This document shows, piece after piece, positions 1 through 64,000 of a stretch of DNA of 64,000 nucleotides. The DNA comes from an uncultured Bacilli bacterium (GTDB lineage Bacteria > Bacillota_I > Bacilli_A > RF39 > UBA660): assembly GCA_944350495.1 (NCBI GenBank), contig CALVOZ010000002.1, positions 9,421-73,420 of the forward strand, read 5' to 3'. The stretch's first letter is position 1. Every line of letters begins with the position of its first letter. A model generated the notes under the pieces. That model ran no database searches, was not told the DNA's origin, and saw only the letters and a list, made by a program, of their open reading frames with translations. The position numbers were made by a program, and so were the translations under genes.

Positions 1-1
1 A

Positions 2-526
2 GGGACTTTTATCGAAGAAACAAACTGGTTATTAAAAAATAGATGTAAATCGGGAGATGGTATATTTGTTGATGTTGTAATCTATGATAATATTGCAGAA
101 TCTAAATTTAAAGACGAAGTAGCAAGAACAGTAGTTAAAGTAGTAATGCCATTTATTGTTTTACTTGATAATTTACACATTAACCCAAGACCATTAAAAA
201 GTTTTGTTGTATGGTATTCAAATAGATATTCTAGGAAACACGAAGATAGTACTTTAATGAGTCAACCAATCTCGGTACCATGGGAAAAGTTCTTAAAAGA
301 GCCTGTATTCAAAAAGAAAGATATTTTACCATTTAAATTATACGAATTTGAAGGAAGACAATATTATTCATACAATAATATTGAGAAAATATTAAAGCAA
401 TGGTATGGACCAAATTGTTTAAAAAAATGGGATGGTAAACAATGGGTAGAAACACTACCTGAGCATAAGAGAGTTCCAAAACACACAGTTCACCTAAATT
501 TAAACGGAGAAACGAAAAAAAACTAA
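2..526 (+). CDS. hypothetical protein, 5'-truncated at window edge
   Basis: Reading frame open from nt 2 through the annotated 146..526 ORF with no stop; no motif recognised. Confidence 0.4.
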   Translation, partial: GTFIEETNWLLKNRCKSGDGIFVDVVIYDNIAESKFKDEVARTVVKVVMPFIVLLDNLHINPRPLKSFVVWYSNRYSRKHEDSTLMSQPISVPWEKFLKEPVFKKKDILPFKLYEFEGRQYYSYNNIEKILKQWYGPNCLKKWDGKQWVETLPEHKRVPKHTVHLNLNGETKKN

Positions 527-547
527 AATACTAGGAGTGATTCTACA

Positions 548-721
548 ATGGATTATATGTCAAAATTTAAAACTGGATTAATACTCGGTAGTTTACTAAT
601 CGTAATTGCAATATTGATTGGAATAATTTTTAGACACGATATTGCTTTTATATTTGCCGGAATTGGAACAAGTATTATAGGAATCACGATTTTAGCTTAT
701 TTAAATAAAGGCGATAAATAA
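548..721 (+). CDS. small hydrophobic membrane protein (57 aa)
   Basis: ATG at 548 preceded by AGGAG about 8 nt upstream; two predicted TM stretches; below ORF-track size cutoff. Confidence 0.4.
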   Translation: MDYMSKFKTGLILGSLLIVIAILIGIIFRHDIAFIFAGIGTSIIGITILAYLNKGDK

Positions 722-733
722 TCGCCTTTTTTT
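706..733. terminator. bidirectional rho-independent terminator
   Basis: GGCGAT-aaataa-TCGCC stem followed by T7 run; sits between convergent genes. Confidence 0.5.
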
Positions 734-1415
734 ATGCAAAAATTAACACAACACTCGCTATAACTAGCGAACTAACAAGAGTGTAAAACCATTTATCATT
801 AAATTTAATAATTTTATCAATAAATAACACTGTAAAGTAAGATGCAATCATAAAACCGATACCAAAAGGTGCTATTTTCAAAAAATCAAAATAATAGATA
901 TTGCCAAAAAGTTCTAAAATTTCATCATACCAACCTAAATTAATGTAAAGTGCAGTACCGCTTATACCTGGTATGATTGTTGAAAAAGCTTCAATAATAC
1001 CTGCAATAAAATAATTAATGTTACAGTTATAAATTAAATCATTAACACTATTTAAAATTAAAAAAATGCTTAAACTTCCAACAACAACGAATAATATAGA
1101 TTTAGATTTACGAATTAAATCTGGAATACCTGTGGAAATTAATAAAACAAATAATATTTTTAATATATTTTCATATTTATCAAAAATTAGAAATAAAATT
1201 TTACTTGTAACAATCATCGCACTTAAAAAACCAGTTGCTAATTTAAAAAGAAAAACAGAATGTTTTTTTATATCTTTAAAAAAATTGGCAATACTGTCTA
1301 TTAACTTATCATAAATATTAAAACGAATTGCCAATAATGAACCACTTATACCTGGCAATATTTTAGCAATTCCAATCACAAAACCAATTAAAATAAGTTT
1401 CAACATTATCACCAA
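732..1415 (-). CDS. undecaprenyl-diphosphatase-like (UppP/BacA family) membrane protein
   Basis: Two PGISGS/PGISGT motifs matching the UppP PGxSRSG signature; polytopic hydrophobic protein; shorter than typical UppP. Confidence 0.55.
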   Translation of the reverse strand: MVIMLKLILIGFVIGIAKILPGISGSLLAIRFNIYDKLIDSIANFFKDIKKHSVFLFKLATGFLSAMIVTSKILFLIFDKYENILKILFVLLISTGIPDLIRKSKSILFVVVGSLSIFLILNSVNDLIYNCNINYFIAGIIEAFSTIIPGISGTALYINLGWYDEILELFGNIYYFDFLKIAPFGIGFMIASYFTVLFIDKIIKFNDKWFYTLVSSLVIASVVLIFA

Positions 1416-1449
1416 TAAATTATATTCAATAAAGAAAATAAGTAGAACA

Positions 1450-1986
1450 TCATCTACTTACTCCAACAAAATAGCCATTTATAACATCCTTAGTTTCACT
1501 TACAACCATAAATGGTTTCTTTTCACAATCATTAACCAAATTTTTAAGTTCAGATAAACGATTACTATCAATTTCCATAAATAATATTAATTTATTGCTA
1601 CCCTGATATCCATTCGCACTTACAACCGAAACTGCAAACTGGTGACTTCTTAAAATATCGATTAAATCTGCACTATCCTCATCAATAATAATTTGAACAT
1701 TAAGTTTTAATTTAATAACTGCTCCAGATACTTTACCACCAATGTAAGTTCCTAAAGCAAATCCTCCAGCATAACTTATAACAACCCATAAGCTATTACT
1801 TCCATTTAAAGCATCTTTTACAATTAAAAACCAAATGAACGTTTCAATAAAACCAATTAAAGCTGAATATAAATTTTTCCCTTTAACAACAAATACAGTT
1901 CTAATAGTGCCTAAAGATACATCAGTAATACGGGCAAAAAAGATTTTAATACACATAAAAAATACGTCCATTTTATGTACCTCCAT
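1450..1986 (-). CDS. UPF0316/DUF2179 family membrane protein
   Basis: N-terminal TM segments and a C-terminal block (ANGYQGSNKLILFMEID...NGYF) matching my recollection of the UPF0316 family (the B. subtilis / S. aureus members). Confidence 0.6.
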   Translation of the reverse strand: MEVHKMDVFFMCIKIFFARITDVSLGTIRTVFVVKGKNLYSALIGFIETFIWFLIVKDALNGSNSLWVVISYAGGFALGTYIGGKVSGAVIKLKLNVQIIIDEDSADLIDILRSHQFAVSVVSANGYQGSNKLILFMEIDSNRLSELKNLVNDCEKKPFMVVSETKDVINGYFVGVSR

Positions 1987-2033
1987 ACTATTTATTATAA
2001 CAAAAAAGATCTATATTATTATAGATCTTTTTA

Positions 2034-2564
2034 TTATTTCTCATCATCTTCTTCGCTAGGTGAAAAAGTAGATACAACAAATTCTTTAATTTTATCATAG
2101 CCTGAATAATGTTCTTCAATTTTACCATCTTTAATTACAAATAATGTAGTATCACTAATAACTATATCCTTAACAGTTTCACCAATTCTAGTTTCACTTC
2201 CAATATGGCTCTTATTAAATGAATCATTCATATCTATAGTATAAATTGGATTTAATTGTTTAGTATAAATATCAAACTTATCAGCATTTTCATCAGTAGG
2301 CAAAACAGCTAAAACATAATAACTTTTATCTTTTTGCTTTAATAAATTATTAAAAGCTATCTCATTCATTGTCGTATTTTCTTCACTAGGTTGAACGGTT
2401 TCAGTTCTCATTGATATTAAATAATCAGTTAAGAAGTAAAAGCCTACAAATATAACTAATATGGCAACAAGAACAACAACAACTTTCTTTACTGTAATTT
2501 CCTCATTTTGTACTACTTCTTTTTTATTCTTTTTATTGTTACTATTAATTTTTGCCTTTTTCAT
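2034..2564 (-). CDS. membrane-anchored hypothetical protein
   Basis: Lys-rich N-terminus, single TM, acidic C-terminal tail. Confidence 0.4.
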   Translation of the reverse strand: MKKAKINSNNKKNKKEVVQNEEITVKKVVVVLVAILVIFVGFYFLTDYLISMRTETVQPSEENTTMNEIAFNNLLKQKDKSYYVLAVLPTDENADKFDIYTKQLNPIYTIDMNDSFNKSHIGSETRIGETVKDIVISDTTLFVIKDGKIEEHYSGYDKIKEFVVSTFSPSEEDDEK

Positions 2565-2611
2565 TTAAATCACCAATGATATTATAACAAACAATTATAG
2601 GATATTCAATA

Positions 2612-3595
2612 TTATTTAGCGACTGCTGAAACTGATATTGATTCAGCAACATCAATCATTTCCATATAATCCATCACATCAGATACTAGATAATACTCTA
2701 CTCCATTACTCATCCAGGAAATAGAATAATCTGTGACAGATGCAATCGAATCACCTATCAAATACGGATCGCCATAAATTATATCTGTATCTACGTCGTC
2801 TGTAACATTAATTGTTTCTTCAACCAACATAAATGGCTTATCACCATCAAAAGTTAAAATTACTCTTTCACCGTTATCTAAAGAAACCTTATCTTGACTA
2901 GTTAAATATGTATTAACAGGGATATACATAGGGTAAGCTATTGCATCTAATTCTTCCATAGTTTTACTAACTTCACCACTCATATTACTATTTATTAAAA
3001 AATAATCATTATCATAATCTTTATTTAATTCGATTTTATTAAAACTCATCTTCATATGAACTTTATCATCACTATTTAATACTTCAACACTTGTAATATC
3101 TAAGTCTTTATTCAAATATACTTTTTGTTTAATTAAATCACTATTATTAGAATAAATCACTTTGCTAGTAAAAACATAACCATCTTCCGTACTTTCTAAC
3201 TTCAACGAATCATCTTTCTTTAAATCTGTAACAATCATATCTAATAAATAAATTTGAGAATTATTATATGGCCAATCACTTTGAAATTTAAAACTTTTAT
3301 TTAACGAAGGAGTTAATACATAAACACCATCATCATTTTTTAAAATAATTTGTTCATGATTATTAATTTTATTAATCAAACTAACTCGGTAAAAGCTACA
3401 ATCTCCACCTTTATAAGCTACATCAACATCATAATTATAGCTGTCTTCCCCACTATATATTAACAATTCTCCCTCTATATGGTATGATTTTAAATTTTCT
3501 ACATTTTTAACCAACTCTTTATAAGCATCTTTTTCATTATATTTACCACAGCCAATTAAAAATAAACATATTACTACAAATATACATTTCTTCAT
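2612..3595 (-). CDS. lipoprotein, function unknown
   Basis: Lipobox LIGC|G after a hydrophobic signal sequence. Confidence 0.5.
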   Translation of the reverse strand: MKKCIFVVICLFLIGCGKYNEKDAYKELVKNVENLKSYHIEGELLIYSGEDSYNYDVDVAYKGGDCSFYRVSLINKINNHEQIILKNDDGVYVLTPSLNKSFKFQSDWPYNNSQIYLLDMIVTDLKKDDSLKLESTEDGYVFTSKVIYSNNSDLIKQKVYLNKDLDITSVEVLNSDDKVHMKMSFNKIELNKDYDNDYFLINSNMSGEVSKTMEELDAIAYPMYIPVNTYLTSQDKVSLDNGERVILTFDGDKPFMLVEETINVTDDVDTDIIYGDPYLIGDSIASVTDYSISWMSNGVEYYLVSDVMDYMEMIDVAESISVSAVAK

Positions 3596-3661
3596 ATCTA
3601 CCTCTTTTCACTTAATTTTATGAAATAAATAGTTAAATATGAAAAAAGTTAAGAGAAACTC

Positions 3662-5068
3662 TTAACTTGTTTTTGTTAATATTATTTTAACCGTACTTTT
3701 CTTAGCTGTATAATCTGTTAATCTAGCATTAGTTGAAATTGGTTTAATTTTAATATCAACCTCATGTGTACCAGCTTTAACATTCTTAATTGTACTTAAA
3801 TCTACATATGCTTGGAAATTAGATGGGTCCAAATTATTTATGATATTTTGAGCACCAGTAATAGATACCATTACTTCCGCATCATCAGGACTTGCAGCAC
3901 CTGCTGTATAGCCGTTTGGAACATTTAACGCATCTATCTTTAATGTCATATTAATTGGTTCAGCACTGTTAGTAATACTAACATCTACATCAACTTTATT
4001 AATAGACATCTTCTTAACTCCCGCTGGTTTTGGGATTTCAATAGTAGTTGAATAATTGTTAGTTAATTTACTTACATCAACTAAAATATCAATACCTGTT
4101 TTTTCTAATTCATCTAAAACTTCAGCAGGTCCATAAACAACAACTGTATCTTGACTAAATTTATATGAACTAATTGCTTTACCAAATGGGACTTTATTAT
4201 TTGGTACAAAGTTTAAATTAACAACTCTTGATGTTGAAGTTATTTCAACCTCAGCAGTTACTGGCGATTTAGTATTAATTTCAACATCGACAATTTTACC
4301 ATCTTTATCATAAGCTACTAAAGCAATATCTTCTAATACTTGTTTACCAGGATCAGTAGTAGTCAACTTATCAACATCAATAATAGCTTCAACAGAAGCA
4401 ACTTTCTCTAATTGGAAATCAGCACCTCTTAAAACTACAGAATCTGTATTTAATACTACATTACTTATTTCAACTTCATTTTCCAAGTGATCAGCATTAA
4501 CAACTTTATATGATAAACTTTGATTTTTTGTTTCTTTTAAGTAAACGACAACTGTTACTTCTGATGGATTTACACTATATTCAATAGATGGCAATCCTTT
4601 TTCATACTCAATTTCTACTTCATATGTACCAGGTTCTTTAATATCACTTAAATCAACTGTTACATTATGGTCAGAAGATTGTTTAGCAATATATAAGTCT
4701 GATTTATTACCAATTAAAGTAATATCAACTGTTTCAGGTATTCCTGTAATAACGAATCTTTCTTCATCATATTCAACTGTAATTTTTTGATCTTTAAATA
4801 CTTCAGCGCTACTAGTGTTAAGCATTAGTATTTTTTGATCAACAATAACAAATAAAATGAAAGCCAAAACACCTGATAATAATAATAATGTTGTTTGTTT
4901 TGATAAAACATTTTCTAATTTATGACTAGATCTATCAAAACTATTAGATATTTTATAAACTAGTTTAGTAGTTGGCATAACGATGTATTTATCAATTACT
5001 TTACCAACTTTTTTAAGGAGGTTACTTATCTTCATCAACATTGTCTTCATCCTCCTCTTCTTCATCAA
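3662..5068 (-). CDS. cdaR: CdaR/YbbR-like regulator of diadenylate cyclase
   Basis: N-terminal TM followed by repeated YbbR-like beta-rich domains; immediately downstream of and overlapping cdaA. Confidence 0.65.
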   Translation of the reverse strand: MMKKRRMKTMLMKISNLLKKVGKVIDKYIVMPTTKLVYKISNSFDRSSHKLENVLSKQTTLLLLSGVLAFILFVIVDQKILMLNTSSAEVFKDQKITVEYDEERFVITGIPETVDITLIGNKSDLYIAKQSSDHNVTVDLSDIKEPGTYEVEIEYEKGLPSIEYSVNPSEVTVVVYLKETKNQSLSYKVVNADHLENEVEISNVVLNTDSVVLRGADFQLEKVASVEAIIDVDKLTTTDPGKQVLEDIALVAYDKDGKIVDVEINTKSPVTAEVEITSTSRVVNLNFVPNNKVPFGKAISSYKFSQDTVVVYGPAEVLDELEKTGIDILVDVSKLTNNYSTTIEIPKPAGVKKMSINKVDVDVSITNSAEPINMTLKIDALNVPNGYTAGAASPDDAEVMVSITGAQNIINNLDPSNFQAYVDLSTIKNVKAGTHEVDIKIKPISTNARLTDYTAKKSTVKIILTKTS

Positions 5069-5843
5069 AATTCATCTTTTTTGGTCTTAATCCCTCTAAT
5101 AGTAGAAGTTTAACCTCATCTGATGATAAATTATAGTGTAATTCGCCATCCATCGCAACAGATAATCTTCCTGTTTCTTCTGAAACAACTAATGAAATAC
5201 AGTCAGTTAATTCGGAAATACCTAATGCTGCTCTATGACGAGTACCTAAACGCTTACTAATTTTTAAATTATCACTTGTAGGGAATACTGCTCTCGCACT
5301 AGTAATTTTATCCCCCTGAATAATAACGCCACCATCATGTAATGGATTATTAGGGAAGAAAATGGTAACTAATAATTCGCTAGAAATATCCGCATAAATC
5401 TTCTTTGATTTTTCAATATAATCATTTAAACTATTATCTCTTTCAATAATTATTAATGCACCTGTACGAGTTTTCTTCATTGCATCCATGGCCGTAACAA
5501 TTTCATAAACAACTTTTTCTCTTTCATCAACTGTTAACACTTTATGACGTCCTAATAATTGGCTTCGACCAAGTTGCTCTAAAACATTTCTAATTTCTGG
5601 TTGAAAAATAACAATAATAGCTAAAACGCCCCATTCGATAACATAATTTAATAGGAAACCTATAGTTACTAAATCAAACACATCACTTAATATTTTTAAT
5701 CCTAAAATAATTAAGATTCCTTTAAATAAAAGAACCATTTTTACATTTTTTCTTAAACTCTTTAAAACGTAATAAAATACAAGCCAAACCAATAAAACAT
5801 CGACAAACGCTTTTATTAATTCGACTGCAGACGCAAAAGACAT
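5022..5843 (-). CDS. cdaA: diadenylate cyclase CdaA (c-di-AMP synthase)
   Basis: N-terminal 3 TM helices; DAC-domain motifs DGGVII...RLGTRHRAALGISE. Confidence 0.85.
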   Translation of the reverse strand: MSFASAVELIKAFVDVLLVWLVFYYVLKSLRKNVKMVLLFKGILIILGLKILSDVFDLVTIGFLLNYVIEWGVLAIIVIFQPEIRNVLEQLGRSQLLGRHKVLTVDEREKVVYEIVTAMDAMKKTRTGALIIIERDNSLNDYIEKSKKIYADISSELLVTIFFPNNPLHDGGVIIQGDKITSARAVFPTSDNLKISKRLGTRHRAALGISELTDCISLVVSEETGRLSVAMDGELHYNLSSDEVKLLLLEGLRPKKMNFDEEEEDEDNVDEDK

Positions 5844-5951
5844 AACATCCCTCCATAACTAATCTAAGCATATTTAATTATAACACAAGAATGACTATTT
5901 TCCAATTGTAACTGTAAAATTTATGCAAGAAAAAAGAGTTTTATTAAACTC

Positions 5952-7160
5952 TTAATCTAAAACAAAATTACCGTTGTTAAATATTAATATTTCTCTATTA
6001 TCTTTAGTTGTACCAACTATTTTTAGATCAAAATTTCCAACCATAAAATCAGTATGAACTAATGAATTATTTAAGCCATGTTCTTTTAATTCGGCTGCAC
6101 TCATATTCTCACCATTTAAAAGACAGGTTGGAAAACTATCACCGATTGCTAAATGACATGAAGCGTTTTCATCATATAAAGTTTCATAAAAAATTATATT
6201 TGTATTAGATATTGGGGAGTCATAATCAACTAATGCAACCTCTCCTAAATAATTAGAGCCTTCATCAGTACTAATCATGTTTTCTAATATCTCTTTTCCA
6301 TTTTCAGCTTCAACCTTAATAATTCTACCATTTTCAAAAGTAAAACTGAAATTTTCAATTAATACTCCATTATATACAAGCGGTCTGGCACTATAAACAA
6401 TTCCATTAATTCCATCATATTTAGGAGAAGTAAATACTTCCTCACTAGGCATATTAACAATTAACCCTCCCTTACCAGCCCCACTCCAAATATGATTTTC
6501 TGGTAATTCAATTGTTAAATCAGTACCTAAACTATTTGTATAGTGTAAAGATTTAAATTGATAATCATTTAAAATATCGCATCTTTTTTGGATTTTTTTA
6601 ACTTTCTCATCCCAGGCTTTTATAGGATCTTCTTCATAAACTAAACAACATTTAAATATTGCATCCCATGCATCAGCAACTGGATCCGCACTGTTTGGGA
6701 AAACTTTCTTAGCATAACCTAGAGTTGGAACTAACGCAATACACCAAGGAACTTCATCAACTCTTTGACGCTTTTTAAATAATGGTCTTGAACTTCTAGA
6801 GCGATTCGCAGTTAATGTAATCTTATCTTCTGGAACATCACTCATTAAATCAATATCATCAGAGTATAACATTAAAAAAGCAGCATCCTTTTTAGCATAT
6901 TCATCCCATATTTCTTTGCTCCAAAAAGGGCTCTTTAATAAATTTTCATCACTCAAATGTAATAATTGCTCATGTTTTAGATTTTCATCACTCCAATCAT
7001 AATAAATATCAGTTATTCCTAATTCATAAGCTTTATGAGTTAATATTTCAACAAAATCAATTGCTTTAATAGGTGCTGTTACGAGTAAAGGTCTAGGAGT
7101 ATTCAAATTTAAGCACCTTTTTAATAATAATTCTGCATACTTTTCAAAATTTCTATTCAT
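5952..7160 (-). CDS. M29 family aminopeptidase (AmpS/PepS-like)
   Basis: About 400 aa with family-typical blocks such as GEVALVDYDSPISNTN and ENASCHLAIGDSFP. Confidence 0.7.
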   Translation of the reverse strand: MNRNFEKYAELLLKRCLNLNTPRPLLVTAPIKAIDFVEILTHKAYELGITDIYYDWSDENLKHEQLLHLSDENLLKSPFWSKEIWDEYAKKDAAFLMLYSDDIDLMSDVPEDKITLTANRSRSSRPLFKKRQRVDEVPWCIALVPTLGYAKKVFPNSADPVADAWDAIFKCCLVYEEDPIKAWDEKVKKIQKRCDILNDYQFKSLHYTNSLGTDLTIELPENHIWSGAGKGGLIVNMPSEEVFTSPKYDGINGIVYSARPLVYNGVLIENFSFTFENGRIIKVEAENGKEILENMISTDEGSNYLGEVALVDYDSPISNTNIIFYETLYDENASCHLAIGDSFPTCLLNGENMSAAELKEHGLNNSLVHTDFMVGNFDLKIVGTTKDNREILIFNNGNFVLD

Positions 7161-7230
7161 CTTATCACCAGTTTAATTATATCATAAGTTCTATATATTA
7201 AATTGAAATTTTTGCACACAAAAAGTGCAT

Positions 7231-7905
7231 TTATTTGCACTCTTCTTTTAAATAATGTTCATAATCTCCCGTTTTATGTAATATTTCATAACCATGAGTT
7301 AACCTAAATTCAACTCGTTCTTCTTTAGGCATTTGTAATAACTCTAAAGCAATATCCATGTGTAATATACCATTTAAATGATCATATTCATGAGATAATA
7401 CTGTCGCTTCAAAGTTTGTAAAAGTAGCCTTTCTCTTCTTTCCAAAAATATCATAATACTCTAACTTAATTTTATAAGGACGAGCAACTAATCCCATATT
7501 ATTTAAACAACTAGCACATGCTTCCCAATACTTAGTAAGTCCAATTTGTTCTTTAATAACGGGATTAATTAATACCCTTGCCTCATTCCAATTAGGATCA
7601 TCAATTTTAGTTAAACTAGTATTTCTTAAATAAATAATTCGTTTTGGTATTCCAAGTTGTACAGCAGCCATTGCAAAAACTTCATGAGTACTACAATATT
7701 TGCCTAATACTTTAATATCATCTAAATAGCTCTTATCATTAAATTCAACCTCTTTTGAACGTTGTCTTAAAAAATCAACATCATCATTTATCGTAATTGG
7801 CCTAATTTCAAATGATAAGTTTTCTTTTAATTCATTTGGATTACAATCAGTTTCTATAATGGATACTGCTTTATTCATAATATCACCAAAACTTTCTATA
7901 TGCAT
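7231..7905 (-). CDS. def: peptide deformylase
   Basis: Three PDF motifs: GIPKR/AAVQLG (motif 1), EACASC (motif 2), HEYDHLNG (motif 3). Confidence 0.8.
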   Translation of the reverse strand: MHIESFGDIMNKAVSIIETDCNPNELKENLSFEIRPITINDDVDFLRQRSKEVEFNDKSYLDDIKVLGKYCSTHEVFAMAAVQLGIPKRIIYLRNTSLTKIDDPNWNEARVLINPVIKEQIGLTKYWEACASCLNNMGLVARPYKIKLEYYDIFGKKRKATFTNFEATVLSHEYDHLNGILHMDIALELLQMPKEERVEFRLTHGYEILHKTGDYEHYLKEECK

Positions 7906-7934
7906 TATATCATTATTTTAATATTTATTAACAA

Positions 7935-7986
7935 AAAAACCGTTGAATATCAACGGTTAATAATCTTAATGGTGGAGAATAAGGGA
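7935..7986. repeat. attL: 52-bp direct repeat identical to 44013..44064
   Basis: Exact 52-nt identity, read by eye; contains a 20-bp palindrome AACCGTTGATATCAACGGTT and a copy of the 3' 17 nt of tRNA-Ala. Confidence 0.8.
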
Positions 7987-8092
7987 ATAAAAAGAAATTA
8001 TTTTATATATTATTAAAATATGCTAAATCATTGAAAATTAACGTAAAACTCCACCAAGTATCTTTATAATAATATTATTATTTTGTTTTTTT

Positions 8093-8114
8093 AGTACGTA
8101 ATTAGTACGTAAAA
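8093..8114. repeat. putative integrase arm-type site, copy 1 (AGTACGTAA x2)
   Basis: 22-nt sequence AGTACGTAATTAGTACGTAAAA repeated exactly at 43976..43997; an internal tandem of a 9-mer. Confidence 0.5.
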
Positions 8115-8116
8115 TT

Positions 8117-8596
8117 ATGAATTGTAAATATTTTAAAACTAGAAAAAAAGACAACAAAAAAGAACGACGTATCTATAATTATTGTACAATAAATCGAAAA
8201 GAAATAACCTATGATAATTGTAAAAAATGCAATAAATGTGAAATAAAAATAAAAACGCCTATGAAAAAGCGTTCTAGAAAGCTAAATATGAAAGAAAACA
8301 ACAGATATAGCATAATTTATCAAGATTTAACTAAATGTGCTGAGTGCGGTTCTAAAATAGGAATAGAAAAGAATGAGGTATTTGAAGGTGCATATAGACA
8401 AACATCAATTAAATTTGGAATGGTAGTTCCATTTTGTAAAAAACATCATAGACATTTTCATAATGATATAATTTTTAACTTAAAATATAAAGTTATTTTT
8501 CAAAAACAATTTATGAAAAATCATTCACTTGAAGATTTTATTGGAATTTTCAAACAAGATTATATTTATTTATTAAATAAGAGAAAAAGAGGTTAA
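8117..8596 (+). CDS. Cys-rich zinc-finger / HNH-like protein (moron)
   Basis: CKKCNKC and CAECGS followed by PFCKKHH, a CxxC...CxxH arrangement; only plus-strand gene at the prophage left end. Confidence 0.4.
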   Translation: MNCKYFKTRKKDNKKERRIYNYCTINRKEITYDNCKKCNKCEIKIKTPMKKRSRKLNMKENNRYSIIYQDLTKCAECGSKIGIEKNEVFEGAYRQTSIKFGMVVPFCKKHHRHFHNDIIFNLKYKVIFQKQFMKNHSLEDFIGIFKQDYIYLLNKRKRG

Positions 8597-8610
8597 CTAT
8601 TTTAACCTCT

Positions 8611-8760
8611 TTATTCTAAAGTGATCCAATGAAAATCACTTTTTGGAACGCCAACTAGCATTCGGTCAAAAAATAATTTTAACTCTTCATAAAATAGAAG
8701 AAAGATCATTATGTCCAAATCATCTGATACATTATAAAATACTGATGTTTTTATTGGCAT
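8611..8760 (-). CDS. small hypothetical protein (about 49 aa)
   Basis: Strong RBS GGAGGTGG 4 nt upstream of the ATG; below ORF-track cutoff. Confidence 0.25.
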   Translation of the reverse strand: MPIKTSVFYNVSDDLDIMIFLLFYEELKLFFDRMLVGVPKSDFHWITLE

Positions 8761-8854
8761 CTTACCACCTCCTACTTTATTATTACTTTTTAATTATTAA
8801 ATTCCTTTTTTTGAAAAAAATTCTCAGCATTATACTGAGAATTTTTTTAGTAAA

Positions 8855-9256
8855 TTATTTATCATTTTTTAAACTAGTAAAGTCAATAACAGGTAATACT
8901 ACACTTTTTTCAACGTCAAAAGATGTTATGTTCGAAATAAGAGCTCTTATATATGGATAAATGATAGCTGGTGCAGATACATTTAAAAAATAATTTTTTT
9001 CTTCTATGTTTAATTCTTCAGAAATTTTAAAGTAACCATTAATTTCTGAATATATTTCGGTGTTTTCTGTATAAGTTTTTAGTTTCATCGTAATACGATA
9101 CCTATCTTTATACTTTTTTTCTGAATTTCTATAAGCGTCAATGTTTAAATCTATTGTTTGTTTTTTTTCTTTAGGAATATCTAATACTCGTTCTATAGAC
9201 AACTTCTGTATATCATATCCTTCAAAAACTACCAATTCTTGTTTCATAAAATTCAC
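8855..9256 (-). CDS. SecB-like chaperone fold protein (candidate TAC chaperone)
   Basis: C-terminal block NVSAPAIIYPYIRALISNITSFDVEKSVVLPVIDF, which resembles from memory the SecB segment around PNILFPYARE and the following NLAPVNF motif; similar length to SecB. Confidence 0.55.
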   Translation of the reverse strand: MNFMKQELVVFEGYDIQKLSIERVLDIPKEKKQTIDLNIDAYRNSEKKYKDRYRITMKLKTYTENTEIYSEINGYFKISEELNIEEKNYFLNVSAPAIIYPYIRALISNITSFDVEKSVVLPVIDFTSLKNDK

Positions 9257-9541
9257 CTATCCAAATCTTTTATCTAAATTCATACCCCTAACATATTCAA
9301 AGTATGGAATTTTATCATTCTTTATTTCAGCTGTGGTACTAAAAACAGATTTAATATTATCGTTTGACTCATCTTTAACAGAATTGTAACTAAACTTATT
9401 ATATTTATTTTCCATAAATTTTTTATGTAATTTCTGAATTTTTTTATTTTTTTCTAAATTTTCCATCATTTTGTTTACTTTATCTAGTTCTTCTCTATGT
9501 TTTTCAAACCATTCATCATCTGTCATATGTATTTTTGTCAT
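9257..9541 (-). CDS. small coiled-coil protein, candidate antitoxin with aromatic C-terminal tail
   Basis: 94 aa, charged and helical, C-terminus KIPYFEYVRGMNLDKRFG; sits between the putative toxin and the SecB-like gene. Confidence 0.35.
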   Translation of the reverse strand: MTKIHMTDDEWFEKHREELDKVNKMMENLEKNKKIQKLHKKFMENKYNKFSYNSVKDESNDNIKSVFSTTAEIKNDKIPYFEYVRGMNLDKRFG

Positions 9542-9569
9542 CTAAACCACCTCCATAATTTAATATTCT

Positions 9570-10202
9570 TTATATATTATGTTTTATTAACCAATCTTCC
9601 ATACTTAAATTAATTATATCCACTTTTTTTATACAATATTGAGCAATTACTTTTTTATCTCTTCCTAAAATAAGACTTTTATCTTTAACGTTTTCATGAT
9701 AAAAATAGCCTAATACTATATCAAATTCTTTATCTTTTTGATTTGCTAAATACTTTAAAAAGTTATTTATTGTGACTCCAGTTAACTTTCCTAATTCATT
9801 AAGTTCATGAGTTGGTGCCTTTGCTTGTTCCTGAATAATTTGTCTATAGTCTAAAATTTTATAATAAAATTTTGGATATGCTCTTTTTAAAAAAGCAATA
9901 TATTGCTGATTCCAGTACAAATTGTCTAAATCCATAATTCTATCTTTATCAATATTTAAATTTACTATTATGCCAACTGGCTTGCAAAAATAATTTTTAC
10001 CCTTAACTAAATTTTTACCAAGTTTAATAGCATACGGGTCATTTATATTCCAAAAATATACTCCATCACCAAGCCATTCAATTTTATTATTTTTTTCATC
10101 ATGTATACTTGGTTTAAACCCATTACTTTCTACAATTTTTTTTAAACATTTATTAGATGTAATATGAATTAATGTTAATAATTGTTTAGTAATTTCTTTC
10201 AT
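9570..10202 (-). CDS. uncharacterised 210-aa protein, candidate toxin (weak DarT/DUF4433-like resemblance)
   Basis: First gene of a 3-gene operon; N-terminal LIHITSNKCL and later KDKEFDIVLGYF are reminiscent of recalled DarT motifs; unverified. Confidence 0.3.
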   Translation of the reverse strand: MKEITKQLLTLIHITSNKCLKKIVESNGFKPSIHDEKNNKIEWLGDGVYFWNINDPYAIKLGKNLVKGKNYFCKPVGIIVNLNIDKDRIMDLDNLYWNQQYIAFLKRAYPKFYYKILDYRQIIQEQAKAPTHELNELGKLTGVTINNFLKYLANQKDKEFDIVLGYFYHENVKDKSLILGRDKKVIAQYCIKKVDIINLSMEDWLIKHNI

Positions 10203-10372
10203 AAAGACTCCATAAATCTCAAGTAAAAAATAGATAAGAAAAACATATTTCTCTTCACATTCTTACATTATTATATATATTCATTGTACAATAATTTTTA
10301 ATGTTTTTCAAGTTACAAACTTGCAACATTATCAAATGAATGTTTAATATAGTATCACAAACAATGTTAAAA

Positions 10373-10424
10373 ATCAATAAAAAAAAGGTATCAGCACTGA
10401 CACTGATACCTTTTTTATTTTTTT
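10373..10424. terminator. bidirectional terminator
   Basis: GGTATCAG-cactgaca-CTGATACC stem flanked by A-run and T-run. Confidence 0.6.
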
Positions 10425-11245
10425 AACTTTCCATTTTTTAATAAATTTAACATTTTAATATTTTGCTCTGCTGTACCTCTATAATCATCAATATTATTCT
10501 TTTCTGCTATCTTTTGTCGATTGCTAAAAGAACTATCAACTTTTATACTTTTTAACCCATCAACAATAGAATTTCCTTTGTATGAGCATTTTGAATAATA
10601 AGATTGAACAATTTCTTTTATTTCAGATTCTTCTGTCCCGATTACTCCTTCAACTTTAGGCAAATATTTGAATGTGATACCATTCCGATTCTTAATTGCT
10701 GTAAAATCTTTATCCACAAAGAAAGCACTTTCAGGCTTGATTGGTGAGTTTATAACCCATCCACCTTTTGAATTTTCTTTCCAACCATTCCCACTAAATT
10801 TTTTATTAGATACTTGTATCTCAACATGATTACCGGTTGCTTTCCCATCTTTACCTTCACGAAACATTTTTTCGCCTTGTTTAAAAGTTTTTCCAACTTT
10901 TAATTTTTCCAAGTCATCATCATTAGGATGTATAAAAAGTATAGTAGCATAACTTTCAGAACCGTTTGCTAGTTTTACTTTTTCTAAAGACTCTATCCAA
11001 ATAGTATTAGTGCCATTATTATCTACACCATATATTCTTTTTATTTTACAATCACAAGGTGCATATACATATTCTCTACTAAAAGTACTACCACACTCAT
11101 CAATAGGATAACCTTTTGGCGTTCCTGTATAAAAAGGCTTATGAGAAAAAGAATCCTTATAATTTTGACTAATATTCATAGTCTTCATAGGATATTTTAA
11201 ATACTGCATACTATTCATCTCCTTTACTTGTATCTTTTTTTGCAA
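10415..11245 (-). CDS. putative endolysin (peptidase-like N-terminal region plus C-terminal wall-binding-like repeat)
   Basis: Directly downstream of and overlapping the holin; GNHVEI segment resembles an M23-type metal site; catalytic class unresolved. Confidence 0.45.
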   Translation of the reverse strand: MQKKIQVKEMNSMQYLKYPMKTMNISQNYKDSFSHKPFYTGTPKGYPIDECGSTFSREYVYAPCDCKIKRIYGVDNNGTNTIWIESLEKVKLANGSESYATILFIHPNDDDLEKLKVGKTFKQGEKMFREGKDGKATGNHVEIQVSNKKFSGNGWKENSKGGWVINSPIKPESAFFVDKDFTAIKNRNGITFKYLPKVEGVIGTEESEIKEIVQSYYSKCSYKGNSIVDGLKSIKVDSSFSNRQKIAEKNNIDDYRGTAEQNIKMLNLLKNGKLKK

Positions 11246-11396
11246 AATAAAACGTGAAAACCATTACTATAATAGTCATCACGTCATTTGGATCAAATTT
11301 ATTAGCTAATAAGCCATAAACCAATAAACCGGTCAGTATTAATGTTACAATACTCTTTAAATCAATTAGTTTCGCTACTTTTTCTATTATTTTCAT
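11211..11396 (-). CDS. holin
   Basis: 61 aa, two TM helices, charged C-terminus; immediately precedes the lysin. Confidence 0.6.
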   Translation of the reverse strand: MKIIEKVAKLIDLKSIVTLILTGLLVYGLLANKFDPNDVMTIIVMVFTFYFAKKDTSKGDE

Positions 11397-11408
11397 ATTT
11401 TATCACTC

Positions 11409-12047
11409 CTACTTGTTATTTAGTTTTTCTTCAATAAAAAATTTTAATTTTAATATTTCTCTTTTTTCTTTTTCAGTATAAACATGATGAGGCCCAGTTG
11501 TATACTGAACCCCCAAAAATCCAATAGGTTCTCCGCTATCGTTTTCTAATACGGCATCATAAAATGATTTTATAGATTGTTCTTTTTTTAAATTATACGT
11601 TGAAGGCATTTGAGTTTTAATATCTTCCAAATCTTGAACTTCTAAAATGTTATTTCTCAAAAGTTCATCGACAAAATGAGGGATGCAGGATAAAGGAACA
11701 GCTTGTAGTTCTCTTTGATATTTTTTTATTCCCGCTCGAACTACTTCATATGTGCAACTAGTTTTTAATGCTGATCTCCCGTTGGCGTAATGACCGCCAT
11801 TATGAAAATCATATACTTGTACCCTATCAGCCTTTAAAATTTCTTTTGCGTACTCCATCTTATTAATTATTTCTAAATCAGAATTTGTTTGTTTTTTTAT
11901 TTTTGATGGGATTGTTTCTTCAACTTCTTTTTTTACTTTTTTTAAAGTTACAAGAAGGCCACAAATAGAAGTTAGAAGTGCTGTCAAACTAATTATAATT
12001 GTGTTTATATTATCCAAATTTATCACTCCTATTCTAAGCACCAACAA
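11409..12047 (-). CDS. membrane-anchored phage protein, unknown function
   Basis: N-terminal TM; lies between the tail genes and the holin. Confidence 0.35.
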   Translation of the reverse strand: MLVLRIGVINLDNINTIIISLTALLTSICGLLVTLKKVKKEVEETIPSKIKKQTNSDLEIINKMEYAKEILKADRVQVYDFHNGGHYANGRSALKTSCTYEVVRAGIKKYQRELQAVPLSCIPHFVDELLRNNILEVQDLEDIKTQMPSTYNLKKEQSIKSFYDAVLENDSGEPIGFLGVQYTTGPHHVYTEKEKREILKLKFFIEEKLNNK

Positions 12048-13903
12048 CCAGAGATGTACATGTCATCACTACTTACCTTATCTGCACTAGTAGTAAAAGA
12101 TATTTCTCCAGTAGAAGTGATACTTGCTTTTAATACTTCTGCATAATCTTGCAATCCGTCCATTGCTAACGCAGTTCTTCTTGCAGGACGATACTCAGAA
12201 GCTACTGTTCCAATTGTATGACGCTCACCTGTAGCAAAAGACTTTCCGGTTAAATATATAGCACAAAAACACATACTTAATTTAGGAAAATAAAATGCTT
12301 TATAAGTACTACCACTTGGTAAACCATTGATTGTTATATCAACTCTTTTTAGCATCTCTTCTAAATATTGCTGCACAAAATTTGATACTGCTTTTGCACT
12401 CGGAATTTCTTCATCAGATGAAGTTGATAAAATTAAACTGACTTTATTTATAACTTCTTGGACAATTCCAGCTGAATTTATAAATTTAATATAATTACTA
12501 CCATCTGCCTTTTCATATAAATCATAATCTAAAATTTCATTGCCACTCTTTTGGTAAACAACCGTATTATGATTAAAGTTATTTTTGCCCCAATTGTAAG
12601 TTGGAATTCCAACACCTCTCGTTTGAGTAAATAGTTGCTCACTGGCAGCATCTTCTGCTAACAATTCAAAATCATACGATTGCTGATAGTCAAAATTATT
12701 TCCTAACAATATTGGATTTTCTCCATTTGAAAACGTATTTCCACTAATTACAGGAACTAAATTTATATAATTACTCCAATTATCAGTTCCTCTTATCTTA
12801 TATCTATACTTTAAAGATAATGAATTAGTTACTTTACCAAAAGTATTATTGAAATAATTTCCATTAAATGTTACAGCCATTTCACCAGTGGTTGGTTGTA
12901 CACGATAAAAGTTTGCATTCAAAGTTAATTTTATATAATCAATCAAGGACAGTCCACTCACTTCAGTGCTATTATGTATTCCTCTACTATCTATAGTGCT
13001 TACTACAAACTTAGATGACTCAACTGCTAAAATGATTCCATCTTCGTTTAAAGTTTTTCCATCACCACAGCTAATGGATTTACTTACTATACTAGCTCCA
13101 TTTTTGGCTAAAGTACTTAACGAAACTTGAACATTTGAAACGTACTTGACAATCTTACTTTCATCACCAGTAAGATTCAATGATTTTTCATTAATATCTT
13201 TAACTACCGCACTCACTTCAGGTTTATTTATTTCTTCATTAACTGATGCTCTAAATGTAGTCTCTGAAGTTCCTATCAAGGTTTCTTCATTGTATGTTTC
13301 ACATCTTATAATACAATTTAAACTTTTTGCATTCGGAATTAAAGTATAAAAAAAAGTTGGTATCATCCAACCGTACGACGTTTCTACATTAGATACAATA
13401 TCATTAAAATTAACACCTTCGTCAATAGAATATAGTAATTTATGCGTAAACGATGCACTTGCTCTAGCAATATTAATACTTGTTGCACTTCCAATGTATG
13501 CATCTGTTGCTGTAACTGTGCTAGTCCTAGGAATTGTAGGAACAGATGAAGATGATATCTTTCCATTAGTTGAGCCACTTATATGTGATGAATTAGCGTA
13601 TAATGCGACATTTTTTCCTGGGAATGAGCCATCAGAATTATGAGTAATTACCAATAAAATAGTATCTAATAAATGATCACCAGGTCCATATGAATAAGAA
13701 CCAGTTTTAATCGTTTTATTATTTAATTTAAAGGTTGAATAAGATGAAATTACTGTAGTTCCACCACCATAGTAAAAATATCCTCTCAGATTGAATGTTG
13801 ATTGATTAGTAAGCACATTTTGAGATACTAGTTGCCATGTACCAATATATGAAGTTGAATAACTACCACTAAGTTTTGCTAATTGATTTCCTATTCGTGC
13901 CAT
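12029..13903 (-). CDS. phage minor structural / receptor-binding tail protein (DUF859-like N-terminus)
   Basis: N-terminal SGSYSTSYIGTWQL motif typical of siphovirus minor structural proteins; position after Tal. Confidence 0.5.
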   Translation of the reverse strand: MARIGNQLAKLSGSYSTSYIGTWQLVSQNVLTNQSTFNLRGYFYYGGGTTVISSYSTFKLNNKTIKTGSYSYGPGDHLLDTILLVITHNSDGSFPGKNVALYANSSHISGSTNGKISSSSVPTIPRTSTVTATDAYIGSATSINIARASASFTHKLLYSIDEGVNFNDIVSNVETSYGWMIPTFFYTLIPNAKSLNCIIRCETYNEETLIGTSETTFRASVNEEINKPEVSAVVKDINEKSLNLTGDESKIVKYVSNVQVSLSTLAKNGASIVSKSISCGDGKTLNEDGIILAVESSKFVVSTIDSRGIHNSTEVSGLSLIDYIKLTLNANFYRVQPTTGEMAVTFNGNYFNNTFGKVTNSLSLKYRYKIRGTDNWSNYINLVPVISGNTFSNGENPILLGNNFDYQQSYDFELLAEDAASEQLFTQTRGVGIPTYNWGKNNFNHNTVVYQKSGNEILDYDLYEKADGSNYIKFINSAGIVQEVINKVSLILSTSSDEEIPSAKAVSNFVQQYLEEMLKRVDITINGLPSGSTYKAFYFPKLSMCFCAIYLTGKSFATGERHTIGTVASEYRPARRTALAMDGLQDYAEVLKASITSTGEISFTTSADKVSSDDMYISGCWCLE

Positions 13904-13905
13904 AG

Positions 13906-16308
13906 TTATTCATCCCCTTCTCCAATATAAAATACACCTGTTTGATTTTCCATATAATCTTCCATTCTAGAATTTTTACCAATAACTAAATATTTCCTTA
14001 CCGTTACATTTTCTGCTCTAACACCTGCATTATCAGCTCCTAAAACTTCTTCATCCTCTCTACTTACATATATTCCTTTATTATTTACTAAATTTTTCAT
14101 TTCTTCACCAGTTTTTGAAATGTTTAGTCCATCTTTATCAAAAACAAATCCCGTTTCTGTCACAACTTTATTAACACCATTTTGTACAATTGATGATATT
14201 GAAACAGAGAAATCCAACGCAGTTTGTTGCAACTCAACAATTTGAGACTTTAATGTATCAATACTCGACTTGTTGTCATTTAATTGTGAATCAATCTCTT
14301 CTTTAGTACTATAGTTATTATTCAAGTTTTCCTGAATAGAATCAGTTTGATCACGAATATCATTTAATTCATCGGATACTACGATTGCCGTATCAATCCA
14401 ATTATAGTCATCAAATATATTAGAATCTACTTCGCTATTATCAACATAAGTACCTTGCCAACGTGCAACAGTCTTTCCTCCGTTTGCGCTAAAAGCTTCT
14501 CCGTCCTCAGACCATTTTATATGCAAATATGAATTCAAGCCATTAGAACCTGCTACACCTTGTTGTCCTTGAATACCCTGTATTCCTTGATCTCCTTTAA
14601 TCTTAGACCATATATATGCACTAGGAGTGGTTGGTGGTGTCGGAGATGTAGTGTTTGAAACTCCTAAGTATTCGGTTGTTTCAGTTGGGGTTGCTGTCAT
14701 ATCTCTTCCATCAGAAAAAGATGAATATCTAATATAAAAATAAGACGATGTCCCGTCTTCACCAGGTGGCCCTTGTTGGCCTGGAATGCCTTGTGCTCCA
14801 GCAGTTGATAATGTTAGATTAATTTGCTTTGTAACTGAATAAGTACTACCATCGCTATTGTAATTAAAAATCACATTATAATTATTACTAATATTATCAA
14901 TAGTTACATTTTTATCGACTGAAAAGATTATTTTAGAACCGGCAATTTGAGTTGTTATTCCAACATTTGAATCATTAAGCTCAACCGATGGCATTACTTG
15001 TTTACCTTTAAAATAAGCATAAAAATCAACTACATAATTAGTCGTATCCAATGGTAATTTATTACTACCGGTTGGTATTGTCAGCGTATACTGTGATAAA
15101 TCAACATTAAAATAGTTTATTGAATCCTCTAAGTCTTTAATATCTGTTTCAGTAGTAGCAACACTTTCTTTAATACTATCTAACGACATTTCAAACGATG
15201 TAATAGATTTATTAAATTCGCCTATATCTTCAATAACAAGATTTATTTTTTGATTAATTTCATCTATCTCTGATTGAATTCTTCTAATTCTTTCTTTTGA
15301 TGATACTTTATCTGTTGTTGAATTTTTATTAAACCTCTCTAAGCGAGTGTTATATTTACCATAAAAACCATTAGCAAATTTCCAATCCATTTGTGCAAAA
15401 GATTGAATCCCATTAGCTATTATTTTATCTCCGGTGTCGATTGCTGGATTACCCCATATTCTTAATTCTAATGTTTGATATTGTAATCCTTTTAATGTAT
15501 CATAAATTTGATTGACTTCTTCTTGAGTGCAGGAAAATGGACTATCACTCGTTAAATAAATAATATCTCCGTCATCAGTTCCCTTTTCAAATTTTTGTGT
15601 AGCATTTTCATAAACGATTTTGGTCAATGTTTTTAATTCATTCGTTTTATAATCTCCAATTTTATTTGATGGCAATTCGTGTCTACCAACATCTGCAAAT
15701 GATTTAATTATTAATTTATTTGTTATTTTATTTATTTTTGCAAAACCAGCAGCTCTTTCACTTATATAACTTAGATATTTAGTACCTAATATTGTGTTAT
15801 CATAAACGCCAACTATTACATCACCATTAATAAATGAACTATTTTCTAATTCAACTCCATAATAAGAACACATTGCATTTACTAACTCATATCTAGTGCA
15901 AGGAATTAGCTCACTTGCATCAAAAAGACTTTCGAATTTTGACATATAATCTACTAATGTAAATTTTGTAAATTCTTCTGAACTTTCTTCTTTACTTTTA
16001 ACTATATATTTACCTAATGGAATAACTTCTTCTGTGTTGTCATCTATTTTTAAATGAAATTTAAATTCTATTTCTGAAAAATTTTGAATATCATAATAAA
16101 TATCATTGTTAAGCTCTATTATGTATTGACTAATAACTGCACTACCTAAACAAAAAGAAGTCCCTTCAAAAACAGCATCCTTATAAGAGATACTTCTTAC
16201 GTAATCATTGTTCACGGTAGTTCCGTTGATAATCAGTTCAATATTTTGTAACGAATCTTCATCATATATCAATTCTTCAAATTTATCATTTTTAGGTATA
16301 TAAGACAT
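13906..16308 (-). CDS. tail-associated lysin/endopeptidase tail protein (Tal) with collagen-like G-X-Y repeats
   Basis: 800 aa after Dit; GAQGIPGQQGPPGEDG and GDQGIQGIQGQQGVAGSNG tracts. Confidence 0.55.
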   Translation of the reverse strand: MSYIPKNDKFEELIYDEDSLQNIELIINGTTVNNDYVRSISYKDAVFEGTSFCLGSAVISQYIIELNNDIYYDIQNFSEIEFKFHLKIDDNTEEVIPLGKYIVKSKEESSEEFTKFTLVDYMSKFESLFDASELIPCTRYELVNAMCSYYGVELENSSFINGDVIVGVYDNTILGTKYLSYISERAAGFAKINKITNKLIIKSFADVGRHELPSNKIGDYKTNELKTLTKIVYENATQKFEKGTDDGDIIYLTSDSPFSCTQEEVNQIYDTLKGLQYQTLELRIWGNPAIDTGDKIIANGIQSFAQMDWKFANGFYGKYNTRLERFNKNSTTDKVSSKERIRRIQSEIDEINQKINLVIEDIGEFNKSITSFEMSLDSIKESVATTETDIKDLEDSINYFNVDLSQYTLTIPTGSNKLPLDTTNYVVDFYAYFKGKQVMPSVELNDSNVGITTQIAGSKIIFSVDKNVTIDNISNNYNVIFNYNSDGSTYSVTKQINLTLSTAGAQGIPGQQGPPGEDGTSSYFYIRYSSFSDGRDMTATPTETTEYLGVSNTTSPTPPTTPSAYIWSKIKGDQGIQGIQGQQGVAGSNGLNSYLHIKWSEDGEAFSANGGKTVARWQGTYVDNSEVDSNIFDDYNWIDTAIVVSDELNDIRDQTDSIQENLNNNYSTKEEIDSQLNDNKSSIDTLKSQIVELQQTALDFSVSISSIVQNGVNKVVTETGFVFDKDGLNISKTGEEMKNLVNNKGIYVSREDEEVLGADNAGVRAENVTVRKYLVIGKNSRMEDYMENQTGVFYIGEGDE

Positions 16309-16694
16309 TATTGACCTCTAACTTTCGCTTTTTGAGAGCAAGTAAATGATACTTTCCATTTCGTTTCTGTACTTTCTGTTTCGTCGTCAGTAGAAATCAT
16401 GTCGCAAGTCCTTTTAGCACATCTAAAGTCAGCCGACAAAACTTTTCCACCTAAAATTGGGCATTTTATAGTTAATGGCATGGGATTATTCCAAGTTAAA
16501 GCCATCAGTTCCTCAGCTTCCGCTTCTGTAAGATAATCAAAAGAAAAAGATACTTTAACCATACCCTTCGCCAATGTTTTATCAATTAAACTTGCATTTG
16601 CTGTTGAACGATAACTATCGATATCAATATCATCAATATTTATTTTAAAAGATGAGGGTGACTTTTGTGTCACCCCATTATATTTCCAAACCAT
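16308..16694 (-). CDS. short distal-tail (Dit)-like protein
   Basis: Position between tape measure and Tal; small for a Dit. Confidence 0.35.
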   Translation of the reverse strand: MVWKYNGVTQKSPSSFKINIDDIDIDSYRSTANASLIDKTLAKGMVKVSFSFDYLTEAEAEELMALTWNNPMPLTIKCPILGGKVLSADFRCAKRTCDMISTDDETESTETKWKVSFTCSQKAKVRGQ

Positions 16695-16697
16695 ATA

Positions 16698-19283
16698 TTA
16701 CATCTCCTTTATTACACTTACACCTAATCGTTCACTTTTATCATTGATATAGTCGATTGTGTCATCATAGAAGTTTTCACCTGCTACATTTACAACGATT
16801 CTATCAACTCTAGTTCCTCCAAAATCAAATTCATTTAATACAGCTCTAAATGAATCTTTCATTATGCTTACTGGAGAAGTGACCTCAGGATTTGATTTAG
16901 CACCAGGATATTCACCAAATTGTGCTATTAAAGGTTCTGTTGCAACGTTACCTGTTGCTAATTGTGGTATTTGTGGAACTGGTAATGGATTTTGATCCCA
17001 TAATCCTTTAAATGGTTTAACATCAATGATCGGAATATTACAATTTCTGATTTTGTTTAACAATCCATTAACTACATCAAATGGAACTTTTATAACTCTA
17101 TTAATACCACTAATGATTGCATTTACCATTGTTTTGAATGCTGATGCAATTCCATCAACAATTCCAACAAATATTTTTCCACCTGCGGAAAAGATATTTT
17201 TTATAAAATCCCACGTTCCAGAAATGATTCCTTTTATATTTTCAAACGCTTTTGACCAGTTTCCAGTAAATACATTTTTAATAAAATCAACAATTTCTAA
17301 TCCAATATCTATAATATTGCCTAAAGCTTTAAACAACGGATTTAAAGCTGGAACTATTTTATCAATAAACCAACTCATAATTGGTGATACAAACTGTTCC
17401 CAAATCCAACCGGCTATTTCAATAAATTTTGCGCCTAATTCAATGATTTTTTCGAACAGATATTTTCCTCCATCATCCCATATTTCTTTGAATTTTTTGG
17501 TCAAATCTTCAAATTTAGATGATAAATCATTAACTATTCCCATAAATGTATCACATATAGGTTGACCTAATTCATCCCATTTTTCTTTAAATGTATCAAA
17601 TACACTCTTAATTATTAATAATAAATTATTATATCCATTCCATATGTTTTGAACTGTTTGAGTGCCAATATTATTTTTATTCCATGCATCACTCAAAGAT
17701 GAAGAAACTTGACCAATTATATTTAATATCGAACCAAAAAGTTCAAATATAATATTCATTGTTTCTAAACCCGTTCCATTTGTCCATACCTCAAATAACG
17801 ATGTAAAAACAGAACTTCCAAAATCTGATAAGCCTGTTAATGCGGCAATTATCCCATCCACTACAACTTGACCTGAATTATCCCATGCATCCTTAATTGG
17901 TGCAAATAGTTGTGAAAATATAGATTTGGCCGAATTTAAAAATTTTTGTAATGGTGTTATATCAATAGTTTCAATTGTGATTGTTTGAGATTCATCACCA
18001 TTTGTTGAAGTTCCACTTGATAATGTGTCAATATCATCAATCCCACTTAGTGATTTGCTAGTGCTTAATGCTTTCTTAGTCGCTTCTTCCTGCTTTTTCA
18101 GTGATTTAGCGTTCGCCCTTGCTACTAAATCAACTCCTGTCAATGTTTTTACAAATGTAGCCGCCGTACTAACTAATTTGCTAAATAAACTTGCAACATA
18201 TTCAAGCACTGGAGCTAATAAACTTCCTAGTACATTCCAAGAATTTTGAATAGAATCTTGCAATTGAGTATCAAAACTCAAATATGCTTGACTAGCCTTA
18301 CTAATTGCTGTAAATGCCGTTCTAATACTCAACAGCGATAACGCAAATCTTTTTATTGAATTAATTCCTGAAGATAAACTTTTTCCAAATTCAATACCGA
18401 AAGAATTTCCTTTTTTCTTAGTTTTATCTGTTTCTTTCCCAACTTCGCGAATTTTACTAACTAACATTTTTAATTTATTAAGTGGACTCCCTACTGTATT
18501 CGCTGACTCATTAATATTAGCTTTTAATTCTGTAAACGCATTTTTGCCAACCGTACCAATATTTTTAAATATTGAAGTAACCGGTGAGAGTCTACTTTTT
18601 ACTTCATTCATCGTTTCATTAAAAATATTCTTTATTGTGCTAGTTTTTTGATTTACTGTGTCTATACCGATTTTCCAACCCTCAATTGCATCATTAATTC
18701 TCAAGCCTTGAAAAGCATTTTGAAATTCTGATTTAACTTTTGCCACAGAAGGTATTAATTGTTCAATTTGCATACCTACTGTTACTAGTTGCTCTTTAAT
18801 AGTTAATGCATTAAAATCATTTAATCTTTGTTGCAAAGAATAGATGTCTTTATCTGCTTGTGAAGTATCAACTTCTACCGCTATCGGCGAAAAATTTGAA
18901 GTGGTAGTTGATGAATTAGTGACTTCGTTTGTTACTTTATTTGTAACAACATCTACACTTGTCTCTTCACTAGCTAACTTATTGTACGCTTCTTTGGACT
19001 TCTTATCAAAATCACTAAAATCAGCATTGACTTTAAAACTTACATTTCCATCAAAAATTTCTATTTCGTGAATTTCATCCTTTATTTTTTTTACTTCCTC
19101 TATTCCTGATTTTATATTGTTCTTAAATTTTTCTAAATCAGTTTTATTTATATTTTTTATATCTTTAATAACAGAATTAGCAAATACTTTTGAATCATTT
19201 GCAATTTTTTTTATATCTTTACGAGCTGATTCTACCTGAGCTCTAACAATAATTTCCAATTCTTCTATTATTTTATTATTCAC
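16698..19283 (-). CDS. tail tape measure protein
   Basis: 861 aa; N-terminal coiled-coil; Gly/Trp/Phe-rich repeated hydrophobic blocks; follows the G/GT chaperone. Confidence 0.8.
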   Translation of the reverse strand: MNNKIIEELEIIVRAQVESARKDIKKIANDSKVFANSVIKDIKNINKTDLEKFKNNIKSGIEEVKKIKDEIHEIEIFDGNVSFKVNADFSDFDKKSKEAYNKLASEETSVDVVTNKVTNEVTNSSTTTSNFSPIAVEVDTSQADKDIYSLQQRLNDFNALTIKEQLVTVGMQIEQLIPSVAKVKSEFQNAFQGLRINDAIEGWKIGIDTVNQKTSTIKNIFNETMNEVKSRLSPVTSIFKNIGTVGKNAFTELKANINESANTVGSPLNKLKMLVSKIREVGKETDKTKKKGNSFGIEFGKSLSSGINSIKRFALSLLSIRTAFTAISKASQAYLSFDTQLQDSIQNSWNVLGSLLAPVLEYVASLFSKLVSTAATFVKTLTGVDLVARANAKSLKKQEEATKKALSTSKSLSGIDDIDTLSSGTSTNGDESQTITIETIDITPLQKFLNSAKSIFSQLFAPIKDAWDNSGQVVVDGIIAALTGLSDFGSSVFTSLFEVWTNGTGLETMNIIFELFGSILNIIGQVSSSLSDAWNKNNIGTQTVQNIWNGYNNLLLIIKSVFDTFKEKWDELGQPICDTFMGIVNDLSSKFEDLTKKFKEIWDDGGKYLFEKIIELGAKFIEIAGWIWEQFVSPIMSWFIDKIVPALNPLFKALGNIIDIGLEIVDFIKNVFTGNWSKAFENIKGIISGTWDFIKNIFSAGGKIFVGIVDGIASAFKTMVNAIISGINRVIKVPFDVVNGLLNKIRNCNIPIIDVKPFKGLWDQNPLPVPQIPQLATGNVATEPLIAQFGEYPGAKSNPEVTSPVSIMKDSFRAVLNEFDFGGTRVDRIVVNVAGENFYDDTIDYINDKSERLGVSVIKEM

Positions 19284-19318
19284 AATATCCCTCCTTTCCT
19301 ACAAATAAAAAAGTACGA

Positions 19319-19792
19319 TTATTTCATACTTCTCAAAATTCTAACTTGCTCTTCAATAGTCTGAACATGTGATGAGGGATTAAGTTCTTCTTTAAATAAA
19401 TCTTTAAAAGTATCAGCAACTAAACTTATATTTTTCGGACGTTTTGTTGCTATTGCATTTAAAATTTTATTTCCTAACGCATCCAATATCATTATTTCTC
19501 TTTTATAATCTTCTTCCTTTTGCAAAGAGTTGGACCTAGCAAACAAATATGCTTCTCTATATGTACAGTTCCAAAATTCTGCTGGTTTCATGCCATATCG
19601 ATAACAAATAGGTTCGAGGTCATATATTTGCTCCTTAAAGTCTACCCTTGATATCCCTTGAACTCTTCCTCTGCCATCTTGTCGATCATTTTTTGGGCTG
19701 CATTCCTTGCTAATTCTTGAATATTTATCTCTGATACCGGATTTTTCAATTGCGCACTCAGCTCCTCTTTGCTCATAATTGTTTTGAAAAAA
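19319..19792 (-). CDS. tail assembly chaperone GT, -1 frameshift extension (fusion product 19319..20094)
   Basis: The -1 frame is closed by TGA at 19799-19801 and opens at the U_UUU_UUC heptamer (19786..19792), then runs to 19319. Confidence 0.55.
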   Translation of the reverse strand, partial: FFQNNYEQRGAECAIEKSGIRDKYSRISKECSPKNDRQDGRGRVQGISRVDFKEQIYDLEPICYRYGMKPAEFWNCTYREAYLFARSNSLQKEEDYKREIMILDALGNKILNAIATKRPKNISLVADTFKDLFKEELNPSSHVQTIEEQVRILRSMK

Positions 19793-20094
19793 CCCATTTC
19801 ATTAACCACCTCAGCTACTATGAAATATAATTCTATATAGCTTTTATCATTTTGAGCTTTCCATTCATCAATAAAATCATAAACGTTATTAATTGATGTG
19901 AATACAGACTTACCGTCTTCATATTCAGCAAATGACTTTATAAGCTCAGCTAATACTTTTGTATCTCCATCATTCAATCCATTAAAAATTAATTCATTTA
20001 AATTTTTTGTTTTTAACTTTTCAGTTAACTCTATTACCTTTCTAGTTCTTGGAACTAGTTTAAACTCTTTATCTTTCAAATTAAAGTTTATCAT
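19642..20094 (-). CDS. tail assembly chaperone G
   Basis: 150 aa ORF immediately upstream of the tape measure; contains slippery site T_TTT_TTC. Confidence 0.6.
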   Translation of the reverse strand: MINFNLKDKEFKLVPRTRKVIELTEKLKTKNLNELIFNGLNDGDTKVLAELIKSFAEYEDGKSVFTSINNVYDFIDEWKAQNDKSYIELYFIVAEVVNEMGFFKTIMSKEELSAQLKNPVSEINIQELARNAAQKMIDKMAEEEFKGYQG

Positions 20095-20131
20095 TCTTTT
20101 CCTCCTCTATGTATAAAAAAGAAAGGATTCC

Positions 20132-20584
20132 CTATTCGGTTGGGAATCCTTTTGTTTCTGATACTTTGCTACTCTTATAAATAGTTAAATTTTCTTTTAA
20201 CATATCATCAATTGCAATTGTATCTAGCCCGATATCGCAAGCTCCTGTGAAATTAAATACAATCGGATTACCGCTTTCTTTGGCTGTTTCATCCGGTAAT
20301 TTAACAAACCAATAAAATTCCTCATTACTGTCAGACTTTTCAATCAACATATCATGTTGTTCCTCTGTAAATAATAAAGGAATTGTTAAGGTTTCTGCTT
20401 TTCTATTTCCTTTAGCTTGTTGTTCCTCTTCTAAATCCAACGCATTATATGTGATTGCCTCTTTTGCACTTTTTAATGGCGGAATTTCTTGAACAAATGC
20501 AACTTGTGTTCTTTCACCTGTTAAAGTTTCTGCAACCCATAGAGTTGACAACGTACTTGTTTTAGGCGTTGCTCCTTGATTCAT
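20132..20584 (-). CDS. major tail protein
   Basis: 150 aa; directly upstream of the G/GT chaperone. Confidence 0.5.
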   Translation of the reverse strand: MNQGATPKTSTLSTLWVAETLTGERTQVAFVQEIPPLKSAKEAITYNALDLEEEQQAKGNRKAETLTIPLLFTEEQHDMLIEKSDSNEEFYWFVKLPDETAKESGNPIVFNFTGACDIGLDTIAIDDMLKENLTIYKSSKVSETKGFPTE

Positions 20585-20613
20585 ATTATCATCCTTTCTA
20601 AAATATATTTAAT

Positions 20614-21003
20614 TTATATAACTCTTTCAAACGAATTAATTAATCCATTATAATTGACTTCATATCTACCACCATATCGATGTTTTTTCGTTACTTCATC
20701 ATACATATCAACTGGTGTTCCCAACATAGCAAAATTATATTTTCTCAATTCATTATTTGTTTTTTGAAATAGATTCATTGATTCATATTTTGAATTGGTC
20801 CACCACTCAATAGTAATCGAAAATCGTGAATAAATAGGAAAATTATTTTCAGTTTTCTTTATCGATTGCATTACATTGCTTAATACCGCAATTGGGAACG
20901 TTTCATTGATGTCAGGATTAGATAATGTTATTTCACCTAACTTCAAATCTTCTACTTTTTGAGCAACAAATTGAGTAAATGTTGCAACATCTAATTCATG
21001 CAT
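20614..21003 (-). CDS. tail completion / tail terminator-like protein
   Basis: Gene order in the head-tail joining cluster. Confidence 0.4.
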   Translation of the reverse strand: MHELDVATFTQFVAQKVEDLKLGEITLSNPDINETFPIAVLSNVMQSIKKTENNFPIYSRFSITIEWWTNSKYESMNLFQKTNNELRKYNFAMLGTPVDMYDEVTKKHRYGGRYEVNYNGLINSFERVI

Positions 21004-21013
21004 CTTATCACCT

Positions 21014-21481
21014 CTATGACTTATCTATTGCTTCAACAATTTCTTTGGCAATAATTTCTTTGGCACTATCTTCTAATTCAAATGCAGTTGGCCTCATAAA
21101 TGGTTTTGGAGCTTGTGCAAACGCTAAATGCCATTCACCATCTTCTGATAAATCCGGCGGAATCCACCAATACTTCATATCACTCAAAAAGAATGTTTTT
21201 GTGTGTCCAATGTGTGGTAATGTTCCATCTGCCAATTTCCCGGTACCAAATTCAAGGAAAGCGCTATGCTTAAAATTAGTAAATAACTTGCCCTCTACAT
21301 ATTGACCTTTTTTCTCTATTTTGTACTGTATTAAGTCTTTATTCTTACTACCAACTTTGCTATTTAACGCAATACTTTGTCCATGCTCCATTACTTTTTC
21401 CATAGCATAAGGCAAGGCATTCTCAATAACTGAATAAATTTCTTTTTTTGTTTTATTTCTTCTAATAGTGCAATTATACAT
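21014..21481 (-). CDS. HK97 gp10-like head-tail joining protein
   Basis: Gene order and size. Confidence 0.35.
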   Translation of the reverse strand: MYNCTIRRNKTKKEIYSVIENALPYAMEKVMEHGQSIALNSKVGSKNKDLIQYKIEKKGQYVEGKLFTNFKHSAFLEFGTGKLADGTLPHIGHTKTFFLSDMKYWWIPPDLSEDGEWHLAFAQAPKPFMRPTAFELEDSAKEIIAKEIVEAIDKS

Positions 21482-21825
21482 TACTCACCATGATATATTT
21501 CGCATTGATAGGTTATTGCTTCGCCAACTTTAGTTTTAGAAACAACTTTATATTGTGGCGCTACTATAGCATACCCTTCTTCATCTATTTCTAATTTTTT
21601 AAAAGATATTCCATCATTTTTATTTAAATTAACATCATAGTCAATTCTAACTTTAATTTTGTCAAAGTCTATTAATCCTGCTGAATTAACATCCAATTCT
21701 CCTATATCTTGCTGAACATTCATTCTAATTTCACTTTTATATTTCCATTTTAGTGTAGTTTCACCGTAATGTTTTGTTGGGATATTTTCATACAAATAGC
21801 ATAAAGTTAAATTTTTCAATTTCAT
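21481..21825 (-). CDS. head closure / head-tail adaptor protein
   Basis: Gene order and size. Confidence 0.35.
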   Translation of the reverse strand: MKLKNLTLCYLYENIPTKHYGETTLKWKYKSEIRMNVQQDIGELDVNSAGLIDFDKIKVRIDYDVNLNKNDGISFKKLEIDEEGYAIVAPQYKVVSKTKVGEAITYQCEIYHGE

Positions 21826-22115
21826 CTAATAACCCTTTTTGACCTTACATCTCTAATCAATTTTTCTTCAATATCAATATAAGATGACGAAAGACCACCT
21901 TCATTGCTAGCTGTAGTGCCTTCATCACCTCTGCGAAGATATGCTTCTTTTACAGCTAAAAATATATACGGTTCTAACACTTTATCGTCTTTTTTCCTGT
22001 TGGAGGCATTTGAAGCAATCATAGAATAATGATCAATCATATTATTGATTACTACATCTTCCTTATCGTGATAATTGTCTGCTAAATCTTTTTTTAACAA
22101 ATCAATCATACTCAT
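21822..22115 (-). CDS. gp6-like head-tail connector protein
   Basis: About 100 aa following capsid genes. Confidence 0.4.
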   Translation of the reverse strand: MSMIDLLKKDLADNYHDKEDVVINNMIDHYSMIASNASNRKKDDKVLEPYIFLAVKEAYLRRGDEGTTASNEGGLSSSYIDIEEKLIRDVRSKRVIR

Positions 22116-22132
22116 ATTGACTTCCCCATTTC

Positions 22133-22294
22133 TTAACTATCTTCTTTCGAATTTAAATTTTTTTGATTTTCTTTTAACATAATCTTTTCTTTTTTTATCT
22201 CAATAAATTCCGGCTTTTTTAAAAAAGAATCAACTACTGATTGAGTTGATACATTATAAATTGCTCCAGTTTTTTTATGTTTAAATTTTCTCAT
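22133..22294 (-). CDS. small protein, paralog of 22305..22550 (MRKFK N-terminus)
   Basis: GGAGG RBS; N-terminus MRKFKHKKTGAIYNV versus MRKFKCIETGAILLV in the neighbour. Confidence 0.4.
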   Translation of the reverse strand: MRKFKHKKTGAIYNVSTQSVVDSFLKKPEFIEIKKEKIMLKENQKNLNSKEDS

Positions 22295-22304
22295 ATTTTC
22301 CTCC

Positions 22305-22550
22305 TTACTCCTCTGGAATTAGGGCTAGTAAATCATCTCTTTTCATATCTTCACTAGCTTCAATATCGAAATCTTTTAAATAAGCCACTAACTCTTTTTT
22401 GCTCATAGTTTTAACAGTCCTTTTTTGTAAAGAACTATCAACTTTTTCTTTTATTTCCTCATACTTATCGTTTTTAATAAGCTGTTTAATAGTAAATTTA
22501 TTATCGACTAAAAGAATAGCGCCTGTTTCAATACATTTAAATTTTCTCAT
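22305..22550 (-). CDS. small phage protein with HeH/Rho-N-like C-terminal motif
   Basis: SKKELVAYLKDFDIEASEDMKRDDLLALI resembles an HeH/SAP-like helix-extension-helix motif. Confidence 0.4.
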   Translation of the reverse strand: MRKFKCIETGAILLVDNKFTIKQLIKNDKYEEIKEKVDSSLQKRTVKTMSKKELVAYLKDFDIEASEDMKRDDLLALIPEE

Positions 22551-22572
22551 ATTTTATCTTCCTTTCATCTTT

Positions 22573-23559
22573 TTATTTAGTAGAACTTTCTCTTGTATAA
22601 TATGTTTCTGATTCATCAAATTCTTCCTCAGCTGGAACTTGAATATATTCTCCCATACTATAAGTATAATAGGTTGTTTCAGGTACGAACGCTTCAATTT
22701 CTGCCTCAGTATAAATATAATCGCAATCATATAAGATAAGTTCTGGTACTAATGCTTCTCCACCAGAGTAAGCAAATAATTCAAGTGCAATAGCGTCATC
22801 AAATGGTACCTTTTCAGCGTCATATTCACTTAAATAATTAGGTAATGCTACTGCTTCTTCCTTTAACATAATCATTGCTGGTACATCGCTAGGCATACGA
22901 TTTGATTCATAGGTAATTACTGATTGATACATACCAATTGCTCCATTTGATGGTACAGTTCCATTTGGTAAACTATCTAAATAATCCTTTAAATCAGTTT
23001 TATAAGTTGTATTAACTACTAAAGCTAACGCTTCTTCGTCTACTCCATCAATGAAATCATTTTTAGTTACTTTTGCCGTACTAATCAATCTATCAACAAT
23101 TTTCTTAGTAGTATCTCCTGTAACTCTAGCTACTTGAATACCAGCGTCACGGGCAATTCTAAAGAATTTTCTATCAAAATATGTTTTGATTACATCTTTT
23201 GCATTTTTACTTCTTCGATTTGCCATTCCATCGATACCATATAACTTAATATCTTTTTCTTGTAATTCTTCGATAATTTCTTTGTCATCATCAATTTTTA
23301 CAACAATAGGTTTAGCCTTTACTGAATTTCCTTTACCTTGCGCTCTAGCTGTACCTTTATCTTGCAACTTTGCATTTGCGAATCTCTTGTACTCTACACT
23401 ACCAGTGGTTGGATCTCCACTACCATTTTTAGCCTTTAAGGCTTCACTTACACAACCAGATTGAATATTTTCAATAACTCCATCTAGTGTTTCTGCTAAA
23501 TTATCCATAACTTCTGGTGTTAGATAATCTGCAATATTTAATGAACTTTGTCTAGCCAT
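22573..23559 (-). CDS. major capsid protein
   Basis: 328 aa directly downstream of the scaffold protein. Confidence 0.55.
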   Translation of the reverse strand: MARQSSLNIADYLTPEVMDNLAETLDGVIENIQSGCVSEALKAKNGSGDPTTGSVEYKRFANAKLQDKGTARAQGKGNSVKAKPIVVKIDDDKEIIEELQEKDIKLYGIDGMANRRSKNAKDVIKTYFDRKFFRIARDAGIQVARVTGDTTKKIVDRLISTAKVTKNDFIDGVDEEALALVVNTTYKTDLKDYLDSLPNGTVPSNGAIGMYQSVITYESNRMPSDVPAMIMLKEEAVALPNYLSEYDAEKVPFDDAIALELFAYSGGEALVPELILYDCDYIYTEAEIEAFVPETTYYTYSMGEYIQVPAEEEFDESETYYTRESSTK

Positions 23560-23598
23560 TTAAAATCACTCTCCTTTTATTTCTTAACATTTTGGCTA

Positions 23599-24174
23599 CT
23601 AAATACTAACTCTTGATTGCCTTTCAGTTTTAGACTGAATATTAGAGTTAACAGTTCTAGGAGTAGTTTCTTTTAATCTCTTATTGACTTCGTTTTCAAC
23701 AGCGCTATCAAAAATTTTCTTTATATTTTTAATAGTTGGTTCTACCTGTTCAGCTTTAATATTTCTAAAATCAATAAGACTTAATAAAGAAACATCCACC
23801 TGAGTTTCAGGATTATTAGCCATTTTTATTGCTTCTTCTTTTAACTCATAAGCATTTAATCTAGCCTCGGCTTCCTCCTGTTTTTTACGAGCTTGTTCTA
23901 ACTCGTAGGCTGTTCTTTCATCTTCTTTCATCTTAGCTAATTTCTCAGCCTCACTTTGTTTTTCTTTAGCTTCAGCTTCCCATTTAGCTCTTGCTGTCTC
24001 TAAAGATTTCTGAACTTTCTTATCAAATTCGCTTTGATAATTTGATTCTTTTAACATTTCGTCAAAAGTTTTAGGTGTTTCTACACCTTTATTTTGGTTT
24101 TGTTGATTATTGTTCTCAACTCCACCAATGTTGTTATTTGTGTCCATTCTTATTCCTCCTTTGCCCCAAGCCAT
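23599..24174 (-). CDS. scaffolding protein
   Basis: Highly charged coiled-coil (EAEAKEKQSEAEKLAKMKEDERTAYELEQARKKQEEAEARL); upstream of capsid. Confidence 0.6.
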   Translation of the reverse strand: MAWGKGGIRMDTNNNIGGVENNNQQNQNKGVETPKTFDEMLKESNYQSEFDKKVQKSLETARAKWEAEAKEKQSEAEKLAKMKEDERTAYELEQARKKQEEAEARLNAYELKEEAIKMANNPETQVDVSLLSLIDFRNIKAEQVEPTIKNIKKIFDSAVENEVNKRLKETTPRTVNSNIQSKTERQSRVSI

Positions 24175-24464
24175 TTACAATAAATTGTCCCCAGCTCATT
24201 GCTCATACACAAACTTTTCATTTGTTTTTCCCTACAAACGATAAAAGGGCATTAAAAAAAGGAATGTAGCTATCATCCCTCTTAATAATCGTTAATTTAG
24301 TGCTATTTATAAGCACTGTACTGACGATATGTACCATGTTATTATTTGTTATTTCAAAGTGTCATTTCTCACTTTTATACTCTAACACGTTTTGACTGAC
24401 GTCACCTGTCCCTATCTCTTCATATCATCAGTACACTACCTATAAAGTAGTGTAAAAAAAGACA

Positions 24465-24671
24465 CTAGCTTTTTCTTCTAGTATCTTCTTCTTTTTTGGC
24501 TTTTTCGTCAATAAATTTTCTGAACTCTTCAATTTTTTTCTTCTCATCTTCCGTTGGTTTTACTTTCGTTTTTAATACTTTTACATCCTGATAATGTAAC
24601 CATTTATCACTTGTAAAAGGTTTCTGTTTATTATTCATCATACTCCTCCAATAAAAAGTAATGCTTGCCAT
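24465..24671 (-). CDS. small basic hypothetical phage protein
   Basis: ORF only. Confidence 0.3.
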   Translation of the reverse strand: MASITFYWRSMMNNKQKPFTSDKWLHYQDVKVLKTKVKPTEDEKKKIEEFRKFIDEKAKKEEDTRRKS

Positions 24672-26106
24672 TTTTAGTATAATAATCTCTTGTTATAAAC
24701 TTTTTTCCATATTGATATAATACCTCAACATTTCCATCAACTGTGTTATATTCTAGCATATTTCTAGCCTTTTTACTACCTAAGATATAAAAATATACAT
24801 TAGGATTATCGTGATAACCATCTTTTATAGAATAAGCTTCATAGGACAAAGATTTATATATTTTATCTACTGGGTGTTGTTTAATTATTTTTTTGATATC
24901 ATCTTCATCATCTATCATTAAAGTTCTGACAATATATTGGTCGTCTTTTGCCTTATAATAAGGAACTTTATTAAGAGCTCTATATAAATCCTTAACCATT
25001 CTTTTTTCCTCTTTTGTTAATTTTTCTCCTCTATACATTTTTCTGTTGATATCATAAAAATCAAAACTTTCCCACCTTTGTATTGCGTCCTTTTCTCTAT
25101 TAGTCATTAGGTTCTTATTTAATTCATCTCTTGGCATATCTACTAAATACGTTATAGTGCTTCGACAATAATGAAAATGGTTATTGATTGGTGGTAAATT
25201 AACACCTGATTTCAATCCCTTTACTGTATAAAAAACATTCTTCCCATCACTAGCACTATATCTATAAAATCTATTCCAATCATTGACATTAAACAACATA
25301 TTGTTCATACTCAAACACATATCAGTTGTTCTTTCATCAACTTCGGCTATAAATCTAACTTGTAATTGTTTATTACCAATATCTTCACCAGCTTTTAATA
25401 AAGAATGATTAGCTATTTCTATAACTTGACTATCTAAAGCTCCACTTGTTTTATCGCCATTTATGGAAATATATCTATTTTGTTGTTTTCTTATTATGTT
25501 TTGAAATACACTATCTTCAACATTAGGCTTTTTATTTTGTTGTAATTGAATAGTAGCTTGTCTTTCTATTTCTTGAGCATTAGTTAAAGCTAATGTTTCA
25601 ACATAAGTGACCCAACTACTACCTTTTACATTAGGCAAGTACAACAGCGACCATATATATTCCCAAGTTAAACTCCATTTTTTTTCTTTAATAGGCTTTA
25701 TTTCTTCAATACCTTGTTTATATAAGTCTTGTCCTATTTCTGTAAATAAAATTTGCTCATATTCATCTAACTGGTTTCTTTCTTTGATATAAACTCCCCA
25801 CAATAATATATCTAACATTTCTTGATTAGTAATATATCTTTTTTTTATCAATTCGTTAATTTTATATTCAAAATATCCATTCAATAGATTAGCTTCTTCC
25901 CATTCATCTATAATCCTATATAATTTTTTTCTTTGACTATTAGATATAGGCTTACTTAAATCAGTATATTCAAAATCTATACTATTGAATATGTCTTGGA
26001 TATTATCTTGAGTTCGTGAGTTTATCTTTTTATAAATTTTAAGATAATCTCTTAATTTCATATCAGTATAACGCCAACGATTATCTAGTATAGTGTCATT
26101 ATTCAT
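24631..26106 (-). CDS. head morphogenesis protein (SPP1 gp7 / Mu F-like) with C-terminal ADP-ribosyltransferase-like domain
   Basis: Mu-F block ERTTDMCLSMNN...LPPINNHFHYCRS; C-terminal 170 aa with YRG and NVEVLYQYGKKF resembling the ART ExE/QxE region. Confidence 0.6.
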   Translation of the reverse strand: MNNDTILDNRWRYTDMKLRDYLKIYKKINSRTQDNIQDIFNSIDFEYTDLSKPISNSQRKKLYRIIDEWEEANLLNGYFEYKINELIKKRYITNQEMLDILLWGVYIKERNQLDEYEQILFTEIGQDLYKQGIEEIKPIKEKKWSLTWEYIWSLLYLPNVKGSSWVTYVETLALTNAQEIERQATIQLQQNKKPNVEDSVFQNIIRKQQNRYISINGDKTSGALDSQVIEIANHSLLKAGEDIGNKQLQVRFIAEVDERTTDMCLSMNNMLFNVNDWNRFYRYSASDGKNVFYTVKGLKSGVNLPPINNHFHYCRSTITYLVDMPRDELNKNLMTNREKDAIQRWESFDFYDINRKMYRGEKLTKEEKRMVKDLYRALNKVPYYKAKDDQYIVRTLMIDDEDDIKKIIKQHPVDKIYKSLSYEAYSIKDGYHDNPNVYFYILGSKKARNMLEYNTVDGNVEVLYQYGKKFITRDYYTKNGKHYFLLEEYDE

Positions 26107-26117
26107 TTACAACACCT

Positions 26118-27707
26118 CTACTTTTTTTCGGGATTAACACTCATATTTGCGTCTTGTTTATTGTTAGACGCATTTTCCTGATTATTTGCGTCTTCTTCAT
26201 CTTTTTTATTTTCTAAATTCTTCGCGCCAGCTCCATCTTTGCCAAACGATTCAATTTTTTTCATATTCTCTTCTAAATTTTCTTCACTCTGGGTTTTCAT
26301 TTTTTCTATTTCACTTTGAGCGTCTAATTCATCTGGCAACAGATTGATAACTGTATCATCACACACTAGTCCTCTAAGTGATAAAGCTCTAGTTGTTTCA
26401 GCTTGTTTATCGGTTGGCATATTTCTTTGCAACTTTATTTTTAAATTTCTAAAATCATAATTAGTTCCTTTTTTCAAATTGATTCTAGTAGTAAATGCTT
26501 CCCACATAGCTAATAGTTCTTTCTTTACTGATTTATCTAAATAAGTAATAGATTGTTCAAGGGGAAAGAATTTCTTTTCTAGTGCCGAACTATTATCTGC
26601 GTTAGTGAATCCTAAGTCATTCACATTTGGACAACAGCTTATCATAAAGATCAAATCAATAAGTGTTTTCTTATAATTTTCTAAAGCACCATCATTGACA
26701 TTTTTTTCAACCCATTCTATTTTTCCACCCTCACCAGCATAGAATACAGGTGCTTGTAGAACAAGTTCATCTTCTTTTTTTCTTTTCTCGTTAGGAATCC
26801 ATACTATATTTCCATCGTCATCATATACAATATCACCTTTATCATCTCTTTTTTCTACGAGAGTATCTTCCTTAGGTTCATAACCAGTTACCATCAACTT
26901 GGCATCATCGTTATACTGAAAGGTATTACTTGAGTTTTTAATAACTCTTTCGTATTTAGCTATACTTGGTTTTGCTAATTCAAAACATGCTAACCCATCA
27001 GGATTTTCAATTGCGATACATGGAACGCAACCCCAGCTAATTTTTTCTCTTGACTCTTCATCTTCTTTAAAATCATCACCTTGAAGTTTACTATTTTTAA
27101 AATAATATTTATATTCATCAGTAGTAACTACCACCATATCAAACTTTTCACTTTTTTCATCAGTTTCTTCCCAAGCTCTTAATAAGCCTATTTTTTTCAC
27201 AGGTGTTGAATAATCATAAATAGCTATCGTTTGTCTAGGATCAACATTGGCATATACTATTTCATTGTCCTCGTTTTCGTACCATATACCATAACCAGCC
27301 GACATATCATTGTAATCTTGAATAAGTTTGTAAAAGAAAAAGGAATCATCATTATAATTCCTTATGTAATCAATAAAAACTTGATATTCTTTTCTATCAT
27401 TGTCTTTTTTATTAAATATTTTATTAAATAATTTAGTTAATATTTTTTGCTTTTCTTCGGTAGGCATTTCTTCTACTTGATAAATTGGAGCTTTACCACC
27501 TACATACCCATTTATCATATTAGAAATAGCAAACTCAAAAGCTATTTTTGTTTCTTCATCATTTTCTGCAACTAAACTCGATGTGCTATTCTTTCTAACT
27601 TTCATTTTATATAATTTTTTTCTTTTATTCCACTCTGGTTTAGCGTCCTCTAATATTTGATGAATATTTTTAGCATTAGTAATATATTCTTTATTATATT
27701 GTAGCAT
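26118..27707 (-). CDS. portal protein
   Basis: 529 aa between large terminase and head-morphogenesis gene; acidic C-terminus. Confidence 0.7.
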   Translation of the reverse strand: MLQYNKEYITNAKNIHQILEDAKPEWNKRKKLYKMKVRKNSTSSLVAENDEETKIAFEFAISNMINGYVGGKAPIYQVEEMPTEEKQKILTKLFNKIFNKKDNDRKEYQVFIDYIRNYNDDSFFFYKLIQDYNDMSAGYGIWYENEDNEIVYANVDPRQTIAIYDYSTPVKKIGLLRAWEETDEKSEKFDMVVVTTDEYKYYFKNSKLQGDDFKEDEESREKISWGCVPCIAIENPDGLACFELAKPSIAKYERVIKNSSNTFQYNDDAKLMVTGYEPKEDTLVEKRDDKGDIVYDDDGNIVWIPNEKRKKEDELVLQAPVFYAGEGGKIEWVEKNVNDGALENYKKTLIDLIFMISCCPNVNDLGFTNADNSSALEKKFFPLEQSITYLDKSVKKELLAMWEAFTTRINLKKGTNYDFRNLKIKLQRNMPTDKQAETTRALSLRGLVCDDTVINLLPDELDAQSEIEKMKTQSEENLEENMKKIESFGKDGAGAKNLENKKDEEDANNQENASNNKQDANMSVNPEKK

Positions 27708-27721
27708 AATTCATTCCTCCT

Positions 27722-29104
27722 TTACGCTGGTTTAGTGCTACCAAAAGATGGTCTTTTTTCTCCTACAGTTTTATCATAAATACCAGCCAATACATCAGGT
27801 CCGTCATCGTGAGCATTTTTTCCTTTCTTTTGGTATCTTGTTATATGTTTATAAAACTCTTTCCATCTATTAGCCCAATTAAACGGGAAGTAAATATGTT
27901 CCATAACCCAGTGAGAACTAGATAATATTCTAGCTTGTTTATTTGCTGATTGCGTAAATGTTTTAATAACAACTCTATTGGTCTTATATTTTTCTTTTAA
28001 TATTCTTTGAACATTCCTAGCAAATCCTCGACCTCCATTGTTAGATTCAATATATGCTAAATTAACATTGTTTCTATATAACATATCAGCACATTCCTCT
28101 TCGGTTATTTCCATACCCTCATCAGTAAATAAGACATCTAGTATATATGGCTCTTTATTTAATAATCCATAAACAGCTCCACACAAAAAGTCATCTCCAG
28201 TATCGGCTGTATCTATATAGGCATAGACAGTGCCAAATCCAGGGCTGACTTGATATGTTTTGAGATTCTTATATAATCTTCCTTTTTCATCTACACATAC
28301 TTGATTATAATTAGCTTCAACTATGTCTTTGTTCATCTCTTGAGTTTTAAATTCAAACTCTTCTTTGTTTAATACTTCTTCACATAACATAGAGCCGTCA
28401 TCTTGAATAGCTTTATAATTTATGTGAATTACATTACCATCATATCTATCTAATATGAATCCAGCTAAATCATTAGTAGCCCATCTAGTCATAACTATTA
28501 TTATCTTAAACCCTGTTTCAGTTCTTGATAACATAGTGTTAGTAAACCAATTTTGATGTTCTTCTAATAAAATCTCATTGTAAGCTTCTTTATCAGTTTT
28601 GATTAAATCATCTATTATCATTAAATTACAACCAAATCCTGTAGCTGTACCTTTAGGAGAAGTTGCTAAATAATTAGCTTCTTCATTATCATCTAATGCC
28701 CACTTTTTCATAGAAGCTTCGCCATATTTTATTTTCACATTAGGAAATACTTTATTAAATATTCCGTCCTCTTCCATAATGGCGTCCCTAACTGCCTTAG
28801 CAAAAGTTCCTGATAGTATTTCATTATAACTACCTGTCATTATCTTATAATGTGAATCTCTACCTAAACACCATTGAACAAATAATGTAAGAGTTCTACT
28901 TTTTCCATGTCTAGGGGGCATATTGACTACTAATACCTTTTTAGAAGAATCTAAAAAAGTCTGTAATTCATTACAGAACTCTTTTAAATATGTCTTACTT
29001 TCTTTATAAAAGTCAGGAGCTTTTAGTTTACAGTATTCCCAAAAGTTACGCCTAGCTAATTCATATCTTGCCTGTTCTCTTACATACTCAGGTATAATCA
29101 TCAC
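27722..29104 (-). CDS. terminase large subunit
   Basis: Walker A-like MPPRHGKS; 460 aa; follows the small subunit. Confidence 0.8.
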   Translation of the reverse strand: MMIIPEYVREQARYELARRNFWEYCKLKAPDFYKESKTYLKEFCNELQTFLDSSKKVLVVNMPPRHGKSRTLTLFVQWCLGRDSHYKIMTGSYNEILSGTFAKAVRDAIMEEDGIFNKVFPNVKIKYGEASMKKWALDDNEEANYLATSPKGTATGFGCNLMIIDDLIKTDKEAYNEILLEEHQNWFTNTMLSRTETGFKIIIVMTRWATNDLAGFILDRYDGNVIHINYKAIQDDGSMLCEEVLNKEEFEFKTQEMNKDIVEANYNQVCVDEKGRLYKNLKTYQVSPGFGTVYAYIDTADTGDDFLCGAVYGLLNKEPYILDVLFTDEGMEITEEECADMLYRNNVNLAYIESNNGGRGFARNVQRILKEKYKTNRVVIKTFTQSANKQARILSSSHWVMEHIYFPFNWANRWKEFYKHITRYQKKGKNAHDDGPDVLAGIYDKTVGEKRPSFGSTKPA

Positions 29105-29667
29105 TAATCACCAATTAATTTTCTTAATTCTTCCTCACTTAAATTGGCGTATGGATTAACTATGTTATTATTTATCGTAGGAGCTTCATCTTTAAACATA
29201 CCTAGATATTTACCTAATAATTCTAAAGCTTTCATTTTATCATATGTTTCTACATTAACACCAGCAGTACTTTTTTTATAACCAGCTATTATCTTTTTCG
29301 CATCAACGCTAAGATTATCAGTAGGAGTTATATCTGTTATACAATAACGTGTTTCCTGACCAGTTATTTCATCTTTCGTAATTTTTTCTCTATATCTAAC
29401 AATTTCAGTTCTATCAGCAAAAGCTATAACAGATAATTCATTAACTATATCTTCAATAGTAACTACAGCTTTTTCTTCTATTTTATGTTGTAAATCTTTT
29501 ATATAATCTTGTACGTTAGCATTTGTTAGCAGTCTGCTAGCATTAGTTCGTGCTGTAGTTTCTTTCTTAACACTCTTGTATACATTTAAGTAAGCTTGTG
29601 TTCCATTCATACCTAATTTTAGATATTCTTGACAAAATAACTTTTGTTGATTACTTAGTGATTTCAT
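29104..29667 (-). CDS. terminase small subunit
   Basis: N-terminus LSNQQKLFCQEYLKLGMNGTQAYLNV typical of the Terminase_2 family. Confidence 0.75.
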   Translation of the reverse strand: MKSLSNQQKLFCQEYLKLGMNGTQAYLNVYKSVKKETTARTNASRLLTNANVQDYIKDLQHKIEEKAVVTIEDIVNELSVIAFADRTEIVRYREKITKDEITGQETRYCITDITPTDNLSVDAKKIIAGYKKSTAGVNVETYDKMKALELLGKYLGMFKDEAPTINNNIVNPYANLSEEELRKLIGD

Positions 29668-29673
29668 TATTCA

Positions 29674-30126
29674 CTACCCCCTTTTAGTTATTATTGTATA
29701 CATTTGCTTACTTATATTACTAATATCTCCTATAATATGTCCATGCTCTATATTTAATTTATTATTGTGATTAATCTTACTTACTTTTACACTGTCTAGT
29801 GCGTTCGTTTGAAGAAATACATTCAATATTTTTTCAAATTGAATAGCAATCCAATCAGTCAGTTCTTCATTCCTAGCCCAATCGCAATTTTCTGCAAGAC
29901 CACTTTCATGAATAAAAGCATGTACTATCTCATGCCTAAGGACCTTTTTTTTGTACCACTCTAAATTATCTATACTGCTTTCATCTTTTTCAAATTCAGC
30001 TACCACGATTTTTTTAATGCTAAAGTCAGTAAAACCATCACACTTTTTTAATTGTGAATAATCTTTTTCTTCGGCATCTTTTATTATTTCGTAATCTGTT
30101 CCTAGTATTCTTACTTTCATATCCAA
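29674..30126 (-). CDS. HEXXH-motif protein (putative zinc metallopeptidase-like)
   Basis: RHEIVHAFIHESG. Confidence 0.35.
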   Translation of the reverse strand: MDMKVRILGTDYEIIKDAEEKDYSQLKKCDGFTDFSIKKIVVAEFEKDESSIDNLEWYKKKVLRHEIVHAFIHESGLAENCDWARNEELTDWIAIQFEKILNVFLQTNALDSVKVSKINHNNKLNIEHGHIIGDISNISKQMYTIITKRG

Positions 30127-30162
30127 TACCTAACCTTTCTTTTGCTTTTCTTCATATTTTAA

Positions 30163-30193
30163 TTCAAAAATAAAAGAAACTATCTCTAGTTTC
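30163..30193 (-). terminator. rho-independent terminator upstream of the late (packaging) operon
   Basis: On the minus strand, GAAACTA-gaga-TAGTTTC stem followed by TTTTATTTTT. Confidence 0.5.
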
Positions 30194-30296
30194 TTTCACT
30201 AACGGCATTATTAAATAAAAACTTAATTATATCAATATTTTCACAATACCATATTAACACAAAATTTACTGACATTATAATGACATTTAAACATTT

Positions 30297-30776
30297 TTAT
30301 AAAAATATTGAAATTTTTTCATCAATCTCATACTTAATTAATATTCTTCTTAGCCTTTTAGCATATCTCCATAAAGTTCTTTCACTTCTATCGCTTTCTT
30401 CAGCTACACGTTTAACAGCTTGAGTTATGTTATTTCCTTTTAACATATAAAGATATAATCTTTTCTCATACCCTTTTATTTTATCTAATGGTTGCTCAAA
30501 TTTACTGATTCTCTTAGTTAATATTTTTATATTTTTTTCACACTCATCAATGCTTGAAAGTATCTTTTTTTCTTCTAACTCAATCATAAAATCATCAAAT
30601 GCTGTTCTTTTTTTGTTCTTTGATCCTGGTATATAACTGTTAATGTCTTTTAAAATATCTATTGATTTGCTACCTGGTAAATATTTCTGCATTATAGAAT
30701 TTCTATCATCTTCTAAATTTCGAAGTTTCTGCTTTTCTATTTCTAGTTGTATAATATTATCCCCATATTCTTTCAA
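30297..30776 (-). CDS. ArpU-family late transcriptional regulator
   Basis: 159 aa sigma-region-4-like C-terminus; directly upstream of terminase genes. Confidence 0.5.
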   Translation of the reverse strand: MKEYGDNIIQLEIEKQKLRNLEDDRNSIMQKYLPGSKSIDILKDINSYIPGSKNKKRTAFDDFMIELEEKKILSSIDECEKNIKILTKRISKFEQPLDKIKGYEKRLYLYMLKGNNITQAVKRVAEESDRSERTLWRYAKRLRRILIKYEIDEKISIFL

Positions 30777-30787
30777 ATTATCCTCCT

Positions 30788-31180
30788 TTACTTGATTAAA
30801 TATTCTTCTCCATTAAGATTAGTTCTTAAATATACATTTTTTATTTTTATTTGTTCTTTAATAAATTCATATATTGCTTTTTCAACATTGTAATATCCAT
30901 AACCTAGTCCTTCTTTTTTAATAAATAATCTATTATCCTTTTTACTAACATATAAGTCTATTTCAGTTTTAGGTAAATGATAACCAAATTTATAAATATA
31001 ATATTCTTCTGTTTCTTCATCACATTTATCTAAAATATCTTTATCTTTAAATTTTAAATATATACAAACTTCATCGTCTGTATCGTATAGCATTTTTGTT
31101 ATTAAATTTTCTCTAGCCCATTCTTTTTGTCTACCTTTTCCGCAAGCATAGATTAACGCATCATAAACATATTTATTCAT
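30788..31180 (-). CDS. hypothetical phage protein
   Basis: ORF only. Confidence 0.35.
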   Translation of the reverse strand: MNKYVYDALIYACGKGRQKEWARENLITKMLYDTDDEVCIYLKFKDKDILDKCDEETEEYYIYKFGYHLPKTEIDLYVSKKDNRLFIKKEGLGYGYYNVEKAIYEFIKEQIKIKNVYLRTNLNGEEYLIK

Positions 31181-31181
31181 A

Positions 31182-31460
31182 CTATTTTCTATCTCCTTTA
31201 TTATCTAATATTTCTAATAATTCATAATATTCTTTAGGATATATTCTTAATTTTAATTCTTCTATTTCTTTAATATGATTGTGTATTAATTTTATTGCTT
31301 TATTTATAATATCTTCTTTTTGTTGTAGTTGTTCTTTTAATTGCTTGTTTTCTTGTTCCAATCTCTTTACATCTGATAATTCATATTTTGTTTCCATAAA
31401 TACATAATCTTCATCAAAATCGCTATAACTATAAACATATAAAGTATCTTCATCATACAT
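31182..31460 (-). CDS. hypothetical coiled-coil phage protein
   Basis: ORF; EQENKQLKEQLQQKEDII. Confidence 0.35.
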   Translation of the reverse strand: MYDEDTLYVYSYSDFDEDYVFMETKYELSDVKRLEQENKQLKEQLQQKEDIINKAIKLIHNHIKEIEELKLRIYPKEYYELLEILDNKGDRK

Positions 31461-31486
31461 TATTTATCACTCTTTTCTAAATAATC

Positions 31487-31690
31487 TTAGTTTGTTGCAA
31501 TTACTTTTGCATTTACTTCCAATAACTCATGGCTTTGTTCAGTAATTCCAAAAGTGTTAGGCTTCCACATATATTTTTCTTCAAATATCTTTGTTATTTC
31601 TTCCTTATCATCACTAATTTTTATAAAACCTTTCAATTCGCCGAGCCAATATTCTGCTATTAAATAAAATTTTTTGCTTAAATTTACCAT
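31487..31690 (-). CDS. hypothetical phage protein
   Basis: ORF only. Confidence 0.3.
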   Translation of the reverse strand: MVNLSKKFYLIAEYWLGELKGFIKISDDKEEITKIFEEKYMWKPNTFGITEQSHELLEVNAKVIATN

Positions 31691-31818
31691 ATCTACTTCT
31701 TCTCTATTTTTTATTTTTATTTAAAATTAGTCCAATAACGATAAGAAATAATACTGTTGCCACAATACCTAATATAAAACTTATAATTAATGGTGATATA
31801 TACATTTTAATTACCTCC

Positions 31819-33252
31819 TTACACCTTATTTAAAATTTTATTTTCCCATAACTTTAAAAAACGTTGCTGTTCTTTGGTAGTTCTATTATTCATTTTTGCT
31901 CTTTGTTGAACTACTTTATTTTTTCTTACTTCTACAGTCACTAGTGATTTATTTTTTTCATTTACTAATCTCATAAAGTAAATATCACACTTTCGCTCTG
32001 CATATTTCTCTGCATAACTCTGCACACAATTACTTTGTTGATTAGATTCATCTATCAACGAATCAATACTTTTAGCTGGAAATATAATAAATTTCTTATT
32101 TTGATAAATGTTTACACTCAATTGTTTATAAATTTTAGCAATTTTTTTATTCATTTTTTTATCTTTATTGACTCTATATAATTTTTGAATTTTATCATGT
32201 GCATTTTGTATATTTGTTGGATATAAGACTTTTTTAGATTTCATATCATATCTTAACTCTCTAGACATATTTAAATAATCAACATACTCATAAAAGTTTG
32301 TTTGTTCTATGTTAGTAAACTTCTTTAATTTTCTTAAATCAATATTATATGGTTTTAAGTCATCTAAATTATATCCTGAAAAAAATTTTAATATTCTAAT
32401 GTCTTTAATTTTACTGTACTTTAATACATCCAATTCTTGGACATCTATATTATGTTTTTGCATATATTTTAAATATGATTTATCTATTCCAAATCTAGAT
32501 TCAAAATTTCCAGCTATATCAAATGTTTTAGGATTAAGTGCTAACCTATATAACTTTAATTTAATTAGTAATTCGATAGATGAGCGATAAAATTTTAGTA
32601 AATATTCTAAATTAAAATACTTTTCTTTTCTTGCTAATACCCATAACTGTGAATATTGCCATTTTGTATCATTAAATAGTGACTTTAAATTATATGGATA
32701 GTATATTAAAGTATCTCCTAATCGTTTCCAATAAGAACTGAAATAATGCCAATTAGAATCTAACACTGATTCTCCATGCCTGATGTAAGTTCCGCCAATA
32801 TTACATACAATATGATCATTAATTATTTCATACAATTTAGAAAATTCGTTATCAAAAATTTGTCTTCCATATTCGCACACATAAGTATCGAATTTACCAT
32901 TATTGTAATAAGTTACCATTTCAAAATGTCTTAAAATATAATAATCCTTATATCTTTGTAACAATCCTAAATTATCTTTGAATTCGCATTGCTTTAATGT
33001 CTTATTTCTAATTATTAGTTCTTGCTTACATTTAGGACATACATAATAATCTGATACTTTTAAATTACTTTTAATGAAAATACTTTTACAATTAGTACAA
33101 TAAAACTCATTCGAACTCATTTTTATTATTAAATTATGAGTTTTTTTGATATCAAAAATAAATTTATTCCAATTACCTGGAAGAGTTAAATTTACATCTA
33201 ACTCTTCAAATAATTGTTTATCTTTTTTCCTTATGTACATTTTAGTAATCAA
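31819..33252 (-). CDS. PcfJ-like protein
   Basis: 477 aa with N-terminal CxxC...CxxC zinc ribbon; adjacent to a PcfK-like gene; family assignment from memory. Confidence 0.45.
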   Translation of the reverse strand: MITKMYIRKKDKQLFEELDVNLTLPGNWNKFIFDIKKTHNLIIKMSSNEFYCTNCKSIFIKSNLKVSDYYVCPKCKQELIIRNKTLKQCEFKDNLGLLQRYKDYYILRHFEMVTYYNNGKFDTYVCEYGRQIFDNEFSKLYEIINDHIVCNIGGTYIRHGESVLDSNWHYFSSYWKRLGDTLIYYPYNLKSLFNDTKWQYSQLWVLARKEKYFNLEYLLKFYRSSIELLIKLKLYRLALNPKTFDIAGNFESRFGIDKSYLKYMQKHNIDVQELDVLKYSKIKDIRILKFFSGYNLDDLKPYNIDLRKLKKFTNIEQTNFYEYVDYLNMSRELRYDMKSKKVLYPTNIQNAHDKIQKLYRVNKDKKMNKKIAKIYKQLSVNIYQNKKFIIFPAKSIDSLIDESNQQSNCVQSYAEKYAERKCDIYFMRLVNEKNKSLVTVEVRKNKVVQQRAKMNNRTTKEQQRFLKLWENKILNKV

Positions 33253-33640
33253 ATAGACTTAATTGTCCTTCAGGAATCCATTCTTTATTCTTTATTTTCT
33301 TTTTTTGTATTTTAACAACTTCTTTAGTAGATTCCTTTTTAACTTCTACCTTTTCTTCTTTTATCGGTACTGTTGTAATTTTTAAATCTTCATTACTTTC
33401 ATCAAAATAATGTATTGCCCAATTATAGACAGTGCTGTCTTCTACCATAGCCACTCCATTTTTTGCCAACTTACGAGCTTCATATTTTATATAATCAACC
33501 ATTCCCTTTAAGCTTTTTTCTTCATTAAGATATTTTTCATTCATATCTTCTCGCGTTAATAAATAATCAATTACTTTTAATAGTGGCTTGTTAGTTATTT
33601 CTGCAGCTAATACTCTTATTCTATTTAATCCTTCCATCAT
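33242..33640 (-). CDS. PcfK-like protein
   Basis: 132 aa with YLLTREDMNEKYL...VYNWAIHYFDE; paired with a PcfJ-like gene. Confidence 0.45.
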   Translation of the reverse strand: MMEGLNRIRVLAAEITNKPLLKVIDYLLTREDMNEKYLNEEKSLKGMVDYIKYEARKLAKNGVAMVEDSTVYNWAIHYFDESNEDLKITTVPIKEEKVEVKKESTKEVVKIQKKKIKNKEWIPEGQLSLFDY

Positions 33641-33809
33641 TCGCCTCTTTCGTTCAATTTTATAAATTTTAAAACTAAGTTTAATAAATCAATTTTTCTT
33701 ATTCTGACAACTTCTTTCATATTATTTTTTTGTTCTTTAATGCTTGTTTTAATTATTTCTTGAATAATCCAATCCTTTGAATATTCAATATTTTCACTAA
33801 AGCTTTGCA

Positions 33810-34019
33810 TTATTCAGTTATTTCTTTAAATATGTAGTTGCCAATCAATAAATCTTGAGGAATTTCTTTCATATCTAAATAAACGATTGTAGTTCTTTGA
33901 ACTGCAATAATTCCTAATTTTTTATTATCAGCATTATATACTTCAAATTCAGCACCTTTAGGAATTAAGTCAGCCTTTGAATTCTTTTGCATTTTTTCTA
34001 AAAGTTCTTTACTAGTCAT
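33810..34019 (-). CDS. hypothetical phage protein
   Basis: ORF only. Confidence 0.3.
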   Translation of the reverse strand: MTSKELLEKMQKNSKADLIPKGAEFEVYNADNKKLGIIAVQRTTIVYLDMKEIPQDLLIGNYIFKEITE

Positions 34020-34254
34020 TTTTTTCTTCCTCTCTCTTTTTGTTTATGACTTTTTTTATGTCTTCAAATCCAATATTTATGCAATCATTTATTTCTTGAA
34101 TCGCTTCTTCAATATTTTTTACATTAAATAATGTAATCAACAAATTGTCCGTGTAAGACATATATATTTGTTTATTATCCGTAATAGATATTTTTAATAA
34201 ATCAAATGACTGTTCTTCTTTTTTACTACTCATTTGGACCTCCAAAAGTTTCAT
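34012..34254 (-). CDS. hypothetical phage protein
   Basis: ORF only. Confidence 0.3.
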   Translation of the reverse strand: MKLLEVQMSSKKEEQSFDLLKISITDNKQIYMSYTDNLLITLFNVKNIEEAIQEINDCINIGFEDIKKVINKKREEEKND

Positions 34255-34684
34255 TTATTTCTTCTTCTAATTCCTGTAATGTTTCAGTTTTATAATCTTC
34301 TAGTTGATATTTATTAGCAATCTTATTTCTATTAATATCAACTAAAGCAACCTCATTTATATCTACCATATTAACCCTTAATTCATAGTTAACCGGAATT
34401 TTTACACAATTTAATTGATTATTAATTTCCTCAAAAAATTTACTCAATATTCTTTCTTCAAACATTTTTCTAGTTTCTGTATTAATTGGATGTGCTACAT
34501 CTACATATAGGCCTGTGCTTGTCTTTTTATTAGGCATTGCAATTAGGTATCCATTATCTCTTTGAATAATCCTAATATCTCGAATTGCAAAGCAATTATC
34601 AATTAATACGTTTGCATAAGCCTTTACCGCTTGTCCCTCAGTTGCTATTAAATCTATTGATACATTTGTTATTTTCATAATCAT
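34226..34684 (-). CDS. SpoVG-like nucleic-acid-binding protein (phage-encoded)
   Basis: MKITNVSIDLIATEGQAVKAYANVLIDNCFAIRDIRIIQRDNGYLIAMPNKKTSTGLYVDVAHPINTETR closely parallels the SpoVG N-terminal domain. Confidence 0.7.
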   Translation of the reverse strand: MIMKITNVSIDLIATEGQAVKAYANVLIDNCFAIRDIRIIQRDNGYLIAMPNKKTSTGLYVDVAHPINTETRKMFEERILSKFFEEINNQLNCVKIPVNYELRVNMVDINEVALVDINRNKIANKYQLEDYKTETLQELEEEINETFGGPNE

Positions 34685-34709
34685 TTCTCCCTTTTTAACA
34701 TTTGTTCTT

Positions 34710-34892
34710 TTAATCTATACTCAAATTTTTTTCTATCACTTTTAAATACATATCTATTACAATTCTCACATAATTTTTTATCTTTCTTTTCAAATTCATA
34801 AAAACTAACCGTACAATGACAATAGGGACATTTTTTTGCATTTTTTGTTTATCATCCCATAACTTATCAAAGCTATCCTTTTTAGTTTTCAT
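34710..34892 (-). CDS. small hypothetical phage protein
   Basis: ORF only. Confidence 0.25.
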   Translation of the reverse strand: MKTKKDSFDKLWDDKQKMQKNVPIVIVRLVFMNLKRKIKNYVRIVIDMYLKVIEKNLSID

Positions 34893-35205
34893 TCCAACGG
34901 CACCTTTCTTCTTCAGAACATTGTCGATACACTACACGGCAAAATTCATGAATAGTCATTAAAATGCGATACTTATGATATGTATAATTATATAAATCTG
35001 TTTTAGCTATAGATATCTCTCTACTAAATTTTGCTGCACTTAATGAAATTTCTAACCAGCGATCAGCTTGTACTAAACTCATTTGTGCTAATTTATAAGC
35101 GGTTGCACCATCTTCTGAAGATAACGATTCTACATTATCCATAATCAACTTATACTGTTCTAAATCTTCTTTAAATATTAATTGTATTCTCTCATTATTA
35201 TTCAA
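34882..35205 (-). CDS. hypothetical phage protein
   Basis: ORF only. Confidence 0.3.
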   Translation of the reverse strand: MNNNERIQLIFKEDLEQYKLIMDNVESLSSEDGATAYKLAQMSLVQADRWLEISLSAAKFSREISIAKTDLYNYTYHKYRILMTIHEFCRVVYRQCSEEERCRWNEN

Positions 35206-35971
35206 ATGGTAACACCTCTTTTTCTTCTCTTAAATTATTGACTACTGGGCCAATGTGTTGAGGATTTAGTGCTATTACATTACCAAAATTTAATTCACTT
35301 TTTACCATATATTCAAATACTTTATATTCTTCAAAGCTATGTGAAATATGACACAAAATTATTTTTTTTGTATTATGATTTACTGTTCTTTTTAAAAATT
35401 CAATTGTTTTTTGAATTGATAAATGTCCTATATCGCTAAACAATCTTTTCTTCTTTATAACTTCCGTTGTTGTTAATTCTTCTTTATTAAACCATTTTTC
35501 ATCAAAATTACATTCAATTAATAAATAATCAATATCAATAAATTCTAAATTATCAATATATCCTGTATCGGTTATATAAAGTAATTGTGCTCCAGATAAT
35601 TCATCTTTAATTAAAAAATTAACTGGATGTACTGCATCATGTTTAACTTCAAATGCTACTATACTGAATGTACCGATTTTAAACGTTTTTAAAGGAATTA
35701 TAGGAACTTTAGAAAAATTAGGTATATTTATCTTATCTAGTGTTTCTTTACAGCTATAATACGATACTCGCTTATTTTCTGATAATGTTTTACAGCCACC
35801 TACATGATCACCATGCTCATGTGTAATTAATACCCCATCAATTTTTAATTGATTCAATTCACAGCTTAAACGATTAAAATTAATTCCACAGTCCAGGAGA
35901 ATGGTTGTTTCACCATTCTCTAGAACATGTAAATTTCCTTTGCTACTCGAACTCAGCGTAGTTAGAATCAT
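35198..35971 (-). CDS. MBL-fold metallo-hydrolase
   Basis: ITHEHGDHVGG metal-binding motif. Confidence 0.75.
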   Translation of the reverse strand: MILTTLSSSSKGNLHVLENGETTILLDCGINFNRLSCELNQLKIDGVLITHEHGDHVGGCKTLSENKRVSYYSCKETLDKINIPNFSKVPIIPLKTFKIGTFSIVAFEVKHDAVHPVNFLIKDELSGAQLLYITDTGYIDNLEFIDIDYLLIECNFDEKWFNKEELTTTEVIKKKRLFSDIGHLSIQKTIEFLKRTVNHNTKKIILCHISHSFEEYKVFEYMVKSELNFGNVIALNPQHIGPVVNNLREEKEVLPFE

Positions 35972-36851
35972 TTTCTACTGCCTCTGTCTTATTTTCATCT
36001 GAAGAAGCATCAGTGTACTCTGCCTCTTTAACTTCATTACTACTTATAGTAACAGTTGTTTTTTCTTCAAAATTTAAATCGTAATTAGAATTATCTATTT
36101 CTTCTGTGCTCATATATGCATTTTGATACTCTACCGGAACATCAACATATATATCTTTCAATGCTCTTTTTAAAACTGCTTTTTTATACATTTCAGCTTC
36201 CCATTTTTGCCATGCAGGCGATAATTTCCCGCCCATTTTTGACTTAGATGCATCTTTTACTTTTTCTAATTCTGCTAAGCTCATTTCTATAATTCTATTT
36301 TTAGACGAATCTTCAAATCTTAAATAACATACAGCTCCAATAATTTGACCGTTATTAAATGATTTGGGCTTAAATTCTAGCGTATCTCCATCCAGAATAT
36401 TAACATCTGGTTCATATAAATCTCCTTCACGGACTACAAAGGCTATTGCGTCTACTAATTTATCTGAACTAAATCTTTTTATTTTTTTCTTTTTACCTAG
36501 GTACGATTCTTCAAAATTCAGTACATAAGTATCTCCCATTTTATAAGGTAATATATATAATTCATTATTTGCTGGATTAAGATTTAACTGTGCATAATAT
36601 AACAACTTGCTTGGTAGTCCATCTTTGTTAACCTGATCCCAACTGATACCTTTATCTTTAATTGTTTTTTCACAAGCTAATCCTAAATTGAATAATCCAC
36701 TCTTAACTTCAGGCTTTAATTCTAATCCCATAGAATTCATTACTTTCTCAGCTTCTTTTGCCATTGCATCAATGTACTTATCACTAACTGTTTTAATAGT
36801 TTTACTTTTATCTACTATCGCAATATCTTTTTTTTCATCATTTTTAATCAT
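35943..36851 (-). CDS. RecT-family single-strand annealing protein
   Basis: Size and position next to the MBL hydrolase and SbcC-like ATPase; acidic C-terminal tail. Confidence 0.5.
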   Translation of the reverse strand: MIKNDEKKDIAIVDKSKTIKTVSDKYIDAMAKEAEKVMNSMGLELKPEVKSGLFNLGLACEKTIKDKGISWDQVNKDGLPSKLLYYAQLNLNPANNELYILPYKMGDTYVLNFEESYLGKKKKIKRFSSDKLVDAIAFVVREGDLYEPDVNILDGDTLEFKPKSFNNGQIIGAVCYLRFEDSSKNRIIEMSLAELEKVKDASKSKMGGKLSPAWQKWEAEMYKKAVLKRALKDIYVDVPVEYQNAYMSTEEIDNSNYDLNFEEKTTVTISSNEVKEAEYTDASSDENKTEAVENDSNYAEFE

Positions 36852-37096
36852 TTACATCTACCATCCTTTATCTCTTCAATTATTTCTAATTGGTAAACGG
36901 AATTTAAAGTTTTAATAGTTAATAAATTGTCTTGACTTATTTCAACAACAGGTGACGTTCTAATAAAATGTCCTTGTTTTTCTAAAATAATTGATTTGTT
37001 AGGCAACATCCTAAAAGTTCGAACTTCACCTATATGCTTTTTTGCACGTCCATTAGTCGTATCTAAGATTTTTACTTTTAAAATTGATGTTATCAT
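36848..37096 (-). CDS. hypothetical phage protein
   Basis: ORF only. Confidence 0.3.
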   Translation of the reverse strand: MITSILKVKILDTTNGRAKKHIGEVRTFRMLPNKSIILEKQGHFIRTSPVVEISQDNLLTIKTLNSVYQLEIIEEIKDGRCK

Positions 37097-39012
37097 TGAT
37101 TTACCACCTCTAATTTTTTGTTTGCTTGATATTTAGCCCTACAACCAATTATTTGTGTTTCTAACTCAGGTAGTCTAGTTAATTCCCCTAATCCATCAAT
37201 TAAGATCGGTAACCTTTTGTTCTTCATACGTTGAATATTATCAATTAAATCAAGTGCTACGAGTATTTTATGGCCTGCATTTAACGCATTATACTCAATG
37301 CCATCAACTGCTATCTTGAACGTTTCAACTAACTTTCCGTCTTTAGTCTCTTCTTGAGTGATAAAATCAGCTAACTTAAAGTTATGCTTTACTCTTTCAC
37401 GCAACAATTCTGTTTTAGTACTATTAAATAAAATTAATTGTTGCTCTCTTTCATTAAGTCTCTCTTTTTCACTTAGTTTGTCAGCATATTTTGCTTCCAA
37501 TTCTTTTAATTGTTCTTTGAAAATCTTTAATGTAGCTGAAATGGCTAGTTTCTCTGTAATTGTTTCTAACTCATTTTGTAATGAACTAGTATCTCCAACA
37601 TTTATAACTTTATGATTTTTAATTGAATCTTTTAGTAAGTTGATTTGCTTTTGGATATTCAAAGCCTCAATCTCTAAATTAGCTATTTTTTCCTTATTTC
37701 TTGTAATATTATTTTTCATTTGAATTTGAACTGAAGATTCTTGGGTAGAATCTATTTCCTCAGTTTTAATTTCATCGATTTCTTTTTTAACTTGACTTAT
37801 TTTTTCTTTATACGAGTTAATTACTACATCAATTTCACTCATTCTAGTTAACTTTTCTTTAGCTTTTGCAACATACAAATTAGCTCTTGCTTTGGATTCT
37901 TCTTTTAAATTATTCAATACTTCTTTTATTTTTTCTCCTGGTAGTGGTTGACCGCAAGCTGTACATGTACTATTTTCAACTTTTATTTCACGTTTTACTT
38001 CTTCATCATACCTGCTTCTTAATTCTTCCCTATCAGCTATTAAACTTGATTTTTCAAGTTCTAAACGTTCAATATCTTGATTAATACTTTCAATTTGATT
38101 AGTTTTTTCTTTAATTTTATTTGTTTTTATAAGTTCTACATCAATATTTGAACTGTTATATGTTTTTTGATATTCAACGTTGTCTTTTAATAAATTATCT
38201 CTTGTATTGATATTAGCTTTTAAATTTCCTTCTAAAATAGTTAATTTTGAAATTTCAGCATCTTGTGCAGCTTTTTTTTCTTTTAGAATATTAAAAGATT
38301 CAATTGTTGCTTTTATTTCTTGTTTTCTTTCTTCCAATTGTTGTTGCTCATTATCATCAACAACTAATTGTTGAATATCAGTATGTTTTTGGTCAATATT
38401 ACCTTGTAGAACTTTTATTTCGCTTGCAAGTTCTGATTTGCTAGTTTTAATATCTTCAGCTGTCTTTTCTACTCCGACCGATTCAATTTTATCTCTTATT
38501 AAATTAAAATCTCCTCTAACAAATACCTCTTCATTTTTTATTTCACCAATCAATCCCATAATTAAACTTCGTAGTTCTTTCCAATGCAAGTTAGGAATGT
38601 AGTCAATATTTGATAATGCTTTAAATTCCGCGTCTGTAATAAAAAACTTGTCTCTTAAATAATTATTAAATTCCGTAACACCAAATTTGACATCATCTAC
38701 TTTAATCGTAGTTAAACTATTGTTCCAAATTCTTTCAATTTTAGTATCATTGATAATTAACAATACACTAGTTGCTAAATCTTCTTTTTCCTCACCGTCT
38801 ATTATAGGTTTTATTTTAAATTGCTTTTCGTCAGCAAAATTTTTTCCAAATAAACACCATGTAATAGCATCTAATACAGTTGTCTTACCGATTCCATTTT
38901 CACCTTCCAAAATATTTTTGTTTTCCATAAAATTTAATTTTAATTCTGAACATCCTTTAAAGTTCTTAATTTGAATATTATTAATTACTAATTTCATTCT
39001 TCTCTCCTTCAT
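37093..39012 (-). CDS. SbcC/Rad50-like ATPase with central zinc hook
   Basis: Walker A GENGIGKTT; long coiled-coil; CTAC (CxxC) hook at mid-length; C-terminal LPILIDGLGEL. Confidence 0.65.
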   Translation of the reverse strand: MKERRMKLVINNIQIKNFKGCSELKLNFMENKNILEGENGIGKTTVLDAITWCLFGKNFADEKQFKIKPIIDGEEKEDLATSVLLIINDTKIERIWNNSLTTIKVDDVKFGVTEFNNYLRDKFFITDAEFKALSNIDYIPNLHWKELRSLIMGLIGEIKNEEVFVRGDFNLIRDKIESVGVEKTAEDIKTSKSELASEIKVLQGNIDQKHTDIQQLVVDDNEQQQLEERKQEIKATIESFNILKEKKAAQDAEISKLTILEGNLKANINTRDNLLKDNVEYQKTYNSSNIDVELIKTNKIKEKTNQIESINQDIERLELEKSSLIADREELRSRYDEEVKREIKVENSTCTACGQPLPGEKIKEVLNNLKEESKARANLYVAKAKEKLTRMSEIDVVINSYKEKISQVKKEIDEIKTEEIDSTQESSVQIQMKNNITRNKEKIANLEIEALNIQKQINLLKDSIKNHKVINVGDTSSLQNELETITEKLAISATLKIFKEQLKELEAKYADKLSEKERLNEREQQLILFNSTKTELLRERVKHNFKLADFITQEETKDGKLVETFKIAVDGIEYNALNAGHKILVALDLIDNIQRMKNKRLPILIDGLGELTRLPELETQIIGCRAKYQANKKLEVVNQ

Positions 39013-39166
39013 TTTTTAGTTTTATAATTTCATCTAATTGCTTACTATTTAAAAATATTTTATTCTTACAATATAATCTAATTATTTCTTTTGGATTTTT
39101 TTCTTTTAATAATTTCTTATAATTTTTTGCTTTCATTTTGCACCTATACTTAATATCCAATAACAA
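38981..39166 (-). CDS. small hypothetical phage protein
   Basis: ORF only. Confidence 0.25.
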   Translation of the reverse strand: MLLDIKYRCKMKAKNYKKLLKEKNPKEIIRLYCKNKIFLNSKQLDEIIKLKNEGEKNEISN

Positions 39167-39432
39167 ATTCTTCTAAATAGGCTTTCGTTTTTTGTAATAT
39201 CACAATCTTTAGTATGATTTTTTAATATTCCTAATTGGTGTAACCTGTTATGAGCAATCCACTCATTTAATGCTGATTTTTTACTTCTGTCAACTAAGTC
39301 AAGTGGAACATCATTTAAAAAATTAGTTATTTCTTCTTTAGTCCTTAATTTCATCGAATTTATTATTTTAATATTTTTTGTTAATGAATTATATTTATAT
39401 CTAACTCTAGTCATAAAATTCTCCTGTATCAT
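39133..39432 (-). CDS. hypothetical phage protein
   Basis: ORF only. Confidence 0.3.
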   Translation of the reverse strand: MIQENFMTRVRYKYNSLTKNIKIINSMKLRTKEEITNFLNDVPLDLVDRSKKSALNEWIAHNRLHQLGILKNHTKDCDITKNESLFRRICYWILSIGAK

Positions 39433-39766
39433 TTAGCCAATCATAATCAAATAGTTCTAATTTCTTTTCTGATTGAATCGATTCAGCTAAATATTCTTTG
39501 TTTATAAAATATTCGTTGCTATCTATCTTCCCGCTACCTTTAGTTCTTTTATAAACTCTTATTACGTTCTTATTCTCTAACTCTTTTTTTGCTCGATTTA
39601 TAGTATCTCGTGATAAGTGATACTTCTCACTTAAAGTTCTTGTTGAAGGATAACATCTTCCTTCTTTATCAGAATAAAGAATTAATATGGTTAAGAACTT
39701 ATACGAACTAGCAGAAATATCAAGGTGTAAAATATTTTTATTTAAAATTATGGTTTTTCTCTCCAC
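39407..39766 (-). CDS. winged-helix DNA-binding protein (replication organiser-like)
   Basis: HTH-like TRTLSEKYHLSRDTINRAKKELENKNVI; immediately downstream of the iteron region. Confidence 0.4.
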   Translation of the reverse strand: MERKTIILNKNILHLDISASSYKFLTILILYSDKEGRCYPSTRTLSEKYHLSRDTINRAKKELENKNVIRVYKRTKGSGKIDSNEYFINKEYLAESIQSEKKLELFDYDWLNDTGEFYD

Positions 39767-39793
39767 ATATTTTTTATCCTCCTATTTTAATTT

Positions 39794-39928
39794 AGTGGTA
39801 CGATTTTCGGTCCATAAGTATTAATAATATATTTATATATATATTTTAATTAGTATATATATCTATATACTTCTGGACTGATTTTCGGTCCACTAACTAT
39901 GTTTTAGTGGTACGATTTTCGGTCCACT
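39794..39928. repeat. three iteron-like repeats (GATTTTCGGTCCACT core) flanking an AT-rich (TA)n tract
   Basis: Copies at 39794..39814, 39873..39894 and 39906..39928; AT-only stretch 39826..39870. Confidence 0.6.
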
Positions 39929-40071
39929 AAAAATTTGATTTTTTTCTCCGTATTTTGTATAATCTAGTTGTAAGATTTTTTTGTAAATTTTATAGTGATT
40001 TAGTTGTTGCACCAACTAAGTCTTTTTTTGTATTTAAATAGTCATTTTTTGATGTTTTTTGCGTTTTAGTA

Positions 40072-40287
40072 TTATTGCTCATTACATACATAAAACTCGT
40101 CTCCTGTGCTTGTATAAGCTAATTTTATGCCATATCCTTGACTAGCACATCTTTCAGATACTCTCTCAATATGTTTTTTTTCTTCTATGTCTAGCATGAT
40201 AATTGACCAAATTAATACGATTAAAATTACTACTGGAATTAATGCAATAAAAACATAATCCCATTTTATTCTTCTTCTTTTTTTCAT
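40072..40287 (-). CDS. small membrane protein
   Basis: ORF with one TM. Confidence 0.3.
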   Translation of the reverse strand: MKKRRRIKWDYVFIALIPVVILIVLIWSIIMLDIEEKKHIERVSERCASQGYGIKLAYTSTGDEFYVCNEQ

Positions 40288-40288
40288 T

Positions 40289-40552
40289 CTATTCTCCTCT
40301 GATATCAGAAATTTTCTTTAGATATTTAATATCAATATTTAAATAATCAACCACTTCTTTGCTTGGAACTAATCCTGCTGGCAAAAAATAATTTTGATCT
40401 TTTTCTTTGATTTTTAGTTCAATTTCATTTTTAATATAACTTGCTTTTGTATATCCGACACAGGCTATATCTTTTATATCTTTGGTAGTTAGCCATTGAT
40501 TTTCTAAAATCTTTAATATTTCATTTGCAGATAACCTTTTTACAATTCTCAT
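40289..40552 (-). CDS. hypothetical phage protein
   Basis: ORF only. Confidence 0.3.
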   Translation of the reverse strand: MRIVKRLSANEILKILENQWLTTKDIKDIACVGYTKASYIKNEIELKIKEKDQNYFLPAGLVPSKEVVDYLNIDIKYLKKISDIRGE

Positions 40553-40620
40553 ATAAACTCCTTTCTGTTCATTTGGTGGTTTGGTGTGTTATAATCACCT
40601 TAGAAAGTGAGGTGATTTTA

Positions 40621-40851
40621 TTGGCTAATCAACATGTTATTCCTAATCCTAATGGTGGTTGGGATGTTAAAGGTGAAGGCAATTCTAGAGCAACAAAACA
40701 TACTGATACACAACGAGAAGCTATTGACGTTGCAAAAGATATTGCGCGAAAACAACATTCAGAAGCTATTATTCACGGCCGTGATGGTAGAATTCGTGAT
40801 AAAGATTCTTATGGTAATGATCCTATGCCACCTAAAGATAGAATACATTAA
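40621..40851 (+). CDS. DUF2188-family small protein
   Basis: TTG start with RBS GTGAGGTGA; extended -10 TGTGTTATAAT upstream; HVIPNPNGGWDVKGEGNSRATKH...EAIIHGRDGRIRDKDSYGNDP matches my recollection of DUF2188; hairpin terminator after the stop. Confidence 0.55.
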   Translation: MANQHVIPNPNGGWDVKGEGNSRATKHTDTQREAIDVAKDIARKQHSEAIIHGRDGRIRDKDSYGNDPMPPKDRIH

Positions 40852-40870
40852 ATTTTGACTAGACTTTGTT

Positions 40871-41029
40871 CTAGTCTTTTTCAAGTGGTATTGGTTTAAC
40901 TTTAATAATATACGGTTTTATACATTTCACATCATATTGAGTTATCGTAGCTATTATTTCGCTAGTTTCTTCATTTTCAATTGTTATGTATTCTATTTCA
41001 TCATTTAAGATTTCTATTTTTTCTTTCAT
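40871..41029 (-). CDS. small acidic hypothetical protein (52 aa)
   Basis: GGAGGTAG RBS 5 nt upstream of the ATG. Confidence 0.3.
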   Translation of the reverse strand: MKEKIEILNDEIEYITIENEETSEIIATITQYDVKCIKPYIIKVKPIPLEKD

Positions 41030-41038
41030 TTCTACCTC

Positions 41039-41281
41039 CTATTTCTTTATTTTTTTGATTACGGTTTTGCCGTAATTATTGGGTAAAAAAATAATATCGT
41101 CATATTGAAGACCAGTTGCGCTTAAAATGTTTTCAACAATTGGAACATCCGGAAACGTTTTATAATTTTCATAATTATTAATAGTATCAACGCTAACACC
41201 ATATAATTTACTTGCTTCTTCTCTGGACCATCCCTTATTTATTCTGATGGCTTTCAAAGTAAATTTATTTTTTCTTTCCAT
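41039..41281 (-). CDS. Cro-like XRE-family HTH regulator
   Basis: 80 aa; HTH WSREEASKLYGVSVDTINNYENYK; divergent from the cI-like gene. Confidence 0.6.
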   Translation of the reverse strand: MERKNKFTLKAIRINKGWSREEASKLYGVSVDTINNYENYKTFPDVPIVENILSATGLQYDDIIFLPNNYGKTVIKKIKK

Positions 41282-41308
41282 GTTTACCTCCTTACAAATC
41301 CAATATAC

Positions 41309-41353
41309 TACGGTTTAACCGTATTGTCAAGAACTTTTTACGGTTTTTTCGTT
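41309..41353. promoter_or_regulatory. operator sites TACGG-N5-CCGTA in the cro/cI divergent promoter region
   Basis: Perfect site 41309..41323; imperfect site 41339..41353; third perfect site 41060..41074 inside the cro 3' end. Confidence 0.5.
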
Positions 41354-41424
41354 GTTTTTTGCTTTTTTTATTGCTTTTTTTACTTTTTTATCGTATTATT
41401 GATATAGAAGAAGGAGGTCATTGT

Positions 41425-41784
41425 ATGAGTAGCGATTTAGGAAATAAGGAAATATTTGCTAAAAATCTTAAATATTATATGGAATACTATAACAAAGATA
41501 GAAATGATATTTGTGAAGCTTTAAGTATTCCATACACAACATTTACAGATTGGTATAATGCTGTAACTTACCCACGAATTGACAAAATTGAATTGTTAGC
41601 AAATTACTTTAACATTCAAAAATCTGATTTAATAGAAAACAAGTATAAAAGTTCTTATGATGAACTCGAATTGTTATTTCAAAAGCATAAAGATATTTTA
41701 ACTGATGATGATAAAGAGTATATAAAATTTATCATAGAAAAAAGAAAAAAAGAAATTGATAAACAATTAGGAGAAGAAAATTAA
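41425..41784 (+). CDS. cI-like XRE-family repressor
   Basis: ATG at 41425 with GAAGGAGG RBS; HTH NDICEALSIPYTTFTDWYNAVTYPRIDKIELLANYFNIQ. Confidence 0.65.
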   Translation: MSSDLGNKEIFAKNLKYYMEYYNKDRNDICEALSIPYTTFTDWYNAVTYPRIDKIELLANYFNIQKSDLIENKYKSSYDELELLFQKHKDILTDDDKEYIKFIIEKRKKEIDKQLGEEN

Positions 41785-41825
41785 AAGTATGCTAGTATAG
41801 GTACTTCGAAATAAAGGAGTAAGCT

Positions 41826-42143
41826 ATGGGGATTATTGATTTATTAAAAAAGAATATTACACAACAAGAATTACTTAATTATTATAATGCTACAATTACG
41901 TATACTGAATTACCATCTAAGATAGATGGTTTTGTATATCAATATAAAGGCATATTCAACATATTCGTAAAAAAGAGTTTGTCTTATTACAAAAAAAGAA
42001 AAACTATATTACATGAATTAGCTCATATTGAATTATGCCATTTAGAGCAAGCTAACAAAGATTTATTCGCTTTCTTTATGAACAAATATGAAGATGAAGC
42101 TGACGCTTATATTAAGTTTTTGTTAGAAAGCAAAATTGATTAA
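41826..42143 (+). CDS. ImmA/IrrE-family metallopeptidase (anti-repressor protease)
   Basis: HELAHIELCH HEXXH motif; directly downstream of the XRE repressor. Confidence 0.6.
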   Translation: MGIIDLLKKNITQQELLNYYNATITYTELPSKIDGFVYQYKGIFNIFVKKSLSYYKKRKTILHELAHIELCHLEQANKDLFAFFMNKYEDEADAYIKFLLESKID

Positions 42144-42196
42144 AAATGCGCTAGTACAGGTATTTTTAATATAGAAGCATGATTGGAGGTGGAATA

Positions 42197-42706
42197 ATGA
42201 AAAAAATTTTAAGTGTTTTATTAGTTTCTATTTTATTAGTTACTTTAACAGCTTGCGGTAGTGAAGAAAAAGTAAAAGAATCTGATTCTAATAAAAATGA
42301 TGCAGGTGCAATGACACAGGAAGATATCAACGATAGAATATATGATTCAGCAATGGAACTAACTTCAATTTGGAATGATTATGTTACTAATATCAGAGAT
42401 TATGCTGCAACAGGAAAAGATAGTATTGGTCAAGAACTAGATATCGAATTTTTAATTGAAAACTTTAAAATTGACTATGCTAAATTAAGTGATACAAAAG
42501 AATTTGTTAACTCATTAGATAGCGAACACGAGCAATTTAAAAATGCTTACAATAAAGCAATGGAACAACTTGATATTATTTATAATAGTGCAATTACTGA
42601 AACACCAAAGCCAAATGAAGAATTAAGTTATAATCAAAACATTGAATTATTTAAACAATATTTTGATGTTGTATACAATTATGCTATCGAATTAGCATTT
42701 GAATAA
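42197..42706 (+). CDS. lipoprotein (possible superinfection exclusion)
   Basis: GGAGGTGG RBS; lipobox LTAC|G. Confidence 0.45.
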   Translation: MKKILSVLLVSILLVTLTACGSEEKVKESDSNKNDAGAMTQEDINDRIYDSAMELTSIWNDYVTNIRDYAATGKDSIGQELDIEFLIENFKIDYAKLSDTKEFVNSLDSEHEQFKNAYNKAMEQLDIIYNSAITETPKPNEELSYNQNIELFKQYFDVVYNYAIELAFE

Positions 42707-42862
42707 AAAAAGTTAGCGCTGTAACGCTAACTCAATATGAAAAACCACCAAACCACCACGTTTGAACAAAAAAGAATACAATGAAACTAATTTGTATTGG
42801 CTTTTCGTGTACTATTATATCACGAAAACCTATACAAAATCAAGGAAGGAATAGGTGATATT

Positions 42863-43963
42863 ATGGCTGTATATCAAGAAAAAGATAAAAGTAAATGGAC
42901 TAAAGACGGTAGATCATGGTATTATGTTTGCTATTATAAAGATATCTATGGTGAAAATAAAAGAAAAAAATCAAAATCATTCTTACTAAAAAAGGAGGCA
43001 TTACAAGCAGAAAGAGAATTTTTAAATTCCATAAAAGATGTTCCTTTAAAAAGTAATATGACTATTGGAAATTTAAAAGATGATTATTTAAAATATAAAA
43101 AAGAAAATGTTCGAATAAGTTCCTACGAATCCACAAAAGTAGCGCTTAAACATATTGATATATTAGAAAAAATATATATTGACGAATTGAATATTAATCA
43201 CATTCAAAATTGGAAAAAATATATTAATGAAAAAAATCTTGCTACCGGATACAAAAACACAATTTATAAAAATTTACGAGCAATGCTAAATTATGGAAAC
43301 AAAATGTATGACCTTAACATAAATATATTAAACAAAATGACAAATTTCACTAATCCAAATGAAGTAAAAAAAGAAATGCTATTTTACACCAAAGAAGAAT
43401 TTGATAATTTTATTTCTTATGAATCTGACTTAAAATGGATATGTTTCTTTTCTGCTCTATTCTACTGTGGCCTTCGCCAAGGTGAAGCATTAGCACTAAA
43501 TTGGAATGATATAAATTTTGAAAATAATACAATTAGAATTAATAAAAGCTTGGCTAATCGTGTAAAAGGTTCAAAATTTCTCATATTACCGCCGAAAACA
43601 CGTGGAAGCAATAGAACTATACCGATTCCACTATCTCTAGCTAAAAATCTTAAAACAAGATATAATGAACAAAAAACATATACAAATTTTTCTAACGATT
43701 GGTTCATTTTTGGAGATATATTTCCATTAGCAACCACAACGATTCAAAAAAGAAGAGATAAACTAGTCGCTTTATCTGGAGTAAAAAGAATTAGAATACA
43801 TGATTTTAGACATAGTTGTGCATCTCTTTTAATTAGCAAAGGTGCAAATATAACTTTAATAGCTAAATATCTAGGACATGATGATGTTTCAACAACCTTG
43901 AACACATACTCACACTTTTACAAGAATGATTTAAGCAACTTAATTGAAAGTGTAGATTTATAA
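42863..43963 (+). CDS. int: tyrosine integrase
   Basis: RBS AAGGAAGG upstream of ATG 42863; HDFRHSCAS (HxxR) and LNTYSH catalytic Tyr; adjacent to attR and tRNA. Confidence 0.85.
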   Translation: MAVYQEKDKSKWTKDGRSWYYVCYYKDIYGENKRKKSKSFLLKKEALQAEREFLNSIKDVPLKSNMTIGNLKDDYLKYKKENVRISSYESTKVALKHIDILEKIYIDELNINHIQNWKKYINEKNLATGYKNTIYKNLRAMLNYGNKMYDLNINILNKMTNFTNPNEVKKEMLFYTKEEFDNFISYESDLKWICFFSALFYCGLRQGEALALNWNDINFENNTIRINKSLANRVKGSKFLILPPKTRGSNRTIPIPLSLAKNLKTRYNEQKTYTNFSNDWFIFGDIFPLATTTIQKRRDKLVALSGVKRIRIHDFRHSCASLLISKGANITLIAKYLGHDDVSTTLNTYSHFYKNDLSNLIESVDL

Positions 43964-43975
43964 AAGGAGGGAAAA

Positions 43976-43997
43976 AGTACGTAATTAGTACGTAAAA
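43976..43997. repeat. putative integrase arm-type site, copy 2
   Basis: Identical to 8093..8114. Confidence 0.5.
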
Positions 43998-44012
43998 AGA
44001 TTAAAACAAAAT

Positions 44013-44064
44013 AAAAACCGTTGAATATCAACGGTTAATAATCTTAATGGTGGAGAATAAGGGA
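44013..44064. repeat. attR core (52 bp), overlapping the tRNA-Ala 3' end and its terminator
   Basis: Identical to 7935..7986. Confidence 0.8.
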
Positions 44065-44124
44065 TTCGAACCCTTGACCCCTTGCGTGCAAGGCAAGTGC
44101 TCTAGCCAGCTGAGCTAATTCCCC
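44048..44124 (-). tRNA. tRNA-Ala (anticodon UGC)
   Basis: Manual fold of the 77-nt reverse complement: G3:U70 in the acceptor stem, anticodon loop CTTGCAC, T-arm GGTTCGAATCC, encoded CCA. Confidence 0.85.
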
Positions 44125-44202
44125 AAAACAAGTTAAATTCAAGATTACGAGAATAATTATATCTAATTAAATTTAACTTGTCAATACATAAAATTAACTT
44201 TT

Positions 44203-44622
44203 TTAATAAATTTCGTCGCATACGCCTGGTTTTGGTTCATAAAAACAATGTTTTTTATAACTGCCTGCAAATGGTTGCTCATACCAAGTATTTCTACAGC
44301 CCCCACTGGTTGCGTAAAACCAAAGTGAATTAGTAGCAGGATAATAATATTCCCCTTTTATAACACGATCAGCTAATTGCTTTTCTTTAGTTGTTGGAGA
44401 TGCATAAAATAAAGAACTATTTATCCCACTAAAACCTCCAGGATTTTGATATATAACTTTATACAATGAAGTAGCATCTTTAAATGTATAACAATCAGCT
44501 AATACCCGATTAACAGTAACATTACCAACCATTAACATTCCAAGATCACCTTCACCTAATGCTTCCGCCCGCATTAATCGTGCTAATAAGTCCCTTTCCT
44601 TAGTCGTATATCTTATAATCAC
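44203..44622 (-). CDS. SleB-like cell-wall hydrolase
   Basis: LLARLMRAEALGEG...VGNVTVNRV matches the hydrolase_2 (SleB) signature. Confidence 0.65.
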   Translation of the reverse strand: MIIRYTTKERDLLARLMRAEALGEGDLGMLMVGNVTVNRVLADCYTFKDATSLYKVIYQNPGGFSGINSSLFYASPTTKEKQLADRVIKGEYYYPATNSLWFYATSGGCRNTWYEQPFAGSYKKHCFYEPKPGVCDEIY

Positions 44623-44700
44623 AATATCACCATTATATTATATGATTTTCTTCTTGAATATTTAAAACTATTGTGTTATAATCAAGTAGTCAACCAAACT

Positions 44701-44774
44701 AGGGGTGTAGTTAAATGGTATAATAACGGTCTCCAAAACCGCTGTTGGGAGTTCGATTCTCTCCACCCCTGCCA
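44701..44774 (+). tRNA. tRNA-Trp (anticodon CCA)
   Basis: Manual fold: acceptor AGGGGTG/CACCCCT, anticodon loop CTCCAAA, T-arm GGGAGTTCGATTCTCTC, encoded CCA; extended -10 TGTGTTATAAT upstream. Confidence 0.8.
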
Positions 44775-44913
44775 TTTGAAAATAACACGAACTTTTACTA
44801 CTTTGTAGGAGGGTTTGCTGTCAATATAAAAATAGATTATAAGAAATAAAAAGGGCTAGTATAGACTTTGAAAAAGTTTTATACTGCCTTTTTTTAGTAG
44901 TAGGTGAAGTAAA

Positions 44914-46698
44914 ATGGATATGATCAAAAGTATTGAAATTAACAAAGTAAAAGGTATTAATAATTTAAAATTGGAATTAAATTTAATTCCTAATAAACCT
45001 AGTATTTTTGTAGCTCCTAATGGATTTGGGAAAAGTTCTATAGCAATGGCTTTTGATAGCTTAACATCGAATAAGTTAAATATATCAAAAGAAAATTTAC
45101 ATAATTCTAAAGAATATTCAGATAGTTTTATAAAGATTATAGAAACAACAGATAAAACTGAAAATGAATTAATTGCAAATATCTCTACTAATACTATAAG
45201 CAATAAATTTGATGTACAGGTTATTAATAACAAAGTTACAACAGAAGCAAAACTAATGAATATAAATGGTTTTAGTATAGCAAAAGCCAATATGGTAGTC
45301 AAAGATATAATATTAATAAATAATATTCCAGAAAAAAAGAGTTTAAAATATTCCGTAACTAAATTTAGAGATAGATATAAAGTAAATAAATATATCATTC
45401 CTAATTTTGAAAGATTTGTTTCTTCAAAAAATTTCATAATAAATTTATTCAAATGTAAAAAGAATTTAGAAAAAATTTTAAGTAAAAAAAGAGTTAAAAA
45501 ATATATACAGGAATTAGAAGAAGATTTTCAAAAAAAAATTATTAAACAAAGTGATTTTTTTAAGGAATATGATAATTTTGAATTAATAAATAAAATATTA
45601 GAAGATGCTGATATTCAAAATATAATAATATTATATAATAAATTATTTTTATCTTTAAACGAATTAGAAAAAGTAATATATGTAATTCAAATAATAAATA
45701 TTTATAAAAATAATAAAGAAGATTTTATAAAAATTTATAAACGTGCAGTATATGAAAAAAGAAAAGAAAGTTTAGAATACCTGATATCGTCAATAGATAC
45801 AAAAAAACGTATAGTTACCATAACAGAACAAAAAGGCAAGTTAATTATAAAATTAGTTAAAGCAAATATGATTTCAAATGGGGAAATTGACTTATTATGC
45901 TTTCTTATATATTTAGAAAAAATTAAATATTCAGAAATTCACAAGGATTTAATTTTAATTATTGATGAAGTATTTGATTATTTAGATGATGCTAATATTA
46001 TTATAGTACAAAAATATATATCTTTGTTTATTGCCAGTTTTTCATCATCAAATAGAAAAATTTATCCGATTATTATGACACATTTAGACCCTAATGTTTT
46101 TAAAAATTACTACTTCTCCAAAATGAAAGTATATTATTTAAATGATTTTCATATCAACATAGATAATGAAGTGAAAAAAATTATTACCGATAGAAAAAGT
46201 TTTATGGATGATAATAATATTGACTATATAGGTAAATATTATCTACATTATCACAATGAAAAATGTGAATTAATGGAATTGTTTAAAAAGCATAATATGA
46301 GTAATAAATATGATACATCCGAAAAATTTAGATTAAAAGCGGATGAAGAAATGAAAAAGTATCTAAACAATGAAAATTGTGATTATTTATTAACATTATG
46401 CTCATTAAGAATTAACATCGAAGAATACATTTATAATAAATTAGATATTAAGTATAGAGATGCATTTTTAGAGGAAAAAATGACAGTAAATAAAATAGTT
46501 TATGCAGAAAATGTTGGATTAGAAATACCAGAAAATTTTCAATTGCTTTCAGTTTTGTACAATGATTTTATGCACCTAGATAAATCTGCAGACCCTCAAA
46601 ACAAAAAAATATTATTTTTATCATCTAAACTAGATAATATATTTATAAAGGATTTAATAAAAAGTACGATTACTATAATAAACAAACAAGATATGTAA
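44914..46698 (+). CDS. RecF/SMC-like (AAA_21-type) ATPase with uncharacterised C-terminal domain, in an AT-rich islet
   Basis: N-terminal IEINKVKGINNLKLELNLIPNKPSIFVAPNGFGKSS (Walker A); Walker B LILIIDEV; TH switch IIMTH; about 200 aa of unassigned C-terminus. Confidence 0.55.
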   Translation: MDMIKSIEINKVKGINNLKLELNLIPNKPSIFVAPNGFGKSSIAMAFDSLTSNKLNISKENLHNSKEYSDSFIKIIETTDKTENELIANISTNTISNKFDVQVINNKVTTEAKLMNINGFSIAKANMVVKDIILINNIPEKKSLKYSVTKFRDRYKVNKYIIPNFERFVSSKNFIINLFKCKKNLEKILSKKRVKKYIQELEEDFQKKIIKQSDFFKEYDNFELINKILEDADIQNIIILYNKLFLSLNELEKVIYVIQIINIYKNNKEDFIKIYKRAVYEKRKESLEYLISSIDTKKRIVTITEQKGKLIIKLVKANMISNGEIDLLCFLIYLEKIKYSEIHKDLILIIDEVFDYLDDANIIIVQKYISLFIASFSSSNRKIYPIIMTHLDPNVFKNYYFSKMKVYYLNDFHINIDNEVKKIITDRKSFMDDNNIDYIGKYYLHYHNEKCELMELFKKHNMSNKYDTSEKFRLKADEEMKKYLNNENCDYLLTLCSLRINIEEYIYNKLDIKYRDAFLEEKMTVNKIVYAENVGLEIPENFQLLSVLYNDFMHLDKSADPQNKKILFLSSKLDNIFIKDLIKSTITIINKQDM

Positions 46699-46723
46699 AA
46701 AAAATAGTATCAAATTGCTGATA

Positions 46724-46921
46724 CTATTTTTTATTGTTTTTATTTTTCTTTAATTCTTTGAACTCTAAATTGTTTAACGCATAATTGAGGCATTGATTTA
46801 TAAGTTCATTACGGCTTATATCAATTTTAGATGCAATCTTATCTATTTCTTGAACTTTGTAATTTTCAAGTCTAATTGATATTACAACTTTTTCGCTTTT
46901 TGATGGTTGAAATTTAATCAT
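46724..46921 (-). CDS. ribbon-helix-helix (CopG/Arc-like) DNA-binding protein
   Basis: Start at 46921 with GGAGG RBS; beta-strand KVVISIRLE followed by helices. Confidence 0.45.
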   Translation of the reverse strand: MIKFQPSKSEKVVISIRLENYKVQEIDKIASKIDISRNELINQCLNYALNNLEFKELKKNKNNKK

Positions 46922-47080
46922 ACAATACCTCCATTTCCTAATACAATTGTATTCTTTTTTTACTATTAATAATATATTCAATTTTTGAATACAAATTCAT
47001 TGACTTGGAAAAAATATTATTATATAATTAATATGTCAGCCGATAGCAGTAATGTAGTATATTCAGCTGATGAAGTATCG

Positions 47081-47112
47081 GGACAGCTATTTTAGTGTCC
47101 CTTTTTATTTGA
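47081..47112 (+). terminator. rho-independent terminator
   Basis: GGGACA-gctattttag-TGTCCC followed by TTTTTATTT. Confidence 0.5.
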
Positions 47113-47187
47113 AATGGAGTGTATTTTTATGAAACAATGTAATTGGTGTAAATCTCAAGTTGATAAGGATGCAAAAATATGCCCTAA

Positions 47188-47607
47188 TTGTGGGAAAAAA
47201 AACATAAAAAAGGAATGAAAGCGTCTTTAATATTTTTAGGTATTGTTGTAATATTACTTATACTTGTAATTGTAGCAATCGCTAATCCAACTACTCACGA
47301 TTGTAGTGATGCAAGTGAAATAACATTAAAAGAAGTTCAAGCTAAGATGAGTGAAAATCATCAAAATGCAGAGGCAACATATAATAATAATTACTATATT
47401 TTGAATGGTAAAATATTACATATATATTCAAAAGAAATTGAAATACAGGATTTAGATGGTAGTTATAGTATCTTTGTTAAATTTAACGATGAATTTAAAG
47501 ATAAAATATTAAATTTAAAAGTTGGCGATATAATTAAGTATTGTGGTAAATTAAGTATCTCCTCTGGTTCATATAAAATAAGCAATGCCTGTATAATGAA
47601 TGATTAA
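47188..47607 (+). CDS. membrane-anchored protein; upstream zinc-ribbon coding fragments (47129..) out of frame
   Basis: TM helix then a soluble domain; CNWC and CPNCG zinc-ribbon halves upstream are split by frame changes, suggesting a frameshifted zinc-ribbon-TM protein or a sequencing error. Confidence 0.35.
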   Translation: MWEKKHKKGMKASLIFLGIVVILLILVIVAIANPTTHDCSDASEITLKEVQAKMSENHQNAEATYNNNYYILNGKILHIYSKEIEIQDLDGSYSIFVKFNDEFKDKILNLKVGDIIKYCGKLSISSGSYKISNACIMND

Positions 47608-47635
47608 GTATTAAGTACTAAGTACTTAATCTTTT

Positions 47636-47878
47636 TTATATGTAAATAAAAATGTATTTGTCACAATCATAGTTATTGATAAAATAATTTTCAAGATTAA
47701 TTATATTATCAAAAGTTTTTCCTTTATCTTCAAAATTATTAATTATATATAAATTGTTTTCTTTAATGATGATAAAAACTCCGTGATGCTTTTTTTCTAA
47801 AACCTTTCTTTCTATTTTAGATATTCTTTTTTTTATTTTTATGATATAATAACTAACAAGGAGATGTTTATATGACAA
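47636..47878 (-). CDS. hypothetical protein
   Basis: ORF in an AT-rich islet. Confidence 0.25.
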   Translation of the reverse strand: MSYKHLLVSYYIIKIKKRISKIERKVLEKKHHGVFIIIKENNLYIINNFEDKGKTFDNIINLENYFINNYDCDKYIFIYI

Positions 47879-48016
47879 ATTTAACTGTAAAAAATTGTTG
47901 CTGTTACTTATTTACAAATAAATTTTGTCGTATAAACTCATAACGATTATTTTTAGTTTGTAATAAGACTTTCTTTATAGTTTGAGTTTATATCAAATTA
48001 TATAGGAGGTCTTTTT

Positions 48017-48103
48017 ATGTTTAAAAAAATAGTTAATAGTATACGATGTTGTTTTTCTTTTTTATATAAATATAATAGAAAGAAGGAACAATATGAGTAT
48101 TGA
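48017..48103 (+). CDS. 28-codon upstream ORF with tandem Cys codons, overlapping the cysteine-synthase start
   Basis: AGGAGG RBS 7 nt upstream of ATG 48017; encodes MFKKIVNSIRCCFSFLYKYNRKKEQYEY; its stop overlaps the downstream ATG (48093). Confidence 0.35.
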   Translation: MFKKIVNSIRCCFSFLYKYNRKKEQYEY

Positions 48104-49052
48104 AAAATTAATAGGTAATACACCTATGGTAAAAATTAGAACTAAGTATAAAAATAAAATAACAAATATATATGCAAAATTAGAATATTATAATTATACG
48201 GGGAGTATCAAAGATAGATTAGCTTATTATATTATAAATGAATCATATAAAGATGGTAGTTTAAAACCTAACATGCCAATAGTTGAGGCTACAAGTGGTA
48301 ACACCGGTATTGCTTTTGCCGCTCTTGGAGCTTACTACGGGCATAAAGTCCATATTTTTATTCCTGAATGGGCTAGTGTTGAAAGAATTAATATTATGAA
48401 ATTATATGGAGCTGAAGTACATTTAGTTTCTAAGCAAGATGGTGGCTTTATAGGTGCTGTTAAACAAGCTGCTGAATTAAGCAAAAAAATAAATGGATTT
48501 AGTCCTAAACAATTTGAAAACATAAAAAATATTGAAGTACATTATAAAACAACTAGCTTAGAAATTGTTAACAAATTAAATAAAATAGATGGATTTGTTA
48601 GTGGAATTGGAACTGGCGGAACATTAATTGGGATTGCTAAAAGAATAAAAGAGAAAAATAGCAAAACTAAAATAATTGCTTTAGAGCCAAAACAATTACC
48701 AATTTTATCGAATAATGATGCTATAGGTAGTCATCGCATCGAAGGAATTGGTGATGACTTTATACCACAAATTGTTGATATGAATTTAATCGATAAAATT
48801 ATTACTATTGATGATGAAGATGCAATTAACATGTCGCGGATTTTAGCACAAAAATTAGGATTAGGAGTTGGAATATCAAGTGGTGCTAATTTATTAGCAG
48901 CTATCAAAGTTTCTAAAAATAACGATAACATTGTAACAATCTTCGCCGATGATTTTAAAAAATATCTTACAACCGATTTAGCGAAAAACATAAATACTAA
49001 TAAAAATTTATTATCAAATAATATCGAAATATTATCTTTAGAGTACATCTAA
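48093..49052 (+). CDS. cysteine synthase family PLP enzyme (CysK/CysM-like)
   Basis: IGNTPMV, SIKDR (PLP lysine), EATSGNTGIA, GIGTGGT and SSGA motifs. Confidence 0.75.
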   Translation: MSIEKLIGNTPMVKIRTKYKNKITNIYAKLEYYNYTGSIKDRLAYYIINESYKDGSLKPNMPIVEATSGNTGIAFAALGAYYGHKVHIFIPEWASVERINIMKLYGAEVHLVSKQDGGFIGAVKQAAELSKKINGFSPKQFENIKNIEVHYKTTSLEIVNKLNKIDGFVSGIGTGGTLIGIAKRIKEKNSKTKIIALEPKQLPILSNNDAIGSHRIEGIGDDFIPQIVDMNLIDKIITIDDEDAINMSRILAQKLGLGVGISSGANLLAAIKVSKNNDNIVTIFADDFKKYLTTDLAKNINTNKNLLSNNIEILSLEYI

Positions 49053-49075
49053 AAAGAACATCACATGATGTTCTT

Positions 49076-49594
49076 TTATATTAATATTAGAATAATAAAA
49101 ATTAAAATCATCACTCCAATTATAATTATGGGAACTATATTTGACGATTTTTGTTTTTTTTCATCTTCTTCAGTATTAATAACAATATTATCTTCAGGGA
49201 GTGCCCTATCCATTCCCAAACATGTTAATTCGATATTTAATTCATCACCAGTTAAATTAATTTTAGGAATGTTTAAAGTATTTCTTTGAATTTGTGATTT
49301 TCCTACTTTAACATATTTAAATAAAATCGGAATTTCTAATAATTTACGATCTTTTTTGTCAAAAATTTTGATATATACTGTACACGTTCTTGACTGATTT
49401 TCTTTTGGATCACTAGTTTTTGTAACTCCTAATCTATAATTTAAATTTATATAATTAGGATCATTATCATCTAATATAACATATTTAAATAAGTCTATTT
49501 TATAACTTACATATGGTTTTTTTTCAGGTGCTTCAATATATTCTGTATATTCTTTGTTTACACCTAATACTTTGTTAACACGATATTTACTCAT
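49076..49594 (-). CDS. C-terminally membrane-anchored hypothetical protein
   Basis: ORF; C-terminal TM. Confidence 0.4.
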   Translation of the reverse strand: MSKYRVNKVLGVNKEYTEYIEAPEKKPYVSYKIDLFKYVILDDNDPNYINLNYRLGVTKTSDPKENQSRTCTVYIKIFDKKDRKLLEIPILFKYVKVGKSQIQRNTLNIPKINLTGDELNIELTCLGMDRALPEDNIVINTEEDEKKQKSSNIVPIIIIGVMILIFIILILI

Positions 49595-49754
49595 ACGACA
49601 CCCCTAACTATTATAATAATAACATTTGTTGTAAAATAAATAAATAGGTTATATATTCATATTCATTATATCACTTTTTATTTTTAATATTTGATAATAA
49701 AATTTCACTAGTGTATAATAATAAAAGAATATGAAGGTTAATAAGGGTGATATA

Positions 49755-51257
49755 ATGCTTAAAAAATTAAAAGAAAATTTGATTGAATCCTTCAAGACAG
49801 TTAGGCCTTTAATCTTAATTGTATTATTGCTTTCACTGATTATTCCCATTAAAACTTCCATTTTAATATCTTTTATAATTAGTTCAATTTTATTAATTTT
49901 AGGCTGTAGTCTATTTACATTTGGCGCTGATTTATCAATGGTAGTTATTGGTAATAAAATAGGTAAAGATTTAGTAAAAAGTAAAAAAGTATGGTTAATC
50001 CTACTTGTCAGTTTTATTATTGGAACAGTCGTGACAATTGCTGAACCTGATTTATTAGTACTAGCAGAACAAATAACCTCGATTTCCAATTTTACTTTAA
50101 TTATAACTATTAGTTTAGGTGTAGGATTTTGCATGTTATTGGCATCTACTAGATCCCTATTAGGATTAGATTTAAATAAAATATTAATTATAAGTTTTAT
50201 TTTAATTTTTATTCTGATGGTATTTGTTCCAAATGATTTCATACCAGTAGCATTCGATTCTGGTGGAGTAACTACTGGTACTATTAGCATTCCTTTTATC
50301 ATCACTTTAGGTATTGGTTTAGTTTCAAGTCGTGTTGACAAAAAGGCTAAAGAAGATAGTTTTGGATTAGTAGCACTTGCTTCAACAGGGCCTATTTTAA
50401 TGGTTCTATTGCTAGGATTATTTAACAATTCTAACAACGCAATGACTTTTGATAATTCAATATACGTAAATTTTTCTTATTTTAACTATTTAATTCAATT
50501 AAAAAATTGTTTAGAGTCTGTTCTTCTTGCAATTTTACCAATATTAATAATATTTTTAATTTATTATGCAATAACTAAAAATATTAATAAACACGAGTTA
50601 CATAAAATAATATTAGGAATATTAATAACTATCATTGGACTAACTATGTTTTTAGTAGCAACCAATGTGGGTTTTCTTAATATGGGATATTTTATTGGAG
50701 AACATTTTGCAAGTACAAACTTAAAAATATTATTAATTCCTTTAGTTATGGTTTTATCATTTTTTATTGCGATTGCTGAACCAGCAGTCATTATTTTAAT
50801 TGAACAAGTTGAAGAATTTACTGGTGGTAGTATACCTAAAAATATATTACGCTTCGCTTTAGCGCTCGGTGTCAGTATAGCGGCAGGGCTTTCTATTTAT
50901 CGAATATATGCAGGAATTCACTTCATCTATTATTTAGCTTTTGGTTATGGTCTAGCCATTTTACTTACATGTTTTATTCCTAAAGTTTTTACAGCAATTG
51001 CCTTTGATGCAGGTGGTGCAACAGGAGGTTCACTTACAACTGGATTTCTACTTCCAATTGCAATCGGAGCTTGTTATGCTGTTGGAGGAAACATTTATAG
51101 CGAGGCATTTGGATTAGCTTCAATGGTATCGTTAATTCCAATAATAACTATTGAATTTGTCGGATTAATATACCAATTAAAGTTAAGTTTAGAATCACGC
51201 ATAGAAATGTTAGACGATACAATCATCGATTACGATTGGAGGGCTAATAATGATTAA
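49755..51257 (+). CDS. DUF1538-family membrane protein (two internal repeats)
   Basis: ATG 49755 with AAGGGTGA RBS; polytopic protein with duplicated halves; family assignment from memory. Confidence 0.55.
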   Translation: MLKKLKENLIESFKTVRPLILIVLLLSLIIPIKTSILISFIISSILLILGCSLFTFGADLSMVVIGNKIGKDLVKSKKVWLILLVSFIIGTVVTIAEPDLLVLAEQITSISNFTLIITISLGVGFCMLLASTRSLLGLDLNKILIISFILIFILMVFVPNDFIPVAFDSGGVTTGTISIPFIITLGIGLVSSRVDKKAKEDSFGLVALASTGPILMVLLLGLFNNSNNAMTFDNSIYVNFSYFNYLIQLKNCLESVLLAILPILIIFLIYYAITKNINKHELHKIILGILITIIGLTMFLVATNVGFLNMGYFIGEHFASTNLKILLIPLVMVLSFFIAIAEPAVIILIEQVEEFTGGSIPKNILRFALALGVSIAAGLSIYRIYAGIHFIYYLAFGYGLAILLTCFIPKVFTAIAFDAGGATGGSLTTGFLLPIAIGACYAVGGNIYSEAFGLASMVSLIPIITIEFVGLIYQLKLSLESRIEMLDDTIIDYDWRANND

Positions 51258-51924
51258 TATTAAATTATTATTTGTTATCCTCGATGAAGGTAACCATAAA
51301 AAAGTTAGAGCAATTTTAAATTCATATAAAATAAAAGTCAAAACTGTCTCTAATGCTAGTGGGACTGCTTCGCCTAGCGTTTTAGACTATTTTGGATTAG
51401 TTGAGACGAAAAAAGAAATATTTATGGCAATTATTCCAAATTATCTAAGTCGTAAAATATTAACTAAATTAAAAACAGCATTTTCCCTAGATGAAGTAGG
51501 AACCGGAGTAGCATTTACTATCCCAATTTCAAGTTCAAATAAATATTTATCAGATGCATTTAAAAATAATAATTTGGAAAGGAAGGATGATACAGTGATT
51601 GAAGATAATAAATTATCATATCATCTAATTATTACTATTGTAACTGAGGGTTATTTAGAAAAAGTAATGTCTGCAGCTAAAAAAGCTGGGTCTTCTGGGG
51701 GGACTGCCTTGAAAGGCCGTGGTTTAAGTGATAATAGGCCTGCCAAAATATTAGGTTTTAATATTGAACCTGAAAAAGATATCATACTTAATATTGTATC
51801 TGAAAAAGATAAAAACAAAGTTATGGAAGCAATTACTAAAGAGGTTGGAATTAAAACTAGAGGTCGTGGAGTGTGTTTTTCGCTTCCGGTTGAAGAGGCA
51901 ATTGGATTTGGCTTAATTAATTAG
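51250..51924 (+). CDS. tandem P-II-like signal-transduction protein
   Basis: Two repeats of about 110 aa with a P-II-like pattern (LFVILDEG...VKTVSNASG; LIITIVTEGYLEKVM...GGTALKGRG); overlaps the DUF1538 stop. Confidence 0.5.
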   Translation: MINIKLLFVILDEGNHKKVRAILNSYKIKVKTVSNASGTASPSVLDYFGLVETKKEIFMAIIPNYLSRKILTKLKTAFSLDEVGTGVAFTIPISSSNKYLSDAFKNNNLERKDDTVIEDNKLSYHLIITIVTEGYLEKVMSAAKKAGSSGGTALKGRGLSDNRPAKILGFNIEPEKDIILNIVSEKDKNKVMEAITKEVGIKTRGRGVCFSLPVEEAIGFGLIN

Positions 51925-52008
51925 GTAATCTTTTGATTACCTTTTTTGTTGAAAAAAAAAGGCAATAATGTTATCATGATAATAGATAGAATAGAGAGGT
52001 GGTGAATT

Positions 52009-53022
52009 ATGAATAATAACGAACTAAATAATGTACCAACTCCTAACGTTGATACAACACCAACAGAGCCTACAAATACAAATACTGTGACTGTTACTAA
52101 TCAAGTTGCAGATGTAGCTTCTTCAATACCTAATAACGATGTTGCGCCTGTAACTCCAAATAATGTAGCACCTGCAACTACAGTTACTCCAATTCCTACA
52201 GTTACAAATCAAGCCCCTGAAGTTAAACCACCAAAAAGCGGTAAAAAGACTTTATTGTATATTATCATCGGTTTAATTGTTATCGGCATTATTGCTACTT
52301 GTGTATACTTTTTCTTCTTAAATGATGATAACGCTACTGACGATAATAAATCCGAAAATAATAGTACATCTGAAAATAAGGAGGAAAACAAAGACGGAGA
52401 AAATGAAGGTGAAGAAAACGAAGATGAAACAATTTTTACACCTGATACAAATCCAGCTTCCGCTTGGAATGGTGTCTACACTTCTGGTGACAATATAATA
52501 ACAATATATGGATTCAATGATGGAGAATTAACTGCTCTTCAAGTTAGTATTACGTCTGGTTTTAGCAATTCTTCATTTACTGTTGAGGATTTCGATGCTG
52601 ATAAAATTGATTACAATGACACATTCCTTGATGATGTAACAACTATGACAATTACTAAAAACGCTGATGGTACATACGCCGTTACAGCTTCATGTAGTGA
52701 CCCTGAAAGTATGCTAAATTCTATTAATGGAACCTATACTAAGAAAACTTTCAAAAGTTTAGGATGGACAGGTGATTACAAATCTGATGAGGTTTTAGTA
52801 AGTATTATTGAACTTGATGAAGATTATGTAATTTGTAGAATTACTAAGGGATATAGTACTCTAGAAACTTCATTTAATGAAGTAAGTGCTGATGAATTAT
52901 ATGTGGACAGTTTCGGTGATACTTTAAAAATTACTAAAACTGAAACTGGCATTAAAGTTGAAGGAACATCTGATGACCCTGAAAGTTTATATGGGCAAGT
53001 TAGCGGAGAATATACAAAATAA
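52009..53022 (+). CDS. membrane-anchored extracellular protein with T/P/N-rich and acidic low-complexity regions
   Basis: ORF; single TM after an 85-aa low-complexity N-terminus. Confidence 0.4.
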   Translation: MNNNELNNVPTPNVDTTPTEPTNTNTVTVTNQVADVASSIPNNDVAPVTPNNVAPATTVTPIPTVTNQAPEVKPPKSGKKTLLYIIIGLIVIGIIATCVYFFFLNDDNATDDNKSENNSTSENKEENKDGENEGEENEDETIFTPDTNPASAWNGVYTSGDNIITIYGFNDGELTALQVSITSGFSNSSFTVEDFDADKIDYNDTFLDDVTTMTITKNADGTYAVTASCSDPESMLNSINGTYTKKTFKSLGWTGDYKSDEVLVSIIELDEDYVICRITKGYSTLETSFNEVSADELYVDSFGDTLKITKTETGIKVEGTSDDPESLYGQVSGEYTK

Positions 53023-53107
53023 AAAGGCCTTATAGCCTTTTTATTATATTTTCTGTATTACAATTATTTTATTATCATTAATTTGATATAATAATAGTGG
53101 TGATACT

Positions 53108-53740
53108 ATGAAAGCAATAATATTTGATTTAGATGGAACATTATGGGAAACATTAGAACAGACATATATAAGTGCTAATGAAGTAGCAGCTAAATATCCT
53201 TTTGTAAAAAATATACCACGAAATACTATTGCACAATGTATGGGGTACACAGTTGAAGAATGTGCAGAATTATATATGCCCTATTTAGCAAGAGATATTC
53301 GACTACCAATCTTTTTAGAAATGCTTGAACATCATGTTAAATATCTCAATGAATACGGTGGAAATATATATCCTAATTTAGAAAATATTTTAAAAGAACT
53401 TCGAGAAAAGTATTTTTTAGGAATTGTCAGCAATTGTGGTTCCAATTATATAGAAGCATTTTTAAATTCTTCTAATTTAGGAAAATACTTTCTCGACTAT
53501 ATTGCTGCTGGAAAAGAACAAATGAGTAAAGGCAATGCTATTATCAAATTAATGCAACGAAATGGGATTGATCAGGCTATTTATGTTGGAGATACTTTAA
53601 AAGATTACCAAGCAAGTGAAATTGCCAATATTTCATTTGTACATGCCAAATATGGATTTCAGCCAAATTTAAACTGTAACTATTCCATAAATAATATTCA
53701 AGAACTACCTATTCTATTATCTTTTTTAGATACGCTTTAA
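53108..53740 (+). CDS. HAD-family hydrolase
   Basis: FDLDGTL motif I; GDTLKDYQA motif. Confidence 0.7.
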   Translation: MKAIIFDLDGTLWETLEQTYISANEVAAKYPFVKNIPRNTIAQCMGYTVEECAELYMPYLARDIRLPIFLEMLEHHVKYLNEYGGNIYPNLENILKELREKYFLGIVSNCGSNYIEAFLNSSNLGKYFLDYIAAGKEQMSKGNAIIKLMQRNGIDQAIYVGDTLKDYQASEIANISFVHAKYGFQPNLNCNYSINNIQELPILLSFLDTL

Positions 53741-53922
53741 AATTAAAAATGTTTTTGTAAAATTATTGTACATATTTTATTTTTTAAGCCATAAAAGTAA
53801 CATAATTATTAAAAAATGTAAAAATGATGACAATACTTTAACGGTTGTTCATCTTCCTATTTAATAATTATTAATTATTTTTTCTTATAAATTTGCTATA
53901 ATTATTGTAGTGTAGAAAGAAA

Positions 53923-54981
53923 GTGATTAACTTGTATAGAAACACATATGCAAAAATTAATCTATCAAATATTTATGATAATATTATAGCTATCAAAAAT
54001 AAATATGATTATAAATATTATATGGCCGTTGTTAAAGCCAATTGTTATGGTCACGGTTTAAAAGCTATTGAACCTATGATTAAAGCAGGATGTAATTATC
54101 TAGCTGTAGCCACTTTAGATGAAGCTATTAAGGTTAGAGAGTTATATCCAAATATTCCAATATTATGTCTTGGAATTGTATACTTAAAAGATTTAGAGGT
54201 TTGTTTAAACAATAACATTACAATTACCCTAAATTCCAAAGATTATTTTAATAGTATTAAAGATTTAAACTTACCTTTAAGAGTTCATTTAAAATTAAAT
54301 ACTGGAATGAATAGATTAGGTATTAAAGATAAAGATGATGTCGATTATGTTATCTCCAATATTAACAATACCAATCTTATCCTAGAAGGAATATATACAC
54401 ATATATATGACCCAAGTAACGAAATTGACACTAAGTATCAATTAGATAAATTCTATAATTTATGCCAAAATGTTGATTTATCTAAAATTAAAATGGTTCA
54501 CGTTGCAGCATCAGAAACACTAACTAATTATCCCAAATTTAATTTTATTAATTGTGTTAGATTAGGAATTATAATGTATGGTTTTTCATCAAAAATTAAA
54601 TTAAAACCAACATTTAGCCTATATAGTAATATTATTCAAATAAATGATGTTAGTAATTCAGAAAAAGTTGGCTATAATGGTCTTTATATCCCAGCTGACA
54701 ATGAAAAAATTGGCGTTGTCCAAATTGGCTATGCTGATGGAATTCTAAGAGCCTATAAAGATAATAATGTATTTATAAATGATAAAGAATTTAAAATTGT
54801 TGGTAATGTTTGTATGGATATGTTATTTGTTAAATTAGATGATACTATTAAAGTTAATGATGAAGTTGTATTATTAAAAGATACTGATCATATTAATAGT
54901 ACAGCTAAACATTTAAACACTATTCCATATGAAATTATGTGCTCTATAAGTAATAGAGTCCCAAGAATATATATTGATTAA
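53923..54981 (+). CDS. alr: alanine racemase
   Basis: AVVKANCYGHG PLP-lysine motif; 352 aa. Confidence 0.8.
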   Translation: MINLYRNTYAKINLSNIYDNIIAIKNKYDYKYYMAVVKANCYGHGLKAIEPMIKAGCNYLAVATLDEAIKVRELYPNIPILCLGIVYLKDLEVCLNNNITITLNSKDYFNSIKDLNLPLRVHLKLNTGMNRLGIKDKDDVDYVISNINNTNLILEGIYTHIYDPSNEIDTKYQLDKFYNLCQNVDLSKIKMVHVAASETLTNYPKFNFINCVRLGIIMYGFSSKIKLKPTFSLYSNIIQINDVSNSEKVGYNGLYIPADNEKIGVVQIGYADGILRAYKDNNVFINDKEFKIVGNVCMDMLFVKLDDTIKVNDEVVLLKDTDHINSTAKHLNTIPYEIMCSISNRVPRIYID

Positions 54982-54990
54982 GGAGGATTT

Positions 54991-55293
54991 ATGAAAATTA
55001 TACACGCAAATGATAGTACATTTAATAGTGAAATTAATGGAGAAAATGTTTTAGTTGACTTTTATGCAGATTGGTGCGGTCCATGTCGTATGTTAGCACC
55101 TATTTTAGAGGAATTAAGTGAAGAAAGAGATAATCTTAAAATTGTTAAAGTAAATGTTGATGAAGCTCAAGAAACTGCAAAAGCTTATGGGGTTATGAGT
55201 ATTCCTACTCTTGTTCATTTTAAAAATGGAAAAATGGTCACTAAAAAAGTTGGTTTATGTAGTAAAGACGACCTAACTGAGATGGTAAAATGA
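54991..55293 (+). CDS. trxA: thioredoxin
   Basis: WCGPC active site; 100 aa. Confidence 0.85.
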
Positions 55294-56129
55294 TCGCAGT
55301 AATTGGCTCAGGGCCTGCTGGTGTAAGTTGCGCACTATATTTAAAAAGAGCTAATAAAGATGTTATCGTTTTCAGTAATCATAAAAGTTCTTTGCTAAAA
55401 GCTAAATTAATTGAAAATTACTACGGTAGTGGGAGCATAAGTGGACCTAAATTATACCAAGAAGGATTAAACGAATTAAAGAATTTGAATATTCCTTTAA
55501 AAGAGGAAGAAATATTTAATATTAGATATGAAGATGAATTATATATTGACACGAATAAAGATTCATATAACGTCGATGCATTAATATTAGCCACTGGTTC
55601 AAGTAGAAGTAAAACTGATATTAAAAACATAAAAAAATATGAAGGTAAGGGTGTAAGTTACTGCGCAACTTGTGATGGTTTCTTTTTTAAAAATAAAAAA
55701 GTAGCTGTAGTTGGTAATACGGAATATGCAGTGCATGAATTAGAATATTTAAGTAACATTACTAATGACTTATACTTATTAACAAATGGAACCGCCTATA
55801 GTAATGAAAAATATAAAGTTATAACTGATAAAATTATGGCAGTTGAGGGAGAAGATACAATTCAAAGAGTTTTATTTGATAATGAATCTTCTTTAGAAAT
55901 AGATGGCTTATTTATTGCAAATGATACACCAGATAGTAATATTTTAGCTAAAAAATGTGGAATTATTACAGACAATAATGAAATTGTTGTAAACAATGCT
56001 TTAGAAACAAATATACCAGGTATATTTGCTTGTGGAGATGCAATTAAAGGTGTAAAACAAATATCTAAAGCTGTCTATGATGGCATGAATGCAGCTACAT
56101 CAGTCATTAAATATATAAGCAAAAAATAA
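55290..56129 (+). CDS. thioredoxin reductase-like FAD/NAD(P) oxidoreductase
   Basis: GSGPAG dinucleotide motif; CATCDG redox-active disulfide; shorter than canonical TrxB. Confidence 0.65.
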
Positions 56130-56138
56130 AAACTATGA

Positions 56139-56369
56139 TTAATTATCATAGTTTTTTATATCTATTAAATCTAAATAAATTGATTTAATTTCATGATCTG
56201 GTATCTGTAAATCTTTTAAAATAGAAAAAGCTGTTTCTATTTTTATTTTAAAAAAGCATTTATCTTCTTGCAATATTTTCTTAATAAGTATTTGTTTTTT
56301 CAAATTAACTACATCATTTTGATAAGTTTCTATTAATTTGTTATTTATATCCTTGAGTTTTGTTATCAT
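56139..56369 (-). CDS. small hypothetical protein
   Basis: ORF. Confidence 0.3.
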   Translation of the reverse strand: MITKLKDINNKLIETYQNDVVNLKKQILIKKILQEDKCFFKIKIETAFSILKDLQIPDHEIKSIYLDLIDIKNYDN

Positions 56370-58116
56370 CTAAACTATCCTCCTCAACTTTTAATCCCGG
56401 TATTTCTAAATATCTATCACCAATGTACTCTAGCATTTTGCTTCTAAATAGTTCTTCTATATCCATAATACTAATCGGAACTAATGGATAATTTGGATGA
56501 AATAAATAATACTGATTTGCTAAAATATCTTCATATATATCATCTTTATTAATAGTGAATATTGCACTTACTGTAGCTGATTGATTTTTGGGAACATTAA
56601 TATTGTCTCTAACAATACTTATTTTAATATTACGTTTGCATTCTTTATCATTAAATATTATCTTTCTAAGTTGCAATAAATAAGCAATCGAATCAACACC
56701 TTTCATTCCCGTCTGAATTACTTTATCAAGCATTATTTTTAATTTAGTATCTAAGTCTAGTTCAACTGATGAATATTCTTCATAAGAAGCTACAATATCT
56801 TCAAAAGTTTCAACTTCTTCAACTTTGTCAGATTTGTTTTCTTCTTCACCAATTATAAAATAAATACTAGATAATAAATAGTTAAAATCATCAACCGTAT
56901 CCTCGTTAGTATTAATACATCTTAATCCCGTCAATGGGTTATTTAATTTGGCACTTACTAAATCACACTTTAAAATTGATTTTACAGAATCTGCTTCAAC
57001 TAAGAATTTCCCTACTCTAAAAATTAAATTAGTATGGCCTTTATAAAATCCATTCATTGCTGACTTTGTTACAAATTTAATTTTTAGTTTATCTAAAAAT
57101 TTAGCATATATTGAATTAAACTCATAACATACTACTTTGCTATTTTCTGGTGTAATATGAACAATACCATCTAAATTTTCATGTTTTAAAGCAATATATC
57201 CTCGTTGATTTACAGCATAAAATTCATCATCATAAGATAATAATTTACATAATTTTATATAAATATATATCGCTTTTTCTAAAACGCTTAGTGAACTATT
57301 CATATTTTCTAAAACAGCATGTTGTAATTTTTCACTTATTGATATTTTATCAATTGTTGGATCTAATGTAACTTTAATTTTATTTAAAGCTTCTAAGTCA
57401 ACTATTTCATTACTTTTCAAAACGTTGAAGCGATATATTACTTGTTCTGGAAAACGATAATCTACAAAAGCCATACTATTATTTAATAGCGAGATAACTG
57501 CGTATAAGTAGTAATCTTTTCTAACACCTTGATATAAATCATCATAATTGCGAAAAAATGTATGAAATTCTTCATATGGTAAATTTATAAAATCGAGTAT
57601 CCCACAAAAAGACACCTCAACATCATCACCATCTATAATTATATGATAAGTATCATCTTTGTGTTGATTATAAAAACAACACCAATCAGTTTTATTTAAA
57701 ATTTCATCTACTCGATCACGATACACACTTTCAAATTGTAATTTACCGTCTCTTTGATATTTGATAATTGAACTTGCAAGTTTAGCTCTCGAAATATCAA
57801 TCGAAGTTATTCCTTTTTCATCTACATAACCAACAGCAAAATGATTTCCTGTGATCGTAAATTCATAAAACAAAGCATAAACGTAAGAATAAAATCTCTC
57901 ATTAGTAATTAAGTCATACACTAATGTGTAACTATAATATTCATCATCACTTGCGTATCTTGCCTCATATATATCACGAGGAACAAAAATATAATCTTCA
58001 AGGGCTTCCACTAATTCGGGATATTTTTTTAACAGTGAATCAATAAATTTTTCTCCCATATTTTCACCCTCTTCACACATACTTTTATTATACATAAAAA
58101 ATGAGTTTATTTCCAC
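56341..58116 (-). CDS. large uncharacterised cytoplasmic protein (591 aa)
   Basis: ORF; no motif recognised. Confidence 0.45.
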   Translation of the reverse strand: MEINSFFMYNKSMCEEGENMGEKFIDSLLKKYPELVEALEDYIFVPRDIYEARYASDDEYYSYTLVYDLITNERFYSYVYALFYEFTITGNHFAVGYVDEKGITSIDISRAKLASSIIKYQRDGKLQFESVYRDRVDEILNKTDWCCFYNQHKDDTYHIIIDGDDVEVSFCGILDFINLPYEEFHTFFRNYDDLYQGVRKDYYLYAVISLLNNSMAFVDYRFPEQVIYRFNVLKSNEIVDLEALNKIKVTLDPTIDKISISEKLQHAVLENMNSSLSVLEKAIYIYIKLCKLLSYDDEFYAVNQRGYIALKHENLDGIVHITPENSKVVCYEFNSIYAKFLDKLKIKFVTKSAMNGFYKGHTNLIFRVGKFLVEADSVKSILKCDLVSAKLNNPLTGLRCINTNEDTVDDFNYLLSSIYFIIGEEENKSDKVEEVETFEDIVASYEEYSSVELDLDTKLKIMLDKVIQTGMKGVDSIAYLLQLRKIIFNDKECKRNIKISIVRDNINVPKNQSATVSAIFTINKDDIYEDILANQYYLFHPNYPLVPISIMDIEELFRSKMLEYIGDRYLEIPGLKVEEDSLDDNKTQGYK

Positions 58117-59477
58117 TCAATAAACTCATTATTTTCAAACAAGATAAATATTTTATTTTGGCCAAATACTTGGCAGCTAAATGCAATAAATTCGGGGCCT
58201 ATAACAATTTTCTCTGCTTTAACAGTACTAGTTAAATAGTCTACGTCAACTAATTTAATGACATTATCAATATCATTATTATCAATAACATATTTTAAAT
58301 GATTATATACTAATTCTTCCGTCTTATTTTCGATATTAATATCTTCGACTTTAATATAGGCAATTAAATTTAGATTTTTCCAATCATTGATTGAACATTC
58401 TTCTTTTAAATATTTAACAATATTATTTATAAATTTGTTGATTAACAAGTCTTTATATTCATATAACTCAATTTGTTTTTGATTAATAATTTCTTCTAGC
58501 AACTCTCTTTTTTCAATTTCATTTAATTCATTACTATTCATTATTTCAGGAAATTCTAATAAACTACCATCATTATAAGTACCTAAAACATTAGTTTTAA
58601 ATGTTCCTCTGAAATACCACTTTCCATCATAGTAAACTTGAATTTTTTCTATTTCATCATCTTGTTCAACTTTACGATTAAACTGTTGATAATTACTATC
58701 AATTACTTTTAAATATCTCTTATTATCTATCGAAAATGTTACAACATCTTCATTAAATTGTTGATTATCCATTTCATTTACATCGAGTTTTCGCAAATCT
58801 ATTCCACGATACAAAAAATTTAGAGAATTTTTTGACATTTGATATAAATATTTAAATATTAAATTTAGGTAATCATTATCTTCATCAATATTTCTAATTC
58901 CAATTAAAATTGCATACATTTCGAAATATTCAGTTACATTATTTCTAGAATAACCACTAATTTCCCATAAATAATTATCTTGATACATATAAATAGTTCC
59001 ATTTTCAAATTCATAAAATTTTTGATGATTACTTTCAAATTGTTCAATACATTCTGAAACAACATCTAATTCATTCATCTGTTGCCTAAATTCAGCTTCA
59101 TCTAAATAAGTATACTTTAAAGTGTACTCATGGTCTTTTAAAAAATGAAAAATTCCGTGATTTGTATCGTTATCTAAAGTAGAAGAATAAATAATTATGT
59201 AATCATTTGGAATATATATTCCAACTTTGCGATTGAGTACTAAGATATAATGACAGCACCAATTACAGTCAATCATTTTAATATAATTAAAAGACTGAAG
59301 AATTTTTTTTCTAGATTCATTTGTTGCATTAAATAATTCTGATATTCTAAAAAAAGATGATTTAGATTGCTCACTAGATAATTCACTTGATGAATTTTCT
59401 AATTCATCTGGTTTACTAGTATCATATGCTCTCGCCATAGCTTCGTGCTCTAATAAATCAATATTAAGATCATTCAC
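58107..59477 (-). CDS. large uncharacterised cytoplasmic protein (456 aa)
   Basis: ORF; no motif recognised; overlaps the downstream gene. Confidence 0.45.
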   Translation of the reverse strand: MNDLNIDLLEHEAMARAYDTSKPDELENSSSELSSEQSKSSFFRISELFNATNESRKKILQSFNYIKMIDCNWCCHYILVLNRKVGIYIPNDYIIIYSSTLDNDTNHGIFHFLKDHEYTLKYTYLDEAEFRQQMNELDVVSECIEQFESNHQKFYEFENGTIYMYQDNYLWEISGYSRNNVTEYFEMYAILIGIRNIDEDNDYLNLIFKYLYQMSKNSLNFLYRGIDLRKLDVNEMDNQQFNEDVVTFSIDNKRYLKVIDSNYQQFNRKVEQDDEIEKIQVYYDGKWYFRGTFKTNVLGTYNDGSLLEFPEIMNSNELNEIEKRELLEEIINQKQIELYEYKDLLINKFINNIVKYLKEECSINDWKNLNLIAYIKVEDINIENKTEELVYNHLKYVIDNNDIDNVIKLVDVDYLTSTVKAEKIVIGPEFIAFSCQVFGQNKIFILFENNEFIEWK

Positions 59478-59596
59478 TATAATCCCCTCTTTATCACAAT
59501 TATATCATTAGAAGTTTTTTTTATAAATATTTAATTAATAAATAATTTGTTCGCTTTACACACTAAAATATGATATAATGACTTAACGAGGTACAT

Positions 59597-60385
59597 ATGA
59601 AAAAAAATAAAAATGAAGTAAAAAAACAAATCCCAGAAAAGAAGAAATACACCTTAAAAGCTTTTATATACTTTTCTTTAAGAATTTTGACTATCTTATG
59701 TATGATTCGTCAAATTCAACTTGGAAATTATATGAATGCAGCTCTTTGTATTGGAACATTAATTCTTTTCTCAGTAACAATAATTATGGAACACAAATTA
59801 AATATCGATTTTCCAGACTTATTAGAAATAACTGTTTGGATATTTATATTTTCTTCCGAAATATTAGGAGAAATAAACCAGTTTTATATTCATTTTGAAA
59901 ATTGGGACTTAATTTTACATACAACTAATGGTTTTATTATGGCAGGAATTGGATATTCCTTAGTAGAATTACTTAATATTAATGAAAATATCAAAGTTAA
60001 CTTATCCCCAATATATGTAGCTATTGTCGCAATATCATTTTCTATGACAATTGGAGTATTTTGGGAGTTTTTCGAATATGGGATGGATAAGTATTTGCAC
60101 AAAGATATGCAGAAAGATACGATAATCAACACTATTTATAGTGTTACATTACATGATGACAAAAAGAATGAAGTAGTTGAAGTTCCAATTAAATCCGTAA
60201 TTATCAATGGTGAAGATTGGACTGCAAAATATGGAGGATATATCGATATTGGCCTAAATGATACAATGGAAGATTTATTTGTAAACTTTATCGGCGCTGT
60301 AATATTCTCAATATTTGGATATTTATATACTATTGGTAAAGGTAAATATGCCAGCAACTTTATAATTAAAAGAAAAACAGAGTAG
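59597..60385 (+). CDS. polytopic membrane protein (YjdF-like?)
   Basis: ORF with 4-5 TM segments. Confidence 0.4.
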   Translation: MKKNKNEVKKQIPEKKKYTLKAFIYFSLRILTILCMIRQIQLGNYMNAALCIGTLILFSVTIIMEHKLNIDFPDLLEITVWIFIFSSEILGEINQFYIHFENWDLILHTTNGFIMAGIGYSLVELLNINENIKVNLSPIYVAIVAISFSMTIGVFWEFFEYGMDKYLHKDMQKDTIINTIYSVTLHDDKKNEVVEVPIKSVIINGEDWTAKYGGYIDIGLNDTMEDLFVNFIGAVIFSIFGYLYTIGKGKYASNFIIKRKTE

Positions 60386-60426
60386 GAATACTCTTTTTTC
60401 TTTGGTATAATATTAATGGTGATACA

Positions 60427-61224
60427 GTGCAAATAAAAGAATACTTTACAAAAGGGAAAATAAGTAATGATACAAACGAAGATGGTCTTTATATTAGTAA
60501 AGATATAATAGCGGTCATCGATGGTGTAACAAGCAAAACTAGTAATTTATACGATGGTCATAAAAGTGGCTATGTCGCTAAGGAAATTGTTTTAGATACT
60601 TTAAAACATATCGATCCTAGAAGTACTTTTGAAGAAACTTTATTACACATCAATAACAATTTATTTAAATATCATAAAGAAATTGGTAAAGAAAAAGAAT
60701 ATTTTTCTGCGCAAATTATTATGTATAATAACTACTATAAAGAAATTTGGAACTTTGGAGATTCGAGTTGTATGATAAACGGTCATGTTCACTTACATGA
60801 TAAACTATATGATGAAATAACTTCCAATGCTAGAGCGCTTTATGATAATTTATTATTAAAACAAGGTTATACTGTGGAACAATTATTAGAAAAAGACCTA
60901 GGAGCAGAATATATTAAACCTCTATTGAAAAATCAATATTTATACGATAATAATATTGATAGTCCTTATGGATATCCTGTGTTAAATGGCCAAGAAATTC
61001 ATTTTAACCATTTAATAAAATATGAAGTCAAAAAAGGTGATGAAGTCGTTTTAGCTAGTGATGGTTATCCTTTGATAAAACCAACACTTAAAGAATCAGA
61101 AAGATATTTAAATGATATTTTGAAAAGAGATCCGTTATGTATCAATAAATTTGTAACTACGAAAGGATTAAAAAAAGGGTACAAATCTTATGATGACCGT
61201 ACTTATGTTAGATTCATTGTTTAA
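60427..61224 (+). CDS. PP2C/SpoIIE-like phosphatase-fold protein (tentative)
   Basis: Spaced Asp-Gly blocks IIAVIDGVTS, GDSSCMI, VLASDGY. Confidence 0.35.
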   Translation: MQIKEYFTKGKISNDTNEDGLYISKDIIAVIDGVTSKTSNLYDGHKSGYVAKEIVLDTLKHIDPRSTFEETLLHINNNLFKYHKEIGKEKEYFSAQIIMYNNYYKEIWNFGDSSCMINGHVHLHDKLYDEITSNARALYDNLLLKQGYTVEQLLEKDLGAEYIKPLLKNQYLYDNNIDSPYGYPVLNGQEIHFNHLIKYEVKKGDEVVLASDGYPLIKPTLKESERYLNDILKRDPLCINKFVTTKGLKKGYKSYDDRTYVRFIV

Positions 61225-61303
61225 TAATTTTTAATATTTTTTATACATATCATTAAAAATTATTTGAAATAATGAGTTTGTTAAGTATGTATAAGGAGGA
61301 TTT

Positions 61304-61984
61304 ATGGAAAAAGTTTTAATTGTCGATGATGAAAATGATATTGCTGAATTAATATCCGATGTATTAACTGATGAAGGTTTTGAAACTGTTATAAAAAATA
61401 ATGGTGAAGATGCGGTTAAAGCTGCTACTGAAGATTCTTTTGATTTAATTATTTTAGATATAATGATGCCAAAAATGAATGGTACTGAAGTGTGCAATCA
61501 AATAAGAGATAAAGTTAATTGTCCAATTATTTTTGTTACTGCCAAAACTCATTTAATTGATAAATTAGTAGGTTTCGAAATTGGGGCTGATGATTATATC
61601 ACTAAACCTTTTACAATTGAAGAATTGGTTGCGCGTGTTAAAGCCCATATTAGAAGAAACAATCGTCAATACAAAAATATAGATAAAAATATAATTACAA
61701 TTGGAGAAATAAAAATTAATAAGGAAAATTATGAAGTTTGGAAAAACGATAAACCCGTTGAACTATCAACTAGAGAGTTTGAATTATTATCTTATCTTAT
61801 GACTAATGCTGGTATTGCCTTATCGAAAGACCAAATATTTGATGCTGTTTGGGGTAGCAGTTATGGTGAGATTGGTACTGTTGCTGTACATATTAAAAGT
61901 TTAAGGAAAAAACTAGATAACGATGAAAAATATATTAAGACAATATGGGGATTAGGCTATAAATTTGTAAAGGTATTAGATTAA
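61304..61984 (+). CDS. OmpR-family response regulator
   Basis: Receiver domain (LIVDDE...D at LILDIMMP) plus winged-helix C-terminus. Confidence 0.85.
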   Translation: MEKVLIVDDENDIAELISDVLTDEGFETVIKNNGEDAVKAATEDSFDLIILDIMMPKMNGTEVCNQIRDKVNCPIIFVTAKTHLIDKLVGFEIGADDYITKPFTIEELVARVKAHIRRNNRQYKNIDKNIITIGEIKINKENYEVWKNDKPVELSTREFELLSYLMTNAGIALSKDQIFDAVWGSSYGEIGTVAVHIKSLRKKLDNDEKYIKTIWGLGYKFVKVLD

Positions 61985-61985
61985 T

Positions 61986-63257
61986 ATGAAAATGAAGAAA
62001 GCCACCCTATTACTTGTTATTTTTATATTTTTATTTAATTTTATTTTAATAGCCGGTTATTTCAAATATTTTCTTATTCCGCAATTATCAATTGCAATTG
62101 AAGCAAATAATGAACAATTAAATAATGATTTGATATCTATTTTAAAGAAAATAAATTATTCCGCTAGTTTATATACTGCACTTGATGATTTCGCGGTTGA
62201 AAAAAATATTGATATCTATGTAGAAAGTATTGATGGAATTATTATATATAATAATAACGAAGCCTTATGGTCTAAAGGGGCCATATCACATGTTACCAAA
62301 TTCTTCGAATATAAAGACACTATGTACATTATAAAATTACATAAAGAGACCAATACTGCTGATATTCCAGCTCTAAATAATTTTATTTTATTTGAAATTC
62401 TTGTTATTTTAGTAATTGTCTTAGTATTTTTTGAAACTACCAATCAAAGAGTAATATCGCCAGTTGAAAAATTACAAAAATCAATCAAGAATTATAAATT
62501 TGGAATTAAACCAACTAAAACAACCGGTCATTCAGAATTTGATATTATTCAAAATAATTTTGTTGAGTTAGTTGATGCTTTAGAAGATGAAAAAGAAAAA
62601 CAAAACCGTATTATTGCTTCAATATCTCACGATATAAAAACACCTTTAACCTCAATATTAGGTTATTCTGATAGATTAATGACAGCAAAATTAGATGAAA
62701 GTAGAAAATCTGATTATATTGAGAAAATTCATGCTAAAGCAATAAATTTAAGAGATTTAACTGAAGAATTTGATGATTACTTAAGTTGTAACTTAAAAGA
62801 AAGTATGAAAAGAGAAGATATTCCTGTAACTGAATTTTTAAATATTATCAATAAAGATTATAAAGATGATTTAGCTGAAAAAGATATAAAACTAATTATT
62901 AATAATACCTGCGATGGTGAAGTCTTACACATAGATTGTGCAAAGATGAAAAGAGTATTTAGCAATATCATTGCCAATAGTGCACGCTATACTCCTAAAA
63001 AAGGAAAAATAACTATAAAGTGTAAAAAAATAGATAAATATTTTGAATTTACAATAAGTGATAATGGTCAGGGAGTCCCAGAAAAAGACTTAAATAAAAT
63101 ATTTGAACCATTATTCACTTCAGACCCATCAAGGAAAATATCCGGTTTAGGTCTATCAATTTGTAAAGAAATAGTAGAAACTCACGGCGGGTATATATAT
63201 GCTAGAAACAACGACAATAAAGGATTAGATGTTATATTTACTGTCAAAAAAAATTAA
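61986..63257 (+). CDS. sensor histidine kinase
   Basis: H-box SHDIKTPLTSI; G-box GLGLSICKEIVETHGG; N-terminal TM segments. Confidence 0.85.
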   Translation: MKMKKATLLLVIFIFLFNFILIAGYFKYFLIPQLSIAIEANNEQLNNDLISILKKINYSASLYTALDDFAVEKNIDIYVESIDGIIIYNNNEALWSKGAISHVTKFFEYKDTMYIIKLHKETNTADIPALNNFILFEILVILVIVLVFFETTNQRVISPVEKLQKSIKNYKFGIKPTKTTGHSEFDIIQNNFVELVDALEDEKEKQNRIIASISHDIKTPLTSILGYSDRLMTAKLDESRKSDYIEKIHAKAINLRDLTEEFDDYLSCNLKESMKREDIPVTEFLNIINKDYKDDLAEKDIKLIINNTCDGEVLHIDCAKMKRVFSNIIANSARYTPKKGKITIKCKKIDKYFEFTISDNGQGVPEKDLNKIFEPLFTSDPSRKISGLGLSICKEIVETHGGYIYARNNDNKGLDVIFTVKKN

Positions 63258-63303
63258 ATCTCATTTGAGATTTTTTTTATGTTATAATGAGTTTGGTGAT
63301 ATT

Positions 63304-63942
63304 ATGTCAAAAGAACAAAATGTAATTAACTATTATGTAATATGTAATAAACTAAAAAATATCGTTTGAACTGGTTGGAAAGATTGGCACGTAAAACGTG
63401 AAAGAGTAGAGAGTGTCGCAGAGCATATTTTTGGTGTTCAAATGTTAGCGCTCGCTATGAAATCCGAATACAATTACGATATAGATATACAAAAAGTCAT
63501 ATATATGATTGCAATACATGAATTAGGTGAAACTATCATTGGAGATTTAACTCATTTTGAAATTGCCAAAATAGAGAAAGAAAAAATAGAAACGGAAGCC
63601 GTTCATCAAATATTAAATTGTTTGCTTGATAAAGATTATATTGAATCATTATATGTAGAATTTAATAAAAAAGAAACAAAAGAAGCTTTATTTGCTTATC
63701 AGTGTGATCATTTAGAATGTGACCTTCAAAGTAAATTATACGACGAAGAATGCTGTGTCGATTTAAATAATCAACAAGATAATAAAACTTTTTATGACAC
63801 AAAAGTACAAGAATTACTTAATAAAGGACTATCATGGTCACAAATGTGGTTAACTTATGGTCAAAATAGATATCACTATGATAATAATTTTATGGCAGTA
63901 TCTAATTACGCTATCAATAATAATATAAGTAATAAAAATTAA
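63304..63942 (+). pseudogene. HD-domain phosphohydrolase (YfbR-like) interrupted by in-frame TGA at 63367..63369
   Basis: ATG 63304 and the downstream ORF (63442..63942; HD motif IAIHELGE) share one frame, separated only by a TGA where homologs have R in an R-T-G-W motif. Confidence 0.5.
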
Positions 63943-64000
63943 GAAATAATTTCTTAATTTTTTTTAATATTTTTTATAAAGAATCTTAATATTTATTTTT

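Follow-up and report, generated by a model that had tools for sequence, protein, structure and literature searches.

The three-gene operon described here is a divergent, distant relative of the published anti-phage system CmdTAC, and it is not a new kind of system. The operon is found in a 64,000-nucleotide stretch of DNA from an uncultured Bacilli bacterium (the window), and it is probably a CmdTAC-type module, that is, a chaperone-gated ADP-ribosyltransferase (ART) toxin, carried as a prophage moron and expressed from its own promoter in the lysogen. The assignment to toxin-antitoxin-chaperone (TAC) systems with an ART toxin holds because the last gene is SecB-like and because the same layout recurs in relatives.

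CmdTAC, also called PD-T4-9, is a TAC system that was discovered in E. coli ECOR22, within a P2-like prophage (Vassallo 2022, PMC9519451), and the characterised E. coli CmdTACs (ECOR22 and O112ab:H26) are both prophage-borne (Mets 2024, 10.1101/2024.02.24.581848). The toxin of the system, CmdT, carries an HY-[E,D,Q] triad, and the Y41A mutation abolishes defence (Vassallo 2024, PMC11618068). CmdT ADP-ribosylates the N6 position of adenine in GA of single-stranded RNA, which blocks translation (PMC11618068). [quoted passage not shown] The pairing of an ART toxin with a SecB-dependent antitoxin, which the original prediction regarded as unusual, is therefore already published as CmdTAC (PMC11618068, PMC9519451), and the type is known from Gram-positive species as well (PMC9519451, PMC11618068, 10.1101/2024.02.24.581848).

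CmdA is highly variable and is left out of the rule by which CmdTACs are called, which asks for toxin and chaperone HMM matches within two genes of each other (PMC11618068). By this rule the window operon is called as a CmdTAC, with PD-T4-9_A at E 0.0018 in gene 1 and PD-T4-9_C at 7.8e-15 in gene 3, the former match being weak enough that it could miss the thresholds of automatic callers. As a positive control, cmdTAC was located by means of a published primer in a complete E. coli genome, where it lies in the variable region of a P2-like prophage, and its three products score 4e-97, 3e-38, and 7e-61 on PD-T4-9 A, B, and C, respectively.

The cassette is held by a prophage of approximately 36 kb that is integrated at the tRNA-Ala gene of the 27% G+C window. 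The att repeat distal to the cassette, at 44013..44064, overlaps the 3' end of the tRNA-Ala gene (44048..44124). Between the att repeats are genes for an SPP1-type portal, a terminase, tail proteins, and a DUF859 (Siphovirus-family) protein. Because the att repeats, integrase, and phage genes are placed in this way, the cassette can be assigned to the slot between the lysis genes and att of this prophage. Morons and defence genes are typical of this slot.

Table 1. Positions of the operon, its signals, and the flanking prophage features in the window.
Feature	Position	Strand	Remarks
att repeat, cassette-proximal	7935..7986		52-bp exact copy of 44013..44064
Intrinsic terminator after chaperone gene	8814..8841	-	stem TTCTCAG/CTGAGAA, A/U-extended, then T-run
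SecB-like chaperone gene	8855..9247	-	130 aa from ATG 9247; 133 aa (8855..9256) if GTG 9256
Antitoxin candidate gene	9257..9541	-	94 aa, ATG start
Toxin gene	9570..10202	-	210 aa, ATG start
Promoter-like site TTGAAA-17 nt-TACAAT	10283..10311	-	10/12 consensus matches; ~80 nt upstream of toxin start
Bidirectional terminator hairpin	10381..10416		16-pair stem, T-runs on both strands; directly after endolysin stop
Endolysin-like gene	10415..11245		
Holin-like gene	11211..11396		
Tyrosine integrase	42797..43963		

The original prediction described three co-directional genes of 210, 94, and 133 aa between the lysis genes and att, and both the genes and their position are as it stated. All three are on the minus strand, with endolysin and holin genes on one side and, about 870 bp away on the other, the nearest 52-bp att repeat. 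A spacer of 28 nt separates the toxin and antitoxin genes, and the chaperone gene abuts the antitoxin gene if GTG 9256 is its start. The ATG start at 9247, which gene callers use in public assemblies, leaves a 9-nt gap and is preceded by an AGGTGA Shine-Dalgarno sequence. These are not chance ORFs, because independent contigs from metagenomes, MAGs, and viruses have the same layout, with toxins at 17-67% identity to the window toxin.

The operon had also been credited with its own promoter and flanking terminators. The terminators stand, in that hairpins are present on both sides. The strong hairpin that follows the endolysin gene is predicted from its sequence to insulate the cassette from the phage late operon. 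The hairpin after the chaperone gene folds at -16.1 kcal/mol (z = -7.3 versus shuffles); having only two G-C pairs, it was missed by a consensus terminator scan. The promoter, in turn, is a consensus match only, of a kind that is no commoner here than in shuffled sequence.

Several other features lie near the ends of the prophage. A Cys-rich 159-aa gene (8117-8596, plus strand) is convergent to the TAC operon and sits between it and the att repeat. Its product matches phrog_7566 (2e-14) and, weakly, an HNH-endonuclease PHROG and DUF968. Because the same gene also follows the TAC cassette in two related loci (L001 and L005), it travels along with either the cassette or this prophage end. A 49-aa ORF (8611-8760, minus strand) lies just downstream of the TAC terminator and has a very strong Shine-Dalgarno sequence, AGGAGGTGG. 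Near-identical contigs (L005 and L081) have it as a called gene, but locus L001, at 67% identity, lacks it; family searches with it gave no match. Another exact repeat, 22 bp long (AGTACGTAATTAGTACGTAAAA, which is itself an internal AGTACGTAA duplication), occurs at 8093-8114 and 43976-43997, just inside both prophage ends, and these repeats may be arm-type binding sites for the integrase or sites for an excisionase. The early region of the prophage also encodes a 639-aa ATPase of AAA_23/SMC_N type (37093-39012, minus strand), which may serve in recombination or replication or may be further accessory or defence cargo.

The third protein is SecB-like, as originally predicted. It matches the Pfam SecB family (PF02556) with 36.1 bits against a cut-off of 26 (E 7e-9), PADLOC PD-T4-9_C with E 7.8e-15, and phrog_21664 with 1.5e-14, and a profile built from the chaperone and its relatives matches E. 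coli CmdC (hhalign, 93%). In the PDB, the chaperone profile finds a weak SecB match to the H. influenzae structures 1fx3/1ozb (E 0.004). A housekeeping SecB was considered and rejected, since the best score of 36.8 bits compares with an NCBIfam equivalog cut-off of 143 and the gene is inside a prophage. E. coli CmdC, too, misses these NCBIfam cut-offs by a wide margin, and on the PADLOC model PDLC04072 it scores no better (7.5e-13) than the window chaperone (7.8e-15). PADLOC has two sub-models each for PD-T4-9 A (PDLC04068/04069) and C (PDLC04071/04072); E. coli CmdTAC fits 04069/04071, and the window proteins and most members of the distant family fit 04068/04072.

The first protein is an ART-fold protein. 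The original prediction had pointed to an ART on account of a LIHIT segment, and this segment is indeed a catalytic-type motif: it contains H13, which, like G47 and Y49, is invariant in an alignment of 46 toxin relatives. Nearly invariant in the same alignment are T15, W43, L44, G45, F50, F167, Q188, and C190, with Q188 (in a Q-x-C motif) kept in 45 of the 46. H13, Y49, and Q188 all lie on predicted beta-strands, and these residues constitute the putative active site. The toxin family has weak Pfam matches to PARP and Tox-ART-HYD1, and in weak PDB sequence matches H13 and Y49 are aligned to the His and Tyr of the H-Y-E motif of PARP2. The catalytic Glu that had been proposed within KDKEFDIVLGYF has to be given up: this residue, E159, is kept in 6 of the 46 relatives, and the conserved third site is instead Q188. 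The suggested link to DarT/DUF4433 also falls away, as no RES, DUF4433, or ParT-type family is matched at E <= 0.1 among the 25 Pfam families most often matched by the toxin family. Assignment to RES-Xre, ParST, or MbcTA systems was rejected as well; the operon does not combine a RES-domain toxin with an upstream Xre/DUF2384-type antitoxin.

Searches with the toxin return few sequences. The protein belongs to no Pfam or NCBIfam family, has no tblastn match in 50,697 phage genomes, and yields nothing below E 0.01 when compared with the PDB by Foldseek, and a profile search of 1.84 billion representatives recovered just 55 relatives at E <= 0.001. Nevertheless, the view that the first protein matches no TAC toxin was mistaken. 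Pairwise BLASTP with E. coli CmdT gives 5e-5 over the N-terminal 50 residues, hhalign of the toxin family with CmdT gives 89% probability (E 2e-6, 79 columns), and the toxin-family HMM matches CmdT at 4e-7 in the locus set; the direct similarity spans mainly the N-terminal half. In the family alignment, WLTQGYYFW of CmdT is opposite WLGDGVYFW of the window toxin, and QQMC is opposite AQYC. Y49 pairs with the second Tyr of the CmdT GYYFW, which is Tyr41 by the published start codon (primer pBAD-cmdT-F). Because of the BLASTP and hhalign results and the shared WLxxGxYFW and Q-x-C motifs, the toxin can be placed, remotely, in the CmdT family. Among defence models, the toxin family consistently matches only the PADLOC model for CmdT: PD-T4-9_A is matched by 34 of the 46 relatives (best 5e-14), and the match of the window toxin itself amounts to 16 bits over residues 39-93.

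The antitoxin candidate belongs to a tiny family, with six clusters in 5.8 billion proteins. It matches no Pfam family, and hence no HTH/Xre domain, and no PADLOC family; in comparison with CmdA there is no PD-T4-9_B match, and hhalign gives 0.05%. An AlphaFold2 model has helices at residues 8-14 and 16-51, followed by residues 52-94 without regular structure (pLDDT approximately 50). The alignments reveal partly conserved aromatic residues in this tail: Y54, F67, PYFEY at 81-85 (Y82-F83-x-Y85), and F93. The aromatic tail noted in the original prediction is thus present, and the modelled arrangement of helices followed by a disordered, aromatic-bearing tail resembles that of a chaperone-addiction element, so residues 52-94 are putatively assigned this function. 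The protein ends in ...DKRFG, and its relatives end in RFG, GFC, or RLS. Because the C-terminus is KRFG and there is no Ala-Ala ClpX degron, the step that releases the toxin from the antitoxin may differ from that in E. coli.

A tentative extension of this observation, which we consider doubtful, is that an unrelated family without a ClpX-type degron took the place of the antitoxin, with the CmdT-like toxin and SecB-like chaperone retained. If so, release would take another route, such as a different protease or aggregation, and the system would sense a structural protein of a Gram-positive siphophage, possibly in combination with a different ART substrate. The clade would in that case count as a variant of CmdTAC in mechanism and not as a simple orthologue.

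The TAC order, which the original prediction also proposed, is supported by the PADLOC matches and by conservation of the layout in relatives. On all contigs read that carry a toxin relative (17-67% identity), a gene of approximately 95-126 aa and then a SecB-like gene are found directly downstream. The TAC layout is present in 24 of 103 fetched toxin-HMM loci, among them E. coli cmdTAC and eight viral contigs from IMG/VR; the SecB HMM used for this count had seeds that include E. coli CmdC and the Latilactobacillus chaperone described below. Where relatives carry a name, the closest belong to uncultured Bacilli, a Mycoplasma sp. MAG, and the Bacilli genus Candidatus Aphodocola.

A SecB-like gene is missing from roughly three quarters of the CmdT-like toxin loci that were fetched (L013-L078, L086-L099). 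These loci are found in Bacteroidota, Pseudomonadota, Acidobacteriota, and other groups. In many of them, an ORF of approximately 50-80 aa ends 0-4 nt before the toxin start or overlaps it (for example, L046 5517-5675, L031 5711-5887, L088 4710-4880, and L018 5719-5898), and the C-termini of these small ORFs share a conserved motif that approximates SSKE-A--FL--AGI----G-L---Y(R/K). Judging from sequence, such loci look like two-gene toxin-antitoxin systems in which the same ART toxin is paired with another antitoxin encoded upstream. In one other locus (L007 3060-5228), the TAC cassette is followed by a gene for an MqsA/HTH-SocA_Panacea protein, which has the PanA-type antitoxin domain, and a DUF1016/YhcG-type nuclease gene, and these genes form a small defence or toxin-antitoxin island.

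The proposed mechanism has six steps, of which the first three draw on sequence and structure evidence and the others on the E. coli homologue. The 210-aa protein would be an H-Y-Q ADP-ribosyltransferase toxin, which the 94-aa protein would bind and neutralise through its N-terminal helices. The aromatic, disordered tail would destabilise the antitoxin unless held by the SecB-like chaperone, which is probably a tetramer. By homology, we infer an RNA substrate, a structural-protein trigger, and defence by abortive infection. On infection by another phage, an abundant phage structural protein would compete for the chaperone, and the freed antitoxin would be degraded or would aggregate. The released toxin would then ADP-ribosylate nucleic acid; as with CmdT, the substrate would most likely be single-stranded mRNA. 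Translation would stop and the infection abort, and the lysogen population, and hence the prophage, would be protected.

The substrate step is where a second reading applies, although we hold it to be rather unlikely. The same TAC might act on another ART substrate: single-stranded DNA (as DarT does), protein (ParT on Prs, TreTu on EF-Tu), structured RNA (RhsP2), or NAD+ (the RES toxins MbcT and NatT). This alternative concerns only the substrate and is compatible with the TAC reading. It is disfavoured by the Q-x-C and WLxxGxYFW motifs, which are common specifically to CmdT, by the consistent matches of the family to CmdT alone among PADLOC defence models, and by the outcome of the Pfam comparison given above for RES, DUF4433, and ParT-type families.

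It is also conceivable, with still lower probability, that the operon is an addiction or stabilisation module of the prophage, acting in post-segregational killing or in control of its own lytic cycle, and does not defend against other phages. The first TA and TAC modules to be characterised were studied in contexts other than phage defence (references in PMC11618068), the att-adjacent position would suit a selfish mobile cassette, and capsid or tail proteins of the prophage itself could be the trigger on induction. However, all three TACs that have been tested against phages, namely CmdTAC, MqsRAC, and HigBAC, do defend (PMC9519451, 10.1101/2024.02.24.581848). The typical use of the lysis-to-att slot by morons and defence genes, and the presence of an analogous three-gene set in the same slot of a Latilactobacillus phage (see below), also argue for defence. 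Finally, the absence of a Pfam family for the toxin might suggest ordinary accessory or structural phage genes with a fortuitous SecB-like domain and no toxin system, yet the ART fold, invariant catalytic-type residues, SecB-like partner, conserved linkage, and PD-T4-9 homology make this highly improbable.

As a divergent member of the CmdTAC family, the operon opens no new mechanism. With it, this family, in which mRNA-ADP-ribosylating toxins are gated by chaperones for abortive infection, gains a very divergent clade from prophages of uncultured low-GC gut Bacillota. The toxins of this clade are barely visible to standard defence-system HMMs and the antitoxin is unrecognisable, so the alignment and motifs (H13, WLGxGxYFW, Q-x-C) can sharpen detection models. 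Gram-positive temperate phages are shown to carry TAC cargo in their lysis-to-att slot, and the missing Ala-Ala degron lets antitoxin turnover outside E. coli be probed.

Latilactobacillus phage TMW 1.1386 P1, a cultured, induced temperate phage (OP455936.1; L080), has a similar set in the same slot, in the order endolysin (amidase), three genes, and integrase/att. The genes (OP455936.1 31165..32607; L080 1849-3291) encode proteins of 199, 118, and 137 aa, all annotated as hypothetical. The last is SecB-like (PD-T4-9_C 2.5e-13); the first contains an H...GxGxY motif, and hhalign relates it to the window toxin family with 85% probability. In contrast, this toxin is even more distant, with no tblastn or PADLOC match and with Q-x-C unaligned. 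Based on these sequences, the set probably represents a TAC that has escaped annotation and whose ART toxin has diverged still further.

DarT, a DUF4433 single-stranded DNA ADP-ribosyltransferase, and the window toxin both have the ART fold and belong to the H-Y-E clade, and by analogy both systems may act in phage defence. A DarTG assignment was rejected: DarT/DUF4433 with an adjacent DarG macrodomain antitoxin is not what the operon encodes. The classical TACs (M. tuberculosis HigBA1-Rv1957, MqsRAC, and HicAB-SecB, and E. coli HigBAC) are similar in that a SecB-like chaperone is encoded last and the antitoxin has a C-terminal, intrinsically disordered region with aromatic residues, which in the window protein is a putative chaperone-addiction region. 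Their toxins, however, are HigB, MqsR, or HicA RNases, whereas the window toxin is an ART, and the window antitoxin has no HTH/Xre domain match in Pfam.

CmdTAC is the closest of the known systems. The window operon differs from it in that the toxin is marginal to the CmdT HMM (E 0.002), with similarity limited to core motifs, and in that the antitoxin has no detectable homology to CmdA and does not have a C-terminal Ala-Ala degron, whereas E. coli CmdA ends in LDLAA. It is hosted by a 27%-GC gut bacterium that is Bacillota-like, in a prophage of siphovirus type that is not P2-like; the trigger in E. coli, T4 Gp23, cannot be the same protein in the window system. The likenesses extend over the whole operon. 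Both systems have the order toxin, antitoxin, chaperone (192/77/129 aa in CmdTAC and 210/94/130 aa in the window), with an ART toxin that carries the H, Y, and Q-x-C motifs and in which Y49 of the window protein corresponds to the essential Tyr41. Both antitoxins consist of N-terminal helices and a disordered tail, as described for CmdA (PMC11618068), the SecB-like chaperones of both match the same PADLOC model, and both systems are located in the variable region of a prophage.
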